NCBI RefSeq assembly: GCF_044704955.1
Contig: NC_091989.1
Coordinates: 8,990,001-9,054,000, forward strand
From: Pristiophorus japonicus
Taxonomy: Eukaryota
Reading direction: 5' to 3'
DNA: 64,000 bases
The stretch's first letter is position 1, and each line of letters opens with the position of its first letter. Below are positions 1 through 64,000 of the stretch, in pieces. Under the pieces are notes generated by a model. It saw nothing but the letters and a program-made list of their open reading frames with translations. It did not search any database and had not been told where the DNA came from. The position numbers were made by a program, and so were the translations under genes.

Positions 1-147
1 TCTGTGCAAGTTTACATCACCTAAATCTACATGTCAGCTGAAAATGCAATGTTTTCAGACGGAGGCAGCAAAGTCAAATGTGTGAGAATGAAACGGAAAT
101 GGTTGGCACATTTGAATGGGGTGGAGTGCAGAATGTTTCGGTGCAAG

Positions 148-347
148 GGGTGTCGCAGTTGTGTGGGGCAGACTGTTTGGGCCGGGTGCTCTTTACCTGT
201 CCGCCATTGTTCATTGTTCACAGGTTTATATGTAACCTTCAGGGCTGCTGACCCAGGGCCGTGCGGCTCTTTGTCGGCCGGCACGGACACAATGGGCCAG
301 AATGGCCTCCTTCTGCGCCGTAAATTTCTATGTTTCTATGTTTCTAC
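148..347 (+). mobile_element. Short retroposon ending in a CR1-type 3' tail
   Basis: Ends GCCGGCACGGACACAATGGGCC...GGCCTCCTTCTG...(TTTCTATG)n, the same tail as the CR1 copy at 16065-16570 (-). 5' boundary approximate. Confidence 0.6.
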
Positions 348-395
348 ATGACACACATTGTTGGTTATTGGGGATAGCAGCAAGGTACACACGAT

Positions 396-665
396 GGCCC
401 CGATTTTAACTCCAGGCGGACTGGCCCCGCTCAGGCCCGAGTTAAAATTACAGTCGGGTCTCAGTGATGTCATCGGGCCGCACTATGCCCGTATAAAGAA
501 GGACCCTGTTGGCTCCAGGCACATGTCCTTGCTGCCCGCTCAGGAGAGCAGGTTAAAATTGCAGTTGTTGCGATTGTGGCGGCCTTCGGACAGGTAAGAG
601 CCCGGGCGATTTTAACTGCCTACTCGCCAAGTTTCTGCTGAGCGAGTAGGGTTAAAATCACCCCC
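396..665. mobile_element. MITE (non-autonomous DNA transposon)
   Basis: Imperfect terminal inverted repeats GGCCCCGATTTTAAC ... GTTAAAATCACCCCC, with internal repeats of the GATTTTAAC/GTTAAAAT motif. Confidence 0.6.
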
Positions 666-667
666 AA

Positions 668-1117
668 TAAGAACATAAGAAATAGGAGCAGGAGTCGGCC
701 ATACGGCCCCTCGAGCCTGCTCCGCCATTCAATAAGATCATGACTGATCTTCGACCTCAACTCCACTTTCCTGTCCGATCCCCATATCCCTTAATTCCCT
801 TAATATTCAAAAATCTATCATAAGAACGTAAAAAGTAAGAGCAGGAGTCGGCCATTTGGCCCTTCAAGCCCGCTCCGCCAATCTATTGATCTCTGTCTTG
901 AATATACTCAACAACTGAGCCTCCACGGCCCTCTGGGGCGGAGAATTCCAAAGATTCACCACCCTCTGAGTGAAGAAATTTCTCCTCATCTCAGTCCTAA
1001 ACGGCCGACCCCTTATTCTGAGACTGTGACCCCTGGTTCTAGACTCCCCAGCCCGGGGGGAAACATCCTCCCTGCATCTACCCTGTCAAGTCCCCTGTAA
1101 GAATTTTGTATGTTTCA
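668..1117 (-). mobile_element. CR1 LINE 3' fragment with a second nested 3' tail
   Basis: AAGAACATAAGAAATAGGAGCAGGAG tail seen twice (668, ~820); antisense encodes the CR1 ORF2 C-terminus (TRGHSLRIRGRPFRTEMRRNFF). Confidence 0.9.
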
Positions 1118-1769
1118 TATGTTTCGGGAAATGCAAAGCATAATGGGTTATAAGCTGGTGGGAGAGGAGAGAGTTACCACAGCTGGGGTCAACCACAGCC
1201 AGCTGTTCCAATGCTGAGGCCTTGAAATTACATGGCACATATATTAACATACAAAAGCTTAATGTATTCATATAAAGCCCCTTTATTTTCTATTTTAATG
1301 GATGCATTAACCATTGAGAAACATATATACATATTTTAAATGGGTTAACGTGTTAGAATAGTGGATACCTATTTATACGAACATATTAAGCACTTGGATA
1401 ATAATATTCATAAAGTGTAATTTTAAGGCTTGTGAATTTTACAGAGAAGAATTAGATTATTGCGTTGATGTCCTTTCTTTAAGCCTGTGCATTGATTGTA
1501 GCCAGTTTTGAAAGGTAGCCTGCTTGTTTTGTTATGATACTGCATGAAAAATAATTCCCATATTTTTAATCTCCTCTAAATCATTAATTTTTAATGGAAT
1601 ATTGAACTGAAATGTTCCGTGTAATACAATGTAGTGCATCACAGGAATGTTCTATGCACAACCTGCATCCGTGGCACATTGCTTATATCCATCAGTTACG
1701 GAATAATCTTTAGAATTCACTGAATTCTGCGGGAGGTTTTATTCATGGAAGTATTTTCCAGTATTCCCT

Positions 1770-1970
1770 AAATCTCTCCTCTCTTTCTTTCTTTAAGATG
1801 CTCCGTAAAACCTGCCTCTTTGACCAAGCTTTTGTTCACTTGCCGTAAATTCTTCTTATGTGGCTCGGTGTCAAATTTATTTGTTTTGTCTTCTAACACT
1901 GCTGTGAAGCGCCTTTGGATGCTTCACTACGTCAAAGGCGCTATATAAGTATAAGTTGTTGTTGTTGCTG
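1770..1970 (+). mobile_element. L2 LINE 3' end
   Basis: CTCTTTGACCAAGCTTTTG...AAAGGCGCTATATAAG...(TTG)n tail shared with other L2 copies in the window. Confidence 0.8.
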
Positions 1971-2327
1971 AGTTGGCAAAAGAACATCTCATTTGCATGG
2001 GCCGCTTTCGGCTCATCTTCTGTGCCCACTTTCGCCTGTCACCAGGAATGTGTTGGTGGGGTGCGCGGTGGAGCTGGCCAGCTTCCCTCTGGCTCTGGCC
2101 GTGATCTCATTATCCCCCCGCCCCCGAGCAAGGAAATCAATCTGCAAAAAAATGATGGGAGTCTTCGAGGGTCCAGATTGCTTGCCTGGCCTCAACTTCA
2201 CTGGCAGGGTCCACATGGGAACTTTCGAGGGCCAGTACGGCTTCACTCACTCACCGTTACCAGTCTGCACTGGCCCCACCGGTGCCCGCGGATTTGGAAC
2301 ACCTAGCGTGGTGGGGATGGGGGGGGG

Positions 2328-3311
2328 TGGATTTTAACGTGGGAGTGAGTGTGGATGGGGTTAAATGGGGAAAAAGGAGGCTGGCTTACAGCTTTTACCG
2401 AGGCGGGACGGTGGGACGGGGGAGCGGGGTGGGGGGGGGGGCTTTGCCATGCAGCCAACCTTCTCCCAGGAGGCGGGTTAGCATTTTAAATATAATAATG
2501 TGGCTGGCCGGGGTTCCCAAGCCTCCGGAAACCCGGCAGCTGCAGCAACGAGAAATCAGCCCCGGGGAACACTCCTTGGGGGCTGGGAAAGAAAGAAAGA
2601 CTTGCATTTATATAGCACCTTTCACGACCACCGGACGTCTCAAGATACTTTACAGCCAATGAAGTACTTTTGGAGTGTAGTCACTGTTGTAATGTAGGCG
2701 ATGCAGCAGCCAATTTGTGCACAGCAAGCTCCCACAAACAGTAATGTGATAATGACCAGATAATCTGTTTTTTTGTTATCTCGATTGAGGAATAAATATT
2801 GGCCCTCGGACACCGGGGATAACTCTCCTGCTCTTCTTCGCTAGAGTGCCATGGGATCTTTTATGTCCACCTGGGAGAGCAGATGGGGCCTTGGTTTAAC
2901 GTCTCATCCGAAAGACGGCACCTCCGACAGTGCAGCACTCCCTCAGCATTGCACTGGAGGGTCAACCCAGATTTTTGTGCTCAAGTCCGTGGAGTGGGTC
3001 TTGAACCCACAACCTTCCGACTCAAAAGCGAGAGTGCTGCCCACTGAGCCACGGCTGTCACGTAAGAGCAGATGTGTTGCCTTTGAGCCCCCCAAGCATC
3101 CCCACCATCAGCCGCCCCCATTACAGAGCCTTTCCCCTCCCTCGGGATCGGATCAGCCCCCCCCCCCTGGGGTCGGGGATCGGACCGACCTGGTGCTGCC
3201 GTCTCCTCGAGCGTGCTCCCCACCCGACTGGAAGCCACCCGTCAATCAGGCTGACTTATGGGCGAGGAACCTGTCAATGACATCAGACACACACTGTGCA
3301 GTTAAAACCCC
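2328..3311. mobile_element. MITE of the GATTTTAAC...GTTAAAA family interrupted by a SINE
   Basis: GGATTTTAAC near 2330 and GTTAAAACCCC near 3301-3311; GC-rich body split by the SINE at 2588-3060. Confidence 0.45.
2588..3060 (-). mobile_element. tRNA-derived Deu-domain SINE (SacSINE1-like), full length
   Basis: Minus-strand head AGCCGTGGCTCAGTGG (A box)...GGGTTCAAG (B box); tail GCTATATAAATGCAAGT(CTTT)n resembling the L2 3' end; more than 12 homologous copies in the window. Confidence 0.85.
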
Positions 3312-3429
3312 GCAGCATGCAGGTGTAAGGGGTGGTTTGCAGGGGGTCAGCTTTCCCTTCTGACCTTATATGAGCGGTTCCGAATCGCTCCCACACCCTT
3401 TGTTCTGGACACTGGAATTATGAAGGGAC

Positions 3430-4679
3430 TGTGACAGACTTGGACAGACAATCGGTTTCAAGGTAGGAAGCAGGGATGGCTTTATTGTGTTTAAAAAGAA
3501 GCAAAAGGCACACCTTTAATAACACACACAGACCAATGCACACTGAAGGGTACAACACATTGAATAAAATGTCAAATTACAGCCTGTGGGGAAAAGAATA
3601 CAGCTTAAACTCTAAATGGGGTAAAGAGGAGAATGCAGATACATTTACACAAGTTATCCCAGCCTCCCCCCTCCCAATTACCCTCACTAACTAAGTTATA
3701 GCTCTGAGGGTTCAGGGGCTATGCTCACCAATCCCTTTAGACAGTTGCCGGTGAATCACGGTTTCGGGGTTCACTGCACTTGGCCTTCGAGGCGAGCCGT
3801 GCCCCGGTCGGAGGAGAGGACTTCGGACTGCGTAGTCTTCGGTTGGGGTGCGTCCGTTGATGCGCTAAGTTGCGTTTTGGATGTATGGGGTAAGTACCCA
3901 CTTTCTTCAGTTAGGAATAGTTTTAGTTAGTCCCTTTTGGTAATTTCTCCCCCGTTGTCGTTCAGAAGTAGACTGTAGAGTGGTTGTCAATTTTGTTGCT
4001 GACAACCTTCTGTTTCTTGGGCCTCATGCTCGGTCAGTTCTTGATGAGTTCTGGTAGTTTCCTTCACTATTTCATTTCTTCACTGTAGAGGAAGCAGGCT
4101 GCTTGCGTCTGTGTCTGTATTCCTGTCTGTGTCCTTGTTCGAGTCTGTGTTCTGCCAGTCTTTCCTTGTAAAACTGGGGGATAGATAGATCTAAAAAAAA
4201 AGGCTCCGTTATCTCCCATAAAATCTCTTGGGCTCTGTTTAAACTGTTCTGTCCATTGATTTTCAAATGTCTTCTTTGTCAGCAGTAACTCGATTAGGGT
4301 GTGAGAATGTGCTATCACTGGTTTTGCATTGTTTTAGGATTGACCAGTTTCTTGACCATGATTTCCATTGTGCTTGATTGGGTAATTCGATTATCTCTCA
4401 GAGGGTGAATAGCCTGGGATCCTTAATACACGAACTGGCTTCAGAGGTTGGCCCCACCTCCTGTATTTGGTAATTTTTTTTTGCAGCCAAAATGTTGTAG
4501 AATCTTAAAATTGATATGCTCCTTCCGATAGATGTTTAGGGGATCTCAAGCTTCTGTAATTGAGGTCCATTTTGAATTCCCTTTCCTATGAGTCCAAACA
4601 CTGGGTGGGAGGGTCTCCATGAATGCACCCCCTTTTATCCCCCGCAGGCTTTGTCTGCCCCTTTAAACTCATTTTAACA
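3430..4679 (-). mobile_element. Possible long solo LTR (~1.25 kb)
   Basis: Minus strand begins TGTTAAAA and ends GTCACA, with AATAAA ~50 bp before the end; no coding capacity. No TSD found. Confidence 0.35.
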
Positions 4680-4837
4680 GCTCAGAAAAGGGATTCTTCA
4701 CCTCTGCAGGGGAAAGGTACCTGGAATCTTTGCGAGATATTGGTAAATTCGACACAGGGAAATCCATACTTCAAGGTTTCCTACACGCTTCCATGTGATA
4801 ATGACCAGATAATCTGTTTCTTTGTTATATTGCTTTT

Positions 4838-5571
4838 TGTAATGTGTTTGCTTCATGGGTTATTTGCCTAAGAATTCAACGCAACACATTGCTATTAAGA
4901 ACTAGTTGATTTATTAACAAAGGTTTAACAATCACACTACACATTACCAGTTCATCCACTAGGCTCACAACTATATACCTCATGGTGGATCACCTAGACC
5001 CAACTGACTGGGGTTTTATTGAGTCTTGTGAACATCACATGACTGGCTAAGCCACTCACAGTGCAACAGCTCTGCAATTATTTTAAAAGTAACTTTAAAT
5101 CAAGTGCCCCCTTTTATTTTGAGGGCACCAAAAACCACAATTTAACAATTGGAAATTAAAGGGAACTTTTTTCAAATCAGATCAAATTAAAATTCTGTTC
5201 CCTGTTGAAATGATGCACTCCAGTCCCTCCGGCGCCCACCTCTTGCGGAAGGCCGCGAACGTACCGGTGGACACCGCATGCTCCATCTCCAGGGACACCC
5301 TGGCTTGGATGTAAACACGGAAGAGAGGCAGGCAGTCGGGCTGAACGACCCCCTCGACCGCCCGCTGCCTGGACCGGTTGATGGCCCCCTTGGTTAAGCC
5401 CAGGAGCAGTCCTACGAGGAGGCCCTCCGACCTGCCCGCTGCCCTCCGCACAGGGTGCCCAAAGATCAGGACTGAAGTGCAACCAGAATTTGAGGAGCAG
5501 CCCCTTCAAATAATGGAAGAGCGCAACAGCTCTACAAACCTGTGAGCATGCTCACACGTGCACACATTGCC
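4838..5571 (-). mobile_element. Gypsy-type LTR, split by a LINE insertion
   Basis: Reverse-complement homolog of the solo LTR at 17669-17942; homology stops at 5073 and resumes at 5523. Confidence 0.85.
5074..5522 (-). mobile_element. 5'-truncated L1/Tx1-clade LINE
   Basis: ORF 5182-5451 (LLLGLTKGAINRSR...ARVSLE...FRKRW) resembles a Tx1-type ORF2 C-terminus; flanked by the direct repeat GCAACAGCTCT (5063-5073 and 5523-5533). Confidence 0.75.
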
Positions 5572-6519
5572 CTTTCCGACCCCATTGCCCTTCAGCAAGT
5601 CGACAGGTAAAGAATCCGGCCCTAGATTACGATGGCCTCCACCCCTAGCTCCTTCCCCCGGCCATAATTTGCCCTGTGAGGGGAGGAGGGTGTTTCCACC
5701 CCTTACAAAGCAAGGGAATTCCCGGAGTCACAGTGGGAAACCGGTGGAGTTCGCCGAAGGTGTTCAGGTCCAGGTAGTTTATCCATTTGGTAGCTGGGCC
5801 ACGCCAGGCCAGAGAGGTCCGTGGGTCAATCCCTGGTTAATTGTTTTAGCCAGAGCAGTGGCAGCGATGCTGTAAGTAGTCCCAGTGTTGCTCGGTTGGT
5901 GAAAGGAAAGGCTTGCTCCTGCTGATCAGCGAGGCCTGTCGCTAACATACATAGTTGGGCGTTGGGCTCAAAGATAATCAGGCTTGGCTGCCATACATTC
6001 TGCAGCTGAACAGTCGGCCAATACTTACTTTCAGGGCAGGACCTTGAATGACCACAAATGATGTACCCGAGGACATTGCTCACAATGGCCACATCTGCTT
6101 ATTCAAAGTGCAATTGATGCCGCCACACATGGCATCCGTGCTTTAGCGATCGTTGAGAGCCCTGTCCACCTCTCCACAGCTCTATACAGATTAGCTTCCC
6201 AAGTATTGACCGAATTAGTTTCCACAGAATCTTCCAGCTTGTCACATGCATGCGTACGTTCAGGAACCTTTCCAACTTGTGGTCGAGTTCTGGCCTCCAG
6301 TCAGTATCCACAAATTACTTCTTCTTTTACCAAAATGCCACTCTGTACGACATGTGGTCTACCACCTGCCAATTGTAGTAGGAACGTGGACTTCTTGGCT
6401 GAAATGATCACACAACGGAATGTGTGCCTGAATACGCTGGGCGAGGATTTGCGTGGCACCCCATTTGGGGCGATAACTTTTGCAGGACGGCAGGAGTATC
6501 GCCGGGCGCAACCCAACTG

Positions 6520-7170
6520 ATTCCGAAGGGAACTTCTGCTCTAGCGTTCCAAGAGGGAAGTGGAATGCTAACTCAAGCGCTAACCACTTCCCTTAGAGCG
6601 CAGAAGGGGGCGAGAGGGGCGGTAACGGCAGAGTGCTGAGCAATGTACAGTGCAACGCAACTGTCTGTACAGGCTCCATCCCTCACTTAAAGGGAAGGGT
6701 CAATGCTGCGGGCATTGAAGCCCAAGGCTGTACATGTTGGGCGACGACACCTGCGATATGCGCAGAGTAGCCCCAAGCGCTCTGAGAGTGCAGCACTGAG
6801 CAATCGTGGCATGAGAAAAAAGCATAATCCAACGCACTGGAGACAGAATTTAATTTTGCCCTACCTGACCACCACTGTCTTTAAATAGCGTTCCCCGAGC
6901 AGCCGGCCGAGGTGACAACGCCTCCTGCGGCTGCCGTTGTTGACGCCCGGCGATGCTGCAGGGGGCGGGAGCGAATATTGCATCCGGGGCGGTAACGGGG
7001 CGCTGCGCACCGGATGACGTCACGATCCCCGGGGCACAACAGATCGAGGCGCTAACCCGCCATGTAAGCTCGCGGGCGGTGGTGATTTCGCAGCAAACGG
7101 TCGGTAAGCGACCCATTACCACCCCCTGGAGGCGCTAACGGGAGACGCGACTGAGGCGCATTTCTCCTCC
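6520..7170. mobile_element. CpG-rich MITE-like DNA transposon remnant
   Basis: GGCGCTAACGGGAG end motif shared with 49885-49930; AGCGCCCC-like internal motifs also seen at 62090-62500. Confidence 0.4.
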
Positions 7171-7269
7171 TCTGTCCTTAACCTGTGGATGACAGGGTCA
7201 GCGTACGAACGACACGGCAATAAGACACACTTCATAGTGCGGAGTGACATCAGGGCTGATCAACGGTGA

Positions 7270-7500
7270 GAAGAAATACAATCAGAAAATGCTGGAAACA
7301 CGCAGCAGGTCAGGCAGCATCTGTGGAGAGAGAGAAACAGAGTTAATGTCTCAGGTCGATGACCCTTCGTCAGAACTGGAAAAGTTCGCGGTGTCACAGG
7401 TTTGAAGCAAGCGCAGGGGCAGGGAAAGTGTTGGGGGAAAGGAAGGAACAAAAGGGAAGGTCAGTGACAGGGTGGAAGGCAGGAGAGATTAAATGGAGAT
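7270..7500 (-). mobile_element. Penelope-like element terminal-repeat remnant with degenerate hammerhead motif
   Basis: Reverse complement AGTT-CTGACGA-AGGGTCATCGACCT-GAGACATT-AACTCTGTTTCTCTCTCTCCACAGATGCTGCCTGACCTGCTG; homologous to 51318-51452. Confidence 0.75.
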
Positions 7501-7857
7501 AAGAAGCTGCGGTAAAAGACAAAGTGCTGAATAGGTGATACCAAAGTTCCCTGGTTTTTTTTGAGGTGCACGGGCCCTTTAATAAGCTGCAATTCCCATT
7601 CAATTGTTCACGCGTGCGCGGTTGATACCGTAGTAAAGCCGGTGAGCGGCCTGCGGGGGAACTGCAGCGCGGCCCACAGGTTAACAGGAACGTTGGGTGC
7701 CACCAAGCCGATATTTCTTCAAACCCTGTAGATTATAAAAAAAACATGCATTTCTATCGCGCCTTTCCTGACAAACAGGACAACTCTGTCCTGGCTTTAA
7801 TGTGCCCAAACCAGAGGCTTTCCCGGTGGTCATAGACAACTGGAATAAAAAAGAAAC

Positions 7858-8325
7858 AAGAAAGGCTTGCATTTATATAGCACCTTTCACAACCACCGAA
7901 CGGCTCAAAGCACTTTACAGCCAATGAAGCACTTGTTGAAGTGCAGTTACTATTGTAATGTAGGAAACGCAGCAGCCAATTTGCACACAGCAAGCTCCCA
8001 CAAACAGCAGTGTGATAAAGACCAGATAATCTGTTTTTGTTATGTTGATTGAGGGATAAATATTGGCCCCCAAGACACCAGGGATAACTCTCATGCTCCT
8101 CTTCGAAATAGTGCCCTGGGATCTTTTACATCCAGCTGAGAGAGCAGACAGGGCCTCGGTTTAACATCTCATCCAAAAGACAGCACCTCCGACAGCGCAG
8201 CACTCCCTCAGTACTGCACTGGGAGCGTCAGCCTAGATTTTTGTGCTCAAGTGCCTGGAGTTGGACTTGAACCCACAACCTTCTGACTCAGAGGTAAGTG
8301 CGCTGCCCACTGAGACACGGCTGAT
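7858..8325 (-). mobile_element. SacSINE1-like SINE, full length
   Basis: Homologous to 2588-3060 from tail to tRNA-like head. Confidence 0.85.
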
Positions 8326-8909
8326 ACAGGCAGGAGCAAGTAAACAGCGAAGGACGTCAGGAGTGGCATGGTTTTCAGATTCTGAGAAAGAATGAGTTTG
8401 AACGGGAAATGAGTCTTGAATTCCACACAGTGAGATCACCGAGCGGCAGACGAGCATCGAGGATGATGCGTTCTTGGCTTCGGAGGAAGCAGAGTAATTC
8501 AGAGATATGAATAAATCACAAACAAAATGTATATTCAGGATGATTGATGGTAATCTCATTGTTGTTGCATATCTGTGGTTTATCCGATGCCAGCATCTGA
8601 TGCAAAACTATTAGCATCTGACAACAATTCTCCGAGCCCAGGTGTCAGGTAGCACAAGCCTGGTCACAGCTTCCTGGAACTGTGTTGCCCACATCACAAG
8701 GCTAAATGCTAAAGCTGCTGAGGTAATGATCTCTTTTTTCATGTTACAGCCAGATAAATATCACAATAAAAAGGAAGCTCAGAGCTCAGTGAATGACACA
8801 AGACAAAAAGCGGACGCGGGATCCAGAGAAAACATTCACCTGGTCCCACCATCGACAGGCGACAAAGTTCCATCCACTCCATTCTTTTCATCCAACCACT
8901 TATCTTCGC

Positions 8910-9280
8910 GAAACGTATAAGATTCTGAAGGGGGCTTGACAGGGTAGATGCAGAGAGGATGTTTCCCCTCGTGGGGGGAATCTAGAACTAGGGGGCATAG
9001 TTTCAGAATAAGGGGTCACCCATTTAAGATGGAGATGAGGAAGAATTTCTTCTCTCAGAGGGTCGTGAATCTTTGGAATTCTCTGCCCCAGAGAGCTGTG
9101 GAGGCTGGGTCATTTAATGTATTCAAGGTGGAGATAGACAGATTTCTGAATGATAAGGGAGTCAAGGGTTATGGGGAGCGGATGGGAAGTCCAAGATCAG
9201 ATCAGCCATGATCTTATGGAATGGCGGAGCAGGCTCGAGGGGCCGAATGGCCGACTCCTGCTCCTTTTTCTTATGTTCTG
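8910..9280 (+). mobile_element. CR1 LINE 3' end
   Basis: ORF 8948-9211 (SRTRGHSFRIRG...NFFSQRVVNLWNSLP) followed by the CTTATGTTCT tail. Confidence 0.9.
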
Positions 9281-9939
9281 ATGTTCTTTTTCCATTTCCT
9301 TGCTCTTCACCTGATGCTCGCTGGGTTATGGTTCCACAGTTATTGACATCCCTCTGGTACCTCATCTAAGTGGCCGTTCTTCTTGTAAAAATGTTGGCAA
9401 GTTAATTAACGGTTGGGTGATTAACCACGAGGCCCAAACCTGTCCTCGCTTGGAATGCTGGGAAGAACTGCGTCATACGGAATGGATTCCTGATCGAGAA
9501 CTCCACAGCACAATCTGAAGGATCAAACCTTCCTCGCAAACAGTGGACAACCGTCAACTGCCTCAGAACCGGTCAAGGTTGATGCTGCCACCTTCTCCAT
9601 AGGTGGAAGATTAAAGCCTCCCCATCGTGCGACTGTGGAGCTCCTAATCAGACCTTGGGACACATCATTGAGCACCGCCCTCAGAGGGAATTCGCAGGCT
9701 GCCCAAGGAGGTGTTCGCGTCGAGGGGGTCATCGGGCTGGGCCCGTGGAGAAGGTGTTCAGGCGGACCGGCGAAGAGGCCCCAAGGTCGGGCAGCGGGTA
9801 CCGGATTCCAGAACATTTTACGGATTCCGGACGACCCTGCCACCAATCGTCCCGGAGTCCGGATTCCGGAACATTCGCAGCACACTGGCCCGCGGATCCC
9901 AGGGACGCACCGCTGTGCATACGTAACACCTACGCGAAC

Positions 9940-10572
9940 TAGTCATGATCCAAAACTCGGCTGCCCATGTCCTAACCCGCATCAAGTCCCGCTCACCCAT
10001 CACCCCCTGTGCTCGTTGACCTACATTGGCTCCCGGTTAAGCAACGCCTCGACTTCAAAATTCTCATCCTTGTTTTCAAATCCCTCCATGGCCTCGACCC
10101 TCCCTATCTCTGTAATCTCCTCCAGCCCCACAACCCCCCGAGATCTCTGTGCTCCTCTAATTCTGCCCTCTTGAGCATCCCTGATTGTAATCGCTCCACC
10201 ATCGGTGGCCGTGCCTTCTGTTGCCGAGGCCCCAAGCTCTGGAACTCCCTCCCTAAACCTCTCCGCCTCTCTACCTCTCTTTCCTCCTTCCAGACCGTTC
10301 CTTAAAACCTACCTCTTTGACCTAGCTTTCGGTCACCTGCCCTAATTTCTACTTATGCGGCTCCAGAGTTCCAGAGCTCGGGGCCTCGGCAACAGAAGGC
10401 ACGGCCACCGATGGTGGAGCGATTATAATCAGGGATGCTCAAGAGGGCAGAATTAGAGGAGCGCAGACATCTCGGGGGGTTGTGGGGTCAAATTTGTTAT
10501 CTCATAATACTCCTGTCAAGCACCTCGGGACGTTTCACCATGTTAAAGGCGCTATATAAATGTACGTTGTTG
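9940..10572 (+). mobile_element. L2 LINE 3' fragment containing an inverted self-copy
   Basis: ORF 10009-10305 (LHWLPVKQRLDFKIL...GGRAF...PKLWNSLP) is an L2 ORF2 C-terminus; 10366-10487 is the reverse complement of 10126-10247. Confidence 0.9.
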
Positions 10573-11036
10573 GGATTAGGTGGGTTGATGCTCGTTTCAT
10601 GTCCTGACTCTTAGCCAATCGGCAGGCATGGAAATCTCTGACGGGACAACATTAAGCTTTGCAGAAAGTCGGCTGAAGCAGCTGACCTGCTTTTATTTTT
10701 ACTGCTCCCACTGAACTTGCCCAAAGTTTGATCAACATTTTTCTTTGATTCGCCTTCGTCTTGATATATTAAACAATTTGATGTCAGGCTTCGACTGTTA
10801 AATTGCTGACTATTAAAAAAACAACTCATTTAAAATAATTTAGCAGCCAGAAACACTATTTTATTAATACATTTCGATCATTGCAATAGTATTTCATACA
10901 CAAAGCAATATTTCAACATTAATACAATTTGATCAAACACTGAAAAATCTTGAGATACTTTTCGCTGAAGGTGTCCTTAAAACCATAAAACTCGATTAGA
11001 TGCTTTATCCCCATGTCAATTCTACAAGATAATGAA

Positions 11037-11470
11037 AAGAAAGAAAGACTTGCATTTATATAGCATCTTTGATAACATCAGGAAGTCCCAAAGCGCTTTA
11101 CAGCCAATATTTGAAGTGTAGTCACTGTTGTAATGTGGGAAATGCGGCAGGTAATTTGTGCACAGCAAGCTCCCACACACAGCAATGTGATAATGACCAG
11201 ATAATCTGTTTCAGTTCATGTTGTTTAAGGGATATTAATTGGCCAGGACACCGGGGAGAACTTCCCTGCTCTTCTTCGAAATAGTGCCATGGGATCTTTT
11301 ACGTTCACCCGAGAGAGCAAACATGACCTCGGTTTAACGTCTCATCCGAAAGACAGCACCTCTGACAGTGCAGCACTCCCTCAGCACTGCACTGGGAGTG
11401 TCAGCCTAGATTTTTGTGCTCAAGTCCCTGGAGTGGGACTTGAACCCACAACCTTAGAGGCAAGAGAGTG
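11037..11470 (-). mobile_element. SacSINE1-like SINE
   Basis: Homologous to 2588-3060. Confidence 0.85.
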
Positions 11471-12379
11471 CCAACAAAGCACAACAACAGAGCTATGTTC
11501 TAGGAATGATCCAAATGAAGAAACCTGGTTTAATCATTTCAAGGAATAATCAAGTCTTTTTTTTCAAGAATAGAAAAACAAAATATAGGCATCACCAAGT
11601 GCAGCTTATCTGATGTTACACTGTGTATTTATGAAAAATATGAATACTATATTTCAGCTCACTAAAATTGTAATCAGGGTACAATTATACAAAAGAATGG
11701 GTTGGAAGTTAGTTATATCTTATCTATGGATCTAAAACGCACTCCCACACACATATCTATTTCTGTATATATATATCAATACATATAGTGGAAACCACAG
11801 CAAATTTTGATATTATTCCAATATCTCAATTCACTTATCTTGCAAATTAACAGCACAACAAAACATTTGTGCCATAAATAAATTATTACCTACTTATACT
11901 GAGAGAGAAACACTAATATTTCATTGCTGAGCCAATATAATGCATTGGAGCTGACTTCATAGATCAATGGAACTTGGTGTTCCCAGTCTTAAAGCAATTC
12001 AACTCTCTGGACGCTGATAACATTTCTTAATTACACATTTATAGACAATAATTCCGGTTTAACTAAAAGAGTTGCGAAATCTCTGGGACTGAAATGTGTT
12101 TTTATTTATTGAATAACGTGGGGGTAAACTCCAGCTCAAACTCCTGATCGAACGACACCAAGCACTGCGGAGGCTGCGGATCCAAAATAAAAACAGCAAG
12201 TGCTGCAAGTACTTGGCAGCAACGTTCCCCTTCGAGCCGCATGGCTGAGTAATGCCGCAGGGGTCCCATGCAGCCGGTGAGTCGGCTTTTAAATTGGAAA
12301 AAAACTGCACATTCCCAGTCTGTTGAATGGGCCCGCAGCTCATTAGAGGGGCCACGCGGCACAAAATGTCTTCCACGGG

Positions 12380-13505
12380 AAACATAGAATCATGCAACAC
12401 TTACAGCACAGAAGGAGGCCATTCGGCCCATCATGTCTGTGCCAACCGACCAAGAGCTACCCAGCCTAATCCCACTTTCCAGCTCTGGGTCCGTAGTCCT
12501 GTCGGTTACGGCACTTCAGGTGCTCACCCGAGTACTTTTTAAATGTGGTGAGGGTTTCTGCCTCTACCACCCTTTCAGGCAGTGAGTTCCAGACCCCCAC
12601 CACCCTCTGGGTGAAGACATGTTTCCTCATCTCCCCTCTAATCCTTCTACCAATTACTTTAAATCTATGCCCCCTGGTTATTGACCTCTCTGTTGAAGGA
12701 AATAAGTCCTTCCTGTCCACTCTATCTAGGCCCCTCATACGTTTATACACCTCAATGAGGTCTCCCCTCAGCCTCCTCTGTTTCAAAGAAAACAACCCCA
12801 GCCGATCCAATCTTTCCACATAGCTAAAATTTTCCAATCCTAGCAACATCCTCGTAAATCTCCTCTGTAACCTCTCCAATGCAATCACGTCCTTCCTGTA
12901 ATGCAGTGACCAGACCAGCAGTACTCCAGCTGTGGCCTAACTAGTGTTTTATACTGTTCAAGCATAACCCCCCTGCTCTTGTATGCTATGCCTCGTCTAA
13001 TAAAGGAAAGCATTCCATATCCATATACCTTTTTAACTACCTTATCGAACTGTCCTGCTACCTTTAAGAATCTGTGGACATATACTCCAAGGTTCCTCTG
13101 TTCCTCCCCACCTCTCAGTATCCTCCCATTTAATGTGTATTCCCTTGCCTTGTTGCTCCTCCCCAAATGCATTACCTCACACTTTTCCGGATTGAATTCC
13201 ATTGCCACTTTTCTGCCTAACTGACCAGTTCATCGATACCTTCCTGCAGTTTAGAGCTTTCCTCCTCACTGTCAACCACACGGCCAATTTTTGTATCATC
13301 TGCTAATTTCTTTATCATGCCCCCTACATTTAAGTCTAAATCATTAATATATACTACAAAAAGTAAGGGACCGAGTACTGAGCCCTGTTGAACCCCAGTG
13401 GAAACCGCCTTCCAGTCGCAAAAACTCCCCTCAACTGTTAACCTTTGCTTCCTGCCAATGAGCCAATTTAAGATCCAATTTGCCACTCCCCCTGGGATCC
13501 CATGG
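12380..13505 (-). mobile_element. CR1 LINE, 5'-truncated RT fragment
   Basis: GV(Q)QGSVLGPLLF...YINDL...LADDTK RT motifs (13217-13505), LVRPQLEYC, TRGHRFK; frameshifted. Confidence 0.92.
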
Positions 13506-13644
13506 GTGTTACCATTGTTCAGCAGGTCAGGCAGCTGTGGAGAGAGAAACAGAGTTAATTTGGACCCTTCTTCAGAACTAAAAAATAAAATGTGGAAAGG
13601 CGTATTAATAAAATCAGCAAGAGGGTAAGGAGGAAATCTATACA

Positions 13645-14296
13645 TAAACAGAGCTGTAGTGATACCCGTCCTCCTGTATGGCTCAGAGATGTGGATCACA
13701 TACAGTAGACACCTCAGATCGCTGGAGAAATACCACCAACGATGTCTCCGCAAGATCCTACAAATCCCCTGGGAGGACAGACGCACCAACATTAGTGTCC
13801 TCGACCAGGCCAACATCCCCAGCATTGAAGCACTGACCACACTCGACCAGCTCCGCTGGGCAGGCCACATAGTCCGCATGCCAGACACGAGACTCCCAAA
13901 GCAAGCGCTCTACTCGGAACTCCTATATGGCAAGCGAACCCATGGTGGGCAGAGGAAATGTTTCAAGGACACCCTCAAAGCCTCCCTGATAATGTGCAAC
14001 ATCCCCACTGACACCTGGGAGTCCCTGGCCAAAGACCGGCCTAAGTGGAGGAAGTGCATCCGGGAGGGCGCTGAGCACCTCGAGTCTCGTCGCCGAGAGC
14101 ATGCAGAAACCAAGTGCAGGCAGCGGAAGGAGCGTGCGGCAAACCAGTCCCACCCACCCTTTCCCTCAACCACTGTCTGTCCCACCTGTGACAGAGACTG
14201 TAATTCCCGTATTGGACTGTTCAGTCACCTGAGAACTCACTTTTAGAGTGGAAGCAAGTCTTCCTCGATTTCGAGGGAGTGCCTATGATGATGATA
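13645..14296 (+). mobile_element. RTE-clade LINE 3' fragment
   Basis: ORF 13659-14246: LLYGSE.W, QLRWAGHIVRMPDTRLPKQALYSEL, C2H2 finger CPTC...HLRTH; tail GTGGAAGCAAGTC...(ATG)n. Confidence 0.93.
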
Positions 14297-15059
14297 CATA
14301 AACAGACAAACACAGAGAGGAGCGGAATGGTGCAACAGCTCATCTCCTTCAAGCAATGGGCGGAAGCATTTAGACCGTCAACAAATGGTGTGTGAGCAGC
14401 TAAGGAAGTGGGAGGCCTGGATAAACGGGAGAAAATGGGATAGATGGAAAGCATGGAAAACGTGGGAGCAGGTCGGAAATCAAAGCGGTTCATCATTGAG
14501 CATCGAGCTAAAACCTGAAGTTACTTTCAGACTGAAGGTTACCTCAACAACAACAACTTGTATTTATGTAGCATCTTTAATGTCGCTAAACATCCCATGG
14601 CGCTTCCCAGGTGCGTTATCAAATGCTCATAAGGAGATATTAGAACCTAAGAAACATAAGAAAAGAGAAGCAGGAGTGGCCCCTCGAGCCATTCAATAAG
14701 ATCATGGCTGATCCGATCATGGGCTCAGCTCCACTTCCCCGCCCGCTCATATTAGAACAGGTGACCATCAGCTTGGTCAAAGTGGTAGGTTTTAAGAAAG
14801 AAGAAAGACTTGCATTTGTATAACCCTTTCACGACCACCAAACGGCCCAAATCACTTAATAGCCAACAAAGTACTTTTTGGAGTGTCACTGTTGTAATGC
14901 AGGAATAGCAGCAGCCAGTTTGCGCACAGCAAGCTCCCACAAACAGCAAGATGATAATGACCAGATAATCTGTTTATAAGGAGCAGTAATAGATCGAGAG
15001 GTGAACCGCGAAGGAGGGAACTCCAGAGCTTGGGTGCAGCAACTGAAATCAGGAATGCA

Positions 15060-15940
15060 CGAGGGCGGGTTGACCAGAGAAAAGGGGAAGCAAAGGAAAA
15101 TGAGGACATCGCTATAGGAGTTCCTCCGGGCAGTGTCCTCGGCCCAACCAACTTCAGCTGCTTCATCAATGAATACCTGGACAACATTCAGGCTTGGGCT
15201 AAGTGGCAAGTAACATTCATGCCACACAAGTGCCAGGCATTGACTATCTCCAACAAGCGAGAGTCTAACCACCTCCCCATGAATTTCAACGGCATTACCT
15301 TTGCCGAATCCCCCACCACCAAGATCCTGGGGGGGGGTCACCATTGACCAGAAATTTAACTGGACTAACCACATAAATACTGTGGCTACAAGAGCAGGTC
15401 AGAGGCTGGGTATTCTGTGACGAGTGTCTCACCTTCTGACTCCCCAAAGCCTTTCCACCATCTACAAGGCACAAGTCAGGAGTGTGATGGAATACTCTCC
15501 ACTTGCCTGGGTGAGTGCAGCTCCAACAACACTCAAGAAGCTCGACACCATCCCGGACAAAGCAGCCCGTTTGATTGGCCCCCCATCCACCACCTTCAAC
15601 AGTCACTCCCTCCACCACCGGCGCACCGTGGCTGCAGTGTGCACCATCTACAAGATGCACTGCAGCAACTCGCCAAGGCTTCTTCGGCAGCACCTCCCAA
15701 GCCCACGACCTCTACCACCTGGAAGGACAAGGGCAGCAGGCGCATGGGAACACCACCACCTCCACGTTCCCCTCCAAGTTGCACACCATCCTGACTTGGA
15801 AATATATCGGCCGTTCCTTCATCATCGCTGGGTCAAAATCTTGGAACTCCCTCCTTAAAAGCACCATGGGAGTACCTTCACCACACGGACTGCAGCGGTT
15901 CAAGAAGGTGACTCACTACCACCTTCTCAAGGGCAATTAT
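15060..15940 (+). mobile_element. CR1/L2-group LINE RT fragment (family with SVMEYSPLAW motif)
   Basis: GVPPGSVLGP RT motif; ORF 15424-15858 YKAQVRSVMEYSPLAW...HRRTVAAVCTIYKMHC; same family at 35450-35780 and 60955-61320. Confidence 0.85.
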
Positions 15941-16064
15941 CAATGATCAATACATTTTTAAAAATTACAGAAAATCTGATTTGGAAGGTAGAGTCATCAG
16001 AGCAGATTTGACGAAGATTGTATTCATGTGTCTGTCTTCCTCTTATTATTCAGTTCTGAAGAAT

Positions 16065-16570
16065 CTTAGAATCATAGAATGAAATAAATTTACAGCACAG
16101 AAGGAGGCCATTTCGGCCCATCGTGTCCGTGCCGGCCGACCAAGAGCTACCCAGCCTAATCCCACTTTCCAGCTCTCGGTCCGTAGCCCTGTAGGTTACG
16201 GCACTTCAAGTGCATATCCAAGCACTTTTTAAATGTGGTGAGGGTTTCTGCCTCTACCACCCTTTCAGGCCGTGAGTTCCAGACCCCCACCACCCTCTGG
16301 GTGAAAACATTTCCCCTCATATCTCCTCTAAACCTCCTACCAATTACTTTAAATCTATGCCCCCTGGTTGTTGACCCCTCTGCCAAGGGAAACAGATCCT
16401 CCCTATCCACTCAATCCAGGCCCCTCATAATTTTATACACCTCAATCAGGTCTCCCCTCAGCCTCCTCTGTTCCAAAGAAAACAGACCCAGCATCTCCAA
16501 TCTTTCCTCATAGCCAAAATTCTCCAGTCCAGGCAACATCCTTGTAACTCTCCTCTTCACCCTTTCCAGT
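16065..16570 (-). mobile_element. CR1 LINE 3' end
   Basis: ORF 16156-16410 TRGHRFK...FTQRVVGVWNS; same subfamily as 12380-13505. Confidence 0.9.
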
Positions 16571-16905
16571 AATGTGAAGAAGACTGCTCACTGGAAATGT
16601 TTGTTTAAGTTAAATGTTAACTTAGAAACGTTCTACATTTTTGTCCAATTTGAACATGTTCATGTTCAAATAATTAGCTGTGCAAATACCAGAAGTGAAA
16701 ATGTCGTGCAGTGACGCAGTCCACCATTTTGCTTCTCTCACTATAATCCCTCCTGTCCTAATCTCCAGCAATGAGTAAGAAGCAAAGGTAGGTTTAAAAA
16801 CTATTTTAACGGAGTGAATATCGACGCATTCAAGATTTCAAGGTTCTGAATTCAGATGGGTTTTTAACGACAATCCGGTATTTTCGTGGTTAGTAATGGT
16901 GACCG

Positions 16906-17546
16906 AGGGCTAGACGTTCCCGAAAGCCCCTCACCGCCCGATTGCTGCCCAGAAACACTGCTAAGATTCTGCAAATAACACCGGTGAAAATTTCCATAAA
17001 AAAGGTAAAAAATACCGCCCGGCAAGAGAATGGATCTTGCACCAAGATTCTCGGCGATCATTGGCGAAACTTGGCAAAATGGGCGGGTTCTTACCGGAAT
17101 GGACGGTAAGTACTCAAAATTTAGTCCAAGGCTGCGGTTGGGCCTCGGGAGGGAGGAAAATTCAAAAAATATTTTTCCATTTAAACAAAAAAAAGTTATA
17201 AAACATTCTCAAGACAATTTCTTAGCATAATGGCCGTTTAAAAATAATAATTAAAAACCTCTAACTTACCTTTCTTTACAGAGTACTCACCTGCCGCCCC
17301 GTTTCTGGTAGCTCTTCGTGGGTGGTTTCCTCGGCGGTCTGTATGGGTCCCCGTTGGGGCAAAACTTGGATCCTGCCGGTTTTCTCGGCAATGCTCGTCG
17401 GCGGTTTGCTCCCCGGCGGCCTTTTCAAAATGTCGGCGGAACTCTTTAAAAAATAAAGAGGACACTTTCGCCGGGCGGTTTCTCACCAAAAAAAACAGCT
17501 GTACCGCCGAGAAAACCACCGATAATGAAGGTGAAAGTCTAGCCCC
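16906..17546. mobile_element. MITE (Harbinger-like TIRs)
   Basis: GGGCTAGACGTT ... AAGTCTAGCCC terminal inverted repeats; inserted into a SINE; related ends near 28012 and 53286-53512. Confidence 0.7.
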
Positions 17547-17668
17547 ATGAAACTACCGGATTGTTGTAAAACCCCATCTGGTTCACTAACGTCCTTTAGT
17601 GAAGGAAATCTGCCGTCCTTACCCGGTCTGGCCTATATGTGACTCCAGACCCACAGTAATGTGGTTGA

Positions 17669-17942
17669 TGTAATGTGTGCACCTGGGAGTATGCTCACAG
17701 GTGTGTAGAGCTGTTGAGTTGTGAGTGGCTTAGCCAGTTACGTGATGTTCACAAGACTCAATAAAACCCCGGCCAGTTGGGTTCGGGGGATCCACGATGG
17801 GGCAGGTGGTTGTGAGCCCGGTGGATGAACTGGTAATGTGTAGTGTGATTGTTAAACCTTTGTTAATAAACCAACTAGTTCTTAATTGCAATGTGATGCT
17901 TTGAATTCCTAAGCGAAGAACCCATGAAGCAAATACATTACA
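17669..17942 (+). mobile_element. Solo LTR (Gypsy-type), 274 bp
   Basis: TGTAATGT...ACATTACA termini, AATAAA signals, 5-bp TSD GTTGA/GTTAA inside the SINE sequence GTGGTTGACTCTT. Confidence 0.9.
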
Positions 17943-19004
17943 GTTAACTCTTAACTGCCCTCTAAAATGGCCTCGCAAGCCATTCAGTTGTAGAAGGTGC
18001 CCCACTACCACCTTCTCAAGAGCAATTAGGGATGGGCAATAAATACCGGCCTTGCCAGCGACGCCCACATCCCCCGAATGAATCAATAATTTTGTTTTAA
18101 ATTCAGTTAATTTAGAAAGCTAAAGAACTTTCTGTTACTGCTTTTCCGATTATAGTTCCATAGATAGGATGGACTTTTTGCCAGAGTTCTCTGTGTTTCT
18201 CGCTAGCCTACAGCACAGAGCCCACATCTCCTTCTCACAAAGACTACCGTGGTCACGAGCCTGCGTTGTCAGGCGATTAGAAACCGGTCACTAGACAGCT
18301 AATATCCAGACTTTCATTTTACTTTCAATTATGGTCGCGTTTCCGACATTACAACAGTGACTACACTTCAAAGGTACGTCACTGGCTGTAAAGCGCTTTG
18401 GGACGTCCGGTGGGCGTGAAAGGCGCTATAGAAATGCAAGTCTTTCTTTCATTTAGTGACACCACCCGATATAAATAACAAGATATGTGGTCGCCCCGCC
18501 AGGGAGTGGGATGGGAAATAATCACCCAAGCATGCCAATAATGTGCTCAGTCCAAGTACTAATGTTGTGCTGTGTTTTATTTAATGTATTCATTCATGAG
18601 ATGGCAAGGGCAACATATATTACCCCTTGAAAAGGTGATGGTGAGCCACCTTCCTGAATCACTACAGTCCGTGTTGTGAAAGTGTTCCCACAGTGCTGAC
18701 TTTGTCATAGTGGTTTGGTACTGAGTGTCTTGCTAGGCCATTTCAGAGGGCAGTTAAGAGTCAACCGCATTCTTGTGGGTCTGGAGTCACATATAAGCCA
18801 GAGCAGGTAAGGGCAGCAGATTTCCTTCTCTGAAGGACCCGATGGGTTTTTACAACAATCCAGTAGTTTCATGGTCACCATTATTGACACTAGCTTTATA
18901 ATTCTAGATTAAATCCCTCAGCTGCATGTGGTGGGGTTTGAACCCATGCCTCTGGATTGTTAGCCCAATGACATAACCACTATGCTGCCACCCCTCAGTA
19001 TTGA

Positions 19005-19393
19005 TAGAAACATAGAAACAGGCCCTTTGAGCCTGCACCACCATTCAATAAGATCATGGCTGATCATTCATCTCAGTACCCCTTTCCTGCTTTCTCTCCA
19101 TACCCCTTGATCCCTTTAGCCGTAAGGGCCATATCTAACTCCCTCTTGAATATATCCAATGAACTGGCATCAACAACTCTCTGCAGTAGAGAATTCCACA
19201 GGTTAACAACTCCCTGAGTGAAGAAGTTTCTCCTCATCTCAGTCCTAAATGGCTTACCCCTTATCCTTAGACTGTGTCCCCTGGTTCTAGACTTCCCCAA
19301 CATTGGGAACATTCTTCCTGCATCTAACCTGTCCAGTCCCGTCAGAATTTTATATGTTTCTATGAGATCCCCTCTCATCCTTCTAAACTCCAG
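19005..19393 (-). mobile_element. CR1 LINE 3' end ((CATAGAAA)n-tail subfamily)
   Basis: ORF 19073-19453 RGDLIETYKIL...SRTRGHSLRIRG. Confidence 0.9.
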
Positions 19394-19764
19394 TGCTATG
19401 CATTGAGGAGCTCTGTACTTAGCCATGTACAGAACTTTGGTCGTGAACTTCAATGCAATACTGTCAGTCTACGGCTCCACTGTATCAAATTACACTTCCT
19501 CATGAATTATTCTCACTCTGCACACAGAGAATTTCCCACCATCTCTCCAGGGGCGCTGGTAGGAGCCGGGATTGCGGTTAACATCCAGCAGAATGGTAAT
19601 GGAAGAGTCCCAGATTCGGGCCCCTTCATGCTGTCGCACTTGGCTGTGTTGACCACACCAAATTACGCATTCCAGGCAAGGTGTTGGGTGATGGTAGTCT
19701 TGGTGAGAAGTAGTTTATAGAGAGGCAGACTCTGTGGTGTAGACTAGGGCAAAACACAGATGAA

Positions 19765-20225
19765 AAAAGGAATACTTGTATTTCTATAGCACCTTTCACA
19801 ACCACCGGATGTCTCAAAGTGCTTTACAGTGAATGAAGTACTTTTGAAGTGTAGTCACTGTTGTATTGTAGGAAACACGGCAGCCAATTTTCGCACAACA
19901 AGCTCCCACAAACATCAATGTGATAATGACCAGATAATCTGTTTTTGTTATGTTGGTTGAGGGATAAATATTGACACCAGGGATAACTCCACTGCTCTTT
20001 CTCAAAATAGCACATAGGATCTTTTAAACCCACCCAAGAGAACAGACGGGGCATCAGTTTAACTTCTCATCCAAAAGACAGCACCTCTGACAGTGCAGCA
20101 CTCCCTCAGCACTCCACTGGGAATGTCAGCCTAGATTTTTGTGCTCAAGTCCCTGGAATGGGACTTGACCCCACAACCTTCTGACTCAGAGGCATGTGTA
20201 TTACCCACTGAGCCACGGCTGACAC
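19765..20225 (-). mobile_element. SacSINE1-like SINE, full length
   Basis: Homologous to 2588-3060. Confidence 0.85.
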
Positions 20226-20565
20226 TACTTGCCCCAGATTGGCCAAAAGTCAGTCCTACCTATGAAAGTATAATCCAAAGAGTAGCAACATCAATTTCAG
20301 CTTTCAAAACTATCTGAATTCAGAACCTTGAAATCTTGAATGTTGGCATGAACTAAATTTTCAATATTATCGTGCTTTGTAATTATATAAAGGGACAGCT
20401 ATTGCTCGGGCTAGACACAGGGAGCCAAATCAAAGTACAATGTCTTTGTGAGTGAAGTACAGAATGTTCTCAGTATAATCATACAACAAAAACACAAGCC
20501 CATCAAGCAAGTGAACAAAAAAAACGCTGTTAAAGCTCCCATCGTATTAAACTGCTCCTGAGGGA

Positions 20566-20578
20566 TGACCTTTGACCC
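20566..20578 (-). promoter_or_regulatory. Candidate nuclear-receptor DR1 element
   Basis: TGACCT-T-TGACCC (GGGTCA-A-AGGTCA) in repeat-free sequence; motif match only. Confidence 0.3.
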
Positions 20579-21185
20579 TACATACACCGCATAATCAATC
20601 TTTTTAGATTTGTTAAAAATGCCTATTTATGGGTTATTTTGTATCTGTCGAGTATACTAAAAAAAATAAACTTTTGATTCACATAGACAGCAGCTCCAAG
20701 TTTGTGACTTCAAGCATATCTGTGCGACTAGTGTTAAACATTTACTTTATTTAATAAATTAAACGCTCTGAACATTGTTGAAAGGGCGTACTATATTCAA
20801 GCACAGTGTTTAAGGGTTTTTGGTGAGGGAAGTCTTTGTTGAAATACAAATTACCAGTAGAGTTCGCTCTGATAACGGAAGGACATTTGGAGAGAGGCAA
20901 TTACACAGGCTCACCACTGTCACAACACACAGTACCATACTCACAGCTTTGTCATTGCGTTTGTTCGATAGGTAGTGCGGAAAATATTTCCTAATCAGCA
21001 CCAAACTCCTACGGTAACTTCTCCATATGCACAGAACAACTTTAACACAAAGTCAAAGGCTAGATTTGCAAGGTTACCACATACCTCTATTTCAGAGAAG
21101 AACAGGGAGAGTTCTCCCGCGATCGGTGTCCTGGCCAATATTTATTCCTGTGCAATTCTGGTCGCCATATTATAATAAGGATATT

Positions 21186-22020
21186 GGGCTCAATTTTCCC
21201 CAGTATTTGTGCTTTTTTTTTTGGAGCAGGCTGCTTTATCTGGCCCAGATTAAAAATCCCCAGTTTCCTCAATCAATTTACACCAGCGTAACTCATTTAG
21301 TTACTTTTTTATAGATAAGTTTTTTTTTTCTTCAAAAGGGGGCGTTACCAGCCACCTACGCCAATTCTGGCCATTTAGGCAACTTTGGCCAGCCAATAGT
21401 TACTCCATTTCTACTTAGGCCAGCGTATGTGGCCTCTCGAGAAATCCCTCGCGGAAAGTTAAAGAAACCAGTGCAGGTACGTACATCGGAGGGTATTCGG
21501 CCTGGGCTAGGGGAAGGAAGCGGAACGGACCTGGACCAGCGCTCACTCGGAACCGGAGAAGCTCAGCGGGGGAGGGAGCGCACTGACCGCCACTCACTCG
21601 TGGGTCACTGCGGACCAGGAAGGTACTCACCACAGCGGATCAGGAAGGTACTCACCACAGCGGATCAGGAAGACACCTCACTCGGGGACCAGAGAGGGTC
21701 GCAGACAGCCGATCTGAAGGCTTGGTGCCCGGGGAGGGGCGGGGGGGAGGGAGGAGGGAGAGAGAGGTCACTACTGCGCATGCGCGGCCATTTCAGCGAC
21801 GCCCAGAACATCAGGTTTTTTTTCCCTGCGCATGCGCAGAAGGCCCGGCTCCTTTTTCTCGCGCAGACCGCAGGCTCCACCCCCCGAGGCGACTGGCTCC
21901 AGATTACAGCGCAAATATCGGGGAAACCTCGGACAAGTTTTTCTAGCGCATTTCTTGATCTGAATAAGCGGAGCAGCTCTGGCAATACGCCAGAAAACGG
22001 GCTTGGGAAAAATTGAGCCC
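21186..22020. mobile_element. Harbinger-family MITE, 835 bp
   Basis: TIRs GGGCTCAATTTTCCCCA ... TGGGAAAAATTGAGCCC; right subterminal region homologous to the end of the Myb/SANT-coding element (57150-57442); internal 25-bp tandem repeat at ~21613-21672. Confidence 0.85.
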
Positions 22021-22172
22021 ATAGAGAAGGTGCAGAGAAGTTTTACAACGATGACACCAGAAATGCGAGAGTACACCTATCAGGAAAGGATGAACAGACT
22101 GGGTCTCTTTTCTGTTGAAAAGAGAAGGCTGTGGGGTGACCTAATAGAGGTCTTTAAAATTAAGAAAAGTTT

Positions 22173-22906
22173 TAGAAACATAGAAAATAGGTGCAGGCCA
22201 TTCGGCCCTTCGAGCCTGCACCACCATTCAATAAGATCATGGCTGATCACTCCCTCAGTACCCCTTTCCTGCTTTCTCTCCATACCCCTTGATCTCTTTA
22301 GCCGTAAGGGCCATATCTAACTCCCTCTTGAATATATCCAATGAACTGGCATCAACAACTCTCTGCGGCAGGGAATTTCACAGGTTAACAACTCTCTGAG
22401 TGAAGAAGTTTCTCCTCATCTCAGTCCTAAATGGCCTACCCCTTATCCTAAGACTGTGTCCCCTGGTTCTGGACTTCCCCAACATCGGGAACAATCTACC
22501 CGCATCTAACCTGTCCTGTCCCGTCTGAATCTTGTATGTTTCTATGAGATCCCCTCTCATCCTTCTAAACTCCAGTGTATAAAAGCCCAGTTGATCCAGT
22601 CTCTCCTCATATGTCAGTCCAGCCATCCCGGGAATCAGTCTGGTGAACCTTCGCTGCTCAATAGCAAGAACGTCCTTCCTCAGATTAGGAGACCAAAACT
22701 GAATACAATATTCCAGGTGAGGCCTCACCAAGGCCCTGTACAACTGCAGTAAGACCTCCCTGCTCCTATACTCAAATCCCCTAGCTATGAAGGCCAACAT
22801 ACCATTTGCCTTCTTCACCGCCTGCTGCACCTGTATGCCAACTTTTAATGACTGTTGAACTATGACACCCAGGTCTCGTTGCACCTCCCCTTTTCCTAAT
22901 CTGCCA
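22173..22906 (-). mobile_element. CR1 LINE 3' fragment nested in older CR1
   Basis: ORF 22378-22962 RDLGV...LYRALVRPHLEYCIQFWSP. Confidence 0.92.
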
Positions 22907-23807
22907 ATTTGACAGAGGGGATACAGGGAGAATGTTTCAACTTGTGGGGAAGAGGTCATCAATACAAGAAATCCATCAGGGAAATCAGAAGAAACTTCTT
23001 GACCCAGAGAGTGTTGAGAATGTGGAACTCGTTACCACAGGGAACGGTTGAAATGAATAGTATGGAGGCATTTAAAGGGAGGCTAGACTAGCATATGAGG
23101 GAGAAGGGAATAGAGAGTTATGCTGATAGATTTAGATGAGGAAAGACGGGAGGAGGCTCGAGTGGAGCATAAACACCGGCATGGACTGGTTGGGCCGAAC
23201 GGCCTGTTTCTGTGCCGTATATCTGATGTAATCCTATATAGATAGGGATTGCAGCCAAACCTCTCATTATATCAGTCGTCCATCTGTACAACATGTCATA
23301 TCAATCATTCCATGGCTGCTCTGCTATGTGATTGCTTGTATTAATACTGTATTTAAGGTTTCAGGTCCTGTGAAATCTCCACAGTGCTACAATGCTACAA
23401 GTAAAACACGTTTTATAACTTCAGTGCAGAGAAAACTTTGATGTTTGTTTTCACGCTTAAATGTGATAACGTGTTCATAATATACAGAAGGCAGTGTATT
23501 TCCCAGTATCGAATAATTGCAGTAGCCTGCACACAATGTTTCTGATTAGATTATATGTTCCATTCTATTATGAGCCACTTCCAGCTCAGGTATAGCACAG
23601 CTCAGGTACAAGGTAAAGCAGCTGACCTTAAAATTCACCAATACAATCAGAAAAAGTCATTTAAAAAAAGGACAAACTTGTATTTATACAGCTCCTTGCA
23701 TGATCTCAAGACATCCCAAAGCGCTTTACAGCCAATGAAGTGTGGTCACTGTTATAATGTAGGATAACCCAGCAGCTAATATGTGCACAGCAAACTCCCA
23801 CAAATCC

Positions 23808-24200
23808 CACCATCATAGGCGGCCCCTGGCGGTCCCTCGAAACGAGGATGACTTGCTTCCACGCCAAAAAAAGGATGAGTTCTCAGGTGTTTCGAAAGAA
23901 GAACCCGAACTACATCCTGAAGGGTGGAAGATGCCTGTGCGTGGATGTTTTTAAAGTGGGGTGGCCGTTGCAGACCAGCCACCACATGGGCTTGACAGAG
24001 CGAGGTCTTGGTCCAGTGGCAAGGATTACCCAAGACAACTGGAGACCTGCTCTGCTGCGCGGACCCAGTGCACAGACATATTGCCGTGTGGGCTGGCCCG
24101 TGCTGTCCCTGGGCCCCTGGCCCCGAACTTGCGCCTCCCCTGGGCCCCGATCATATCCCTCCACAGTCTCTCACAGCTCCTTCGCCCTGATCTCGATCGC
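23808..24200 (-). mobile_element. RTE-derived non-autonomous retroposon, inserted in a SINE
   Basis: Reverse-complement homolog of ~36290-36668, including the RTE tail GTGGAAGCAAGTCATCCTCG...(ATG)n. Confidence 0.8.
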
Positions 24201-24299
24201 TCACACACAGAGACCCCCCCACCCACACACACAGGTAATGATTGCACTGAGTGCAATCCCCTTGGATGAGTAAAGGGATGCTATTCTTGAGAATAACAT

Positions 24300-24862
24300 C
24301 CCTTCCCACAAATACCAGTGTGATAATGGCCAGATAATCTGTTTTTAGTGACGTTGCTTGAGGGATAATTATTGACCAGGGGGATAAATCCAAACGTGTC
24401 GTGCCATGGGATCTTTACATCCACCCGAGAGGACAGACCGGGGGCCCTCAGGATGGCCCAAAGCACTTTACAGCCAATGAAGTATAGTCACAGTTGCAAT
24501 GTAGCCAATTTTCACACAGCAAGCTCCCACAAACAGCAATGTTATAATGGCCACATAATCTGTTTTTCTGGTTGATTGATTGAGGGATAAATATTGGCCC
24601 AGGACACCGGGGATATCTCAACTCCCCTGCTCTTCTTTCAAATAGTGCCATGGGATCTTTTACATTCACCTGAGAGAGCAGACGGGACCTCAGTTTAACG
24701 TCTCATCCAAAAGACGGCACCTCCAACAGTGCAGCACTCCCTCAGCACTGCACTGGGAGTGTCAGCCTAGATTTATGTGCTCAAGTCTCTGGAGTGGGAC
24801 TTGAACCCACAACCTTCTGACCCCGAGGCGAGAGTGCTACCCACTGAGCCACAGCTGACACC
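24300..24862 (-). mobile_element. SacSINE1-like SINEs (partial plus near full-length)
   Basis: Homologous to 2588-3060; a further partial copy lies at 25320-25615. Confidence 0.8.
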
Positions 24863-25824
24863 AAAAATAAAGGACACGTTTCACTCGGTCAGGCAACTAT
24901 TCTCCATCTGTTAAATGGTTGCATTCTGACACATTTATTGCAGGAACTCATTATCGACAATCAGAAGCCTTACAACATATGGAACGATAGAAAGTTGGGA
25001 GTGAGCAGTAAGACTGTAATTTAGTCAATGAGTATAGATTACATCATAAACCACACACATGCTGTATGGATGTCAGCCCATTTTAAATTAGTCTATTACT
25101 CGGCCCTGGTCTACTACTGATGTTCACAATATATTATAGAGCTTCGATAACACGCAAATAACAGCAATAACAATAAATAGTGTTAGAATTGCATTGATTG
25201 AGGACAGGGAGATGCAAGTGTAATGATGCCAATGCAGAATAAATTATCAGATGGCTCACAGCCTGGCATAGTGAGGGAGTTGCCATAGTCCGCAATATTA
25301 GTTAAAAGAAATAAATTTACATCTCAAAGCGCTTTACAGACAATTAAGTATTTTTGTGGAGTGTAGTCACTGTTGTAATGTGGGAAACTCAGCAGCCAAT
25401 TTGCGCACAGCAAGCTCCCACAAACAGCAATGTGATAATGACCAGATAATCTGGATTTTTTTTTGTTACGTTGATTGAGGGATAAATATTGGCCTCAGGA
25501 CACTAGGGACAACTCCCCTGCTCTTCTTCGAAATAGTGACCTGGGATCTTTTACATCCACCTGAGAGAGCAGACGGGGCCTCGGTTTAACGTCTCATCCA
25601 AAAGACGGCACCTCCATTGAAGGATAATCACTGACTTACCCAAATATAACAATCAATAGTTTCAGATGAGGCCACAAACTAGAAATGTGAAGCTTTATCA
25701 GTGGCTCTCAGTCCTAAATTTGGATCGTTACGTTTAATTCTCTTTGCGATTTTTATAAATTGAAAACCGGGGTGATAAGCCTGCAAGGCAGCTTCATTCA
25801 GTTGGCTGGACCACGCAATCTAGG

Positions 25825-26250
25825 TTCACCCCCCCCTGTGCTCGCTGCCCGACATTGGCTCCCAGTTAAGCAACACCTTGATTTCAAAATTCGCATCCTT
25901 GTTTATAAAGCCCTCCATGGCCTCACCCCGCCTCACCCCACCCCCCCGCCCCTCTACCTCTGTAATCTCCTCCCGACATATCTGCACTTCTCATATTCTG
26001 CCCTCTCGAGCATCCCTGATTATAATCGCTCCACCATCGGTGGCCGTGCCTTCTATTGCTTGGGCCCCAAGCTCTGGAACTCCCTGCCTAAACCTCTCCG
26101 CCTCGCTTTCCTCCTTTAAGACGCTCCTTAAAACCTACCTCATTGACCACCTTCTGCATTTCTTCTTATGTGGCTCGATGTCAAATTTTTGGCTTATAAC
26201 ACTCCTGTGAAGCGCCTTGGGACATGTTACTACCTTAAAGGAGCTATATA
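25825..26250 (+). mobile_element. L2 LINE 3' fragment
   Basis: HWLPVKQHLDFKI...GGRAF...PKLWNSLP; L2 tail. Confidence 0.85.
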
Positions 26251-26990
26251 GGAACGTAAGAATTAGGAGCAGGAGTAGGCTATTCGGCCCCTCGAGCCTG
26301 CTCCACCATTCAATGAGATCCTGGTTGATCTTCTACCTTAACTCCACTTTCCTGCACTGTCCCCATATCCCTTGATTCCCTTAATATTCAAAAATCTATC
26401 GATCTCTGTCTTGAATATACTCAAAGACTGAGCATCCATGGCCCTCTGGGGCAGAGAATTACAAAGATTCACCACCCTCTGAGTGAAGAAGTTTCTCCTC
26501 ATCTCAGTCCTAAATGGCCGACCCCTTATTCTGAGACTGTGACCCCTGGTTCTAGACTCCCCAGCCCGGGGGAAACATCCTCCCCGCATCTACCCTGACA
26601 AGCCCTGTAAGAATTTTGTATGTTTCAATGAGATCACCTCTCATTCTTCTAAACTCTAGAGAATATAGGTCCATTCTACTCAATCTCTCCTCATAGGGCA
26701 ATCCCCCCATCCCAGGAATCAGTCTGGTGAACCTTCGTTGCACTCCCTTTATGGCAAGTATATCCTCCTTAGGTAAGACCAAAACTGTAAACAATATTCC
26801 AGGTGCGGTCTCACCAGGGCCCGATATAATTGCAGTAAGACGTCTTTACTCTTATACTCAAATCCTCTTGTAATAAAGGAAAACATGCCATTTGCTTTCT
26901 TAATCACTTGCTGTACCTGCATGTTAACTTTCAGTGATAAGTGTACAAGGACACCCAGGTCCCCCTGAGCACCAACATTTCCCAATCTCT
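26250..26990 (-). mobile_element. CR1 LINE 3' fragment
   Basis: DLGVLVH...LVRPHLEYCLQFWS, RGDLIETYKIL, TRGHSLRIRG. Confidence 0.9.
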
Positions 26991-27021
26991 CACTCTGCTT
27001 TTCTATTTTTCCTACTTTGTG

Positions 27022-27446
27022 CAGGTTGATCCTCCCATATCCAGCACCCTCGGGACCTGGCCTGTCCCGAACGAGGGATTTTGCCGGATGAGGGGAGGTC
27101 ACGTGTTTAGGTGGACTGCGCCTTTAAGTGTTGTTGCTGGGGTAAGTATGCGTGTGCGCTGATTGGTTGGACCGACTGTCAGTTAGTCAGTCAGCCAATC
27201 AGTGTGCAGGGGACCCCGAAGAGTCGGCCCGACATCCCCCCCGGAGGGAGTGTCGTGGGGAGGAGTGGCTGGCCCGAGGACTGTGGCCACAGGAGTTCCA
27301 GCCGGGCAATGAGGAGGAGGCAGCCGATTGAGGAGAAAGATTAAAGTGGGGAATAGGATTTTGACAGTCACGTTCTGCGCATGCTCCAACCGGTGGCCGG
27401 GAATGGTGCCTGATAAGGGAGTCGCGGATAAGAGAGGTTCAGCCTG
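27022..27446. mobile_element. Tc1/mariner (Tigger/pogo-like) MITE
   Basis: TIRs CAGGTTGATCCTCCCATATCC ... GGATAAGAGAGGTTCAGCCTG followed by TA; sister copy in opposite orientation at 53636-54007. Confidence 0.8.
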
Positions 27447-27629
27447 TATAAATACAAGTTGTTGTTGTTGTTGTACAATCCAGGGCAGTGCTAAAGGAGC
27501 ACTGAATTCTGAGTGGTGCCGTACTTCGAATGAGTTTTTAAAGGAAGGTCCAGTTTGCCCATTCAAGTGGCTGTTAGAGATCCATGGCACTGTTCAACGA
27601 AGAGCATGGGGTCCTGCAACCAATACAGA

Positions 27630-27941
27630 ACAAGGGGGTCACAGTCTAAGGATAAGGGGTAAGCCATTTAGGACCGAGATGAGGAGAAACTTCTTCACAC
27701 AGAGAATTGTGAACCTGTGGAATTCCCTACCACAGAAAGTTGTTAAGGTCAGTTCATTCGGTATATTCAAAAGGGAGTTAGATGTGGCCCTTATGGCTAA
27801 AGGGATCAAGGGGTATGGAGAGAAAGCAGGAATGGGGTACTGAGGTTGCATGATCAGCCATGATCATATTGAATGGTGGTGCAGGCTCGAAGGGCCGAAT
27901 GGCCTAATCCTGCACCTATTTTCTATGTTTCTATGTTTCTA
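27630..27941 (+). mobile_element. CR1 LINE 3' end
   Basis: GHSLRIRGKPFRTEMRRNFF; (TTTCTATG)n tail. Confidence 0.9.
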
Positions 27942-28299
27942 GTACCACCAAAAAACCCCAGATTGACTGATCGTTCATCTTGTGGTTTTTCATAGAAGTC
28001 ATAGAATCGTTGGGCTAGACTTTCCTGAGAGCCCCTCAACAGCCAGAGAAACTGCTATTGTTTTGCAACTAACGCTGGCGACAATTTCCATAATTAAGTT
28101 AAAAATAACAATTAGTAAAACTGAAGCATTTTGAATTTCACAAAGCCCTAGATTTGTAGTAGCAAATGGTCTGCAATGGCTATATTCAGTTTTGAAAAGT
28201 TATTAAGCATGGCAAGGAAAAAAAATATTTTCTCACCTATAGCAAAATGTAATGACTGACAGCCACGTCAGTAAATCGAGGAATAGAATGTCTGCTGTC

Positions 28300-30125
28300 T
28301 CAACACCGCAAGGCAGCCGGTGGTGTTTGAGCTGCCGAGATCGGAGATGTAATACTGCTAATACTGAATCTGTAATCATTTTCCCCAACTGTGGCACCAG
28401 ATGCCATTGGCCCAGAATGGATGTTGCATTTACCTGTGTAGCACCAATCCCTGCACTTCAAAACGTAATTCATTGTGTAAATTGTTCAAGCATTTGGATG
28501 TCAATGGTGTTGTATAAATCCGAGTTATTCTTGCAGGGCTTGACAGTGAGGATGTTTCCCCCGCCTGAGGAGTCTAGAACCAGGGGTCACAGTCTCAAAA
28601 TAAAGGATAGGCCATTTAGGACCGAGATGGGAAAAACTTCTTCACTCAGAGAGTTGTTAACCTTTGGAATTCTCGACTGCAGAGAGTTGTTGGTGCCAGT
28701 TCGTTAGTGTAATATCTTCACAGAGCACAGCACACACAGCTTCCTAAAATGCAGGCGGCTCTCTCGGAACTCTCCGGAAAACTGCCTGTTGTTTAATGAT
28801 TAACTATGCAGCTGCAGTACACAATACGTCCACATCCACAGTGTGGAACCACAAGCATTACAAGCTTACAGACATTACACTTCTCCCTCCTTAATGAAAA
28901 AGCCATCATAACAACCATCATAAATAACTTTCATGTTTATACATAACACAGGAAAAAAACTTTTTTTTTCCTTATTTACAAATTTAACTTTACCACTTGT
29001 TTTCTGTTTCGAAGAGGATACTGTTGCTCTCGAACAGAACCTTCCAAACATGGTCTTGATTTCACACTCATTTGAGGCTCTTCCTGAGGAACATTTTCCG
29101 CCATGAAATTTCCTTGATTTTCATTTGCGTTCACTCTAACTTCAGGCTCTTTGTTTCCCTGACTCGGACTCAGACTTTCATTCTGATTCTCTCCTGGATT
29201 TGTTTCCAGTACATTGGATTTAGGATTTGCTACTGGTATATCAAAACTATCTGAAAAGTTAGAAATAATTGAATCATTCCCACCTTCAACTCCTTCCATG
29301 TCTGTAGGTAAAATATGATCAATATGGACAGTTAGATATATTCAAGAGGGAGTTAGATATGGCCCTGATGGCTAAAGGGATCAAGGGGTATGGAGAGAAA
29401 GCAGGAAAGGGGTACTGAGGTGAATGATCAGCCATGATCTTGTTGAATGGCGGAGCAGGCTCGAGGGGCCGAATGGCCGACTTCTGCTCCTAATTTTTAT
29501 GTTCTTATTTGCTTGTTAAGGGTAAAGAGCCACAGTGCAGGATATCAACATGGTTGAAAAGAGTAAGAATGAAGGCGAGGTAAATCAAAAGGCAGGACTA
29601 GGTGTTGCTAAACTTGGGGTTTAAAACCTGTCGATTGTAGGAGAATGGATTGTCTGAGGGAAGCAAGGAGCTCCAAAGTTGAGAGGTCCAGTAAGAGATT
29701 GAGCAGTGTAGGAGGTGATAAGATGTGTCCTCATTTCAACACACTGTGAATTCACAGAGGATGAAAAGTATGTAGGGTGGTATCTTTGGAGCTGATGCCT
29801 GTTGAGTAGGTGTCAGCCGTGGCTCGGTGAATAGAATGTTTAAAGCCCCAACACCGCAGGGCGGCCGATGGTGTTTGTGCTGCCGAGTTTGGAGATGTAA
29901 TACTGCTAATGGTACTGAATGAATCTGTAATCATTTTCTCCAACTGTGGCACCAGATGCCATTGGCCCAGAATTGCTGTTGCTTTTACCTGCATTGCACC
30001 AATCCCTGCACTTCAAAACGTAATTCATTGTGTAAAGCGTTTGAAGCATTTGGATGTGAATGGTGTTGTATAAATCCGAGTTATTCTTGCAGGGCTTGGC
30101 AGGGTAGATGCAGGGAGGATCATTC
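28300..30125 (+). repeat. Old local direct duplication (28300-28560 vs 29849-30125)
   Basis: About 270 bp of diverged direct homology including the same old-SINE-tail/CR1 junction (GAGTTATTCTTGCAGGGCTTG). Confidence 0.85.
28708..29330 (-). mobile_element. Gypsy retrotransposon remnant: integrase C-terminus, PPT and 3' LTR
   Basis: LTR 28708-28879 (TGTAAT...ATTACA), minus-strand PPT GGAGGGAGAAG, ORF ending QYPLRNRKQVVKLNL preceded by VHIDHI; flanked by GTTAG/GTTAG inside a CR1. Confidence 0.85.
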
Positions 30126-30134
30126 CCCTGACTC

Positions 30135-30845
30135 ACTCGCCTCTGAGTCAGAACATTGTCGGTTCCAGTCCCACTCCAGAGACTTGAGCACAAAAGTCTA
30201 GGCTGACACTCGCAGTGCAGTGCTGAGAGAGTGCTGCACTGTCGGAGGTGCCCTATATCAGATGGGACGTTAAACCGAGGCCCCATCTACCCTCTCGCAT
30301 GGATGTAAAAGCATCATCATCATAGGTAGTCCCTCAGAATTGAGGAAGATTTGCTTCCACTCTAAAAATTAGTCCTTAGGTGGCTGTACAGTCCAATATG
30401 CGAACCACAGTCTCTGTCACAGGTGGGACAGATAGTCGTTGAGGGAAAGGTTGGGTGGGACAGGTTTGCTGCACGCTCTTTCCGCTGCCTGCGCTTGTTT
30501 TCTGCATGCTCTCGGGAATGAGACTCGAGGTGCTCAGCGCCCTCCCGGCTGCACTTCCTCCATTTAGGGCGGTCTTTGGCCAGGGACTCCCAGGTGTCCC
30601 ATGACATTAACTCAAAGAAGAGCAGGGGAGTTATTCCCAGTGTCATGGCCAATATTTATCCCTAAATCAACATCACTAAAAACAGATTATCTGGTTGTTG
30701 TTTGTGGGAGCTTGCTGTGCAGAAATTGGCTGCTGCGTTTCCCACATTACAACAGTGACTACACTTCAAAAGTACTTCATTGGTTATAAAGCACTTTGGG
30801 ATATCCTGAAGTTGTGAAAGACAATGTATGAATGTAAGTCTTTAT
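30135..30845 (+). mobile_element. SacSINE1-like SINE interrupted by an RTE 3' fragment (30313-30598, minus)
   Basis: SINE head at 30135-30310 and tail at 30610-30845; the insert encodes WESLAKDRPKWRK...CPTC...HLRT. Confidence 0.8.
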
Positions 30846-31427
30846 TTTTTTGAATAATTTTCCCCTGCCGTTTAAATATGTCTGTTATTGAGTAAAATAC
30901 AATATAGATTTCTTCTTAAAACTGGTCAGTTTGCTTTACATGCCATTCACTTCTCTAACTCTGTCTGAGGATTGAAAGTGATATTGGATAACGACCAGTG
31001 CCAATTTTTACGATAGGGCAGTGTTACAGCACATGATAGAACCGGCAGTGGTACAGGGCTATTTTAATAACAGATTGCAGGAAAATTGAGCTCATATACA
31101 TTATGAAAAGATCATTTTCTTGTCGGGTCAGAAAAATTAAAGGAGCAGTTTTCAGCTAAGGTTACTGCTAAAACGATCAATATTAATGACTGGCATGAAA
31201 AATGATCGGACGCATTGCTACGAATCTAGCCGCCACTTTTCTTTTACAATAGAACAGCAAAAATGTTCTCCCTATCGTCAGATGTCGATGCAGAAAAGGC
31301 CAAGTATGCCTCTTGCTCTCTTATGCATCATTGTGCTCTTAAAGTGGCTGAACTAGAATTAGAGAGAAGGTAATTATTGAACTTCACAAATATAACAATC
31401 AATGGTTTCAGATGAGACCATCATTAA

Positions 31428-31700
31428 CAATAACTTGCATTTATATAGCGCCTTTAACATAGTAAAACGTCCCAAGGCACTGCACAGGAGCATTACCAAA
31501 ACAGAATTTGACACCGAGCCACATAACGAGATGTTAGGGCAGATGACCAAAAGCTTGGTCAAAGAGGCAGGTTTGAAGGAGCGTCTTAAAGGAGGAGAGA
31601 GAGGTACAGAGGTTTAGGGAGGGAATTCCAGAGCTTAGGGCCTAGGCAGCTGAAGGCATGGCCACCGATGGCTGAGCGATTATAAACAGGGATGTTAAAT
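31428..31700 (-). mobile_element. L2 LINE 3' end
   Basis: Reverse complement of the L2 tail seen at 45600-45873. Confidence 0.8.
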
Positions 31701-31944
31701 CTATAAACTAGAATATAAATAAACTGGAAAAGGTAACTTTCAACAGTGTTTCAGAATCCTAAAATTGCATTGTTACCTCAAATTCACTTTGCAATTTTTT
31801 TTGAAAATTGACAACCGAGGTGCTCAGCCTGTGTTCCAGCTTCATTCAGTTAATAGCACTCTCACTCTGGGTCTGAAGGTTGTGGGTTTGCTCCCCACAC
31901 CTGGGCTGAAACGCATCACCTTTGCCTTGCAATCTAGGACAGTA

Positions 31945-32250
31945 TCGCCGGCATCAAAGCATTGACCACGCTCGACCAGCTCCGATGGGCAGGTCACATT
32001 GTCCGCATGCCCGATACTAGACTCCCGAAACAGGCGCTCTACTCTGAGCTATGTCACGGCAAGCGAGCCCCAGGAGGGCAGAGAAAACGCTTCAAGGGCA
32101 CCCCCAAAGCCTCCTTGAAAAAATATAGCACCTCCTCCGACTCTTGGGAATCCCTGGCCCACGACCGCTCAAAGTGGAGGAGAAGCTTCCGAGAAGGCAC
32201 CGAACACCTTACGTCTCTTCACTGGGAGCACACGGAAGCCAAGTACAAAC
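31945..32250 (+). mobile_element. RTE LINE internal fragment
   Basis: DQLRWAGHIVRMPDTRLPKQALYSEL. Confidence 0.85.
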
Positions 32251-32424
32251 AGCACAATCTTCATTCAGCTGAAAGTACTCTCACCTCTGGATCTGGGCTG
32301 AAACACATCATCTGAGCCTTGCAACCTAGGCCAGTACCATTGGAGTTCAGAGGCTAACTCAATCATGCTTCAGTTCTATTCTGAGTGACAACTATCTCTA
32401 AAATTAGCAAATGTAAAGGTCAAA

Positions 32425-32875
32425 AGAAAAGAAAGCCGTGCATTTCTATAGCACCTTTCACAACACTTTGCAGCCAATGAAGTACTTTTTTTGAAGCATC
32501 ATCACTGTTGTAATGTCGGAAACACAGCAGCCAATTTGCACACAGCAATCTCCCACAAACAGCAACGTGATAGTGACCAGATAATCTGTTTTAGTGATGT
32601 TGATTGAGTGATAAATATTGGCCCCAGGACACCGGGGAAAACTCCCTTGCTCTTCTTCAAAATAGTGCCATGGGATCTTTTACATCCATCTGAGAGAGCA
32701 GACGGGGCCTTGGTTCAACATTTCAGCTGAAAGACAGCACCTCTGACAGCGCAGCACTCCCTCAGCACTGCACTGGAGTGTCAGCCTAGATTCTTGTGCT
32801 CAAGTCCTTGAAGTGGGACTTGAACCCACAACCTTCAGACTCCAAGGCGAGTGTGCTGCCCACTGAGCCACTGGC
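32425..32875 (-). mobile_element. SacSINE1-like SINE, full length
   Basis: Homologous to 2588-3060. Confidence 0.85.
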
Positions 32876-33371
32876 TCCCACGTGTCCATAAACTGTGCTA
32901 GATTATTCAGTTTGATTGTATTTTGGCAGTACAATCTCAAATATTCTGTATTATGGAGATTTTGTTTTTGGGTTATTAGCTGGCAGGCTGTGTAGGAGAG
33001 GGGCCCATAGTGGAAAAATGAAAAGGAAAATAGAATTGGTGGAATAGTGGAAGCCATGTGGTAATGATGAGAACAATCGAGTGATACAGTACTACATGGA
33101 GTTCCAGTAGCAAATCACTCTGTTTCTTGTCAATTTAGACAGAGAATACAGATTCTTGTACATAACAACCAGATTGTACAATGACTTAAACCGAAGATAA
33201 ATTTTAAAACTTCAGCCCACACTTCTAAAGAATTGGTTGCAAAATACTTGTTCAGATCTGTATGCACCCAAGGGACATTGCTCTCTTATCCAGTGCCGTG
33301 AACACTTGATACATCCCAGATGTGAGATTTTCAATTTTCAGCCTCAAACCAACAACAACTTGTGGTTATAT

Positions 33372-34320
33372 TGTTATATATGCAGACTATAAATATACTC
33401 TCTGTATAGTCACTGTATAGTTGCATAAGATGGAGACTTGTTTACCTGATGTACTATCAATAAGGTTTACACTGTGTATGTACTAAGCTGGCACCACTAG
33501 AGGGTGCAACTGGTGGAGATCGGGGTTTCCTGCCCTGGTGGCAGGGGCTGTATAAAAGGGGAGCCACCATGCGGCAGCCTCACTCTGGAGTTACGAATAA
33601 AGGACCAAGGTCACTACAGTTTGAGAACAAAACATTGCCTCGTGGAATCATTCATAAGTACACTATAGACATAATAACTGGCGACAAGAATACGGACTTT
33701 CACGCGATTATGGCTACCTTTGGCACACTAAAAGACTTCGCAGAGGGTGATGATTTGGATGCTTTCACGGAAAGGTTCAAGCTATATTTCGTGGCAAACG
33801 ACCTGGCAGGGGAGACGGACACATCAGCGGAGAAGTGCAAGGCTATGCTGCTGACCAGTTGTGGGCCCAAGGTCTACCGCCTCGTCAGGGACTTACTGGC
33901 ACCCACTAAGGCCAAGGATAAGACAAACGATTAGCTGACTGAACTAATTCGCGACCAACTAAAACCAAAACAGAGCATCCTCACGGCCAGACACAGATTC
34001 TACACTCACCACGGACCTGAGGGCCAGGAGATTGCAAAATATGCTGCCGACCTCAGGAGACTTGCGGCACCGTGTGATTTTGGCATGCATCTCAACGAAG
34101 CATTGCGAGACATCTTCATTATAGGAATTGGCCACGAGGGCCTCCTTCACAAGCTATTATCTGCCGACACCACAGTCAACCTGCAGAAGGCCATCAGCAT
34201 CAGTCAGGTGTTCATGACCTCGACCTGCAGCACCAAGCAAATTATTCATCCTGTGGACTCAAACCCGGCAAGTCCTGTACACAGAATGGTGTCTTTCACA
34301 GGCAAGACTGTAGAACGTGG
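33372..34320 (+). mobile_element. Gypsy (Mag-like) retrotransposon: 5' LTR, PBS and decayed gag
   Basis: LTR 33372-~33677 (TGTTATA start, TATAAAA, AATAAA), PBS-like TGGCGACAAG at 33679, gag from ATG 33710 (MATFGTLKDF...DAFTERFKLYFVAND...LLTSCG...LRDIFIIGI) with a stop and a frameshift. Confidence 0.85.
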
Positions 34321-34584
34321 TTGTTCAGAGTGTTTGCTCGCTATCATCACCCAGCTATTCCCTATGTGGACTGTGGGGGGGCGGGGGGTGAGAATGTATG
34401 TATGTAGCCATGGACACACACGTGGATCACACCCAGTACCCACTGGAACCTCCACTGCATCATCGAACCATCCAAACTGGTAATCACTACCCAACGTTGT
34501 GGCAAAAGGACTTGGGGGTTAACAGGGAGAGAGCCAAGCCAAAGCACAGCCAAGGTTCAAAGAGCAGAACAGTGCTGACCCATC

Positions 34585-35025
34585 AAAGAAAGAAAAACTT
34601 ACCTTTATATAGCGCCTTTCACAACCACAGGACGTCCCAAAGCACTTTACAGCCATTGAAGTACTTTCTGAAGTGCAGTCACTGTTGTAATGTAGGAAAC
34701 ACGGCAGCCAATTTGCGCACAGCAAGCTCCCACAAACAGCAATGTGATAATGACCAGATCATCTGTTTTAGTGATGTTGATTGAGGGATAAATATTGTCC
34801 CCGGGACACCGGGGATAACTCCTCTGCTCTTCTTCAAAATAGTGCCATGAGATCTTTTACATCCACCCGAGTGAGCAGTTGAATGTCTCATCCGAAAGAC
34901 GCCACTCCTGACAGTGTGGCACTCCCTCAGCACTGAATTTTTGTGCTCAAGTCTGTATGAATGGGACTTGAAGCCACAACCTGACTCAGAGTTAATGGTG
35001 CTACACACTGAGACATGGCTGACAT
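34585..35025 (-). mobile_element. SacSINE1-like SINE
   Basis: Homologous to 2588-3060 with internal deletions. Confidence 0.8.
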
Positions 35026-35424
35026 GTGAGAACAGAACCCATTGTGTGAGAGTCTCCTCTGACCATATAAAAACATGCTTGTTATTCTGGTCTCCTGCCA
35101 GCAGCCTTGCTGCGTATTCAGTCCCACTATATAGATTGTCTGCTTAATCACAACTGACTCGCCTTAATCTGTAAGCATCAGTTTTGTACATCATCTGTCT
35201 GAATCTATAGGGCTCCTCTTAGCATAATCATTTTAGTTCTGTAATATGGCATTTGATCTTGAACGTTAAAATGTTTTAAGCAGTTATTTGTGAGTCTACA
35301 TAGAACAAGAAAGGACCCAGATACAATTCCAGGTCTATGCTGAACTGGTAATGGCCCTCATCATCGCTGGACTGGGGGGAGAAAAAAATAAGAGCATAGT
35401 TTGCTCTCCAGTGACCCATCCTTC

Positions 35425-35780
35425 AGAAAGAAAGAAAGACTTGCATATATCCATCTACAAGATGCACTGCAGCAACTCGCCAAGGCTTCTTCGGCAGCAC
35501 CTCCCAAACCCGCGACCTCTACCACCTAGAAGGACAAGGGCAGCAGGCGCATGGGAACACCATCACCTCCACGTTCCCCTCCCAGTCACACACCATCCTG
35601 ACTTGGAAATATATCGGCCGTTCCTTCATCGTCGCTGGGTCACAATCCTGGAACTCCCTCCCTAACAGCACTGTGGGAGCACCTTCACCACACGGACTGC
35701 AGCGGTTCAAGAAGGCGGCTCACCACCACCTTCTCAAGGGGCAATTAGGGATGGGCAATAAATGCTGGCCCTGCCAGCAA
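35425..35780 (+). mobile_element. Chimeric element: inverted SINE tail fused to LINE 3' end (copy 1)
   Basis: AGAAAGAAAGACTTGCATATAT|CCATCTACAAGATGCAC...; identical junction at 60937-61320. Confidence 0.8.
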
Positions 35781-36039
35781 ATCAGTTGAGGTTTTACAAC
35801 AATCTACATAGTCACTTCTACTGATAGCTGCTTTTCATTTTTAAACTGAATTCAAATTCTCAAACATGATGCGATTTGAACTCACAATTAATTAGTCCAG
35901 GTCACCGGATTATCAGTCTAATAACATAACCACTACACTACACTACCACTCCTTACCACGTCACAGTTTGGTTCATTGCCTATAACTCGCAGCCAGGTTT
36001 GAGCCTTTTGAAGTGATTTGGTCTCTCTCTGCTTCTTTG

Positions 36040-36668
36040 CTAACTTGGCGACCCGACCCAGCATTCAGTGCAGCGGCCCGACCTGCAAGAACCATCAGCA
36101 GGTTGGGGCCTTCAAAGTAGCAGCGTGGAACATACCACTTCAAGGTACAGCGCGTGCTGGAGAGCGACGGCTGTGAAGAGGGTGAATGGATTAGACATCA
36201 CCAAGGTCCAGGTCGCTGATTGGAGCGTGGGCAGGTACAGCAGGAGTGGCGAGGTTGGGGCGAAGTTGGGGCGCAGGAACGGCGAGAGATTGCAGAGCAG
36301 TGTTATCGGGGCTCAGGGGAGGCATGAGTTCGGGGCTCAGAAGAGGCGAGGGCCCAGGGGCAGCACGGGCCCAGCCCACACTGCGATATGTGTGCGCACT
36401 AGGTCCGTGCAGCGGAGCTGGTCTCCTGTCGTCTTGGGTAACCCTTGCCACTGGACCAAGACCTCGCTCTGTCAAGCCCCGTGTGGTGGCTGGTGTGCAA
36501 CGGCCACCCCACATTAAAAAAATCCACCCACAGGCATCTTCCACCCTTCAACATGTAGTTCGGGATCTGGAATATTAGGTCGTTCATTGAAACACCTGTG
36601 AACTCATCCCTTTTTGGCGTGGAAGCAAGTCATCCTCGATACAAGGGAACGCCTATGATGATGATGAC
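36040..36668 (+). mobile_element. RTE-derived bipartite non-autonomous retroposon
   Basis: Putative 5' UTR, then ATG TAG TTC GGG ATC TGG AAT ATT AGG (M*FGIWNIR, like the RTE endonuclease start), then an RTE 3' tail matching 14226-14296. 5' boundary approximate. Confidence 0.75.
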
Positions 36669-37049
36669 TATTTGCAGTAGAAAGATAGATTCAAAGTGAT
36701 TGTACTGTCGTCCTTAACAGTATAGACTGTGTGAAGTGATCTTCAAATACATTTACATCCTAATTGAACTGTCCTTCCATCACTCACCTGTGTTCAGCAG
36801 CACTGTTTAATGACAAGGTAAACATGAAGTAATCAAGTATGACATCTTGACTTCAGGCACTGCGGAAAACAAAATTATCCACATTCATTTTGGGGGAGAA
36901 AAGACATGAGCATGTTACAATTTCAGGCCTATAATGAAAAGTGCAAATGGGAAAAACAGCATTTATAAGAAAAATTATATTTTGACATAAGACTGGAACA
37001 GCATGTCATCATTGAGCATTCATCGAATTGATAATGTTAGCACATCTGA

Positions 37050-37460
37050 AGAAAGAAGACTTGCATTTATATAGCACCTTTCACGACCATCGGATGTCTC
37101 AAAGCACTTTACAGCCAATGAAGAACTTTTGAAGTGTAGTCACTGTTGTAATGTGGGAAATACTGCAGACAGTTTGAGCACAGTAAGCTCCCACAAACAG
37201 CAATGTGATAATGACCCAGATAATCTGTTTTAGTGACGTTGATTGAGGGATAAATATTGGCCCCAGGACACCAGGGAGAACTCCCCTGCTTTTCTTCGAA
37301 ATAATGCCACGGGATCTTTTACGTCCACCCGAGAGAGCAGACGGGGGTCTCGGTTTAACGTCTCATCCAAAGGACGGCACCTCCGACAGTGCAGCGCTCC
37401 CTCAGCACTGCACTGGAGTGTCAGCCTGGATTTGTTTGTGCTCAAGTCCCTGGAATTGAA
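37050..37460 (-). mobile_element. SacSINE1-like SINE
   Basis: Homologous to 2588-3060. Confidence 0.85.
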
Positions 37461-37540
37461 ATCAATAGAGAGGGATTTCAGTCCCAACATGTTCAACCAG
37501 TTTGAGATTCAGATGCAAGTTCTTTCACGTGGATGCCAAG

Positions 37541-37738
37541 TGATAGAGAATTCAAACAGGCTGCATTTAGACAGGTTGAGAAAACACAGACTCCCATGTC
37601 TACGTGCAACTGAGCACATTGCATTAAGTCATCAATCAACATTGACATTTTAGGACCTTTGGGTAGCGAGCCAATTAAAGGTTAAAAGACTATCAAATGA
37701 GCCAATAAGGTCAAAGAAGGCGAGTTCTTTTCTGTAAA
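37541..37738 (+). repeat. 5' LTR, U3 part only
   Basis: Matches 43425-43621 with 3 substitutions and 1 indel, then joins directly to gag. Confidence 0.93.
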
Positions 37739-38318
37739 CACTGGCTGCAAGACAGACTGGGGAAAAATTGCAGCCTGCCAACAGAAAGGAACAGAGGAGG
37801 TCCTGGAGTATGACGAGCGGTTTAGATGCACGTGGCTAGAACATTCGGGTATGAATAATACGGATGAGGAAATGGATGAACAAGTGTTTGGACCCCTGAA
37901 AGCAGCTTTCGTGGCAGGTCTAAAGCCAGAACTGTCCAAAATGCTTAAGGTAGTGTTACCGGACTGGGAAGGTAGAGGAACTACCTTTGCAGCATTGGTG
38001 GATCGATGTGACCAATTAGATCGGGATATGGGAGCTAAAGTCCGAGCTGTACAGGCTATGGGATGGAAATCCCAGGATTCCGATAAACATTTATTCGGAA
38101 AATTACCCAGAAAATGTCATTATTGTGGGAAAGAAGTTCAATGGGCCAAGACGTGCAGGGCAAAACAGCAAGGTCGTGGCCGGGGAAGAGGACGCAGCCA
38201 GGGATACAATTCAGCCAACAAACCAGGCTTGTCACAAGATAACGACCTCATAGAAGCATTTAAGCGACTGACAATACAACAACAGAAGGAGTTACTTGGG
38301 ATAGCAAAAAACAATTAG
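37737..38318 (+). pseudogene. gag: ERV gag, 5'-truncated (CA C-terminal part and NC)
   Basis: Open frame upstream of ORF 37851 contains the major homology region CQQKGTEEVLEYDERF; degenerate zinc knuckle CHYCGKEVQWAKTC; RG-rich tract; TAG at 38316. Confidence 0.9.
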
Positions 38319-38392
38319 AGCCCACCCTGGCCCCCCTCCTCGCACTAATACAACAAAGGGGAGATGGGCTATATATAACTGTGAGGGTGGGC
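38306..38392 (+). other. Candidate -1 programmed ribosomal frameshift signal
   Basis: A_AAA_AAC at 38306-38312 in gag phase, 7-nt spacer, GCCCACCCT (38320-38328) complementary to AGGGTGGGC (38384-38392); protease lies in the -1 frame. Confidence 0.7.
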
Positions 38393-41300
38393 GATAAGGA
38401 TGTGGACTGTCTTTTAGACACAGGGGTGGAATTAACATGCTTACCCCTACAATATGGAGACTTTTTGCCGTTGGATGGTAGGGCACATACAGCCTATGGA
38501 GTTGGGGGCCATAAAATGGAAATTAAAAGGACAACACCGATACTTATAGGGCTGGGTCCACATGAACTAACCACGCCGGTCTGGATAGGCCCAGTAGATC
38601 AACCCCTTTTGGGAATGGACGTTCTAATCCAAGTAGATTCATCGTTGCATTTCGAGGATGGTCGGGTGACATGGTCAATTAGAACTTTGAAGAAAGAAGA
38701 ATTGAAGGAACACCCGATATGGGCTAAAGATAAGAACGATTGTGGCCTACTCCAGATTTACCGGGACCAAGCCTCCATGCACTAAACAGTATCCCATCAG
38801 TCCAACTGCCATCGCAGGAATCTTACCGGTTATTCAGCAATTGGAGAAACAAAGGGTGCTTATTAAAACGCATAACTCCTCCAATAGCCCCGTGTGGCCG
38901 GTACAGAAATCTAATAAGACTTGGCATTTGACTGTCGATTATAGGAAAGCTAACCAGTGTATTGATCAAAAAGCTCCTTTGGTCGCAGATCCCTCCACCA
39001 TTTTTAATGCCCTCAAACCGGAACATAAATATTTCTCGGTTATAGATATGGCCAACGGATTTTGGTCGGTGCCTCTGGCACCAGAGGTTCGACAGTGGTT
39101 TGCTTTCACGGTCCAAGGACAACAGTATACTTGGACCCGGTTGCCGCAGGGTTTCCACAACAACGCTATGGTATTTCACATGGCTTTACAAAGCCATTTG
39201 CGAGAATTACCTCCCTTGTCGTCCACAGTCATCCAATATGTAGACGATATCCTGCGAGCTTCAAACACGGAAGAACAGCATGAACAAGATTTATGAGCTT
39301 TGCTGGACCACCTTTGGCTGAAAGGACATAAAGCCAACATCGACAAAGCACAAATATCCCAAGAAGAGGTTGTATACCTGGAACAAAAGATTTCACAAGA
39401 AAAGAGAGAACTTACCCAGGATAGAACTGCAGCCATTCAGGCTGCTAAAAAAACCACCACTATTCAGGAACTAAGATCTTTTTTGGGATTGTGTAACTTT
39501 AACAGAAATTGGATTGACTCCTTCACACAGCTTGCTCAGCCATTGAATGATATTTTAAAGGTGAAACGTGCCTCTAAAGAAGCCATCACCCTCACTAAGG
39601 AACAGCAAGAGGCCTTCCTGAGTTTGAAAAAGGCTTTGTGTTCGGCACCGGCTCTGGGAATCTCCGACAGTGGTAAGCCATTTACCCTGTTTGTCCATGA
39701 GAAAGAAAGATATATGACAGCTATACTGACACATGAACATGGGGATCGGCAAAGACCTATTGGCTATTATTCGGCAAAACTCGATGCGGTAGCCCTCGGA
39801 TGGGGAAGTTGCCTAAGGGCCATGGAAGCTACATGTCGAGCGGTAATAATCACTGCGGGTCTAGTCCTCGACCAAAAGCTGATTGTCAAGTGTCCCCACA
39901 CCGTACATGCTTTGCTGTCTATGAATACAATGTCTCAGGTGACGGCAGCTAGATGGACCCGCTGGACAGCAGTTTTGGAAGCTCCTAATCTCCATATCGT
40001 CCGGGCCAGCCCGGTTAATCCCGCAACTATGCTCCCAATGTCAGAATCGAGGGAGCAAGAGGGGGGAGAATGTGAAGAGCATGACTGCGTGGAGATTTTA
40101 AAAGAAACAGAAGAAGCAGCCTTAGCAGCAGAGGAGCCTCTGCACAACCCAGACCTCATCCTGTTTACAGATGGTTCCTCCTTTATTGACAATGGTACCA
40201 GAAAAGCAGGATGGGCAGTTACAACCTTATATGAGGTAGTGGTAAAAGGATGTTTACCCTCAGGAACGTCAGCACAACAGGCCAAGTTACGGGCCCTGTC
40301 AGAAGTATGTCGAATAGCAGAAGGACAGACAGCTAATGTCTACACAGATTCGCGTTATGTTTTTGGAGTCGCTCACGACTTTGGTCTGTTATGGCGGAAA
40401 AGAGGATTCCTCACTGCTGCTGGTACACCGATCTGAAATGGAAAAGAAGTCCGAGACTTACTAGAGGCCATACAATTACCTCAGGAAGTGTCCATCCTGA
40501 AGTGCAAGGCCCATACCAAGGAAAATATCACAGAAGCACAGGGAAATGCCTTAGCCGACCAGGCAGCTAAAGATGCCGCCTCACAGGGCGTTCCTCCAGA
40601 AGAACCAACACAGATGTGCAGATTGAAAGCACTCAGGACTCTGACTCGAGACCTTCAAACAATGCAAGTGCTCCCAAGAGGAAAAATGGACATGGATTGA
40701 GGCAGGAATTAAGCTATGTGAAGATGGTGTCTGGAGACAAAGAGTTACCGACAAGCCAGTCGCGCCACAAGCGCTTATGCCTTTTTTAGCCCAACAGATC
40801 CACTCGTGGGGACACTTGGCCTCACAACAGATGACAGCACAGTTCCAGAAAAGCTGGTGGGGTCGGGGATTTAAAAAACATGCCCAGCTGGTAGCAGACC
40901 GCTGTGTGGTCTGCCAGAAAAATAATTCTGGACCCATCACGGTAATGCCCCAACTGAGGCCCCCTGCCCCTATCGGACCATTCCAGCATCTGCAGGTTGA
41001 TTATATATCTCTTCCTTCATGCCAAGGACACACTAACATTCTTGTCATGGTCGACAGATTCTCTAGATGGGTAGAAGCTGTCCCAACTAAAAGAGCCACA
41101 GCCAATCACACTGCAAAGGTCTTGTGGAAGGATTACATTCCCCGATGGGGAGTCCCGAGTAGCATTGACTCAGATCAGGGAACACACTTCACAGGTTCTG
41201 TCTGCCAAGAAGTCTGTAGGTTACTGAACATTACGTGGGATTTACACTGTCCTTATCATCCACAATCATCAGGACAAGTAGAACGAATGAATCGAACTCT

Positions 41301-41772
41301 GAAACAACAGCTTGCCAAATATCACCAAGAAGGAACACCATGGCCCGAGGCACTACCAATAGTGCTATGTAGCATTAGGGCAACCCCAAACAGAACTACA
41401 GGTCTAAGCCCATTTGAAATTATAACAGGAAGACCCATGTCGCTGCCAGAAACTATCGATTTACGGAAAGCTGATGTTCACTGAATGAGTGACGCTTTGT
41501 TATCATACTGTCAGAACCTAACCAATGCTATTAGTTCTGTTTCCCAACAGGTATCGGCAGCTTGGGGTAATCCACCCGAAGGAGGACACGACATCATCCC
41601 GGGAGTCTGGGTGTATGTGAAAAAGTTGCATAAAGAACCTTTGGGTGCCAAGTGGGAGGGACCTTATCAAGTGTTATTGACCACCCAGGCAGCTGTTAAA
41701 GTCCAAGGAAAGAAAGCCTGGATCCACGCTTCACACGTTAAACGAGCACCCGTAACTGAAGCTGAAATCTAA
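38306..41772 (+). pseudogene. pol: ERV pro-pol (protease, RT, RNase H, integrase), disrupted
   Basis: LLDTG; WPVQK...VDYRKAN; RLPQGF; YVDD; FTDGSS, YTDSRY, KCKAH; HSWGH...CVVC, DSDQG, VERMN, WEGPY. Stops at 39294, 40434 and 41482; frameshifts near 38755 and 40665. Confidence 0.95.
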
Positions 41773-41796
41773 TAAGGACAATTATTTTTTGCCAAA

Positions 41797-43176
41797 ATGT
41801 ATAAATTTACTGTATTCCTGACTGTAGGTATTCTAGGCATAGGCCTACTTCTTACTAGCCGACCCTCTGCACCAAATGGAAATAGTAGGGTAGCAAGGTA
41901 ATTACATGTAAATACCTTTTTATATATGTCATACATTTATGCCAAACAAGGTAACATTTCTAGTTGTTGGGTGTGTACGCATATTCCTATTCACTCAAAG
42001 GGAGGGATTCCCTTGAGGCCAGTTCCCTTGAATATCTCGGAAATGGCTGAGTGGATAATTTATCAAAACAAAACAGGCAAGGCATTTCAGGATAAGGAAA
42101 ACTGGGCACGTAAATGGAAGTCAGCAGGTTACAATCTGACTACCTTTGAAGGGGGATACTAACCGTGCTACAATAATTCCAAACGGCCCCCATTTTTTGT
42201 TATCACTAATACAACGGGAATAGGAAGACCAAGGGAATCGGTCTGTCTGATTAGAAACATCAAAGGAGGCCAAAATATGGTGTATAGTAATTGCTCCCGG
42301 AATTATAATATAATCAAGCCACGGAACCGTCCAAACTGAGCCGATGTGGGAATTTTTAACGTAACGGGGATTCTGAATAAAACAGATGGAAAAACCTGGA
42401 CAGGCCCTGGAGTGTTGCTGACAAAGAAACAGCTAACATTCATTGCCTATAATGGCACCTATTGGCTGTGTGACCACAAGGCCTACCCTTGGCTGCCCCA
42501 GAATTGGACGGGATCCTGCTATTTAGCCTACATTGTGCCTTATATGTATCATATAAAGTCACTGTCGGAACATTTACACCGTCCTAAGAGCGCTATCACA
42601 GAAACAGAGAGGTTCGTTGCCATTCTGATCCCCAGGTATGGGACCGCCAGACTGGCAAGGGAATCCATCAACATGGCATCCGTTGTGGAACGGGTAGCCA
42701 ATGATACCTCAGAGGCCCTAGTTAAAATCAATGCAGAAATGGTAGCAATCCGCACAGTAACCCTACAGAATAGACTGGCCCTTGGTTACATCCTGGCTGA
42801 AAAGGGAGATACTTGCGCCCTACTCAGAACTGAGTGTTGCACGTATATCCGAGATAGCTCCGAAGAAATGACCCACTTAGCGGAGCATATCCAAAAGGAG
42901 GTAGAAAAACTTAAGCAACTCCCATCATTCACTTTGTGGAGCGGTGCCACTGAATGGCTAGGTTCAATAGGAACTTCATTGGTGGAAGGTTTAATTTTAT
43001 TTGTTGTAATTATTTTACTTTTATATTGTTTGTTTATGTTGATTAAATGTTGTTGCGACCAGGCGGCTGTAGCTGCTGTCCCGCAGGTGAGACACCTTGC
43101 AGGTCCCAGCAGACCGTCTGTACGTGGCACAGGGGTATGTTATGCTTCATGGAAGGTTGTTTACTGGTTGAACTAA
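41797..43176 (+). pseudogene. env: ERV env, gamma-type, single frame with three premature stops
   Basis: ATG 41797 with hydrophobic signal peptide, SU CWVC (CXXC), mutated furin site HRPKS/AI, immunosuppressive domain LQNRLALGYILAEKG, CX6CC (CALLRTECC), TM helix. Confidence 0.93.
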
Positions 43177-43424
43177 AATATTGATTTGGATTAAATTGGA
43201 ATAAGGTTAATTAACCTACTAAAACCAGACTTCCATTGTGGCCACGATGGAACTCGGGTTGGTGTAAATTTGTGTGGAAGCTACTAGTCCGGACATGTGG
43301 CGAAACACATCAACAAATTTTAGAAGGAAACTCTATTAACATGTATGAAATTATTTTGTAGAATGTTTAACCAGTGATACCTGATGTTTTATGATTCAGT
43401 TTGTGAAAGAATCAAAGGGGGGAT

Positions 43425-43775
43425 TGATAGAGAATTCAAACAGGCTGCATTTAGACAGATTGAGAAAACACAGACTCCCATGTCTACGTGTGACTGAGCA
43501 CATTGCATTAAGTCATCAATCAACTTGACATTTTAGGACCTTTGGGTAGCGAGCCAATTAAAGGTTAAAAGACTATCAAATGAGCCAATAAGGTCAAAGA
43601 AGGCGAGTTCTTTTCTGTAAATTGAACCAGGTATAAGTACAGCCATTTTGACCATGTAGTCTCAGAAGGACAAAGGCCTGGCTTAAAGCCAGAAGCTTGT
43701 TGCTGCTGCCAAAATAAAGTTACATTAAAACTACAACCGGAGTTCGTATTTCATTGGAAATTAAGAGATCTAACA
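43425..43775 (+). repeat. 3' LTR, complete (351 bp)
   Basis: TGATAG...CTAACA; two GAGCCAAT boxes, TATAA at 43632, AATAAA at 43713. Confidence 0.95.
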
Positions 43776-43881
43776 CCAAGAATGCTGAAGCCTGTCAAGA
43801 ATGCGTTTGAACTCAGGCACTCCGGCGACCTTTCGAAATGAAGCAGAAGTCTCAGGATCACTCCTTGGAGGCAACGGCTGC

Positions 43882-44274
43882 CCTCTCCTCCCATGGCCCA
43901 CGATTCCACTGTAAGAGCCACCAAAGACTAACCTCTCCTCCCATGGCCCACGATTCCACTGTAAGGGCCACCAAAGACTATCCTCTTCTCCCATGGCCCA
44001 CGATTCCACTGTAAGGGCCACCAAAGACTATCCTCTCCTCCCATGGCCCACGATTCCACTGTAAGGGTCACCAAAGACTAACCTCCCCTCCCATGGCCCG
44101 CGATTCCACTGTAAGGGCCACCAAAGGCTCACCTCTCCTCCCATGGCCCACGATTCTACTGTAAGGGCCATCAAAGACTATCCTCTCCTCCCATGGCCCA
44201 CGATTCCACTGTAAGGGCCACCAAAGACTAACCTCTCCTCCCATGGCCCACGATTCCACTGTAAGGGCCACCAA
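43882..44274. repeat. Minisatellite, 50-bp unit, ~8 copies
   Basis: CCTCTCCTCCCATGGCCCACGATTCCACTGTAAGGGCCACCAAAGACTA(A/T) at exact 50-bp period. Confidence 0.95.
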
Positions 44275-44409
44275 TGCAGTAGGAGAGGGACACAATGAAG
44301 CTGAGCTGTGGCCAAGAGTTCTCTTTGAGTAAGCAACAGGAATGGTCAAAACAAGGTTAAAATGCCAGGATTAGTCGGGGGTGGGGTGGGGGGTGCAGAG
44401 GGTTATTCA

Positions 44410-44770
44410 GGTACGGTGGTGTAGTGGTTATGTTACTGGACTAGTAATCCAGAGAACATGAATTCATAATCCCACCACGGCCATTTGAGAATTTGAATTC
44501 AGTTTAAGAAATCTGGAAATAAAATCGGCTTTTTTGGTCAATCAGCTAAAGCTGTTGGATGGTCATAAAAGTCCACCTGGTTCACTGATGTCCTTTAGGG
44601 AAGGAAATCTGCCGTCCTTACCCGGTCTGGGCCTATATGTGACTCCAGTCCCCCACCAACGTGGTCGCCTCTTAACTGCCCCCTGAAATGGCCCAGTTGA
44701 CCTTCTCAGGGCAACTAGGGACCGGCAATAAATGTTGGTCTTGCCAACGAGTCCCACATCCCGAGAATGA
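44410..44770 (+). mobile_element. tRNA-headed SINE (second family)
   Basis: GGTGTAGTGGTTATGTTACTGGACTAGTAATCCAG head; body and tail homologous to 17546-18085 and 49432-49800. Confidence 0.75.
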
Positions 44771-45059
44771 ATATTAAATACTAAGCTCGTAGCATGGTAC
44801 CACGGATTGTGATAGCCTGTGGCGTTTTGCACAATTGTGTCATCCAGCAAGGCATTCAGCTAGAGGAGGAGGGAGACACAGATGGTGACACAGTGGAGAT
44901 GGAATGTTAGCCACAGGAAGCAGAAGCAGATGAGTCAACAGACACAGCAACTCTAGTGGTGCTGCGATGTGTAAAGGACTGTTATCAATGCACATTTCCC
45001 CACATGGAAAACCCCAAAATTGCGCCCAAACTTCCTTTACATTAATTCCACCTCGTTGT

Positions 45060-45873
45060 GGGAAGAACGAAGTCATTGTTTTCAGTCCCCGCCACAAACT
45101 CCGTTCCTTAGCTACTGACTCCATCCCTCTCCCCAATTTCTGTCTGAGGCTGAACCAGACTGATCGTAACCTTGGTGTCGTATTTGACCCCGGAATGAGC
45201 TTCCGACCACATATCCGCAGCATAATTAAGACCGCCTATATCCACCTCCGTAACATCGCCCGTCTCCGCCCCTGCCCCAGCTCATCCGCTGCTGAAACCG
45301 TATCGATTCCTTTGTTACCTCTAGACTTGACTATTCCAACGCACTCCTGGCTGGCCTCCCACATTCTACCCTACGTAAACTTGAGGTGATCCAAAACTCG
45401 GCTGCCCATCTCCGAACTCACACCAAATCCTGCTCACCCATCACCCCTGGCTCCCGGTTAAGCAACGACTCGATTCTCATCCTTGTTTTCAAATCCCTCC
45501 ATGGCCCTCGCCCCTCCCTATCTCTGTAATCTCCTTCAGCCCCACAACCCCCCCCGAGATGTCTGCGGTCCACTAATTCTGTCCTCTTGAGCATCCCTGA
45601 TTATAATCGTTCCACCGTTGGTGGCCGTGCCTTCTGTTGCCTGGGCCCCAAGCTCTGGAACTCCCTGCCTAAACCTTTCCGCCTCTCTACATCTCGTTCC
45701 TCCTTTAAGATGCTCCTTAACACCTACCTCTTTGACCAAGCTTTTGGTCATCTGCGCCAATTTCTCCTAATGTGCCTCAATGTCAATTATTTTGTGTCAT
45801 AATGCTCCTGTGAAGCGCCTTGGAACGTTTTACTACATTATAGGCGCTATATAAATACAAGTTGTTGTTGTTG
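45060..45873 (+). mobile_element. L2 LINE 3' fragment
   Basis: RNLGVVFDP.MSF..HI...AY.HLRNIARLRP; (TTG)n tail. Confidence 0.9.
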
Positions 45874-45944
45874 ATGGAGAGTAGATAGAGAGAAACTGTT
45901 CTCGTTGGTGGAAGGGTCGAGAACCAGAGGACACAGATTTCTCT

Positions 45945-46385
45945 TAGGCAGTCCCTCGGAGTCGAGGATGACTTGCTTCCACACTAAAAATGAGTCCTCG
46001 TGTGACTGATGAGACCAATTTGGGATCTACAGTCTCTGTCACAGGTGGGTTAAACGGTGGGTGAAGGAATGGGTGAGTGGGTTGCCACACGCTCCTTCCA
46101 CTATTTACACTTGGCATCAGCTTTCTCTCAGTGTAGAGACTTGAAGTGTTTGGTGCCTTCCGAATGCTTTTTCCTCCACTTTGTACGGTCTTGGGCCGGG
46201 GATTCCCAGGTGCCGGTGGGGATGTTGCAGTTTTTTAAGTAGGATTTGAGGGTGTTCTTGATGCATTTCTTCTGCCCACCTGGTCATGTCGGAGCTCCAA
46301 GTAGAGCGCTTGTTTTGGGAGTCTAGTGTCGGGCATGCGGAAAACATGGCCCGTCCATCGGAGCTGGTCGAACGTGGTCAGTGCT
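45945..46385 (-). mobile_element. RTE LINE 3' fragment
   Basis: DQLRWTGHVFRMPDTRLPKQALY; RTE tail. Confidence 0.85.
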
Positions 46386-46388
46386 TCA

Positions 46389-49300
46389 CAAGAACATAAG
46401 AAATAGGAACAGGAGTAGGCCATACGGCCCTCGAGCCTGCTCCACCATTCAATAAGATCATGGCTGATCTGATCATGGACTCAGCTCCACTTCCCTGCCT
46501 GCTTTATTCCCTTATCGCTTAGAAATCTGCTCATCTCTGCCTTAAATATATTCAATGACGCAGCCTCCACAGCTCTCTGAGGCAGCGAATTCCACAGATT
46601 TACAACCCTCTGAGAGAAGAAATTTCTCCTCATCTCAGTTTTAAATGGGCGGCCCCTTAACCTGAGACTATCCCCTTTTTTAGTTTCCCCTATGAGTGGA
46701 AATATCCTCTCTGCAACCACCTTTTCAAGCCCCCTCATTATCTTATATATTTCGATAAGATCACCTCTCATTCTTCTGAACTCCAATGTGTCTAGGCCCA
46801 ACCTACTCAACCTATCTTCATAAGTCAACCCCCTCATCTCCAGAATCAACCTAGTGAACCTTCTCTGAACAGTCCCCAATGCAAGTATATCCTTCCTTAA
46901 ATACGAAGACCAAAACTGTACGCAGTACTCCAGGTGTGGCCTCACCAATACCCTGTACAGTTGTAGCAGGACTTCTCTGCTTTTATACTCTATCCCCCTT
47001 GCAATAAAGGCCAAGATTCCATTTGCCTTTTTGATTACTTGCTGTACCTGCATACTAACTTTTTGTGTTTCATGCACAAGGACCCCAGGTCCCGCTGCAC
47101 TGCAACACTTTGCAATTTTTCTTCATTTAAATTATATTCCTATTATTTCAGCCAAAGTGGATAACCTCACATTTTCCCACATTATGCTCCATCTGCCAAA
47201 TTTTTGCCCACTCACTTATCCTGTCTATATCCCTTTGCAGATTGTTTGTGTCCTCCTAATTTGCTTTCCCACCCATCTTTGTATCATCAGCAAACTTGGC
47301 TACATTACACTCGATCCCTTCATCCAATTCATTAATATAGATTGAAAATAGTTGAGGACCCAGCACCGATCCCTGCGGCATCCCATTAGTCACTGTTTGC
47401 CAACCGGAAAATGACCCATTTATTCCGACTCTCTGTTTTCTCTCAGTTAACCAGTCCTCTATCCATGCTAACATATTACCCCCAACCCCCTGAGCTTTTA
47501 TCTTGTGCATTAACCTTTTATGTGGCACCTATCTTATCGAATGTCTTCTGGAAATCCAAATACATCACATCTACTGGTTCTCCCTTATCCACCCTATTCG
47601 TTACTTCCTCAAAAAACTCCATCAAATTTGTCAAACATGATTTTCCTTTCATAAAACCATGCTGACTCTGCTTGATTGAATCATGCTTTTCCAAATGTCC
47701 CGCTACTGCTTCTTTAATAATGGACTCCAGCATTTTCCCAACGACAGATGTTAGGCTAACTGGTCTATAGTTTCCTGCTTTTTGTTTGCCTCCATTTTTA
47801 AATAGGGGCGTTACATTTACGGTTTTCCAAACCGCTGGGACCGCCCCAGAATCCAGGGAATTTTGGTAGACTACAACCAATGCATCCACTATCTCTGCAA
47901 CCACTTCTCTTAAGACCCTAGGATGAAGCCATCAGGTCCAGGGGACTTGTCCGCCTTTAGTCCCATTTCAACTAATACTACTTCATTAGTGACAGTGATT
48001 GTATTAAGTTCCTACCTCCCTATAGTCCCTTGATTATCCACTATTGGGATGGTTTTAGTGTCTTCCACCGTGAAGACCGATACAAAATATTTGTTCAGTG
48101 TCTCTGCCATTTCCCTGTTCTCCATTATTAATTCCCCAGTCTCATCCTCCAGGGCGCCAACATTTACTTTAGCCACTCTTTTCCTTTTTATGTAATTGTA
48201 GAAACCCTTACTATCTGTTTTTACATTTTGTGATAGTTTACTTTCATAATCTATTTTCCCTTTCTTAATAATTTTTTTAGTCGTTCTTTGCTGGCTTTTA
48301 AAAATTTTCCAATCCTCTGGCCTGCCACTAATCTTGGCCACATTGTATGCCTTTGTTTTCAATTTTACACCATCCCTTATTTCCTTAGTTAGCCACAGAT
48401 GGTTATCCCTTCTCTTACAGACTTTCCTTCTCATTGGGATATATTTTTGTTGCGAGTTATGAAATATCTCTTTAAATGTCTGCCACTGCTCATCAACCGT
48501 CCCACACTTTAGTCTATTTTCCCAGTCCACTTTAACCAACTCTGCCCTCATACCTTTGTAGTTTCCTTTATTTAAGCTTCGGACCCTGGTTTGAGAACCA
48601 GCTTTCTCACCCTCCAACTGAATTTGAAATGTAACCATATTATGGCCACTCATTCCTAGAGGATCCTTTACTAAGAGATCATTTATTAATCCTGTCTCAT
48701 TACGCAGTACTAGATCTAAGATAGCCTGCTCCCTGGTTGGTTACACAATGTACTGCTTAAGGAAACGATCCCAGATACACTCTACGAACTCCTCCTCAAG
48801 ACTACCTTGGCCAATTTGCTTTGTCCAATCAACATGAAGGTTAAAATCGCCCATGATTATTGCCGTTCCTTTATTACAAGCCTCCATTAGTTCTTGATTT
48901 ATACTCTGTCCAACAGTGTAGTTACTGTTAGGGGGCCTATAGACTACGCCCACCAGTGACTTTTTCCCCACATTATTCCTTATCTCCACCCAAACTGATT
49001 CAACATCTTGATCTTCTGAGCCAATATCGTTTCTCACTAACGCACTGATCTTATCCTTTATTAACAGAGCTACCCCACCTCCTTTTCCTTTCTGTCTGTC
49101 CTTCCGAATTGTCAAATACCCCTGAATATTTAGTTCCCAGCCTTGGTCACCTTGCAACCATCTCTGTAGCGGCTATCAGATCGTACCCATTTGTATCTAT
49201 TTGTGCCGTCAACTTATCAATTTTGTTACAAATGCTATGTGCATTCAGATAAAGAGCTTTTAAATTTGTTTTCTTACCATTTTTTCTTGCTTGTTTCTTC

Positions 49301-49403
49301 TGTCCTTCAAACTCACTTTCTACATTTTTGCTTTCTAATTCCAGCTTTACTCCGCTCCCTACTGAATCTATTCTCAGGTTCCCATCCCCCTGCCAAGCTA
49401 GTT
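46389..49403 (-). mobile_element. CR1 LINE with most of ORF2 (endonuclease and RT), decayed
   Basis: APE motifs GGGVAL, GVVYRPPN, MGDFN; RT motifs NYRPVSLTS, YLDFQK.FD, PQGSVLGP, FADDTK; 3' tail at 46389. Confidence 0.95.
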
Positions 49404-49431
49404 AACGTTTCAAGTCGATGAGCCTTTGTCG

Positions 49432-49800
49432 GTACAGTGGTTCTGTTACTGGGCTAGTAATGCAGAAGGCTGGACTAATTATCCAAGTAAATCCCACCGC
49501 GGCAGCTGGGGAATTTAAATTCAGTTAATTAAATAAATCTGGAATAAAAAAGCTAATATCAGTCATGGCGACCATGAAACTACCAGATTGTCATAAAAAA
49601 AAATCTGGTTCACTAATGTCCTTTAGAGATTAGATCTGCCGTCCTTACCTGGTCTGACCTATATGTGACTCCAGACCTACAGTGAGCCACTCAGTTGTAT
49701 CAAACCGTGACAAAGAACAGCGGCTCACCACCCAGGGCAATGAGGGATGGGTAATAAATGCCGGCTTTGCCAGAATTGCCCACATCCCATGAACGAATAA
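49432..49800 (+). mobile_element. tRNA-headed SINE (second family)
   Basis: Homologous to 44410-44770. Confidence 0.75.
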
Positions 49801-50429
49801 ATTTTAAAAAGTATGGCATACATAGCTGAAGCCTAACCAGTGATTTGTAAAGATTTAGCGTGCTTTCATTTGAAAAAAAATCTATGGGGGCGCTAATGGG
49901 AGGCGTAAACAACCCGAATTTTTCCCCCTACATGACTTAGAAACACAGAAGACCAGGTCGATAGACGGTTAGAGAGGTATGATCATGGGTTCACTTTATT
50001 GCATTAAGCTGTCAAGTTTCCTTTTGTATTAGCAATTGATGTTATTATTGTTATTTATAAATGGATTTCATTCTGATTTCGAGAACCAAACATGCTAAAC
50101 GTCTTTATCAAAATGTCTTTATCAATATTTAAAAAAAATATCATTAGTGTAAAATCCCTAACAAATTTGAAGATGTGACAGTTATGGAATCAGCTGTCAC
50201 ACTGATACCATCGGGTTAACTGTACTGGAACTCAACATCATCATAGGGGAGTGGAAGATACCCGTGCGTGGGGTGGTTGTTGTACACCGGCTACCACACG
50301 GGCTTAGCTGAGCAAGGTCTTGGTCCAGTGGAAAGGGGGTCCAAGATGACTGGAGACCAGGCACTGCTGTATGGGCCTAGTTGCCTACGGCGAGATGTTG
50401 TCCGCAGGCTCGACACTGAGTAGTGGAAG

Positions 50430-50857
50430 ATAGAAACATAGAAACATAGAAAATAGGTGAAGGAGCAGGCCATTCAGCCCTTCTAGCCTGCACCGCCATT
50501 CAACGAGTTCATGGCTGAACATGAAACTTCAGTACCCACTTCCTGCTTTCACGCCATACCCCTTGATCCCCCGAGTAGTAAGGACTTCATCTAACTCCCT
50601 TTTGAATATATTTAGTGAATTGGCCTCAACTACTTCCCGTGGTAGAGAATTCCACAGGTTCACCACTCTCTGGGTGAAGAAGTTTCTCCTTATCTCGGTC
50701 CTAAATGGCTTACCCCTTATCCTTAGACTGTGACCCCTGGTTCTGGACTTCCCCAACATTGGGAACATTCTTCCTGCATCCAACCTGTCCAAACCCGTCA
50801 GAATTTTAAACGTTTCTATGAGGTCCCCTCTCACTCTTCTGAACTCCAGTGAATACA
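50430..50857 (-). mobile_element. CR1 LINE 3' end
   Basis: ORF 50529-50858; (CATAGAAA)n tail. Confidence 0.9.
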
Positions 50858-51295
50858 AGATGTGCGTGGATTTTTTTTAACGTGTGGTGGCTGTTGCACG
50901 CCAGCCACCACACGGCGGGCCTAGTGTGACACCATTGGGTTAGTGATCGGGGCCCAGGGGAGGCGAGGGTTCGGGGCCCAGAAGAGGTGAGGGCCCAGGG
51001 GCAGCACGGACCAGCCCAGACTGCGATATGTGCACGCACTAGGTCCGTGCAGCAGATCTGGTCTCCAGTTGTCTTGGTTAACCCTTGCCACTGGATTAAG
51101 ACCTCGCTCTGTCAAGCCCGTGTGGTGGCTGATGTGCAACGGCCACCACACGTTAAAAAAATCCACGCACAGGCATCTTCCACCCTTCAACATGTAGCTT
51201 GGGACCTGGAATATTAGCTCCTTCATTGAAACACCTGTGAACTCATCCCTTTTTGGTGTGGATGCAAGTCATCCTCAATACGAGAGACCGCCTAA
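50858..51295 (+). mobile_element. RTE-derived non-autonomous retroposon with inverted 5' segment
   Basis: 50940-51295 homologous to 36300-36655; 50864-50920 is the reverse complement of 51116-51171. Confidence 0.8.
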
Positions 51296-51317
51296 TACTA
51301 TACTAGGTATTATTGGT

Positions 51318-51353
51318 GTTCTGATGAAAGGTCATTGACCTGAAACGTTAAAT
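51318..51353 (+). ncRNA. Minimal type I hammerhead ribozyme motif
   Basis: CTGATGA-A-[AGGTC att GACCT]-GAAAC-GTT: core boxes flanking a 5-bp helix II, with palindromic AACGTT at helix III. Confidence 0.55.
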
Positions 51354-51452
51354 CTGTTTCTCTCTTCACAGATGCTGCCTGACCCGCTGAGTATTTCCAG
51401 CGTTTTCCATTTTTATTTCAGATTCCAGCATCCGCAGTATTTTGTCTTTGTA
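51318..51452 (+). mobile_element. Penelope-like element terminal-repeat remnant
   Basis: Homologous to 7270-7380 (-); smaller remnants at ~12170-12220, 13519-13580 and 49401-49432. Confidence 0.75.
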
Positions 51453-51879
51453 GTATTATTGGTATTATTCACATCAGCTGACAATTTGTTGTTAAACATC
51501 AATAGAAGTTCTGTTGGGGAGTCTGGGTCAGGCTCATTAACCACCCTCTGTCCTTTGATCTTCTTGGAACATAACACCGCATTATTTATTTCACACGATC
51601 TAATATTTAAATAAAGCTGGGGTTCACAGTAAGGTTGCACACTCTCTGACTTGGCTCTGACCTTCATCTGACCTGATAAGATGTGCTTTCTGATTTCTGC
51701 AATTAGACCCGGCCAGACGACCGATATTGAGGTGAGCAGGAAACACATCTGTGCAACTATTCTTAATAAACACTAGACATCATTACAGCGACCAGAAAGC
51801 AGGTGTTAAAATCATTTTCCTCTTAATAAATGTCTCAGAATACTTCCCCGACATGGGTATCTTGTGTGCAATTCTCTCC

Positions 51880-52430
51880 ATACCCGCCTTATCCCTATAA
51901 CCTTCTTCAGCCGCACAACTCCCCCACCCCCCACAAGATCTCTGCGCTCCTCCAATTATTGCCTCTTGAGCATCTCCCATTTTCATCGCTCCACCATCGG
52001 CGGCCGTGCCTTCAGCTGCCTGGGCCACAAGCTCTGGAACTCCCTCCCTCAACCTCTCCGCCTCCCGTTGTTATATATGTGGACTTGTATTTACTCTATA
52101 CAGCCACATAATCCCTTGGGACCACAGGTATTTAAGAAGGCTTCACAGGCTGGAGAGGCACTCTGGAGACCTGCAATAAAAGACTACGGTCACACTTTAC
52201 TTTGAGCTCACAGTGTTCAGTCTGACCTTTTCTCCATACACTACACCCTGCCTCTCTCTGCTCCTCTAAGTCGCTCCTTAAAACCTACCTCTTTGGCCGA
52301 GCTTTTGGTCATCTGCCCTAATATCTGCTTATGTGGTTTGGTGTCAAATTCTGTCTGATAATTGCTCCTGTGAAGCGCCTTGGAATGTTTTTAACCACAT
52401 TAAAGGTGCTATATAAATGCCAGTTGTTGT
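51880..52430 (+). mobile_element. L2 LINE 3' fragment interrupted by a solo LTR
   Basis: RSTIGGRAFSCLGHKLWNSLP; L2 sequence resumes at ~52246. Confidence 0.85.
52069..52245 (+). mobile_element. Short solo LTR (Gypsy-type)
   Basis: TGTTATATATG...CTACA termini, TATTTAA and AATAAA; start resembles the LTR at 33372; TSD imperfect (CCCGT/CCCTG). Confidence 0.7.
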
Positions 52431-52656
52431 ATCTGCGGCCAATACAGACGTTTCTGTAGCCCAGAGTTGAACATGACCAGCCAGACAAGAATGCAGCCCT
52501 TGAGGATTGGGACTTAAGTAGGTAGGAAAGTCTGAAAGCTAGTGTGATGGGGGAAACTTGTTTTGTTCGCAAGTGTAAATACTTCATTTTATTACATCCT
52601 CGGGCTGTAAGGTTGAATGTGACCAGCTGAAGAATCCATCTACGAGCAAGCAACAC

Positions 52657-53152
52657 GATAAGGGAGTCAAGAGTTATGGGGAGCGGGCGGGGAAGTGGAG
52701 TTGAGGCAAGATCAGACCAGCCATGATCTTATTGAATGGTGGAGCAGGCTCCAGGGGCCGGATGGCCGACTCCTGCTCCTATTTCTTATGTAATCCTGTG
52801 ATTAGGCCAAATTGAGCCCATCAGCTCTCCATTGTAACTTACGTAGAATAGGATTACATCAGATATACAGCACAGAAACAGGCCATTCGGCCCAACCAGT
52901 CCATGCCGGTGTTTATGCTCCACTCGAGCCTCCTCCCGTCTTTCCTCATCTAACTCTATCAGCATAACCCCCTATTCCCTTCTCCCCCATTGGCTTGTCC
53001 AGCCTCCCCTTAAATACATCGATACTATTCGCCTCAACCCCTCCCTGTGGCAGCGAGTTCCACATTCTCACCCCTCTCCGGGCAAAGAAGTTTCTCCTGA
53101 ATTCCCCATTGGGTTTCTTGGTGACTATCTTATATCGATGGCCTCTAGTTTT
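52657..53152. mobile_element. Two CR1 3' ends, tail to tail (52657-52790 plus; 52847-53152 minus)
   Basis: Tail motifs match 9150-9280 and 22920-23240 respectively. Confidence 0.8.
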
Positions 53153-53635
53153 GGACGGTCTAAGTGGCAGCGGCGGTGACTGTTGTGTCAATTCAACACA
53201 TTTGCAATTGGTTATTGATTTTAATGGAGGGTGGAGTGAATAAAGTTAACGGTTCAACTTTTTCGCAAGGGAAACAATATAGATTGGGCTGGAAATTCCC
53301 CAACCTTGTGCTCGGTTTTTCGACGGTATTTCGCCGTTTTTGGTGAACCGGGAAATTTGTAGAAGTCTTGCGCCAAAGGTTTTTAAATACCACTGGGGAG
53401 CGGACCGCCAGCGTGCAAGACTCGAAAAAGCGCTTTTGCCTAAAATTTGGCTCTGAGTGCACCCGTGCATAGGACGGAAAAACACGCCCGAGAAAAACCT
53501 GCGTTGCAGCCCTAGTCTCCACCAACATCCTTGGCTAGATACCACCTCACTCAGGAGGTTTACTAGCCTCAATTCCCTTTTAACTTATCAGGTACTTGCC
53601 ACACTGACTTCAAAATCATCCAGGATATTTGTGCA

Positions 53636-54007
53636 CAGGTTGGACCTCCCTTATCCAGAATTCCCTTATCCAGAACCACCCCTCGTCCAGAACTATTCCC
53701 GGCCACCAGGTGGCGCATGTGCAGAACTCCGACATGAACAAATTGAACAAATTGAAGTCCTTCCTCGCTGCCGACTCCCGCAATCGCTGCCTGGCCCCGT
53801 GATCCACCGCCCCCACCAGCCCCTCCTCCACATGATCTCTCTGCCACACTCCAAGCCCCAATATCCCCTTGCTCAGTTCGATTTGAGGGACTGTCTATGA
53901 TGATGACCTGTACCATCCAATTTAACGTGACCACCCCTCATCCAGAAAAATCTCTTGTCCAGAACAGGCCAGGCCCCGAGGGTTCCGGATAAGGGAGGGT
54001 CAACCTG
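53636..54007. mobile_element. Tc1/mariner (Tigger/pogo-like) MITE
   Basis: TIRs CAGGTTGGACCTCCCTTATCC ... GGATAAGGGAGGGTCAACCTG followed by TA. Confidence 0.8.
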
Positions 54008-54246
54008 TAATACTACAATTAGACAGCAAGTTAGTCTATCTCTGCCTGATGAAGACATTAATTTAATACTTTACATGAAATGGTCTCAGAGCCTCTGCCC
54101 TCGATCACCTGCTATGGGAGCTCTCTCACTGTGCAGAGGGGAACTCAGTGCTCACCCAAGTGAAAGTGATAACCACCAAATATGACGTACGTGAGAGTTA
54201 CTTCCATATCACAAGACAAGTGATTTTAATGTTGGGCGCCCATTTA

Positions 54247-54702
54247 GTCAGCTGTGCTACAGTGGGTAGCACCCCTGCCTTTAAGTTAGAAGGTTGTGGG
54301 TTCAAGTCCCACTCCAGAGACTTGAGCACATAAATCTAGGCTGACACTCCCAATGGAGTGCTGCACTGTCGGAGGTGCCGTCTTTTGGATGAGACGTTAA
54401 ACCAAGGTCCCGTCTGCTCTCTCAGGTGGATGTAAAAGATCCCATGGCACTATTTCGAAGAAGAGCAGGGGAGTTATCCCCGGTGTCCTGGCCAATATTT
54501 ATTGCCTCAATCAACATCGCTAAGACAGATTATCTGGTCATTATCACATTGCTGTGTGTGGGAGCTTGTGCACAAATTGGCTGCTACGTTTCCCACATTA
54601 CAACAGTGACTACACTTTAAAAGTGTTTCATCGGCTGTAAAGCGCTTTGGGACATCTTGAGGTCACGAAAGACGCTATATAAATGCAAGTCTTTCTTTCT
54701 TT
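54247..54702 (+). mobile_element. SacSINE1-like SINE, full length
   Basis: tRNA-like head GGGTTCAAGTCCC; tail ATATAAATGCAAGT(CTTT)n. Confidence 0.85.
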
Positions 54703-55202
54703 ACAAAGGAATGTCCCTTTAAACGATGCATAACGTCCCTTTAAGGGATAGCTCAGAATCTGAACAAGCAGCATCATTTGTTAGGGAGAACTACCCTTTG
54801 TCACTGTAAGACAAATGAATAAACCTGTGACTGTTCTCAGTATGTTGCATAAGCACCATTATGTCTATATGCCGTGCGCAGAGTAACAATAGCAATTTCA
54901 GTAATAGGTTTTGTGCTGTAGTCAGTACAAATTGATAACCAGACCTGTTTTATTCACTCATTAGAATAATTGTAAAAAAAAATACTATGTAATCAGAGCA
55001 ATTTAACTGCACTCTCTTAAAACAAAAAAAACAATTTCATATAATGCTGAAGGCAATGGAATTGCCAAATGCTTTGCGACGTGTTCTGTTCAATAGAGAA
55101 ATTCATTGTTTAAAAAAAAACAGTTACAACAGTAACAATAACAACAACAACAACAACAGCAGCAGCAAAGAAAGGCTGCACCCATGTCTCCTCCACCTTA
55201 TT

Positions 55203-57113
55203 CTAAGACCGCCCGCTGCGCTTGGTCTTGTTGACTCCAGCGCTGCCCGCAGGCAGTGACGCAGCATTTCTTGGGTTGGTACCAAGGTTATTCTTTCGAA
55301 CATCTCGGGTAATGCGCACTTCTTGATGGGGGGGTAGAGGGAGGGGCAGGCGGTGATGTGGAAGGCCTGGCTTGAGCCTCATCAGAGGCTAGTCTGGGGA
55401 TTGGAGTGGGAGTGACGGTTGATTCTGTCAATAGGCGCGGGGTCTGGGCGTGTTCCCTTATTGCAGCAGCTAACTCCGACATTCCCTCCCTCATGTGCCC
55501 TGACTGTGTGTCAACTACCTGCGACAATCCCTCCCTCATGTTCACCGACAGTGTCTCAACTACCTGCGACATTCCCTCCCTCATGTTCACCGACAGTGTC
55601 TCAACTACCTGCGACATTCCCTCCCTCATGTTCACCAACAGTGTCTCAACTACCTGCGACATTCCCTCCCTCATGTTCACCAACAGTGTCTCAACTACCT
55701 ACGACATTCCCTCCCTCATGTTCACCAACAGTGTCTCAACTACCTGCGACATTCCCTCCCTCATGTTCATCGACATTGTATCCGCTGCCTGAGACATTCC
55801 CTCCCTCATGTTCACCGACAGTGTCTCAGCCACCTGCGACATTCCCTCCCTCATGTTCCTGGACAGTGTTCCCATTTCTCGTGAGAGTGTTGTTGCTTCT
55901 CCCGACAGTCCCGATACCTCATCACCCACCCCACTGATGGTGTCCAGGAGTGATCGTGTAAGGTCAATGCTCTCCACACTCATTGCCATCATCTGAACCA
56001 CATCTGTTAGATCCTGCACCTCAGGAGAGCGCTGTCAAGCTCTCCTTCCCCTCCTCACCCTGGGTGTGCCTCGCTACATCCCACTGGGACCCACAGCCTC
56101 GGACTGTGGAAAACCATGTAATGTCCCAGCAACACTCGTACCACTCAGGAAAGGGGCTGGCACCTCAATGGGCGGCACCTGCACTTCCTCCAGAGTGAGT
56201 ACAACTTCATCCAACACCTCCCCCTCCCCCTCACCCCCATGCTTTTGATCTGGAAGGTGGGATTGGAAGATGTTCTCCTTATGGCTTGTCCGCATCGGAA
56301 TCTTCTTCTGCATCGTCAGGTTTGGCCTCAAGTTCTGCAAAATATATCAGAACAGACAAATGGTTAGCAGCAGAGGAGGGGGCAGGGTGGGTGGCATGAG
56401 TAGGCTCACACAGCGCAGGCCGCAGGCTCAGTTGAAGGACCACAATGAATGATAGCACATTGTATCAACCGAAGCGTAGCTGACGGAGACATTCCCATGA
56501 ACCGAAGCTTGGCTAGCCCACGCAGTACTTAACATTTAGCATAGCCAGACTGTGGAATTTGCAGGACTTACCCTCTTCCTCGAGTGTGGGCCCAGCTTGT
56601 GCTGCGGTGGTTGCTTTTCTCCAGGCAGGACCCATCAAAGCAACGACCCTGTCTTCCAAGCGTGTCAGTGGCTGCAGATTTGCCGGGCCTCCTCCTGTTC
56701 GAGTTCTTTCCCTTTTGTTGTGTGTCATGTTCCTCTGCAACGATGAAAATATAGCTTTTTAGAGAGGGTGTCTTTCTGCTGGGTGGGACATATACAGCTG
56801 GTCACATTTACAATTGCAATTCCAGTGAATAAATGAAACTATTACTTACACTAACTACTTGACCAAGGTCCTGCCACTTCTTTTTGCACTGGCCTCCAGA
56901 CCTCGGGGTGGTCACCATTGCATAGTAATCTTCTACAAGTTGGTTCCAGCGTTTCTTCATTTCTTTTGGTAAAACTTTTATGTGACTTCTGCTGGTGTCC
57001 AGCTCGTGCCATCTGGCCTCAATCACAGTAACCGGTGCCTCCACTTCATCCTGTGAGAAATTCTTGGTCCTTGAGCCGTATTGTATCTTGTATTGCAGCT
57101 CCGATTTCTCCAA
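55203..57113 (-). pseudogene. Harbinger Myb/SANT-like DNA-binding protein, three exons, decayed
   Basis: Exon 1 57113-56850 (NFSQDEVE...W...RSGGQCKKKWQDL), GTAAGT donor; exon 2 56734-56572 (KRERTRTGGGP) after TTGCAG; exon 3 from 56334 (acidic tract, then repeats), with stops and frameshifts. Confidence 0.8.
55470..55870 (-). repeat. Coding tandem repeat, 45-bp unit, 9 copies
   Basis: GACATTCCCTCCCTCATG recurs every 45 bp; encodes NMREGMSQVVETLSV on the minus strand. Confidence 0.95.
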
Positions 57114-57922
57114 TGAGAATTAAAGTTCTCACACACAACTGGCTCTTTAAATATGGCCGAATGCAGACCGAGAGGTGTACTGGGCACGCGCGCCCATAGC
57201 AATCACGTCAAAAGCGTCTTTTTTTGTTTTCGCGCACGCGCAGCAGGGGGAGGCACCGTTTAGTTTCGGCGCAGACATTAGGCTCCACCCCCCGAAGTTA
57301 AAGGACGGGCTGCATGGCGCCAATTTCAAAAAATTGAATGGGGAAACTTGCGAGTTATTTTTTTGGAATAGTCGGGGCCAGAAAAAAACAGATGTAACTC
57401 TTGAAGTACGCCAAAGACATGGCATTGGAGAGAATTGAGCCCGGGGTTCCTGCTCCTGTCTGATGTTGCACAAAATGACTGTGTTGGGTGGGAAAAACAG
57501 ACTCACAAAATGGCTGACGTTTGCATTGGATGGGATGGGGGAGGTGGGGAGACTCGCAAAATGGCTGTTACCCTGCGTCTCCACTCGCATGTAATTATTC
57601 TCTCTGCATGATTATTTGTGCTGGTCAACTTCCCCTTTAAGATGCACGTGTTTAAGTTGTCGCAGTCTGATCTTAATACCAGATAAGATTGTTTTCTTCT
57701 TCAGCAGAAAAGGCACAGTTTATCTCTCCACAGCTGTCCCGTGTTGCAACAGTTAACCCTTAGTGTACTTGGTTTTTGGTGCTGCATCGATTTTCTAACC
57801 TGGGACGTCTGCCAAAGGAACAGTTGCCAAGACTGAAACGCAGCATTATTGTAAAATAGAGTTTGAAAAATGATAAGACAACGTCACTTTGTTAATGTAA
57901 CGTATTTATGCTATGGTGTTCA

Positions 57923-59040
57923 ATGTCAGCCGTGGCTCAGTGGGCAGCACTCTCGCCTCGGAGTCAGAAGGTTGTGGGTTCAAGTCCCACTCCAGGGACT
58001 TGAACACAACAATCTCGGCTGACACTGCAGTGCAGTGCTGAGGGAGTGCCGCACTGTCGGAGGGGCAGTGCTGAGGGAGCGCCGCACTGTCGGAGGGGCA
58101 GTGCTGAGGGAGCGCCGCACTGTCGGAGGGGCAGTACTGAGGGAGCGCCGCACTGTCGGAGGGGCAGTACTGAGGGAGCGCCGCACTGTCGGAGGGGCAG
58201 TACTGAGGGAGTGCCGCACTGTCGGAGGGGCAGTACTGAGGGAGTGCCGCACTGTCGGAGGGGCAGTACTGAGGGAGTGCCGCACTGAGGGAGCGCCGCA
58301 CTGTCGGAGGGGCAGTACTGAGGGAGCACCGCACTGTCGGAGGGGCAGTGCTGAGGGAGTGCCGCACTGTCGGAGGGGCAGTGCTGAGGGAGTGCCACAC
58401 TGTCGGAGGGGCAGTACTGAGGGAGTGCCGCACTGTCGGAGGGGCAGGACTGAGGGAGTGCCGCACTGTCGGAGGGGCAGTACTGAGGGAGTGCCGCACT
58501 GTCAGAGGAGCAGTACTGAGGGAGTGACGTACTGTCGGAGGGGCAGTGCTGAGGGAGTGACGTACTGTCGGAGGGGCAGTGCTGAGGGAGTGCCGCACTG
58601 TCGGAGGGGCAGTACTGAGGGAGTGCCGCACTGTCGGAGGGGCAGTACTGAGGGAGTGCCGCACTGTCGGAGGTGCAGTGCTGAGGGAGTGCCGCACTGT
58701 CGGAGGGGCAGTACTGAGGGAGTGCCGCACTGTCGGAGCTGCCGTCTGCCCCCTCAGGTCAATGTAAAAGAATCCGAAGCACTATATCGAAGAAAAGCAG
58801 CGAGAATTCTCCCCCTGGTGCCCTGGCCAATATTTATCCTTCAATCAACCATTTCACTAAAACAGATGATCTGGTTATTATCACATTGCTGTTTGTGGGA
58901 GCTTGCTGTGCTCAAACAGACTGCTGCGTTTCCTCCAGAACAACAGTGATTATACTTCAAAAGATATTTCATTCGCTGTAAAGCGTTTTGGAAATTCTTA
59001 GGTTGTGAAAGGCGCTATAGAAATGCAGTCTTTCTTTTTT
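57923..59040 (+). mobile_element. SacSINE1-like SINE with internal minisatellite expansion
   Basis: Head 57923-58034 and body/tail 58738-59040 are collinear with 54247-54702. Confidence 0.9.
58035..58737. repeat. Minisatellite, 33-bp unit, ~21 copies
   Basis: GT(A/G)CTGAGGGAGTGCCGCACTGTCGGAGGGGCA, with one shortened unit near 58280. Confidence 0.95.
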
Positions 59041-60141
59041 TTTACACTCAGAATAAATTTATGACGGCAAGGTTAGGATGTGGTGGGTGGGTAATATACT
59101 ATCAGATCATCTTTATGTTAGCTCAGCTACAGGGCACTGGCCCTGAAATGTCTTTAGGATACCAGTGTGCACTCAATGCATTTAGTCTAAAATTCTTCCC
59201 TTCTAATTTAAGTGTTAACTGTTTTAAATAAATGCATTGGGAATTCTAGGTGAACACATTAATGTTTGTACACTAGCATAATTTAAGAGCCATAAAAAAA
59301 TAACCTAACTTATGACTGGGTATTAGATCTGTACTGCCTAGTTTGCCTATATCTCTGCACATGTTCTAATGTGTATGTTTCGTGATGGACATCTCGGATT
59401 TTAATTGTATTTGTTTCGTAACGAAAAAGAATGAAATAAAAAGCGAAATTAAAAAAAATAAAAGTGTAATTTTTAAATTAGTTTTGCACCTAGAAATCAT
59501 TAATTGGAATTCTCAAATGTAAATGATCAAGTGGGGGGAAGGGAAGCGGGTGGAGTTGCAAACCAGTAATACAGAGAGATTCGATGATGTCGAGGTTGTA
59601 TTACAGCACAGTAACACATACTAACACAACAGCGACGCTTCGCAAGGTGCAGCATGTAATAGAGCTCCCCCCACCCCCCCCCCAGTGGAGTACTGTAGTA
59701 ATGCAACTACTGATGTAAATACAACAAAAGGGTCATGTGTCAAGGTCACATGATGACATTTTTCTGTCGAGAGCCGTCTTTTGTTTGTGTTGTGTTAGTG
59801 ATGCCGTAAGGATATATCACACAGCGGTTACGTTATTTCGGAACCCGTGAGCAGTTACGGTGCCATAAGATCGTCGATGAACGCAGGAGCCCGAATCGCT
59901 TGGCTTGCGATGGGCAGCGCCATCAGGAAAGTGTCAGGTGGTGTGTTCGCTGTTTGCTATTTCCAGTACAATCGCAAACACGTTCTAAAAGAATACGTTT
60001 ACAATTTCACCGGAGGGGCCACAGGAATTAACGATGCCGCCACATACAGAGTGACCCCCCCCCCCTACTCCGCCCAGATTACACGTGGTGTGTGCCCAAA
60101 GTGAGCCAGAAATTCCGGGCTTTTATTAATAAGATTATACT

Positions 60142-60517
60142 AAAGAAAGAAAGACTTGGATTTATATAGCGCCTTTCACGGCCACCAGACGTCTCAAAGC
60201 GCTTTACAGCCAATGAAGCACTTTCGGAGTGTAGTCACTGTTGAAATGTGGGAAACACGGCAGCCAATTTGCACACAGCAAGCTCCCACAAACAGCAATA
60301 GGATAATGATCATGCAACCTGTTTTTTTGTTGTGTTGATTGAGGGATAAATATTGGCCCAGCACACCGGGGAGAACTCCCCTGCTCTGCACTGCCTCAGC
60401 ACTGCACTGGGAGTGTCAGCTTGGATTTTTGTGTTCAAGTCCCTGGAGTGGGACTTGAACCCACAACCTTCTGACTCAAAAGCGAGGGTGCTACCCACTG
60501 AGCCACTGGCTGACACT
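60142..60517 (-). mobile_element. SacSINE1-like SINE with internal deletion
   Basis: Homologous to 2588-3060. Confidence 0.85.
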
Positions 60518-60936
60518 GTAAGTACAGTGCAATCATTTAAATGACAGTGACAGAAATATTTAAGTAAAAGTGGCATTGTCAAATTGAAAGCATCATTTCC
60601 TATTGAAAATCAATTGGAAGCAGATATTCAATGCTCAAAGCATTCTCAGTGCATGTCACATGTCACATGGCAAATGGACAGATTAACATTTTGCACTCAC
60701 TGTCGAACTAGACCGGAACAAATCCATTGTCAGCAACGTGAACACAGTGTACCATTAAGGTCAATCGCTATTACATAAGAACAGAAGAACATAAGAATTA
60801 GGAACAGGAGTCGGCCATCTAGCCCCTCGAGCCTGCTCCGCCATTCAATAAGATCATGGCTGATCTGGCCGTGGACTCAGCTCCACTTACCCGCCCGCTC
60901 TCCGTAACCCTTAATTCCCTTATTGGTTAAAAATCT

Positions 60937-61320
60937 AGAAAGAAAGACTTGCATATATCCATCTACAAGATGCACTGCAGCAACTCGCCAAGGCTTCTTC
61001 GGCAGCACCTCCCGAACTCGCGACCTCTACCCCCTAGAAGGACAAGGACAGCAGGCGCATGGGAACACCACCACCTCCACGTTCCCCTCCCAGTCACACA
61101 CCATCCTGACTTGGAAATATATCGGCCGTTCCTTCATCGTCGCTGGGTCAAAATCCTGGAACTCCCTCCCTAACAGCACTGTGGGAGCACCTTCACCACA
61201 CGGACTGCAGCAGTTCAAGAAGGCGGCTCACCACCACCTTCTCAAGGGGCAATTAGGGATGGGCAATAAATGCCGGCCTTGCCGGTAATGCCCACATCCC
61301 GTGAACGAATAAAAAAAAAG
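60937..61320 (+). mobile_element. Chimeric element: inverted SINE tail fused to LINE 3' end (copy 2)
   Basis: Same junction as 35425; ends GAACGAAT(A)n; preceded by a CR1 tail at 60778-60936 (-). Confidence 0.8.
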
Positions 61321-62654
61321 AATGCAATGGCATTTAATGAAAGGATTGGTTTTGAATGAATGCCTTTAATGATGTGACTGAATGAACAATTGCAATTGGA
61401 AGATGCTGGTGCAAAATGTGTCTCCTTCTATAATGGCCATGCATGGCAATCATCCAAAGTACCATAAAATAGCGTGAGGGAGAGGAAGGTATCGGGGTCA
61501 TTTCCCGACTGTGACAGATGGTCATGTTGGGAGTTACGATACACACTCTCAGTGCCAAGGTCCCCACCAGAAGTGCCTCTGCGATGCCACGCAAACTGTG
61601 GACAGCTAACTACTGGTGGGTGGTCCAGGCTAGGCTGACCTTGTGAACTCGGTAAACCTCCTCTTGGCTCGCAGCCGATGGCTGTGACTGTTGCAGCCTG
61701 CCTGGACGTGCATGGCCACTCCTCACAGCTCTGTGTAGCGCTCACCTGTGTGGCGGCAGTGCCCTGGGCTGCCAAATGGCAACACCCTCCTCGGCAGCGT
61801 TCGGCCTGACAGTGCGGCAACAGAAGCAGCGTGGAGATTTGGAGATTGGGGAGTTGGGACACTTCGGTCTGCCGTTGTTTTGTGCTTTGTGCAAAGGCGA
61901 TATTGGCCACAAATGCCATGAGCTGGATTGTCCGGTCCTTTGTGTCCTGGGGTTTCGGTCCGGAATGGTGTGACAGGCAGCGGCCAGTCTCCAGCGCCCC
62001 GCCGTGATCCCCGGGTCAGGTTTTGCCGCGGCACGGAGGAGCAGCACCGCCCAGGGGAGAGCTGCACCCGGTGTGCAAGGCCCCTGGTTACAGCACCAGC
62101 GTGAGTTTCGAGACTTGCCCGATCCGTCGGGCCGAAAGCGCGCCCGCAATGACTGCCTGGGAAATTAGAGCGGTGCGACCATCCCGGCGGCGGAGAGCTG
62201 AGTAATGGACTCCAAAAGTAAGTGCGATTGTTTTTTCTTTGAATTCTTTGTGCGATTCGTGTTGTGGTGGCGTGGGTAATGATTTAGGAATGTTTCTGTG
62301 GGGGTTTTTAGGTTCCCCCCCTCCTTCCCGCCCCAGGCGTCTCTTGGAGTTTCCCTTCCTTGCGCCAAAAGAGGTGTACAACGCCTCCCTTAGCGCTGCG
62401 CCCCCTGACTCAGGGTCCAGCTGCACAACTTACCGACAGATGCGCAAACTGTTCCCGGCCGCTAACTTTCCCACTACGCAGTCATTATCGGCGCAAAAAC
62501 ATAAAAGCCTCTTAAGTTAGACCATTGTGATTCTCGGTCTTCCAGCGGCACATTCACGCCACAATTTGATGACACAGGAACGACGTGGCCAATGATACAC
62601 ATCCAAGTTACTGGGCACGACACTGAATGGAACGACTGGTTAGTTAACAGGTTA

Positions 62655-63272
62655 ATCAGCTCATCTGCTGCTGAATGCATCATCCAGGTCTTTGTTACCT
62701 CTAGACTTGACTATTCCAATGTTCTCCAGGCCTCCCATTTTCCACCCTACATAATCTTGAGCTGGTCCAAATCTCTGCTGCCCGTGTCCGAACTCGCACC
62801 GTGTCTCGTTCACCCACCACCACTGTGCTCGCTGACCGACCTTGGCTTCCGGTCTGGCAACACCTCAATTTTAACATCTTCATCCTTATTTTCAAATCCC
62901 TCCATGGCCCTCGCCCCTCCCTATCTCTGTAATCTCCTCCAGCCCCACAACCCTCCGAGATATCTGCACTCCTTTAATTCTGGCACCTTTAGCATCCCTG
63001 ATTATAATCGTTCAACCATTGGTGGCAGTGCCTTCTGTTGCCTGGGCCCCAAGCTCTGGAATCCCCTTCCTAAACCTTTCCACCTCTCTACCTCTCTTTC
63101 CTCCATTAAGATGCTCCTTAAAATCTGCCTCTTTGACCAAGCTATTAGTCATCTGTTCTTATATCTCCATCCAGGGCTCAGTGTCAAACTTTGTTTGATG
63201 ACGCTCCTGCGAAACACCTTGGGACACTTCGTTACATTAAAGGCATTATATAAATGCCATTGTTCGTGTTGT
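62655..63272 (+). mobile_element. L2 LINE 3' fragment
   Basis: FVTSRLDYSN...PKLWNPLP; L2 tail. Confidence 0.88.
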
Positions 63273-63461
63273 TAACAGGGATGCATTTAGGAGCAATGAT
63301 AACATGAATATTGGTCTCTGTGAGTGCGTACACAATGTCCATCGCAGGTTTAATTTGTGTGAGGAGTTGGTACGGAAACAGTATAAACATAAAAATATTG
63401 GAATTTAGAAGGGACCCGTGTGCATGACCAAGCCATCGAGTCATGCTTGGTCATGCACACG

Positions 63462-63779
63462 AGTCATACGAATGCATGGGCCTTACACTAAGCATCCGTA
63501 AGACAAAGTCCTCCACCAACCTGACCCCGCCTCACAGCACTGCCCCCCACCCCCCCGCCCCCAACCTCACTCATCTAAATCCACGGCACAGCCTTGGACA
63601 ACGTGGACCACTTTCCATACCTCGGGAGCTTACTATCAGCAAGGGCAGACATTGATGCCTTCGGCCGCCTGAGGAAGAGAGTGTTTGAAGAGCAGGAACT
63701 CAAATCTGGCACCAAGCTTATGGTCTACAGGGCTGTAGTGATACCCGCCCTCCTGTATAGCTCAGAGACGTGGACCATA
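63462..63779 (+). mobile_element. RTE LINE internal fragment
   Basis: MGLTLSIRKTK; NVDHFPYLGSLLS; AFGRLRKRVF; YRAVVIPALLYSSETW. Confidence 0.85.
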
Positions 63780-64000
63780 TAAGAACATAAGAAATAGGAA
63801 CAGGAGTAGGCCATACGGCCCCTCGAGCCTGCTCCACCATTTAATACCATCATGGCTGATCCGATCATAGACTCAGCGCCACTTCCCCGCCTGCTCCCCT
63901 TATCCCCTTATCGTTTAAGAAACTGTCTATTTCTGTCTTAAATTTATTCAATGTCCCAGCTTCCACAGCTCTCTGAGGCAGCAAATTCCACAGATGTACA
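63780..64000 (-). mobile_element. CR1 LINE 3' end running off the window
   Basis: Tail homologous to 46389-46600. Confidence 0.88.

What the first reader, a model, noticed from the sequence alone, without database searches (positions are those of the whole stretch)
37536..43780. Young, env-containing endogenous retrovirus in a probable shark genome
Seen: perfect 5-bp TSD CCAAG, LTR overlap differing by only 3 substitutions and 1 indel in ~198 bp, YVDD-type RT, HHCC/DDE/GPY integrase and a full-length env frame. Several stops are TGA at plausible CGA positions (inference: CpG decay). Chondrichthyan retroviruses are thinly described, so this may be an unnamed family, and an intact pol/env is nearly reconstructable.
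Basis: partly seen in the sequence, partly recalled or inferred. Interest (0 to 1): 0.7.

Follow-up and report, generated by a model that had tools for sequence, protein, structure and literature searches.

The report
Frameshifting fish-type retrovirus fossil in shark
This is a dead copy of a many-copy retrovirus in a probable shark genome, and its gene layout suggests that it and several fish relatives made their enzymes by ribosomal slippage, a method textbooks do not assign to this branch of retroviruses.

Summary
The provirus is real. The TSD, LTR differences and RT/IN motifs check out, but env holds three stops and a deletion has removed the end of the 5' LTR, the PBS and most of gag. The copy is dead. 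It belongs to a high-copy family (sibling contigs about 2% away), and LTR divergence gives roughly 10-35 My on an assumed shark rate, so it is only relatively young. Pol falls in a clade of teleost ERVs, apart from gamma, WDSV/WEHV, SSSV, Xen1 and SnRV; env is gamma-type and closest to shark ERVs.

Protease lies in the -1 frame to gag, behind an in-frame A AAA AAC heptamer, a 7-nt spacer and a strong stem (z -3.7). Sibling contigs show no gap there. Related Gags end in G-N, K-N or L-N (9 of 11, against 0 of 18 in-frame Gags), the reading of the three classic slippery heptamers. This points to programmed -1 frameshifting in a class I-like lineage, which reviews describe as using readthrough; one cod-type relative has an in-frame stop at the same position. 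Ten paper searches found no report. Not tested at the bench.

The parts
37536..37540 (.). left target-site duplication CCAAG
37541..37738 (+). 5' LTR remnant (first 198 bp, U3 only); ends before the TATA box
   Evidence: 98% to the 3' LTR, and the match stops at 37738
37735..37738 (+). deletion junction with 4 shared bases; the end of U3, R, U5, PBS, leader and most of gag are missing
   Evidence: LTR match runs to 37738; sibling gag contigs start at 37735 and one has 240 loose letters before it
37739..38318 (+). 3' part of gag: end of capsid, one degenerate zinc knuckle (38115-38156), RG-rich stretch, stop TAG at 38316-38318
   Evidence: 27-33% identity to L069 and P0228 Gag
38306..38312 (+). 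slippery heptamer A AAA AAC, in register with the gag frame
38320..38392 (+). predicted stimulatory stem-loop after a 7-nt spacer; perfect 9-bp outer helix 38320-38328 with 38384-38392
   Evidence: -35.9 kcal/mol, z -3.69, 0 of 200 shuffles as good; only 1 of 600 other 80-nt windows of the element folds as well
38264..38785 (+). protease frame, -1 to gag, overlapping it by 52 nt; LDTG at 38414
38706..40700 (+). RT and RNase H; YVDD at 39237; frameshift at the protease/RT border; stops at 39294 and 40434
40645..41772 (+). integrase with HHCC, DDE and GPY; frameshift at the RNase H/integrase border; stop at 41482
41797..43176 (+). gamma-type env (CWVC 41965, ISD 42763-42816, CX6CC 42814-42840, membrane anchor 42991-43044); stops at 41899, 42160, 42337
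43414..43423 (+). polypurine tract
43425..43775 (+). complete 3' LTR, 351 bp, TG...CA; TATAA at 43632, AATAAA at 43713
43776..43780 (.). right target-site duplication CCAAG

Best explanation
A germ-line-integrated, now dead copy of a high-copy class I-like retrovirus with a gamma-type env. In the parent virus most ribosomes stopped at the gag TAG and made Gag. A minority paused at the stem 7 nt behind A AAA AAC, slipped back one base and made Gag-Pro-Pol. Env was probably made from a spliced RNA (from general retrovirus biology; not examined). Integrase made the 5-bp duplication. This copy then lost its promoter end, PBS and most of gag across 4 shared bases and gathered stops and indels. Shown: anatomy, frame offset, heptamer, predicted stem, gap-free siblings, Gag-end signature in relatives. 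Inferred: that ribosomes actually slip, the codons in relatives, the host, the age and the route of the deletion.
For: Protease is -1 to the knuckle-bearing gag frame, with an in-frame heptamer. The stem starts exactly 7 nt later; a perfect helix of 9 bp or more at that spacing occurs at 2 of 2042 positions sampled in the element. PMC3835772 (passages) gives a 6-9 nt spacer and lists AAAAAAC for MMTV, BLV, HTLV and EIAV. High-depth sibling contigs from two organism labels span the junction with 0 gaps (X6 record 18, X5 record 10). The junction is colinear with the in-frame stop of relative L069. Related Gags end G-N, K-N or L-N: 9 of 11 hits with a knuckle and a 30-70 aa tail, 11 of all 34 gag-side hits, against 0 of 18 in-frame Gags and about 1.8% expected. 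In the Danio family, Gags P0230/P0231 end E-K-N while the fused model P0228 of the same 90% cluster reads E-K-K-L at that point, the -1 reading. Astyanax P0007 has F-K-L at the matching distance from the catalytic Asp and its frame starts upstream of it.
Against: No bench or ribosome-profiling evidence. The heptamer was seen as DNA only in this window; for relatives it is read from protein ends. The only other clade member whose junction DNA was obtained, L069, is in frame with a TGA. Only the Danio-type Gags are tied to the Pol clade by cluster membership; the others are tied by 30-40% Gag identity. Off-frame junctions are common in decayed class I ERVs (14 of 82 scored at -1 in PMC1224870 Table 1). 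Sibling contigs are collapsed assemblies, not individual copies. The host is inferred.
Confidence: 0.85

Rival explanations
1. An ordinary readthrough class I ERV whose founder copy suffered a one-base slip in an A-run at the gag end, later amplified in trans, so the offset is a lesion.
For: L069 and 17 other comparison loci are in frame; A-runs are prone to slips; siblings are only about 2% apart and could share one damaged founder.
Against: It does not explain the stem at the right spacing, nor G-N, K-N and L-N ends in Gag lineages that are mostly 22-47% identical to each other, nor the Danio E-K-N / E-K-K-L pair.
Confidence: 0.07
2. The offset is programmed, but it is bridged by RNA polymerase slippage on the A-run, or by a small splice, rather than by the ribosome.
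For: The window has six A in a row; the database model P0228 joins the two frames in a way I could not inspect.
Against: G-N and L-N ends would come from heptamers with short runs; a stem 7 nt downstream is the ribosomal geometry (PMC3835772).
Confidence: 0.05
3. One reading: a very recent, nearly intact insertion, perhaps still polymorphic.
For: Only 3 substitutions between LTRs, two of them an adjacent CpG-type pair; perfect TSD; the lower bound of the non-CpG estimate is under 1 My.
Against: Six stops, two pol frameshifts and a large deletion; 74 of 3997 and 84 of 4251 letters differ from sibling contigs; sharks mutate slowly (7e-10 per generation, PMC10587355).
Confidence: 0.1

Closest known systems
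Unnamed teleost class I-like ERVs (Cyprinus P0186, Coilia P0004, Alosa P0005, Gadus cluster P0006, Astyanax P0007, Danio P0228)
   Same: One Pol clade (SH-aLRT 100 and 99); 49-62% identity over RT-RNase H; Danio and Astyanax show the -1 signature.
   Different: Probable shark host; no more than 63% identity; the cod-type member L069 has an in-frame TGA.
Elasmobranch ERV env proteins (Heterodontus P0073, Scyliorhinus P0071, Heptranchias P0072, Pristiophorus, Stegostoma, Hemitrygon)
   Same: CWVC, ISD and CX6CC; 31-54% identity; TM 76% to Heterodontus over 140 residues.
   Different: The window's env is broken; which Pol these env genes go with was not seen.
Gammaretroviruses (MLV group)
   Same: YVDD, GPY integrase tail, single knuckle, gamma-type env; best solved-structure matches are the p80 RT/RNase H chains (E 7e-126).
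   Different: Separate clade, 36-39% identity; they use in-frame readthrough.
Epsilonretroviruses WDSV/WEHV, and SSSV, Xen1, SnRV
   Same: Aquatic hosts; 32-38% RT-RNase H identity.
   Different: Separate branches; in-frame gag-pol in the four whose junction was held; the WDSV-type records have YMDD and an unrelated env.
MMTV, BLV, HTLV and EIAV frameshift signals
   Same: The same AAAAAAC heptamer with a 6-9 nt spacer (PMC3835772 table).
   Different: Those are beta-, delta- and lentiviruses; here a single shift sits at gag-pro, relatives have pro-pol in one frame, and the predicted stimulator is a stem-loop with no pseudoknot partner found.
CmiERV lineages II/III and the anamniote 'ERVs-GTE' catalogue
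   Same: Cartilaginous-fish class I ERVs; epsilon-related Pol with gamma-type env and no accessory genes.

Membership tests
Endogenous retrovirus (Retroviridae) | TG...CA LTRs, TSD, polypurine tract | tested here: met
   the 5' LTR is truncated
Endogenous retrovirus (Retroviridae) | gag-pro-RT-RNase H-IN-env order | tested here: met
Endogenous retrovirus (Retroviridae) | primer-binding site | tested here: not met
   lies inside this copy's deletion
Class I ERV (gamma/epsilon-related) | RT closer to gamma/epsilon than to spuma, lenti or SnRV | tested here: met
   (E 7e-126, against 1e-59 for spuma-type and 1e-17 for HIV-type chains); searches place the clade as sister to gamma+epsilon, on a long-branch root
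Class I ERV (gamma/epsilon-related) | GPY/F integrase tail, single knuckle, gamma-type env (CXXC, ISD, CX6CC) | tested here: met
Class I ERV (gamma/epsilon-related) | gag and pro in one frame, stop readthrough (PMC1224870, PMC3835772, PMC13517186) | tested here: not met
   -1 offset with slippery site and stem; siblings gap-free. Hence 'class I-like' in this report.
Gammaretrovirus | Pol inside the MLV/FeLV/GALV/REV clade | tested here: not met
Epsilonretrovirus (WDSV/WEHV) | Pol inside the WDSV/WEHV clade; YMDD; large non-gamma env; accessory ORFs | tested here: not met
   no long ORF between env and the 3' LTR; the 5' accessory position is deleted
SSSV/ZFERV group | Pol groups with SSSV; UGA readthrough | tested here: not met
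   L013 lies on another branch; ZFERV itself was not in the set
SnRV-like (clade Huo) | Pol groups with SnRV | tested here: not met
   32% identity; used as outgroup
Programmed -1 frameshift signal | in-register X XXY YYZ heptamer, 6-9 nt spacer, stable downstream structure, -1 overlap | tested here: met
Programmed -1 frameshift signal | measured -1 product | not testable with these tools
   needs a reporter or ribosome profiling
CmiERV II/III; ERVs-GTE lineages; Repbase/Dfam families | sequence identity to a catalogued family | not testable with these tools
   no repeat library is held; bioRxiv supplements are closed; the CmiERV supplement was not opened

The most novel reading that the evidence does not exclude
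A so far undescribed, deep-branching class I-like lineage of shark and teleost retroviruses expresses Gag-Pro-Pol by -1 ribosomal frameshifting using all three classic heptamers. The cod-type branch has switched to stop readthrough at the same position. Because the clade sits as sister to gamma and epsilon retroviruses, frameshifting may be the older state and readthrough a later, repeated invention.
Probability: 0.45. Interest if true: 0.72.

Novelty: new variant of a known kind. Interest (0 to 1): 0.58.

Why it matters
Translation strategy is used as a 'global' marker that separates gamma/epsilon (class I) from other retroviruses (PMC1224870), and a 2026 review lists only readthrough for the fish retroviruses it covers (PMC13517186, passages). 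A class I-like clade with frameshifting breaks that rule. It also offers close relatives that differ in recoding mode at the same position, which makes the switch between frameshifting and readthrough directly testable. In practice, pipelines that score a gag-pro offset in class I elements as damage would misjudge the state of these fish families. The insertion itself is an ordinary dead provirus.

Tried and rejected
No host genome is held, so no census of copies or solo LTRs was possible. No RNA holder was listed. Summed depth is not a copy number. Scans for more junction DNA of the clade gave only L069; L067 lacks a protease motif and L074 was not scorable, and searches added no clade member. 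The gag profile search spilled into the integrase tail: 34 of the 150 listed hits were gag-side and only those were scored. The careful mixture tree did not finish; one search shows the quick fallback on 31 of the 71 rows. A first 73-nt fold cut off the outer helix and gave only z -1.98. No pseudoknot partner was found for the hairpin loop, and my capsid major-homology pattern did not match. Rfam: 0 matches in the window. No host gene was identified among 23 other long frames. Four look-ups of earlier findings gave nothing relevant. Rejected: gypsy retrotransposon (env, GPY tail and RT affinity), assembly artefact (siblings in independent runs), domesticated env (three stops).

Full report
Observation. 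The element runs from 37541 to 43775 between two copies of CCAAG. The right LTR is complete: 351 bp, TG...CA, with TATAA, AATAAA and a polypurine tract in front. The left LTR is only its first 198 bp and differs by 3 substitutions and 1 indel; two of the substitutions are adjacent and form the CA/TG pair that CpG decay produces. Pfam finds protease, RT, RNase H, integrase core, H2C2, the MLV-type integrase tail and TLV_coat, and YVDD, HHCC, DDE and GPY are present. Env is not intact: it has three stops, no canonical furin site and a departing ISD. Pol has two frameshifts and three stops.

The deletion. After base 37738 the sequence jumps from U3 into the end of gag. Sibling contigs in runs X5 and X6 begin to match at 37735, and the X5 contig has 240 further letters in front. 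Other copies therefore carry more sequence there, and the join has 4 shared bases. TATA box, R, U5, PBS and most of gag are gone, so this copy cannot start from its own promoter or be primed. Repair by microhomology after integration and a faulty plus-strand transfer before it both fit (the latter is recalled, from no call); I cannot separate them.

Family and age. No host assembly is held. Of 22 listed runs, 20 hold part of the stretch and 4 hold half or more. I laid 4 of them. The 8 listed pieces each of X5 (organism B) and X6 (organism A) differ from this copy at 74 of 3997 and 84 of 4251 letters; the 8 listed pieces of X9 (organism C) differ at 268 of 2663, and X9 has almost no depth on LTR or gag. 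In X1 the summed depth over the element is 1.6e5-6.9e5, against 13.8 for one flank contig. That is not a copy number, but it fits a high-copy family. Transitions make up 137 of 196 (X6) and 130 of 180 (X5) listed kinds of change, counts that include the flanking SINE. On the 2.2e-10 per year that Han assumed (PMC4422223, part 1 of 2 of the text read), LTR divergence gives 35 My (7-101), or 12 My (0.3-64) from the one non-CpG change; slower rates give more. The direct shark estimate is 7e-10 per generation (PMC10587355, passages).

Relationships. Over RT-RNase H the best matches are a carp cluster (62%), Coilia (55%), Alosa and Astyanax (53%), a Gadus cluster (51%) and Danio (49%); 16 reference retroviruses give 32-39%. 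In a 71-row tree the window lies in a 13-row clade with these teleost elements (SH-aLRT 100), apart from gamma, WDSV/WEHV, SSSV, Xen1, SnRV and the four other shark or skate Pols sampled. A 31-row mixture-model quick tree agrees (99) and sets the clade as sister to gamma plus epsilon, on a long-branch root. Env is gamma-type, and 10 of the 11 named hits among 18 are sharks or rays; its TM is nearest Heterodontus. This is my main evidence for a shark host. The surrounding repeats look like shark SINEs and LINEs only from memory. The Pol/env mismatch may be recombination, common in such elements (bioRxiv 10.1101/2021.11.23.469661, passages and parts 1-2 of 3 of the Results read; supplements closed), or poor annotation of shark pol genes.

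The gag-pro junction. The frame with the zinc knuckle ends at TAG 38316; the protease frame overlaps it by 52 nt in the -1 frame. The last gag codons are GCA AAA AAC AAT TAG, which contain A AAA AAC in register. Seven bases later a stem begins with a perfect 9-bp helix: -35.9 kcal/mol, z -3.69, 0 of 200 shuffles as good. The ends of that fold were chosen after seeing the helix; a shorter cut gave z -1.98. As a fairer control, only 1 of 600 other 80-nt windows of the element folds as well, none of the 13 other heptamer matches has as stable a fold, and such a helix at such a spacing occurs at 2 of 2042 positions. Sibling contigs cross the site without gaps: X6 38182-38589 and X5 38266-38737. 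Of 21 comparison loci, 18 are in frame (17 by rule, L013 by ORF coordinates), one is +1, two could not be scored, and none has a knuckle-bearing gag at -1. The cod-type relative L069 has an in-frame TGA, and the residues on both sides line up without a gap with the window's -1 junction.

A clade trait. Read in the gag frame, G GGA AAC, A AAA AAC and U UUA AAC give G-N, K-N and L-N. Of 150 listed hits of a profile search, 34 were gag-side. Eleven of the 34 end in that pattern, and 9 of the 11 that have a knuckle and a normal tail. The two misses are Boreogadus P0249, which groups with L069, and Esox P0267, whose cluster mate P0387 does end G-N. Controls: 0 of 18 in-frame Gags, and 10 of 342 other proteins, of which 5 proved to be Gags of the Danio-type family. 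Named carriers are Pimephales, Onychostoma, Paramormyrops, Esox and the catshark S. canicula. Within the Danio cluster, P0230 and P0231 end E-K-N where the fused model P0228 reads E-K-K-L. In the Gag tree a G-N-ending protein is sister to the cod-type group (98/97), which suggests that readthrough is the derived state there. Limits: these are protein ends, not codons; several hits are near copies of each other, giving about seven independent lineages with the window; and most Gags are not tied to their own Pol, so the trait may be wider or narrower than the Pol clade.

Literature. Passages read say that gamma- and epsilonretroviruses use readthrough (PMC3835772), extend this to SSSV, ZFERV and SnRV (PMC13517186), and call translation strategy a global marker while ascribing the imprecision of ERV frame calls to later indels (PMC1224870; table in PMC4724089). 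All protease-bearing full-length frog ERVs in bioRxiv 10.1101/2024.07.05.601823 are in frame (passages). 'Frameshift' does not occur in the main text of PMC8672886 or PMC10699275. PMC6001957, PMC4977317, PMC10435555, PMC11089739 and PMC3833384 were seen as passages only. Of ten searches, five were aimed at the frameshift, and no listing or passage reported it in fish class I elements. The library lacks most subscription papers and all repeat-database notes; Basta et al. 2009 on teleost retroviruses (recalled, not seen) may bear on this. No supplement was opened.

Verdict. The insertion is a real, dead provirus of a kind known from cartilaginous fish, moderately old and less intact than first described. 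What lifts it is a well-formed -1 frameshift signal shared by its family and, by protein signature, by fish relatives in a lineage expected to use readthrough. I put programmed frameshifting at 0.85 and the full novel case, unreported and clade-wide, at 0.45. New variant of a known kind; interest 0.58.

Noticed in passing
window 43882-44274: A 50-bp tandem array, 7.9 copies at 93% match, about 100 bp beyond the right TSD; no link to the provirus seen.
   Followed up: no
window 37043-37432, 32402-32792, 34581-34957, 30597-30853: Several copies of one SINE-like repeat on both strands, with very high depth in all four runs; one copy ends about 100 bp left of the insertion.
   Followed up: partly
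window 33464-34483: Two frames that read like a decayed gypsy-type gag from memory; no Pfam match.
   Followed up: partly
window 46481-47122 (-), 44934-45802 (+), 13217-13909 (-): LINE-like fragments (recalled resemblance); only the last has a weak RVT_1 match, E 1.2e-4.
   Followed up: partly
window 55470-55869 and 58032-58738: Tandem arrays of 45 bp (8.9 copies) and 33 bp (about 21 copies) that create long open frames.
   Followed up: no
window 38706-41772 against 41797-43176: Pol is nearest teleost ERVs while env is nearest shark ERVs; Alosa appears on both sides. Possible cross-class transfer or env exchange.
   Followed up: partly
L067 (8140 bp): A cod-type relative with RT-integrase and a 427-aa env frame but no protease motif and a fragmented gag.
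   Followed up: partly
P0123: A Pol labelled 'Plesiomonas sp. MAG' groups with loach ERVs; probably fish DNA in a bacterial bin.
   Followed up: no
P0167 and P0120: Two Pols branch below both this clade and gamma/epsilon. P0167 is from Pimephales, which also has G-N-ending Gags, so frameshifting may reach deeper.
   Followed up: no
L006, about 2228-2232: A gammaretrovirus-type record whose gag and pro are offset by +1; probably a defect of that record.
   Followed up: no

What the first reader, a model, noticed from the sequence alone, without database searches (positions are those of the whole stretch)
38296..38400. Class I-like ERV that appears to use -1 frameshifting, not UAG readthrough, at gag-pro
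Seen: gag ends GCA AAA AAC AAT TAG, so the heptamer A_AAA_AAC is in canonical X_XXY_YYZ phase. A 7-nt spacer follows, then GCCCACCCT can pair perfectly with AGGGTGGGC, with extra C-rich/G-rich pairing options inside (multibranch or pseudoknot). The -1 frame is open from the heptamer into the protease (KKQLEPTLAPLL...LLDTG), while simple readthrough of the TAG meets TAA nine codons later. Established: gamma- and epsilon-retroviruses use stop readthrough; AAAAAAC is the MMTV/HTLV gag-pro slippery site. From memory, salmon swimbladder sarcoma virus is a fish exception that frameshifts. Inference: a shark retroviral lineage pairing a gamma-type env with a frameshift recoding element that may be undescribed.
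Basis: partly seen in the sequence, partly recalled or inferred. Interest (0 to 1): 0.8.

Follow-up and report, generated by a model that had tools for sequence, protein, structure and literature searches.

The report
Frameshifting fish retrovirus lineage in shark
A decayed copy of a very abundant shark endogenous retrovirus carries a genuine-looking ribosomal frameshift signal between its capsid and enzyme genes, and the same layout runs through a shark-and-bony-fish lineage that sits beside, not inside, the gamma/epsilon retroviruses, which read through a stop codon instead.

Summary
A_AAA_AAC (38306-38312) is in gag phase, followed by a 7-nt spacer and a predicted stem-loop (-37.2 kcal/mol). 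Among 114 distinct genomic copies, 108 have no indel between heptamer and protease, 110 keep a slippery heptamer, and 112 hit a stop if TAG is read through. Other class I families of the same genome show the readthrough layout (16 of 18 scorable loci). The -1 layout recurs in relatives about 50% identical in RT: five zebrafish-type Gags end E-K-N-stop while their protease frame reads G-K-K-L, forcing A_AAA_AA(C/U), 66 codons after the zinc knuckle as here. Two corrections: Pol falls in a shark/gar/teleost clade sister to gamma+epsilon-like ERVs, not inside them (no named reference viruses in the tree), and a review lists SSSV as UGA readthrough, not frameshift. Not shown: frameshifting itself, covariation, a pseudoknot. 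Ten literature searches found no description of this; the clade may already be catalogued as 'epsilon-related'. Verdict: new variant of a known kind, interest 0.62.

The parts
37536..37540 (.). left 5-bp target-site duplication
   Evidence: same 5 letters as 43776-43780
37541..37738 (+). 5' LTR, 5' part only; joined to mid-gag by an internal deletion of about 1.4 kb (rest of LTR, primer-binding site and 5' gag missing)
   Evidence: 98.0% to 43425-43621; comparison with longer copies
37749..38318 (+). 3' part of gag, ends at TAG 38316-38318
   Evidence: ORF 37701-38318; homologous to Gags of teleost relatives at 24-34%; no Pfam hit
38115..38156 (+). single CCHC zinc knuckle, damaged in this copy
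   Evidence: CCHC pattern present in 91 of 109 copies that cover it
38306..38312 (+). slippery heptamer A_AAA_AAC in gag phase
   Evidence: XXXYYYZ form in 110 of 114 copies
38313..38319 (+). 7-nt spacer holding the gag stop codon
   Evidence: stop present in 108 of 114 copies
38320..38392 (+). predicted stimulatory stem-loop: outer stem 38320-28/38384-92, inner stems 38329-33/38366-70 and 38336-41/38358-63
   Evidence: outer stem in the predicted fold of 113 of 114 copies; prediction only
38264..38785 (+). pro, in the -1 frame to gag, catalytic DTG at 38417-38425; no Met before the Asp; a frame break near 38760 separates it from RT in this copy
   Evidence: no Met in 111 of 114 copies
38766..41770 (+). 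pol: RT (YVDD), tether, RNase H, integrase; broken by stops and frame breaks in this copy
   Evidence: Pfam RVT_1, RT_RNaseH, RNase_H, Integrase_H2C2, rve; ORFs
41799..43176 (+). env, gamma-type TM with immunosuppressive-domain-like stretch and CX6CC; SU broken
   Evidence: TLV_coat E 1e-14 on 42340-43173; sequence
43410..43424 (+). polypurine tract
43425..43775 (+). 3' LTR (TG...CA), followed by right target-site duplication 43776-43780

Best explanation
This is the gag-pro junction of a dead copy of a young, very high-copy ERV family. In the replicating virus most ribosomes ended Gag at the UAG two codons after the heptamer; a minority, paused by the stem-loop that begins 7 nt downstream, slipped back one base on A_AAA_AAC (tRNA-Lys and tRNA-Asn in tandem) and made Gag-Pro-Pol by a single -1 frameshift, since pro and pol share a frame. 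Shown: the layout, its constancy across copies, the failure of readthrough, the lack of a separate start codon, and the same two-frame overlap with a forced A_AAA_AA(C/U) in distant bony-fish relatives. Inferred from established knowledge: that slippage occurs and that the stem-loop is the stimulator. The trait appears to mark a shark/gar/teleost lineage whose Pol is sister to gamma+epsilon-like ERVs.
For: 108 of 114 copies without indel at the junction, 110 with heptamer, 112 blocked in the 0 frame, 95 open in the -1 frame to D-x-G. Among 70 loci picked by protease queries that start downstream of the heptamer, 63 have no junction indel. Of 29 indel types between knuckle and Asp, 27 occur once and 2 twice. 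A depth-92 contig from a run labelled as another organism spans 38266-38737 with 0 gaps. Same-genome control: 16 of 18 scorable loci (25 examined) of other class I families have knuckle and DTG in one frame, 14 with exactly one stop. Five of five Gag-only proteins of the zebrafish-type family end E-K-N; two proteins of that family carry, ahead of the protease, the -1 reading of that Gag tail (13 of 15 residues, 1 of 5000 shuffles; 7 of 8, 13 of 5000). Heterodontus model P0118 matches the window's -1 frame at 7 of 12 residues up to K-K. K-K or F-K lies 37-40 residues before the Asp in the window and 7 of 7 relatives tested. Knuckle to heptamer is 66 codons in both window and zebrafish-type family. 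AAAAAAC with a 7-nt spacer is tabulated for MMTV, IAP, BLV, HTLV-II and BIV (PMC3835772 table).
Against: No experiment. No covariation: copies are 95-100% alike and column diversity in the stems (0.039-0.040) is no lower than in loops (0.036) or flanks (0.027-0.037). The fold is partly a GC effect and not the best z in the element; another AAAAAAC with a -32 kcal/mol fold lies in integrase in non-canonical phase, so motif plus fold can arise without function. No DNA of a distant relative's junction could be read; the cross-species case rests on proteins. Three database proteins show Gag fused in frame to Pro (zebrafish model P0251 and whale shark model P0123 exactly at the K-K, and P0173 a few residues earlier), and 3 of 114 copies are in frame through private indels.
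Confidence: 0.88

Rival explanations
1. Decay or founder artefact: the virus used readthrough, and a 1-nt indel arose in this copy or in a defective master copy that was amplified in trans.
For: The window copy is badly decayed; an A run and a C run flank the junction and 5 of the 29 indel types lie between heptamer and Asp; in-frame Gag-Pro fusions exist among database proteins.
Against: 108 of 114 copies share the layout; so does a second organism label; Heterodontus and zebrafish-type relatives show the same -1 overlap, which a single founder cannot explain.
Confidence: 0.04
2. Pro-Pol is made from a separate, spliced RNA with its own start codon, as in foamy viruses, and the heptamer is incidental.
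For: Foamy viruses have pol in another frame with a separate start (PMC8278194 passage); some relatives have a Met shortly before the Asp.
Against: No Met in the protease frame before the Asp in 111 of 114 copies; Gag has a CCHC knuckle, unlike foamy viruses; RT connection/RNase H is far closer to MLV (E 1e-75) than to foamy (E 5e-15); a slippery dipeptide is held at fixed distance across lineages.
Confidence: 0.04
3. The frameshift is real but driven by something other than the predicted stem-loop (an alternative or long-loop pseudoknot, the nearby stop codon, or polymerase slippage on the A run).
For: No covariation support; C-rich and G-rich tracts allow other registers; a long-loop pseudoknot can be drawn.
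Against: The outer stem starts at the canonical 7 nt and forms in 113 of 114 copies; the only coaxial second stem found is 5 bp, mostly G-U.
Confidence: 0.25
4. On classification only: the lineage is simply a deep branch of the epsilon-related class I ERVs already catalogued (clade Mu; Pol-LE.1 or LE.2), so this is a class I group that switched to frameshifting.
For: Nearest named virus by fold search of a relative's Pol is walleye dermal sarcoma virus, 32% (low-confidence model); clade Mu covers nearly all jawed vertebrates; epsilon-related fish ERVs with gamma-type env are described.
Against: Window clade (12 rows, SH-aLRT 99) lies outside a 32-row gamma+epsilon-like group (100); joining it to the epsilon-like rows is rejected, p-AU 0.002, though groups were named after seeing the tree; gammaretroviral Pols score 29-30% in the same fold search.
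Confidence: 0.45

Closest known systems
MMTV / IAP / BLV / HTLV-II / BIV -1 frameshift sites
   Same: A_AAA_AAC heptamer, 7-nt spacer, GC-rich structure (PMC3835772 table)
   Different: Beta- and deltaretroviruses shift twice (gag-pro, pro-pol); here pro and pol share a frame. Predicted stimulator is a 73-nt nested stem-loop, not a compact pseudoknot. Pol and env are unrelated to class II at the level tested.
Gammaretroviruses and epsilonretroviruses (class I; MoMLV, WDSV)
   Same: Gamma-type env, one CCHC knuckle, Pro-RT-tether-RNase H-IN in one frame; nearest named Pols
   Different: They read through an in-frame stop; here pro is -1. Pol is sister to the group; target-site duplication 5 bp against 4 bp for gammaretroviruses.
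SSSV, ZFERV, snakehead retrovirus, XtERV-S
   Same: Aquatic hosts; XtERV-S also pairs a class I env with a non-class-I Pol
   Different: All are reported with an in-frame gag-pol stop. None could be placed in my tree.
Epsilon-related ERVs with gamma-type env of anamniotes (Pol-LE.1, Pol-LE.2; bioRxiv 10.1101/2021.11.23.469661)
   Same: Fish and cartilaginous-fish ERVs with gamma-type env and no accessory genes (passages)
   Different: The word frameshift does not occur in its main text. Whether this clade is one of theirs could not be checked: tree and sequences are in supplements I could not see.
Unnamed teleost and shark ERVs in the protein databases (carp-like P0003, Coilia P0006, Alosa P0007, cod-like P0008, Astyanax P0009, gar P0130, zebrafish P0251, Heterodontus P0118)
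   Same: One clade with the window, RT+connection 49-64% identical; slippery dipeptide at the same distance where the protein reaches that far
   Different: Annotated only as hypothetical, NYNRIN-like or Gag-Pol; Astyanax has F-F-K-L, which would be a U-rich heptamer (inferred from protein only).

Membership tests
-1 programmed ribosomal frameshift element | X_XXY_YYZ heptamer in phase with the upstream ORF | tested here: met
   110 of 114 copies
-1 programmed ribosomal frameshift element | downstream ORF overlaps in the -1 frame, with no own start | tested here: met
   95 of 114 open from heptamer to D-x-G; no Met in 111 of 114
-1 programmed ribosomal frameshift element | stable structure 5-9 nt downstream | tested here: met
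   predicted only: 7-nt spacer, -37.2 kcal/mol, z -3.5; not the lowest z in the element
-1 programmed ribosomal frameshift element | structure supported by covariation or conservation | tested here: inconclusive
   copies too alike and decaying evenly; no distant DNA obtained
-1 programmed ribosomal frameshift element | measured frameshifting | not testable with these tools
   needs a reporter or a transframe peptide
Class I ERV (gamma/epsilon-like) | Pol groups inside the gamma+epsilon radiation | tested here: inconclusive
   sister to, not inside, the gamma+epsilon-like rows, but no named epsilon reference was in the tree; labels rest on host names and Pfam
Class I ERV (gamma/epsilon-like) | gag and pro in one frame, separated by a stop | tested here: not met
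   other families of the genome do meet it
Class I ERV (gamma/epsilon-like) | pro and pol in one frame | tested here: met
   open frames of up to 1158 codons through the protease in copies; single Pro-Pol ORFs in relatives
Class I ERV (gamma/epsilon-like) | gamma-type env (ISD, CX6CC) | tested here: met
   TLV_coat E 1e-14; motifs in ORF 42340-43176
Gammaretrovirus | 4-bp target-site duplication | tested here: not met
   5 bp in 3 of 4 insertions looked at; the fourth had ill-set boundaries; 4-nt rule from PMC5210030 passage
Class II (beta/delta-like) | second frameshift at pro-pol | tested here: not met
Class II (beta/delta-like) | Pol groups with class II | tested here: inconclusive
   no class II sequence in the tree; fold search ranks gamma/epsilon Pols (29-32%) above class II (15-19%) on a weak model
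Foamy-like ERV | no Cys-His box in Gag; separate start for Pol | tested here: not met
Lokiretrovirus | env unlike the gamma type; Pol outside all other retroviruses (recalled, not from a call) | tested here: not met
   env is TLV_coat; Pol nests nearer class I than foamy virus does; no lokiretrovirus in the tree

The most novel reading that the evidence does not exclude
An unnamed, genus-level retroviral lineage of sharks, gar and teleosts, sister to all gamma- and epsilonretroviruses, expresses Pol by a single -1 frameshift at a position fixed 66 codons after the zinc knuckle. The switch between frameshifting and readthrough would then map to the base of class I, and a zebrafish family offers a living model.
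Probability: 0.4. Interest if true: 0.8.

Novelty: new variant of a known kind. Interest (0 to 1): 0.62.

Why it matters
Reviews treat the recoding mode as a genus marker: gamma, epsilon and the sampled fish retroviruses read through a stop; alpha, beta, delta and lentiviruses frameshift. A class-I-adjacent lineage with a gamma-type env that frameshifts breaks that pairing and gives a sister-group contrast for asking how a virus changes recoding mode while keeping its Gag:Pol ratio. Both modes coexist in this one genome. It also adds a large natural set of frameshift signals from fishes, and explains why gene predictors split or fuse these ORFs at the junction.

Tried and rejected
Rfam over 36000-44500: 2 matches at E 5-8, none at the junction. 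Pseudoknot enumeration: no compact H-type. Selection on the stem among 114 copies: no signal. Search for diverged subfamilies in the genome with four foreign protease queries returned the same family (L061-L100 checked at 95-98%; all 114 distinct copies at least 94.9%). DNA of distant junctions: viral contigs gave nothing or only 24-29% gypsy-like elements, prokaryote genomes one gypsy-like contig, metagenomes one relative whose junction is deleted. Runs X10 and X11 laid nothing and X9 did not cover the junction. No RNA holder listed. Atlas search gave only generic RT/RNase H clusters. The folded model of a relative's Pol was poor (pLDDT 48.8), so one search carries little weight. Lokiretrovirus/BHIKHARI and foamy-like identity considered and rejected. 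Earlier scan notes: none. PMC3159437 was irrelevant (SSSV there is a statistic). Rows dropped: 13 of 127 loci as duplicates or identical before the 114 count; 7 of 25 control loci lacked one motif; P0002, P0013, P0146 and L130's short match status are listed (the three proteins were left out as short); two gypsy loci gave no match.
Full report
OBSERVATION. The sequence is as described. Gag (ORF 37701-38318) ends ...GCA AAA AAC AAT TAG, which puts A_AAA_AAC (38306-38312) in canonical phase. Seven bases later a 9-nt arm (38320-38328) pairs fully with 38384-38392. The -1 frame (38264-38785) runs through the heptamer into a retroviral protease. Readthrough of the TAG meets TAA after nine codons. 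The 88 nt after the heptamer fold at -37.2 kcal/mol (z -3.5; 0 of 200 shuffles) as a nested stem-loop. That is the lowest energy of 256 windows over the element, but several windows have lower z, and this one was placed by hand. No compact pseudoknot was found. Rfam has nothing here.

THE ELEMENT. The junction lies in a dead provirus at 37541-43775 with LTRs 98.0% alike over 198 nt, a polypurine tract and a 5-bp target-site duplication. About 1.4 kb, from mid 5' LTR to mid gag, is deleted; the zinc knuckle is damaged; pol and env carry stops and frame breaks. Domains are protease, RT, tether, RNase H, integrase and a gamma-type env. The family is large (2154 candidates for the DNA query, 40 scored; 5160 candidates for the protease, 150 scored; candidates are not copy numbers) and young (LTR pairs 94.5-98.1% in 5 of 5 insertions compared).

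IS THE -1 LAYOUT NATIVE? I compared each copy with the window one by one. Of 127 loci, 114 were distinct. 108 have no net indel between heptamer and protease Asp, 110 keep an XXXYYYZ heptamer, 108 keep the gag stop, 112 are blocked in the 0 frame and 95 are open in the -1 frame to D-x-G. Measured from the knuckle, 90 are -1, 17 are +1, 3 are in frame and 4 do not reach; the departures come from 29 indel types, 27 seen once and 2 twice. Bias: 30 loci were picked by a DNA query and 27 by protein queries that reach into or near the junction, which favours indel-free copies. The 70 loci picked by queries starting downstream of the heptamer still give 63 without junction indel. A depth-92 contig of a run labelled as another organism, from another study, bridges 38266-38737 without a gap. 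As a control, a frog epsilon-like protease query pulled other class I families from the same genome: of 25 loci, 18 show both motifs, and 16 of these have knuckle and DTG in one frame, 14 with exactly one stop. So the genome holds both layouts, and this family is the odd one.

BEYOND THIS GENOME. Closest proteases come from sharks (Heterodontus 73%, Chiloscyllium 55%, Rhincodon, Scyliorhinus), closest full Pols from bony fishes. I could not get junction DNA from distant relatives, but proteins carry both frames. In the zebrafish-type family (about 50% RT identity), 5 of 5 Gag-only proteins end E-K-N, as I had inferred from the other frame before looking. Two proteins of that family read ...G-K-K-L... 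ahead of the protease, and that stretch is the -1 reading of the Gag tail: 13 of 15 residues (1 of 5000 shuffles as good) and 7 of 8 (13 of 5000), against chance levels for +1. E-K-N in one frame with G-K-K-L in the -1 frame forces A_AAA_AA(C/U) (follows from the genetic code). The knuckle-to-Asn distance is 66 codons there and here. The Heterodontus model matches the window's -1 frame at 7 of 12 residues up to K-K (37 of 5000 shuffles). Astyanax has F-F-K-L at the same distance, compatible with a U-rich heptamer but not forcing it. Against: three proteins show Gag fused in frame to Pro, two exactly at the K-K (zebrafish RefSeq model, whale shark model) and one a few residues earlier. These look like the frameshift product and may be annotation fixes or private indels, but I could not read their DNA.

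WHAT LINEAGE? On RT plus connection (55 rows, 429 columns, gypsy root, quick IQ-TREE with SH-aLRT only) the window falls in a 12-row shark/gar/teleost clade (99), sister to a 32-row gamma+epsilon-like clade (100) that holds the genome's readthrough families; the two join at 99. The RT core alone also leaves it outside. Joining it to the epsilon-like rows is rejected (p-AU 0.002; groups named after seeing the tree). Limits: no WDSV, SSSV, ZFERV, SnRV or class II sequence was available, and 'gamma-like' and 'epsilon-like' are my labels from hosts and Pfam. A weak fold of a relative's Pol ranks WDSV first (32%), gammaretroviruses at 29-30% and class II at 15-19%. So it is class-I-adjacent; membership is open.

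MECHANISM. Most likely a single tandem -1 slip on A_AAA_AAC, stimulated by the stem-loop, gives Gag-Pro-Pol, while most ribosomes stop two codons on. Layout, constancy, blocked readthrough and lack of a Met (111 of 114) are shown; slippage and the stimulator are inferred. The stem has no covariation support: diversity is flat across stems, loops and flanks, as expected for copies decaying after insertion. A second AAAAAAC with a strong fold sits in integrase in non-canonical phase, a reminder that motif plus fold alone proves little; the case rests on the frame overlap.

LITERATURE. PMC3835772 (passages and table): AAAAAAC with 7-nt spacer in MMTV, IAP, BLV, HTLV-II, BIV. PMC4724089 (passages): among human class I chains the gag-pro shift is 0 in 1128, -1 in 380, +1 in 295, on decayed sequences. 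PMC8278194 (passages): a class III frog ERV with class I env uses an in-frame stop, so readthrough is not confined to class I and the direction of change is not settled. PMC4422223 (first of two parts), PMC6001957, PMC10699275, PMC8672886, PMC5210030, PMC12067270, PMC12690878, PMC5009743 and bioRxiv 10.1101/2021.11.23.469661 (passages) showed no gag-pro frameshift for a fish class-I-like ERV in the passages returned; the last defines epsilon-related clades Pol-LE.1 and LE.2 that could include this clade, in supplements I could not see. Ten searches listed no paper describing it; the library lacks most subscription journals, and Repbase/Dfam entries were not searchable.

VERDICT. Real feature; native -1 frameshift layout (0.88). 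The mechanism is textbook, its place on the retroviral tree is not. New variant of a known kind; interest 0.62; if the clade proves unnamed and sister to all class I, 0.8 (probability 0.4).

Noticed in passing
window 40870-40879: A second AAAAAAC (F-K-K-H codons of integrase) followed by a -32 kcal/mol fold, z about -4; it is in XXX_YYY phase of the pol frame, so not a canonical -1 site.
   Followed up: partly
L101:2690-7676: Teleost-type relative (82% to the cod-like family) with an internal deletion that fuses the Gag N-terminus in frame to RT connection, RNase H and integrase in one 1049-codon ORF, followed by a 427-codon gamma-type env 27% identical to the window's.
   Followed up: partly
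proteins P0247, P0244, P0176, P0177: Another shark-containing lineage (Mustelus) branches just outside both the window's clade and class I; its gag-pro junction was not examined and would polarise the change.
   Followed up: no
G000, family of L145: A second class I family with the readthrough layout gives many hits of equal score and equal open-frame length, so it looks younger than the window's family.
   Followed up: partly
protein cluster of P0170: A zebrafish-type family of the same clade has 3937 members in unnamed NCBI records, a second large expansion.
   Followed up: partly
window 33464-34483: Two in-frame ORFs split by a stop that look like a retrotransposon Gag (resemblance recalled); the second had no Pfam hit.
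   Followed up: no
window 43822-44321, 55422-55916, 57900-58838: Tandem arrays of 50, 45 and 33 nt; the first begins about 50 nt right of the 3' LTR. Two other insertions (L177, L179) also sit in tandem arrays.
   Followed up: no
window 46387-48303 (minus strand): Fragments of a repeated LINE-like element, also found beside other insertions; CR1-type by recalled motifs.
   Followed up: no
window 44415-44483: tRNA-like stretch, possibly a SINE head; Rfam E 5.2 only, not found by ARAGORN.
   Followed up: no
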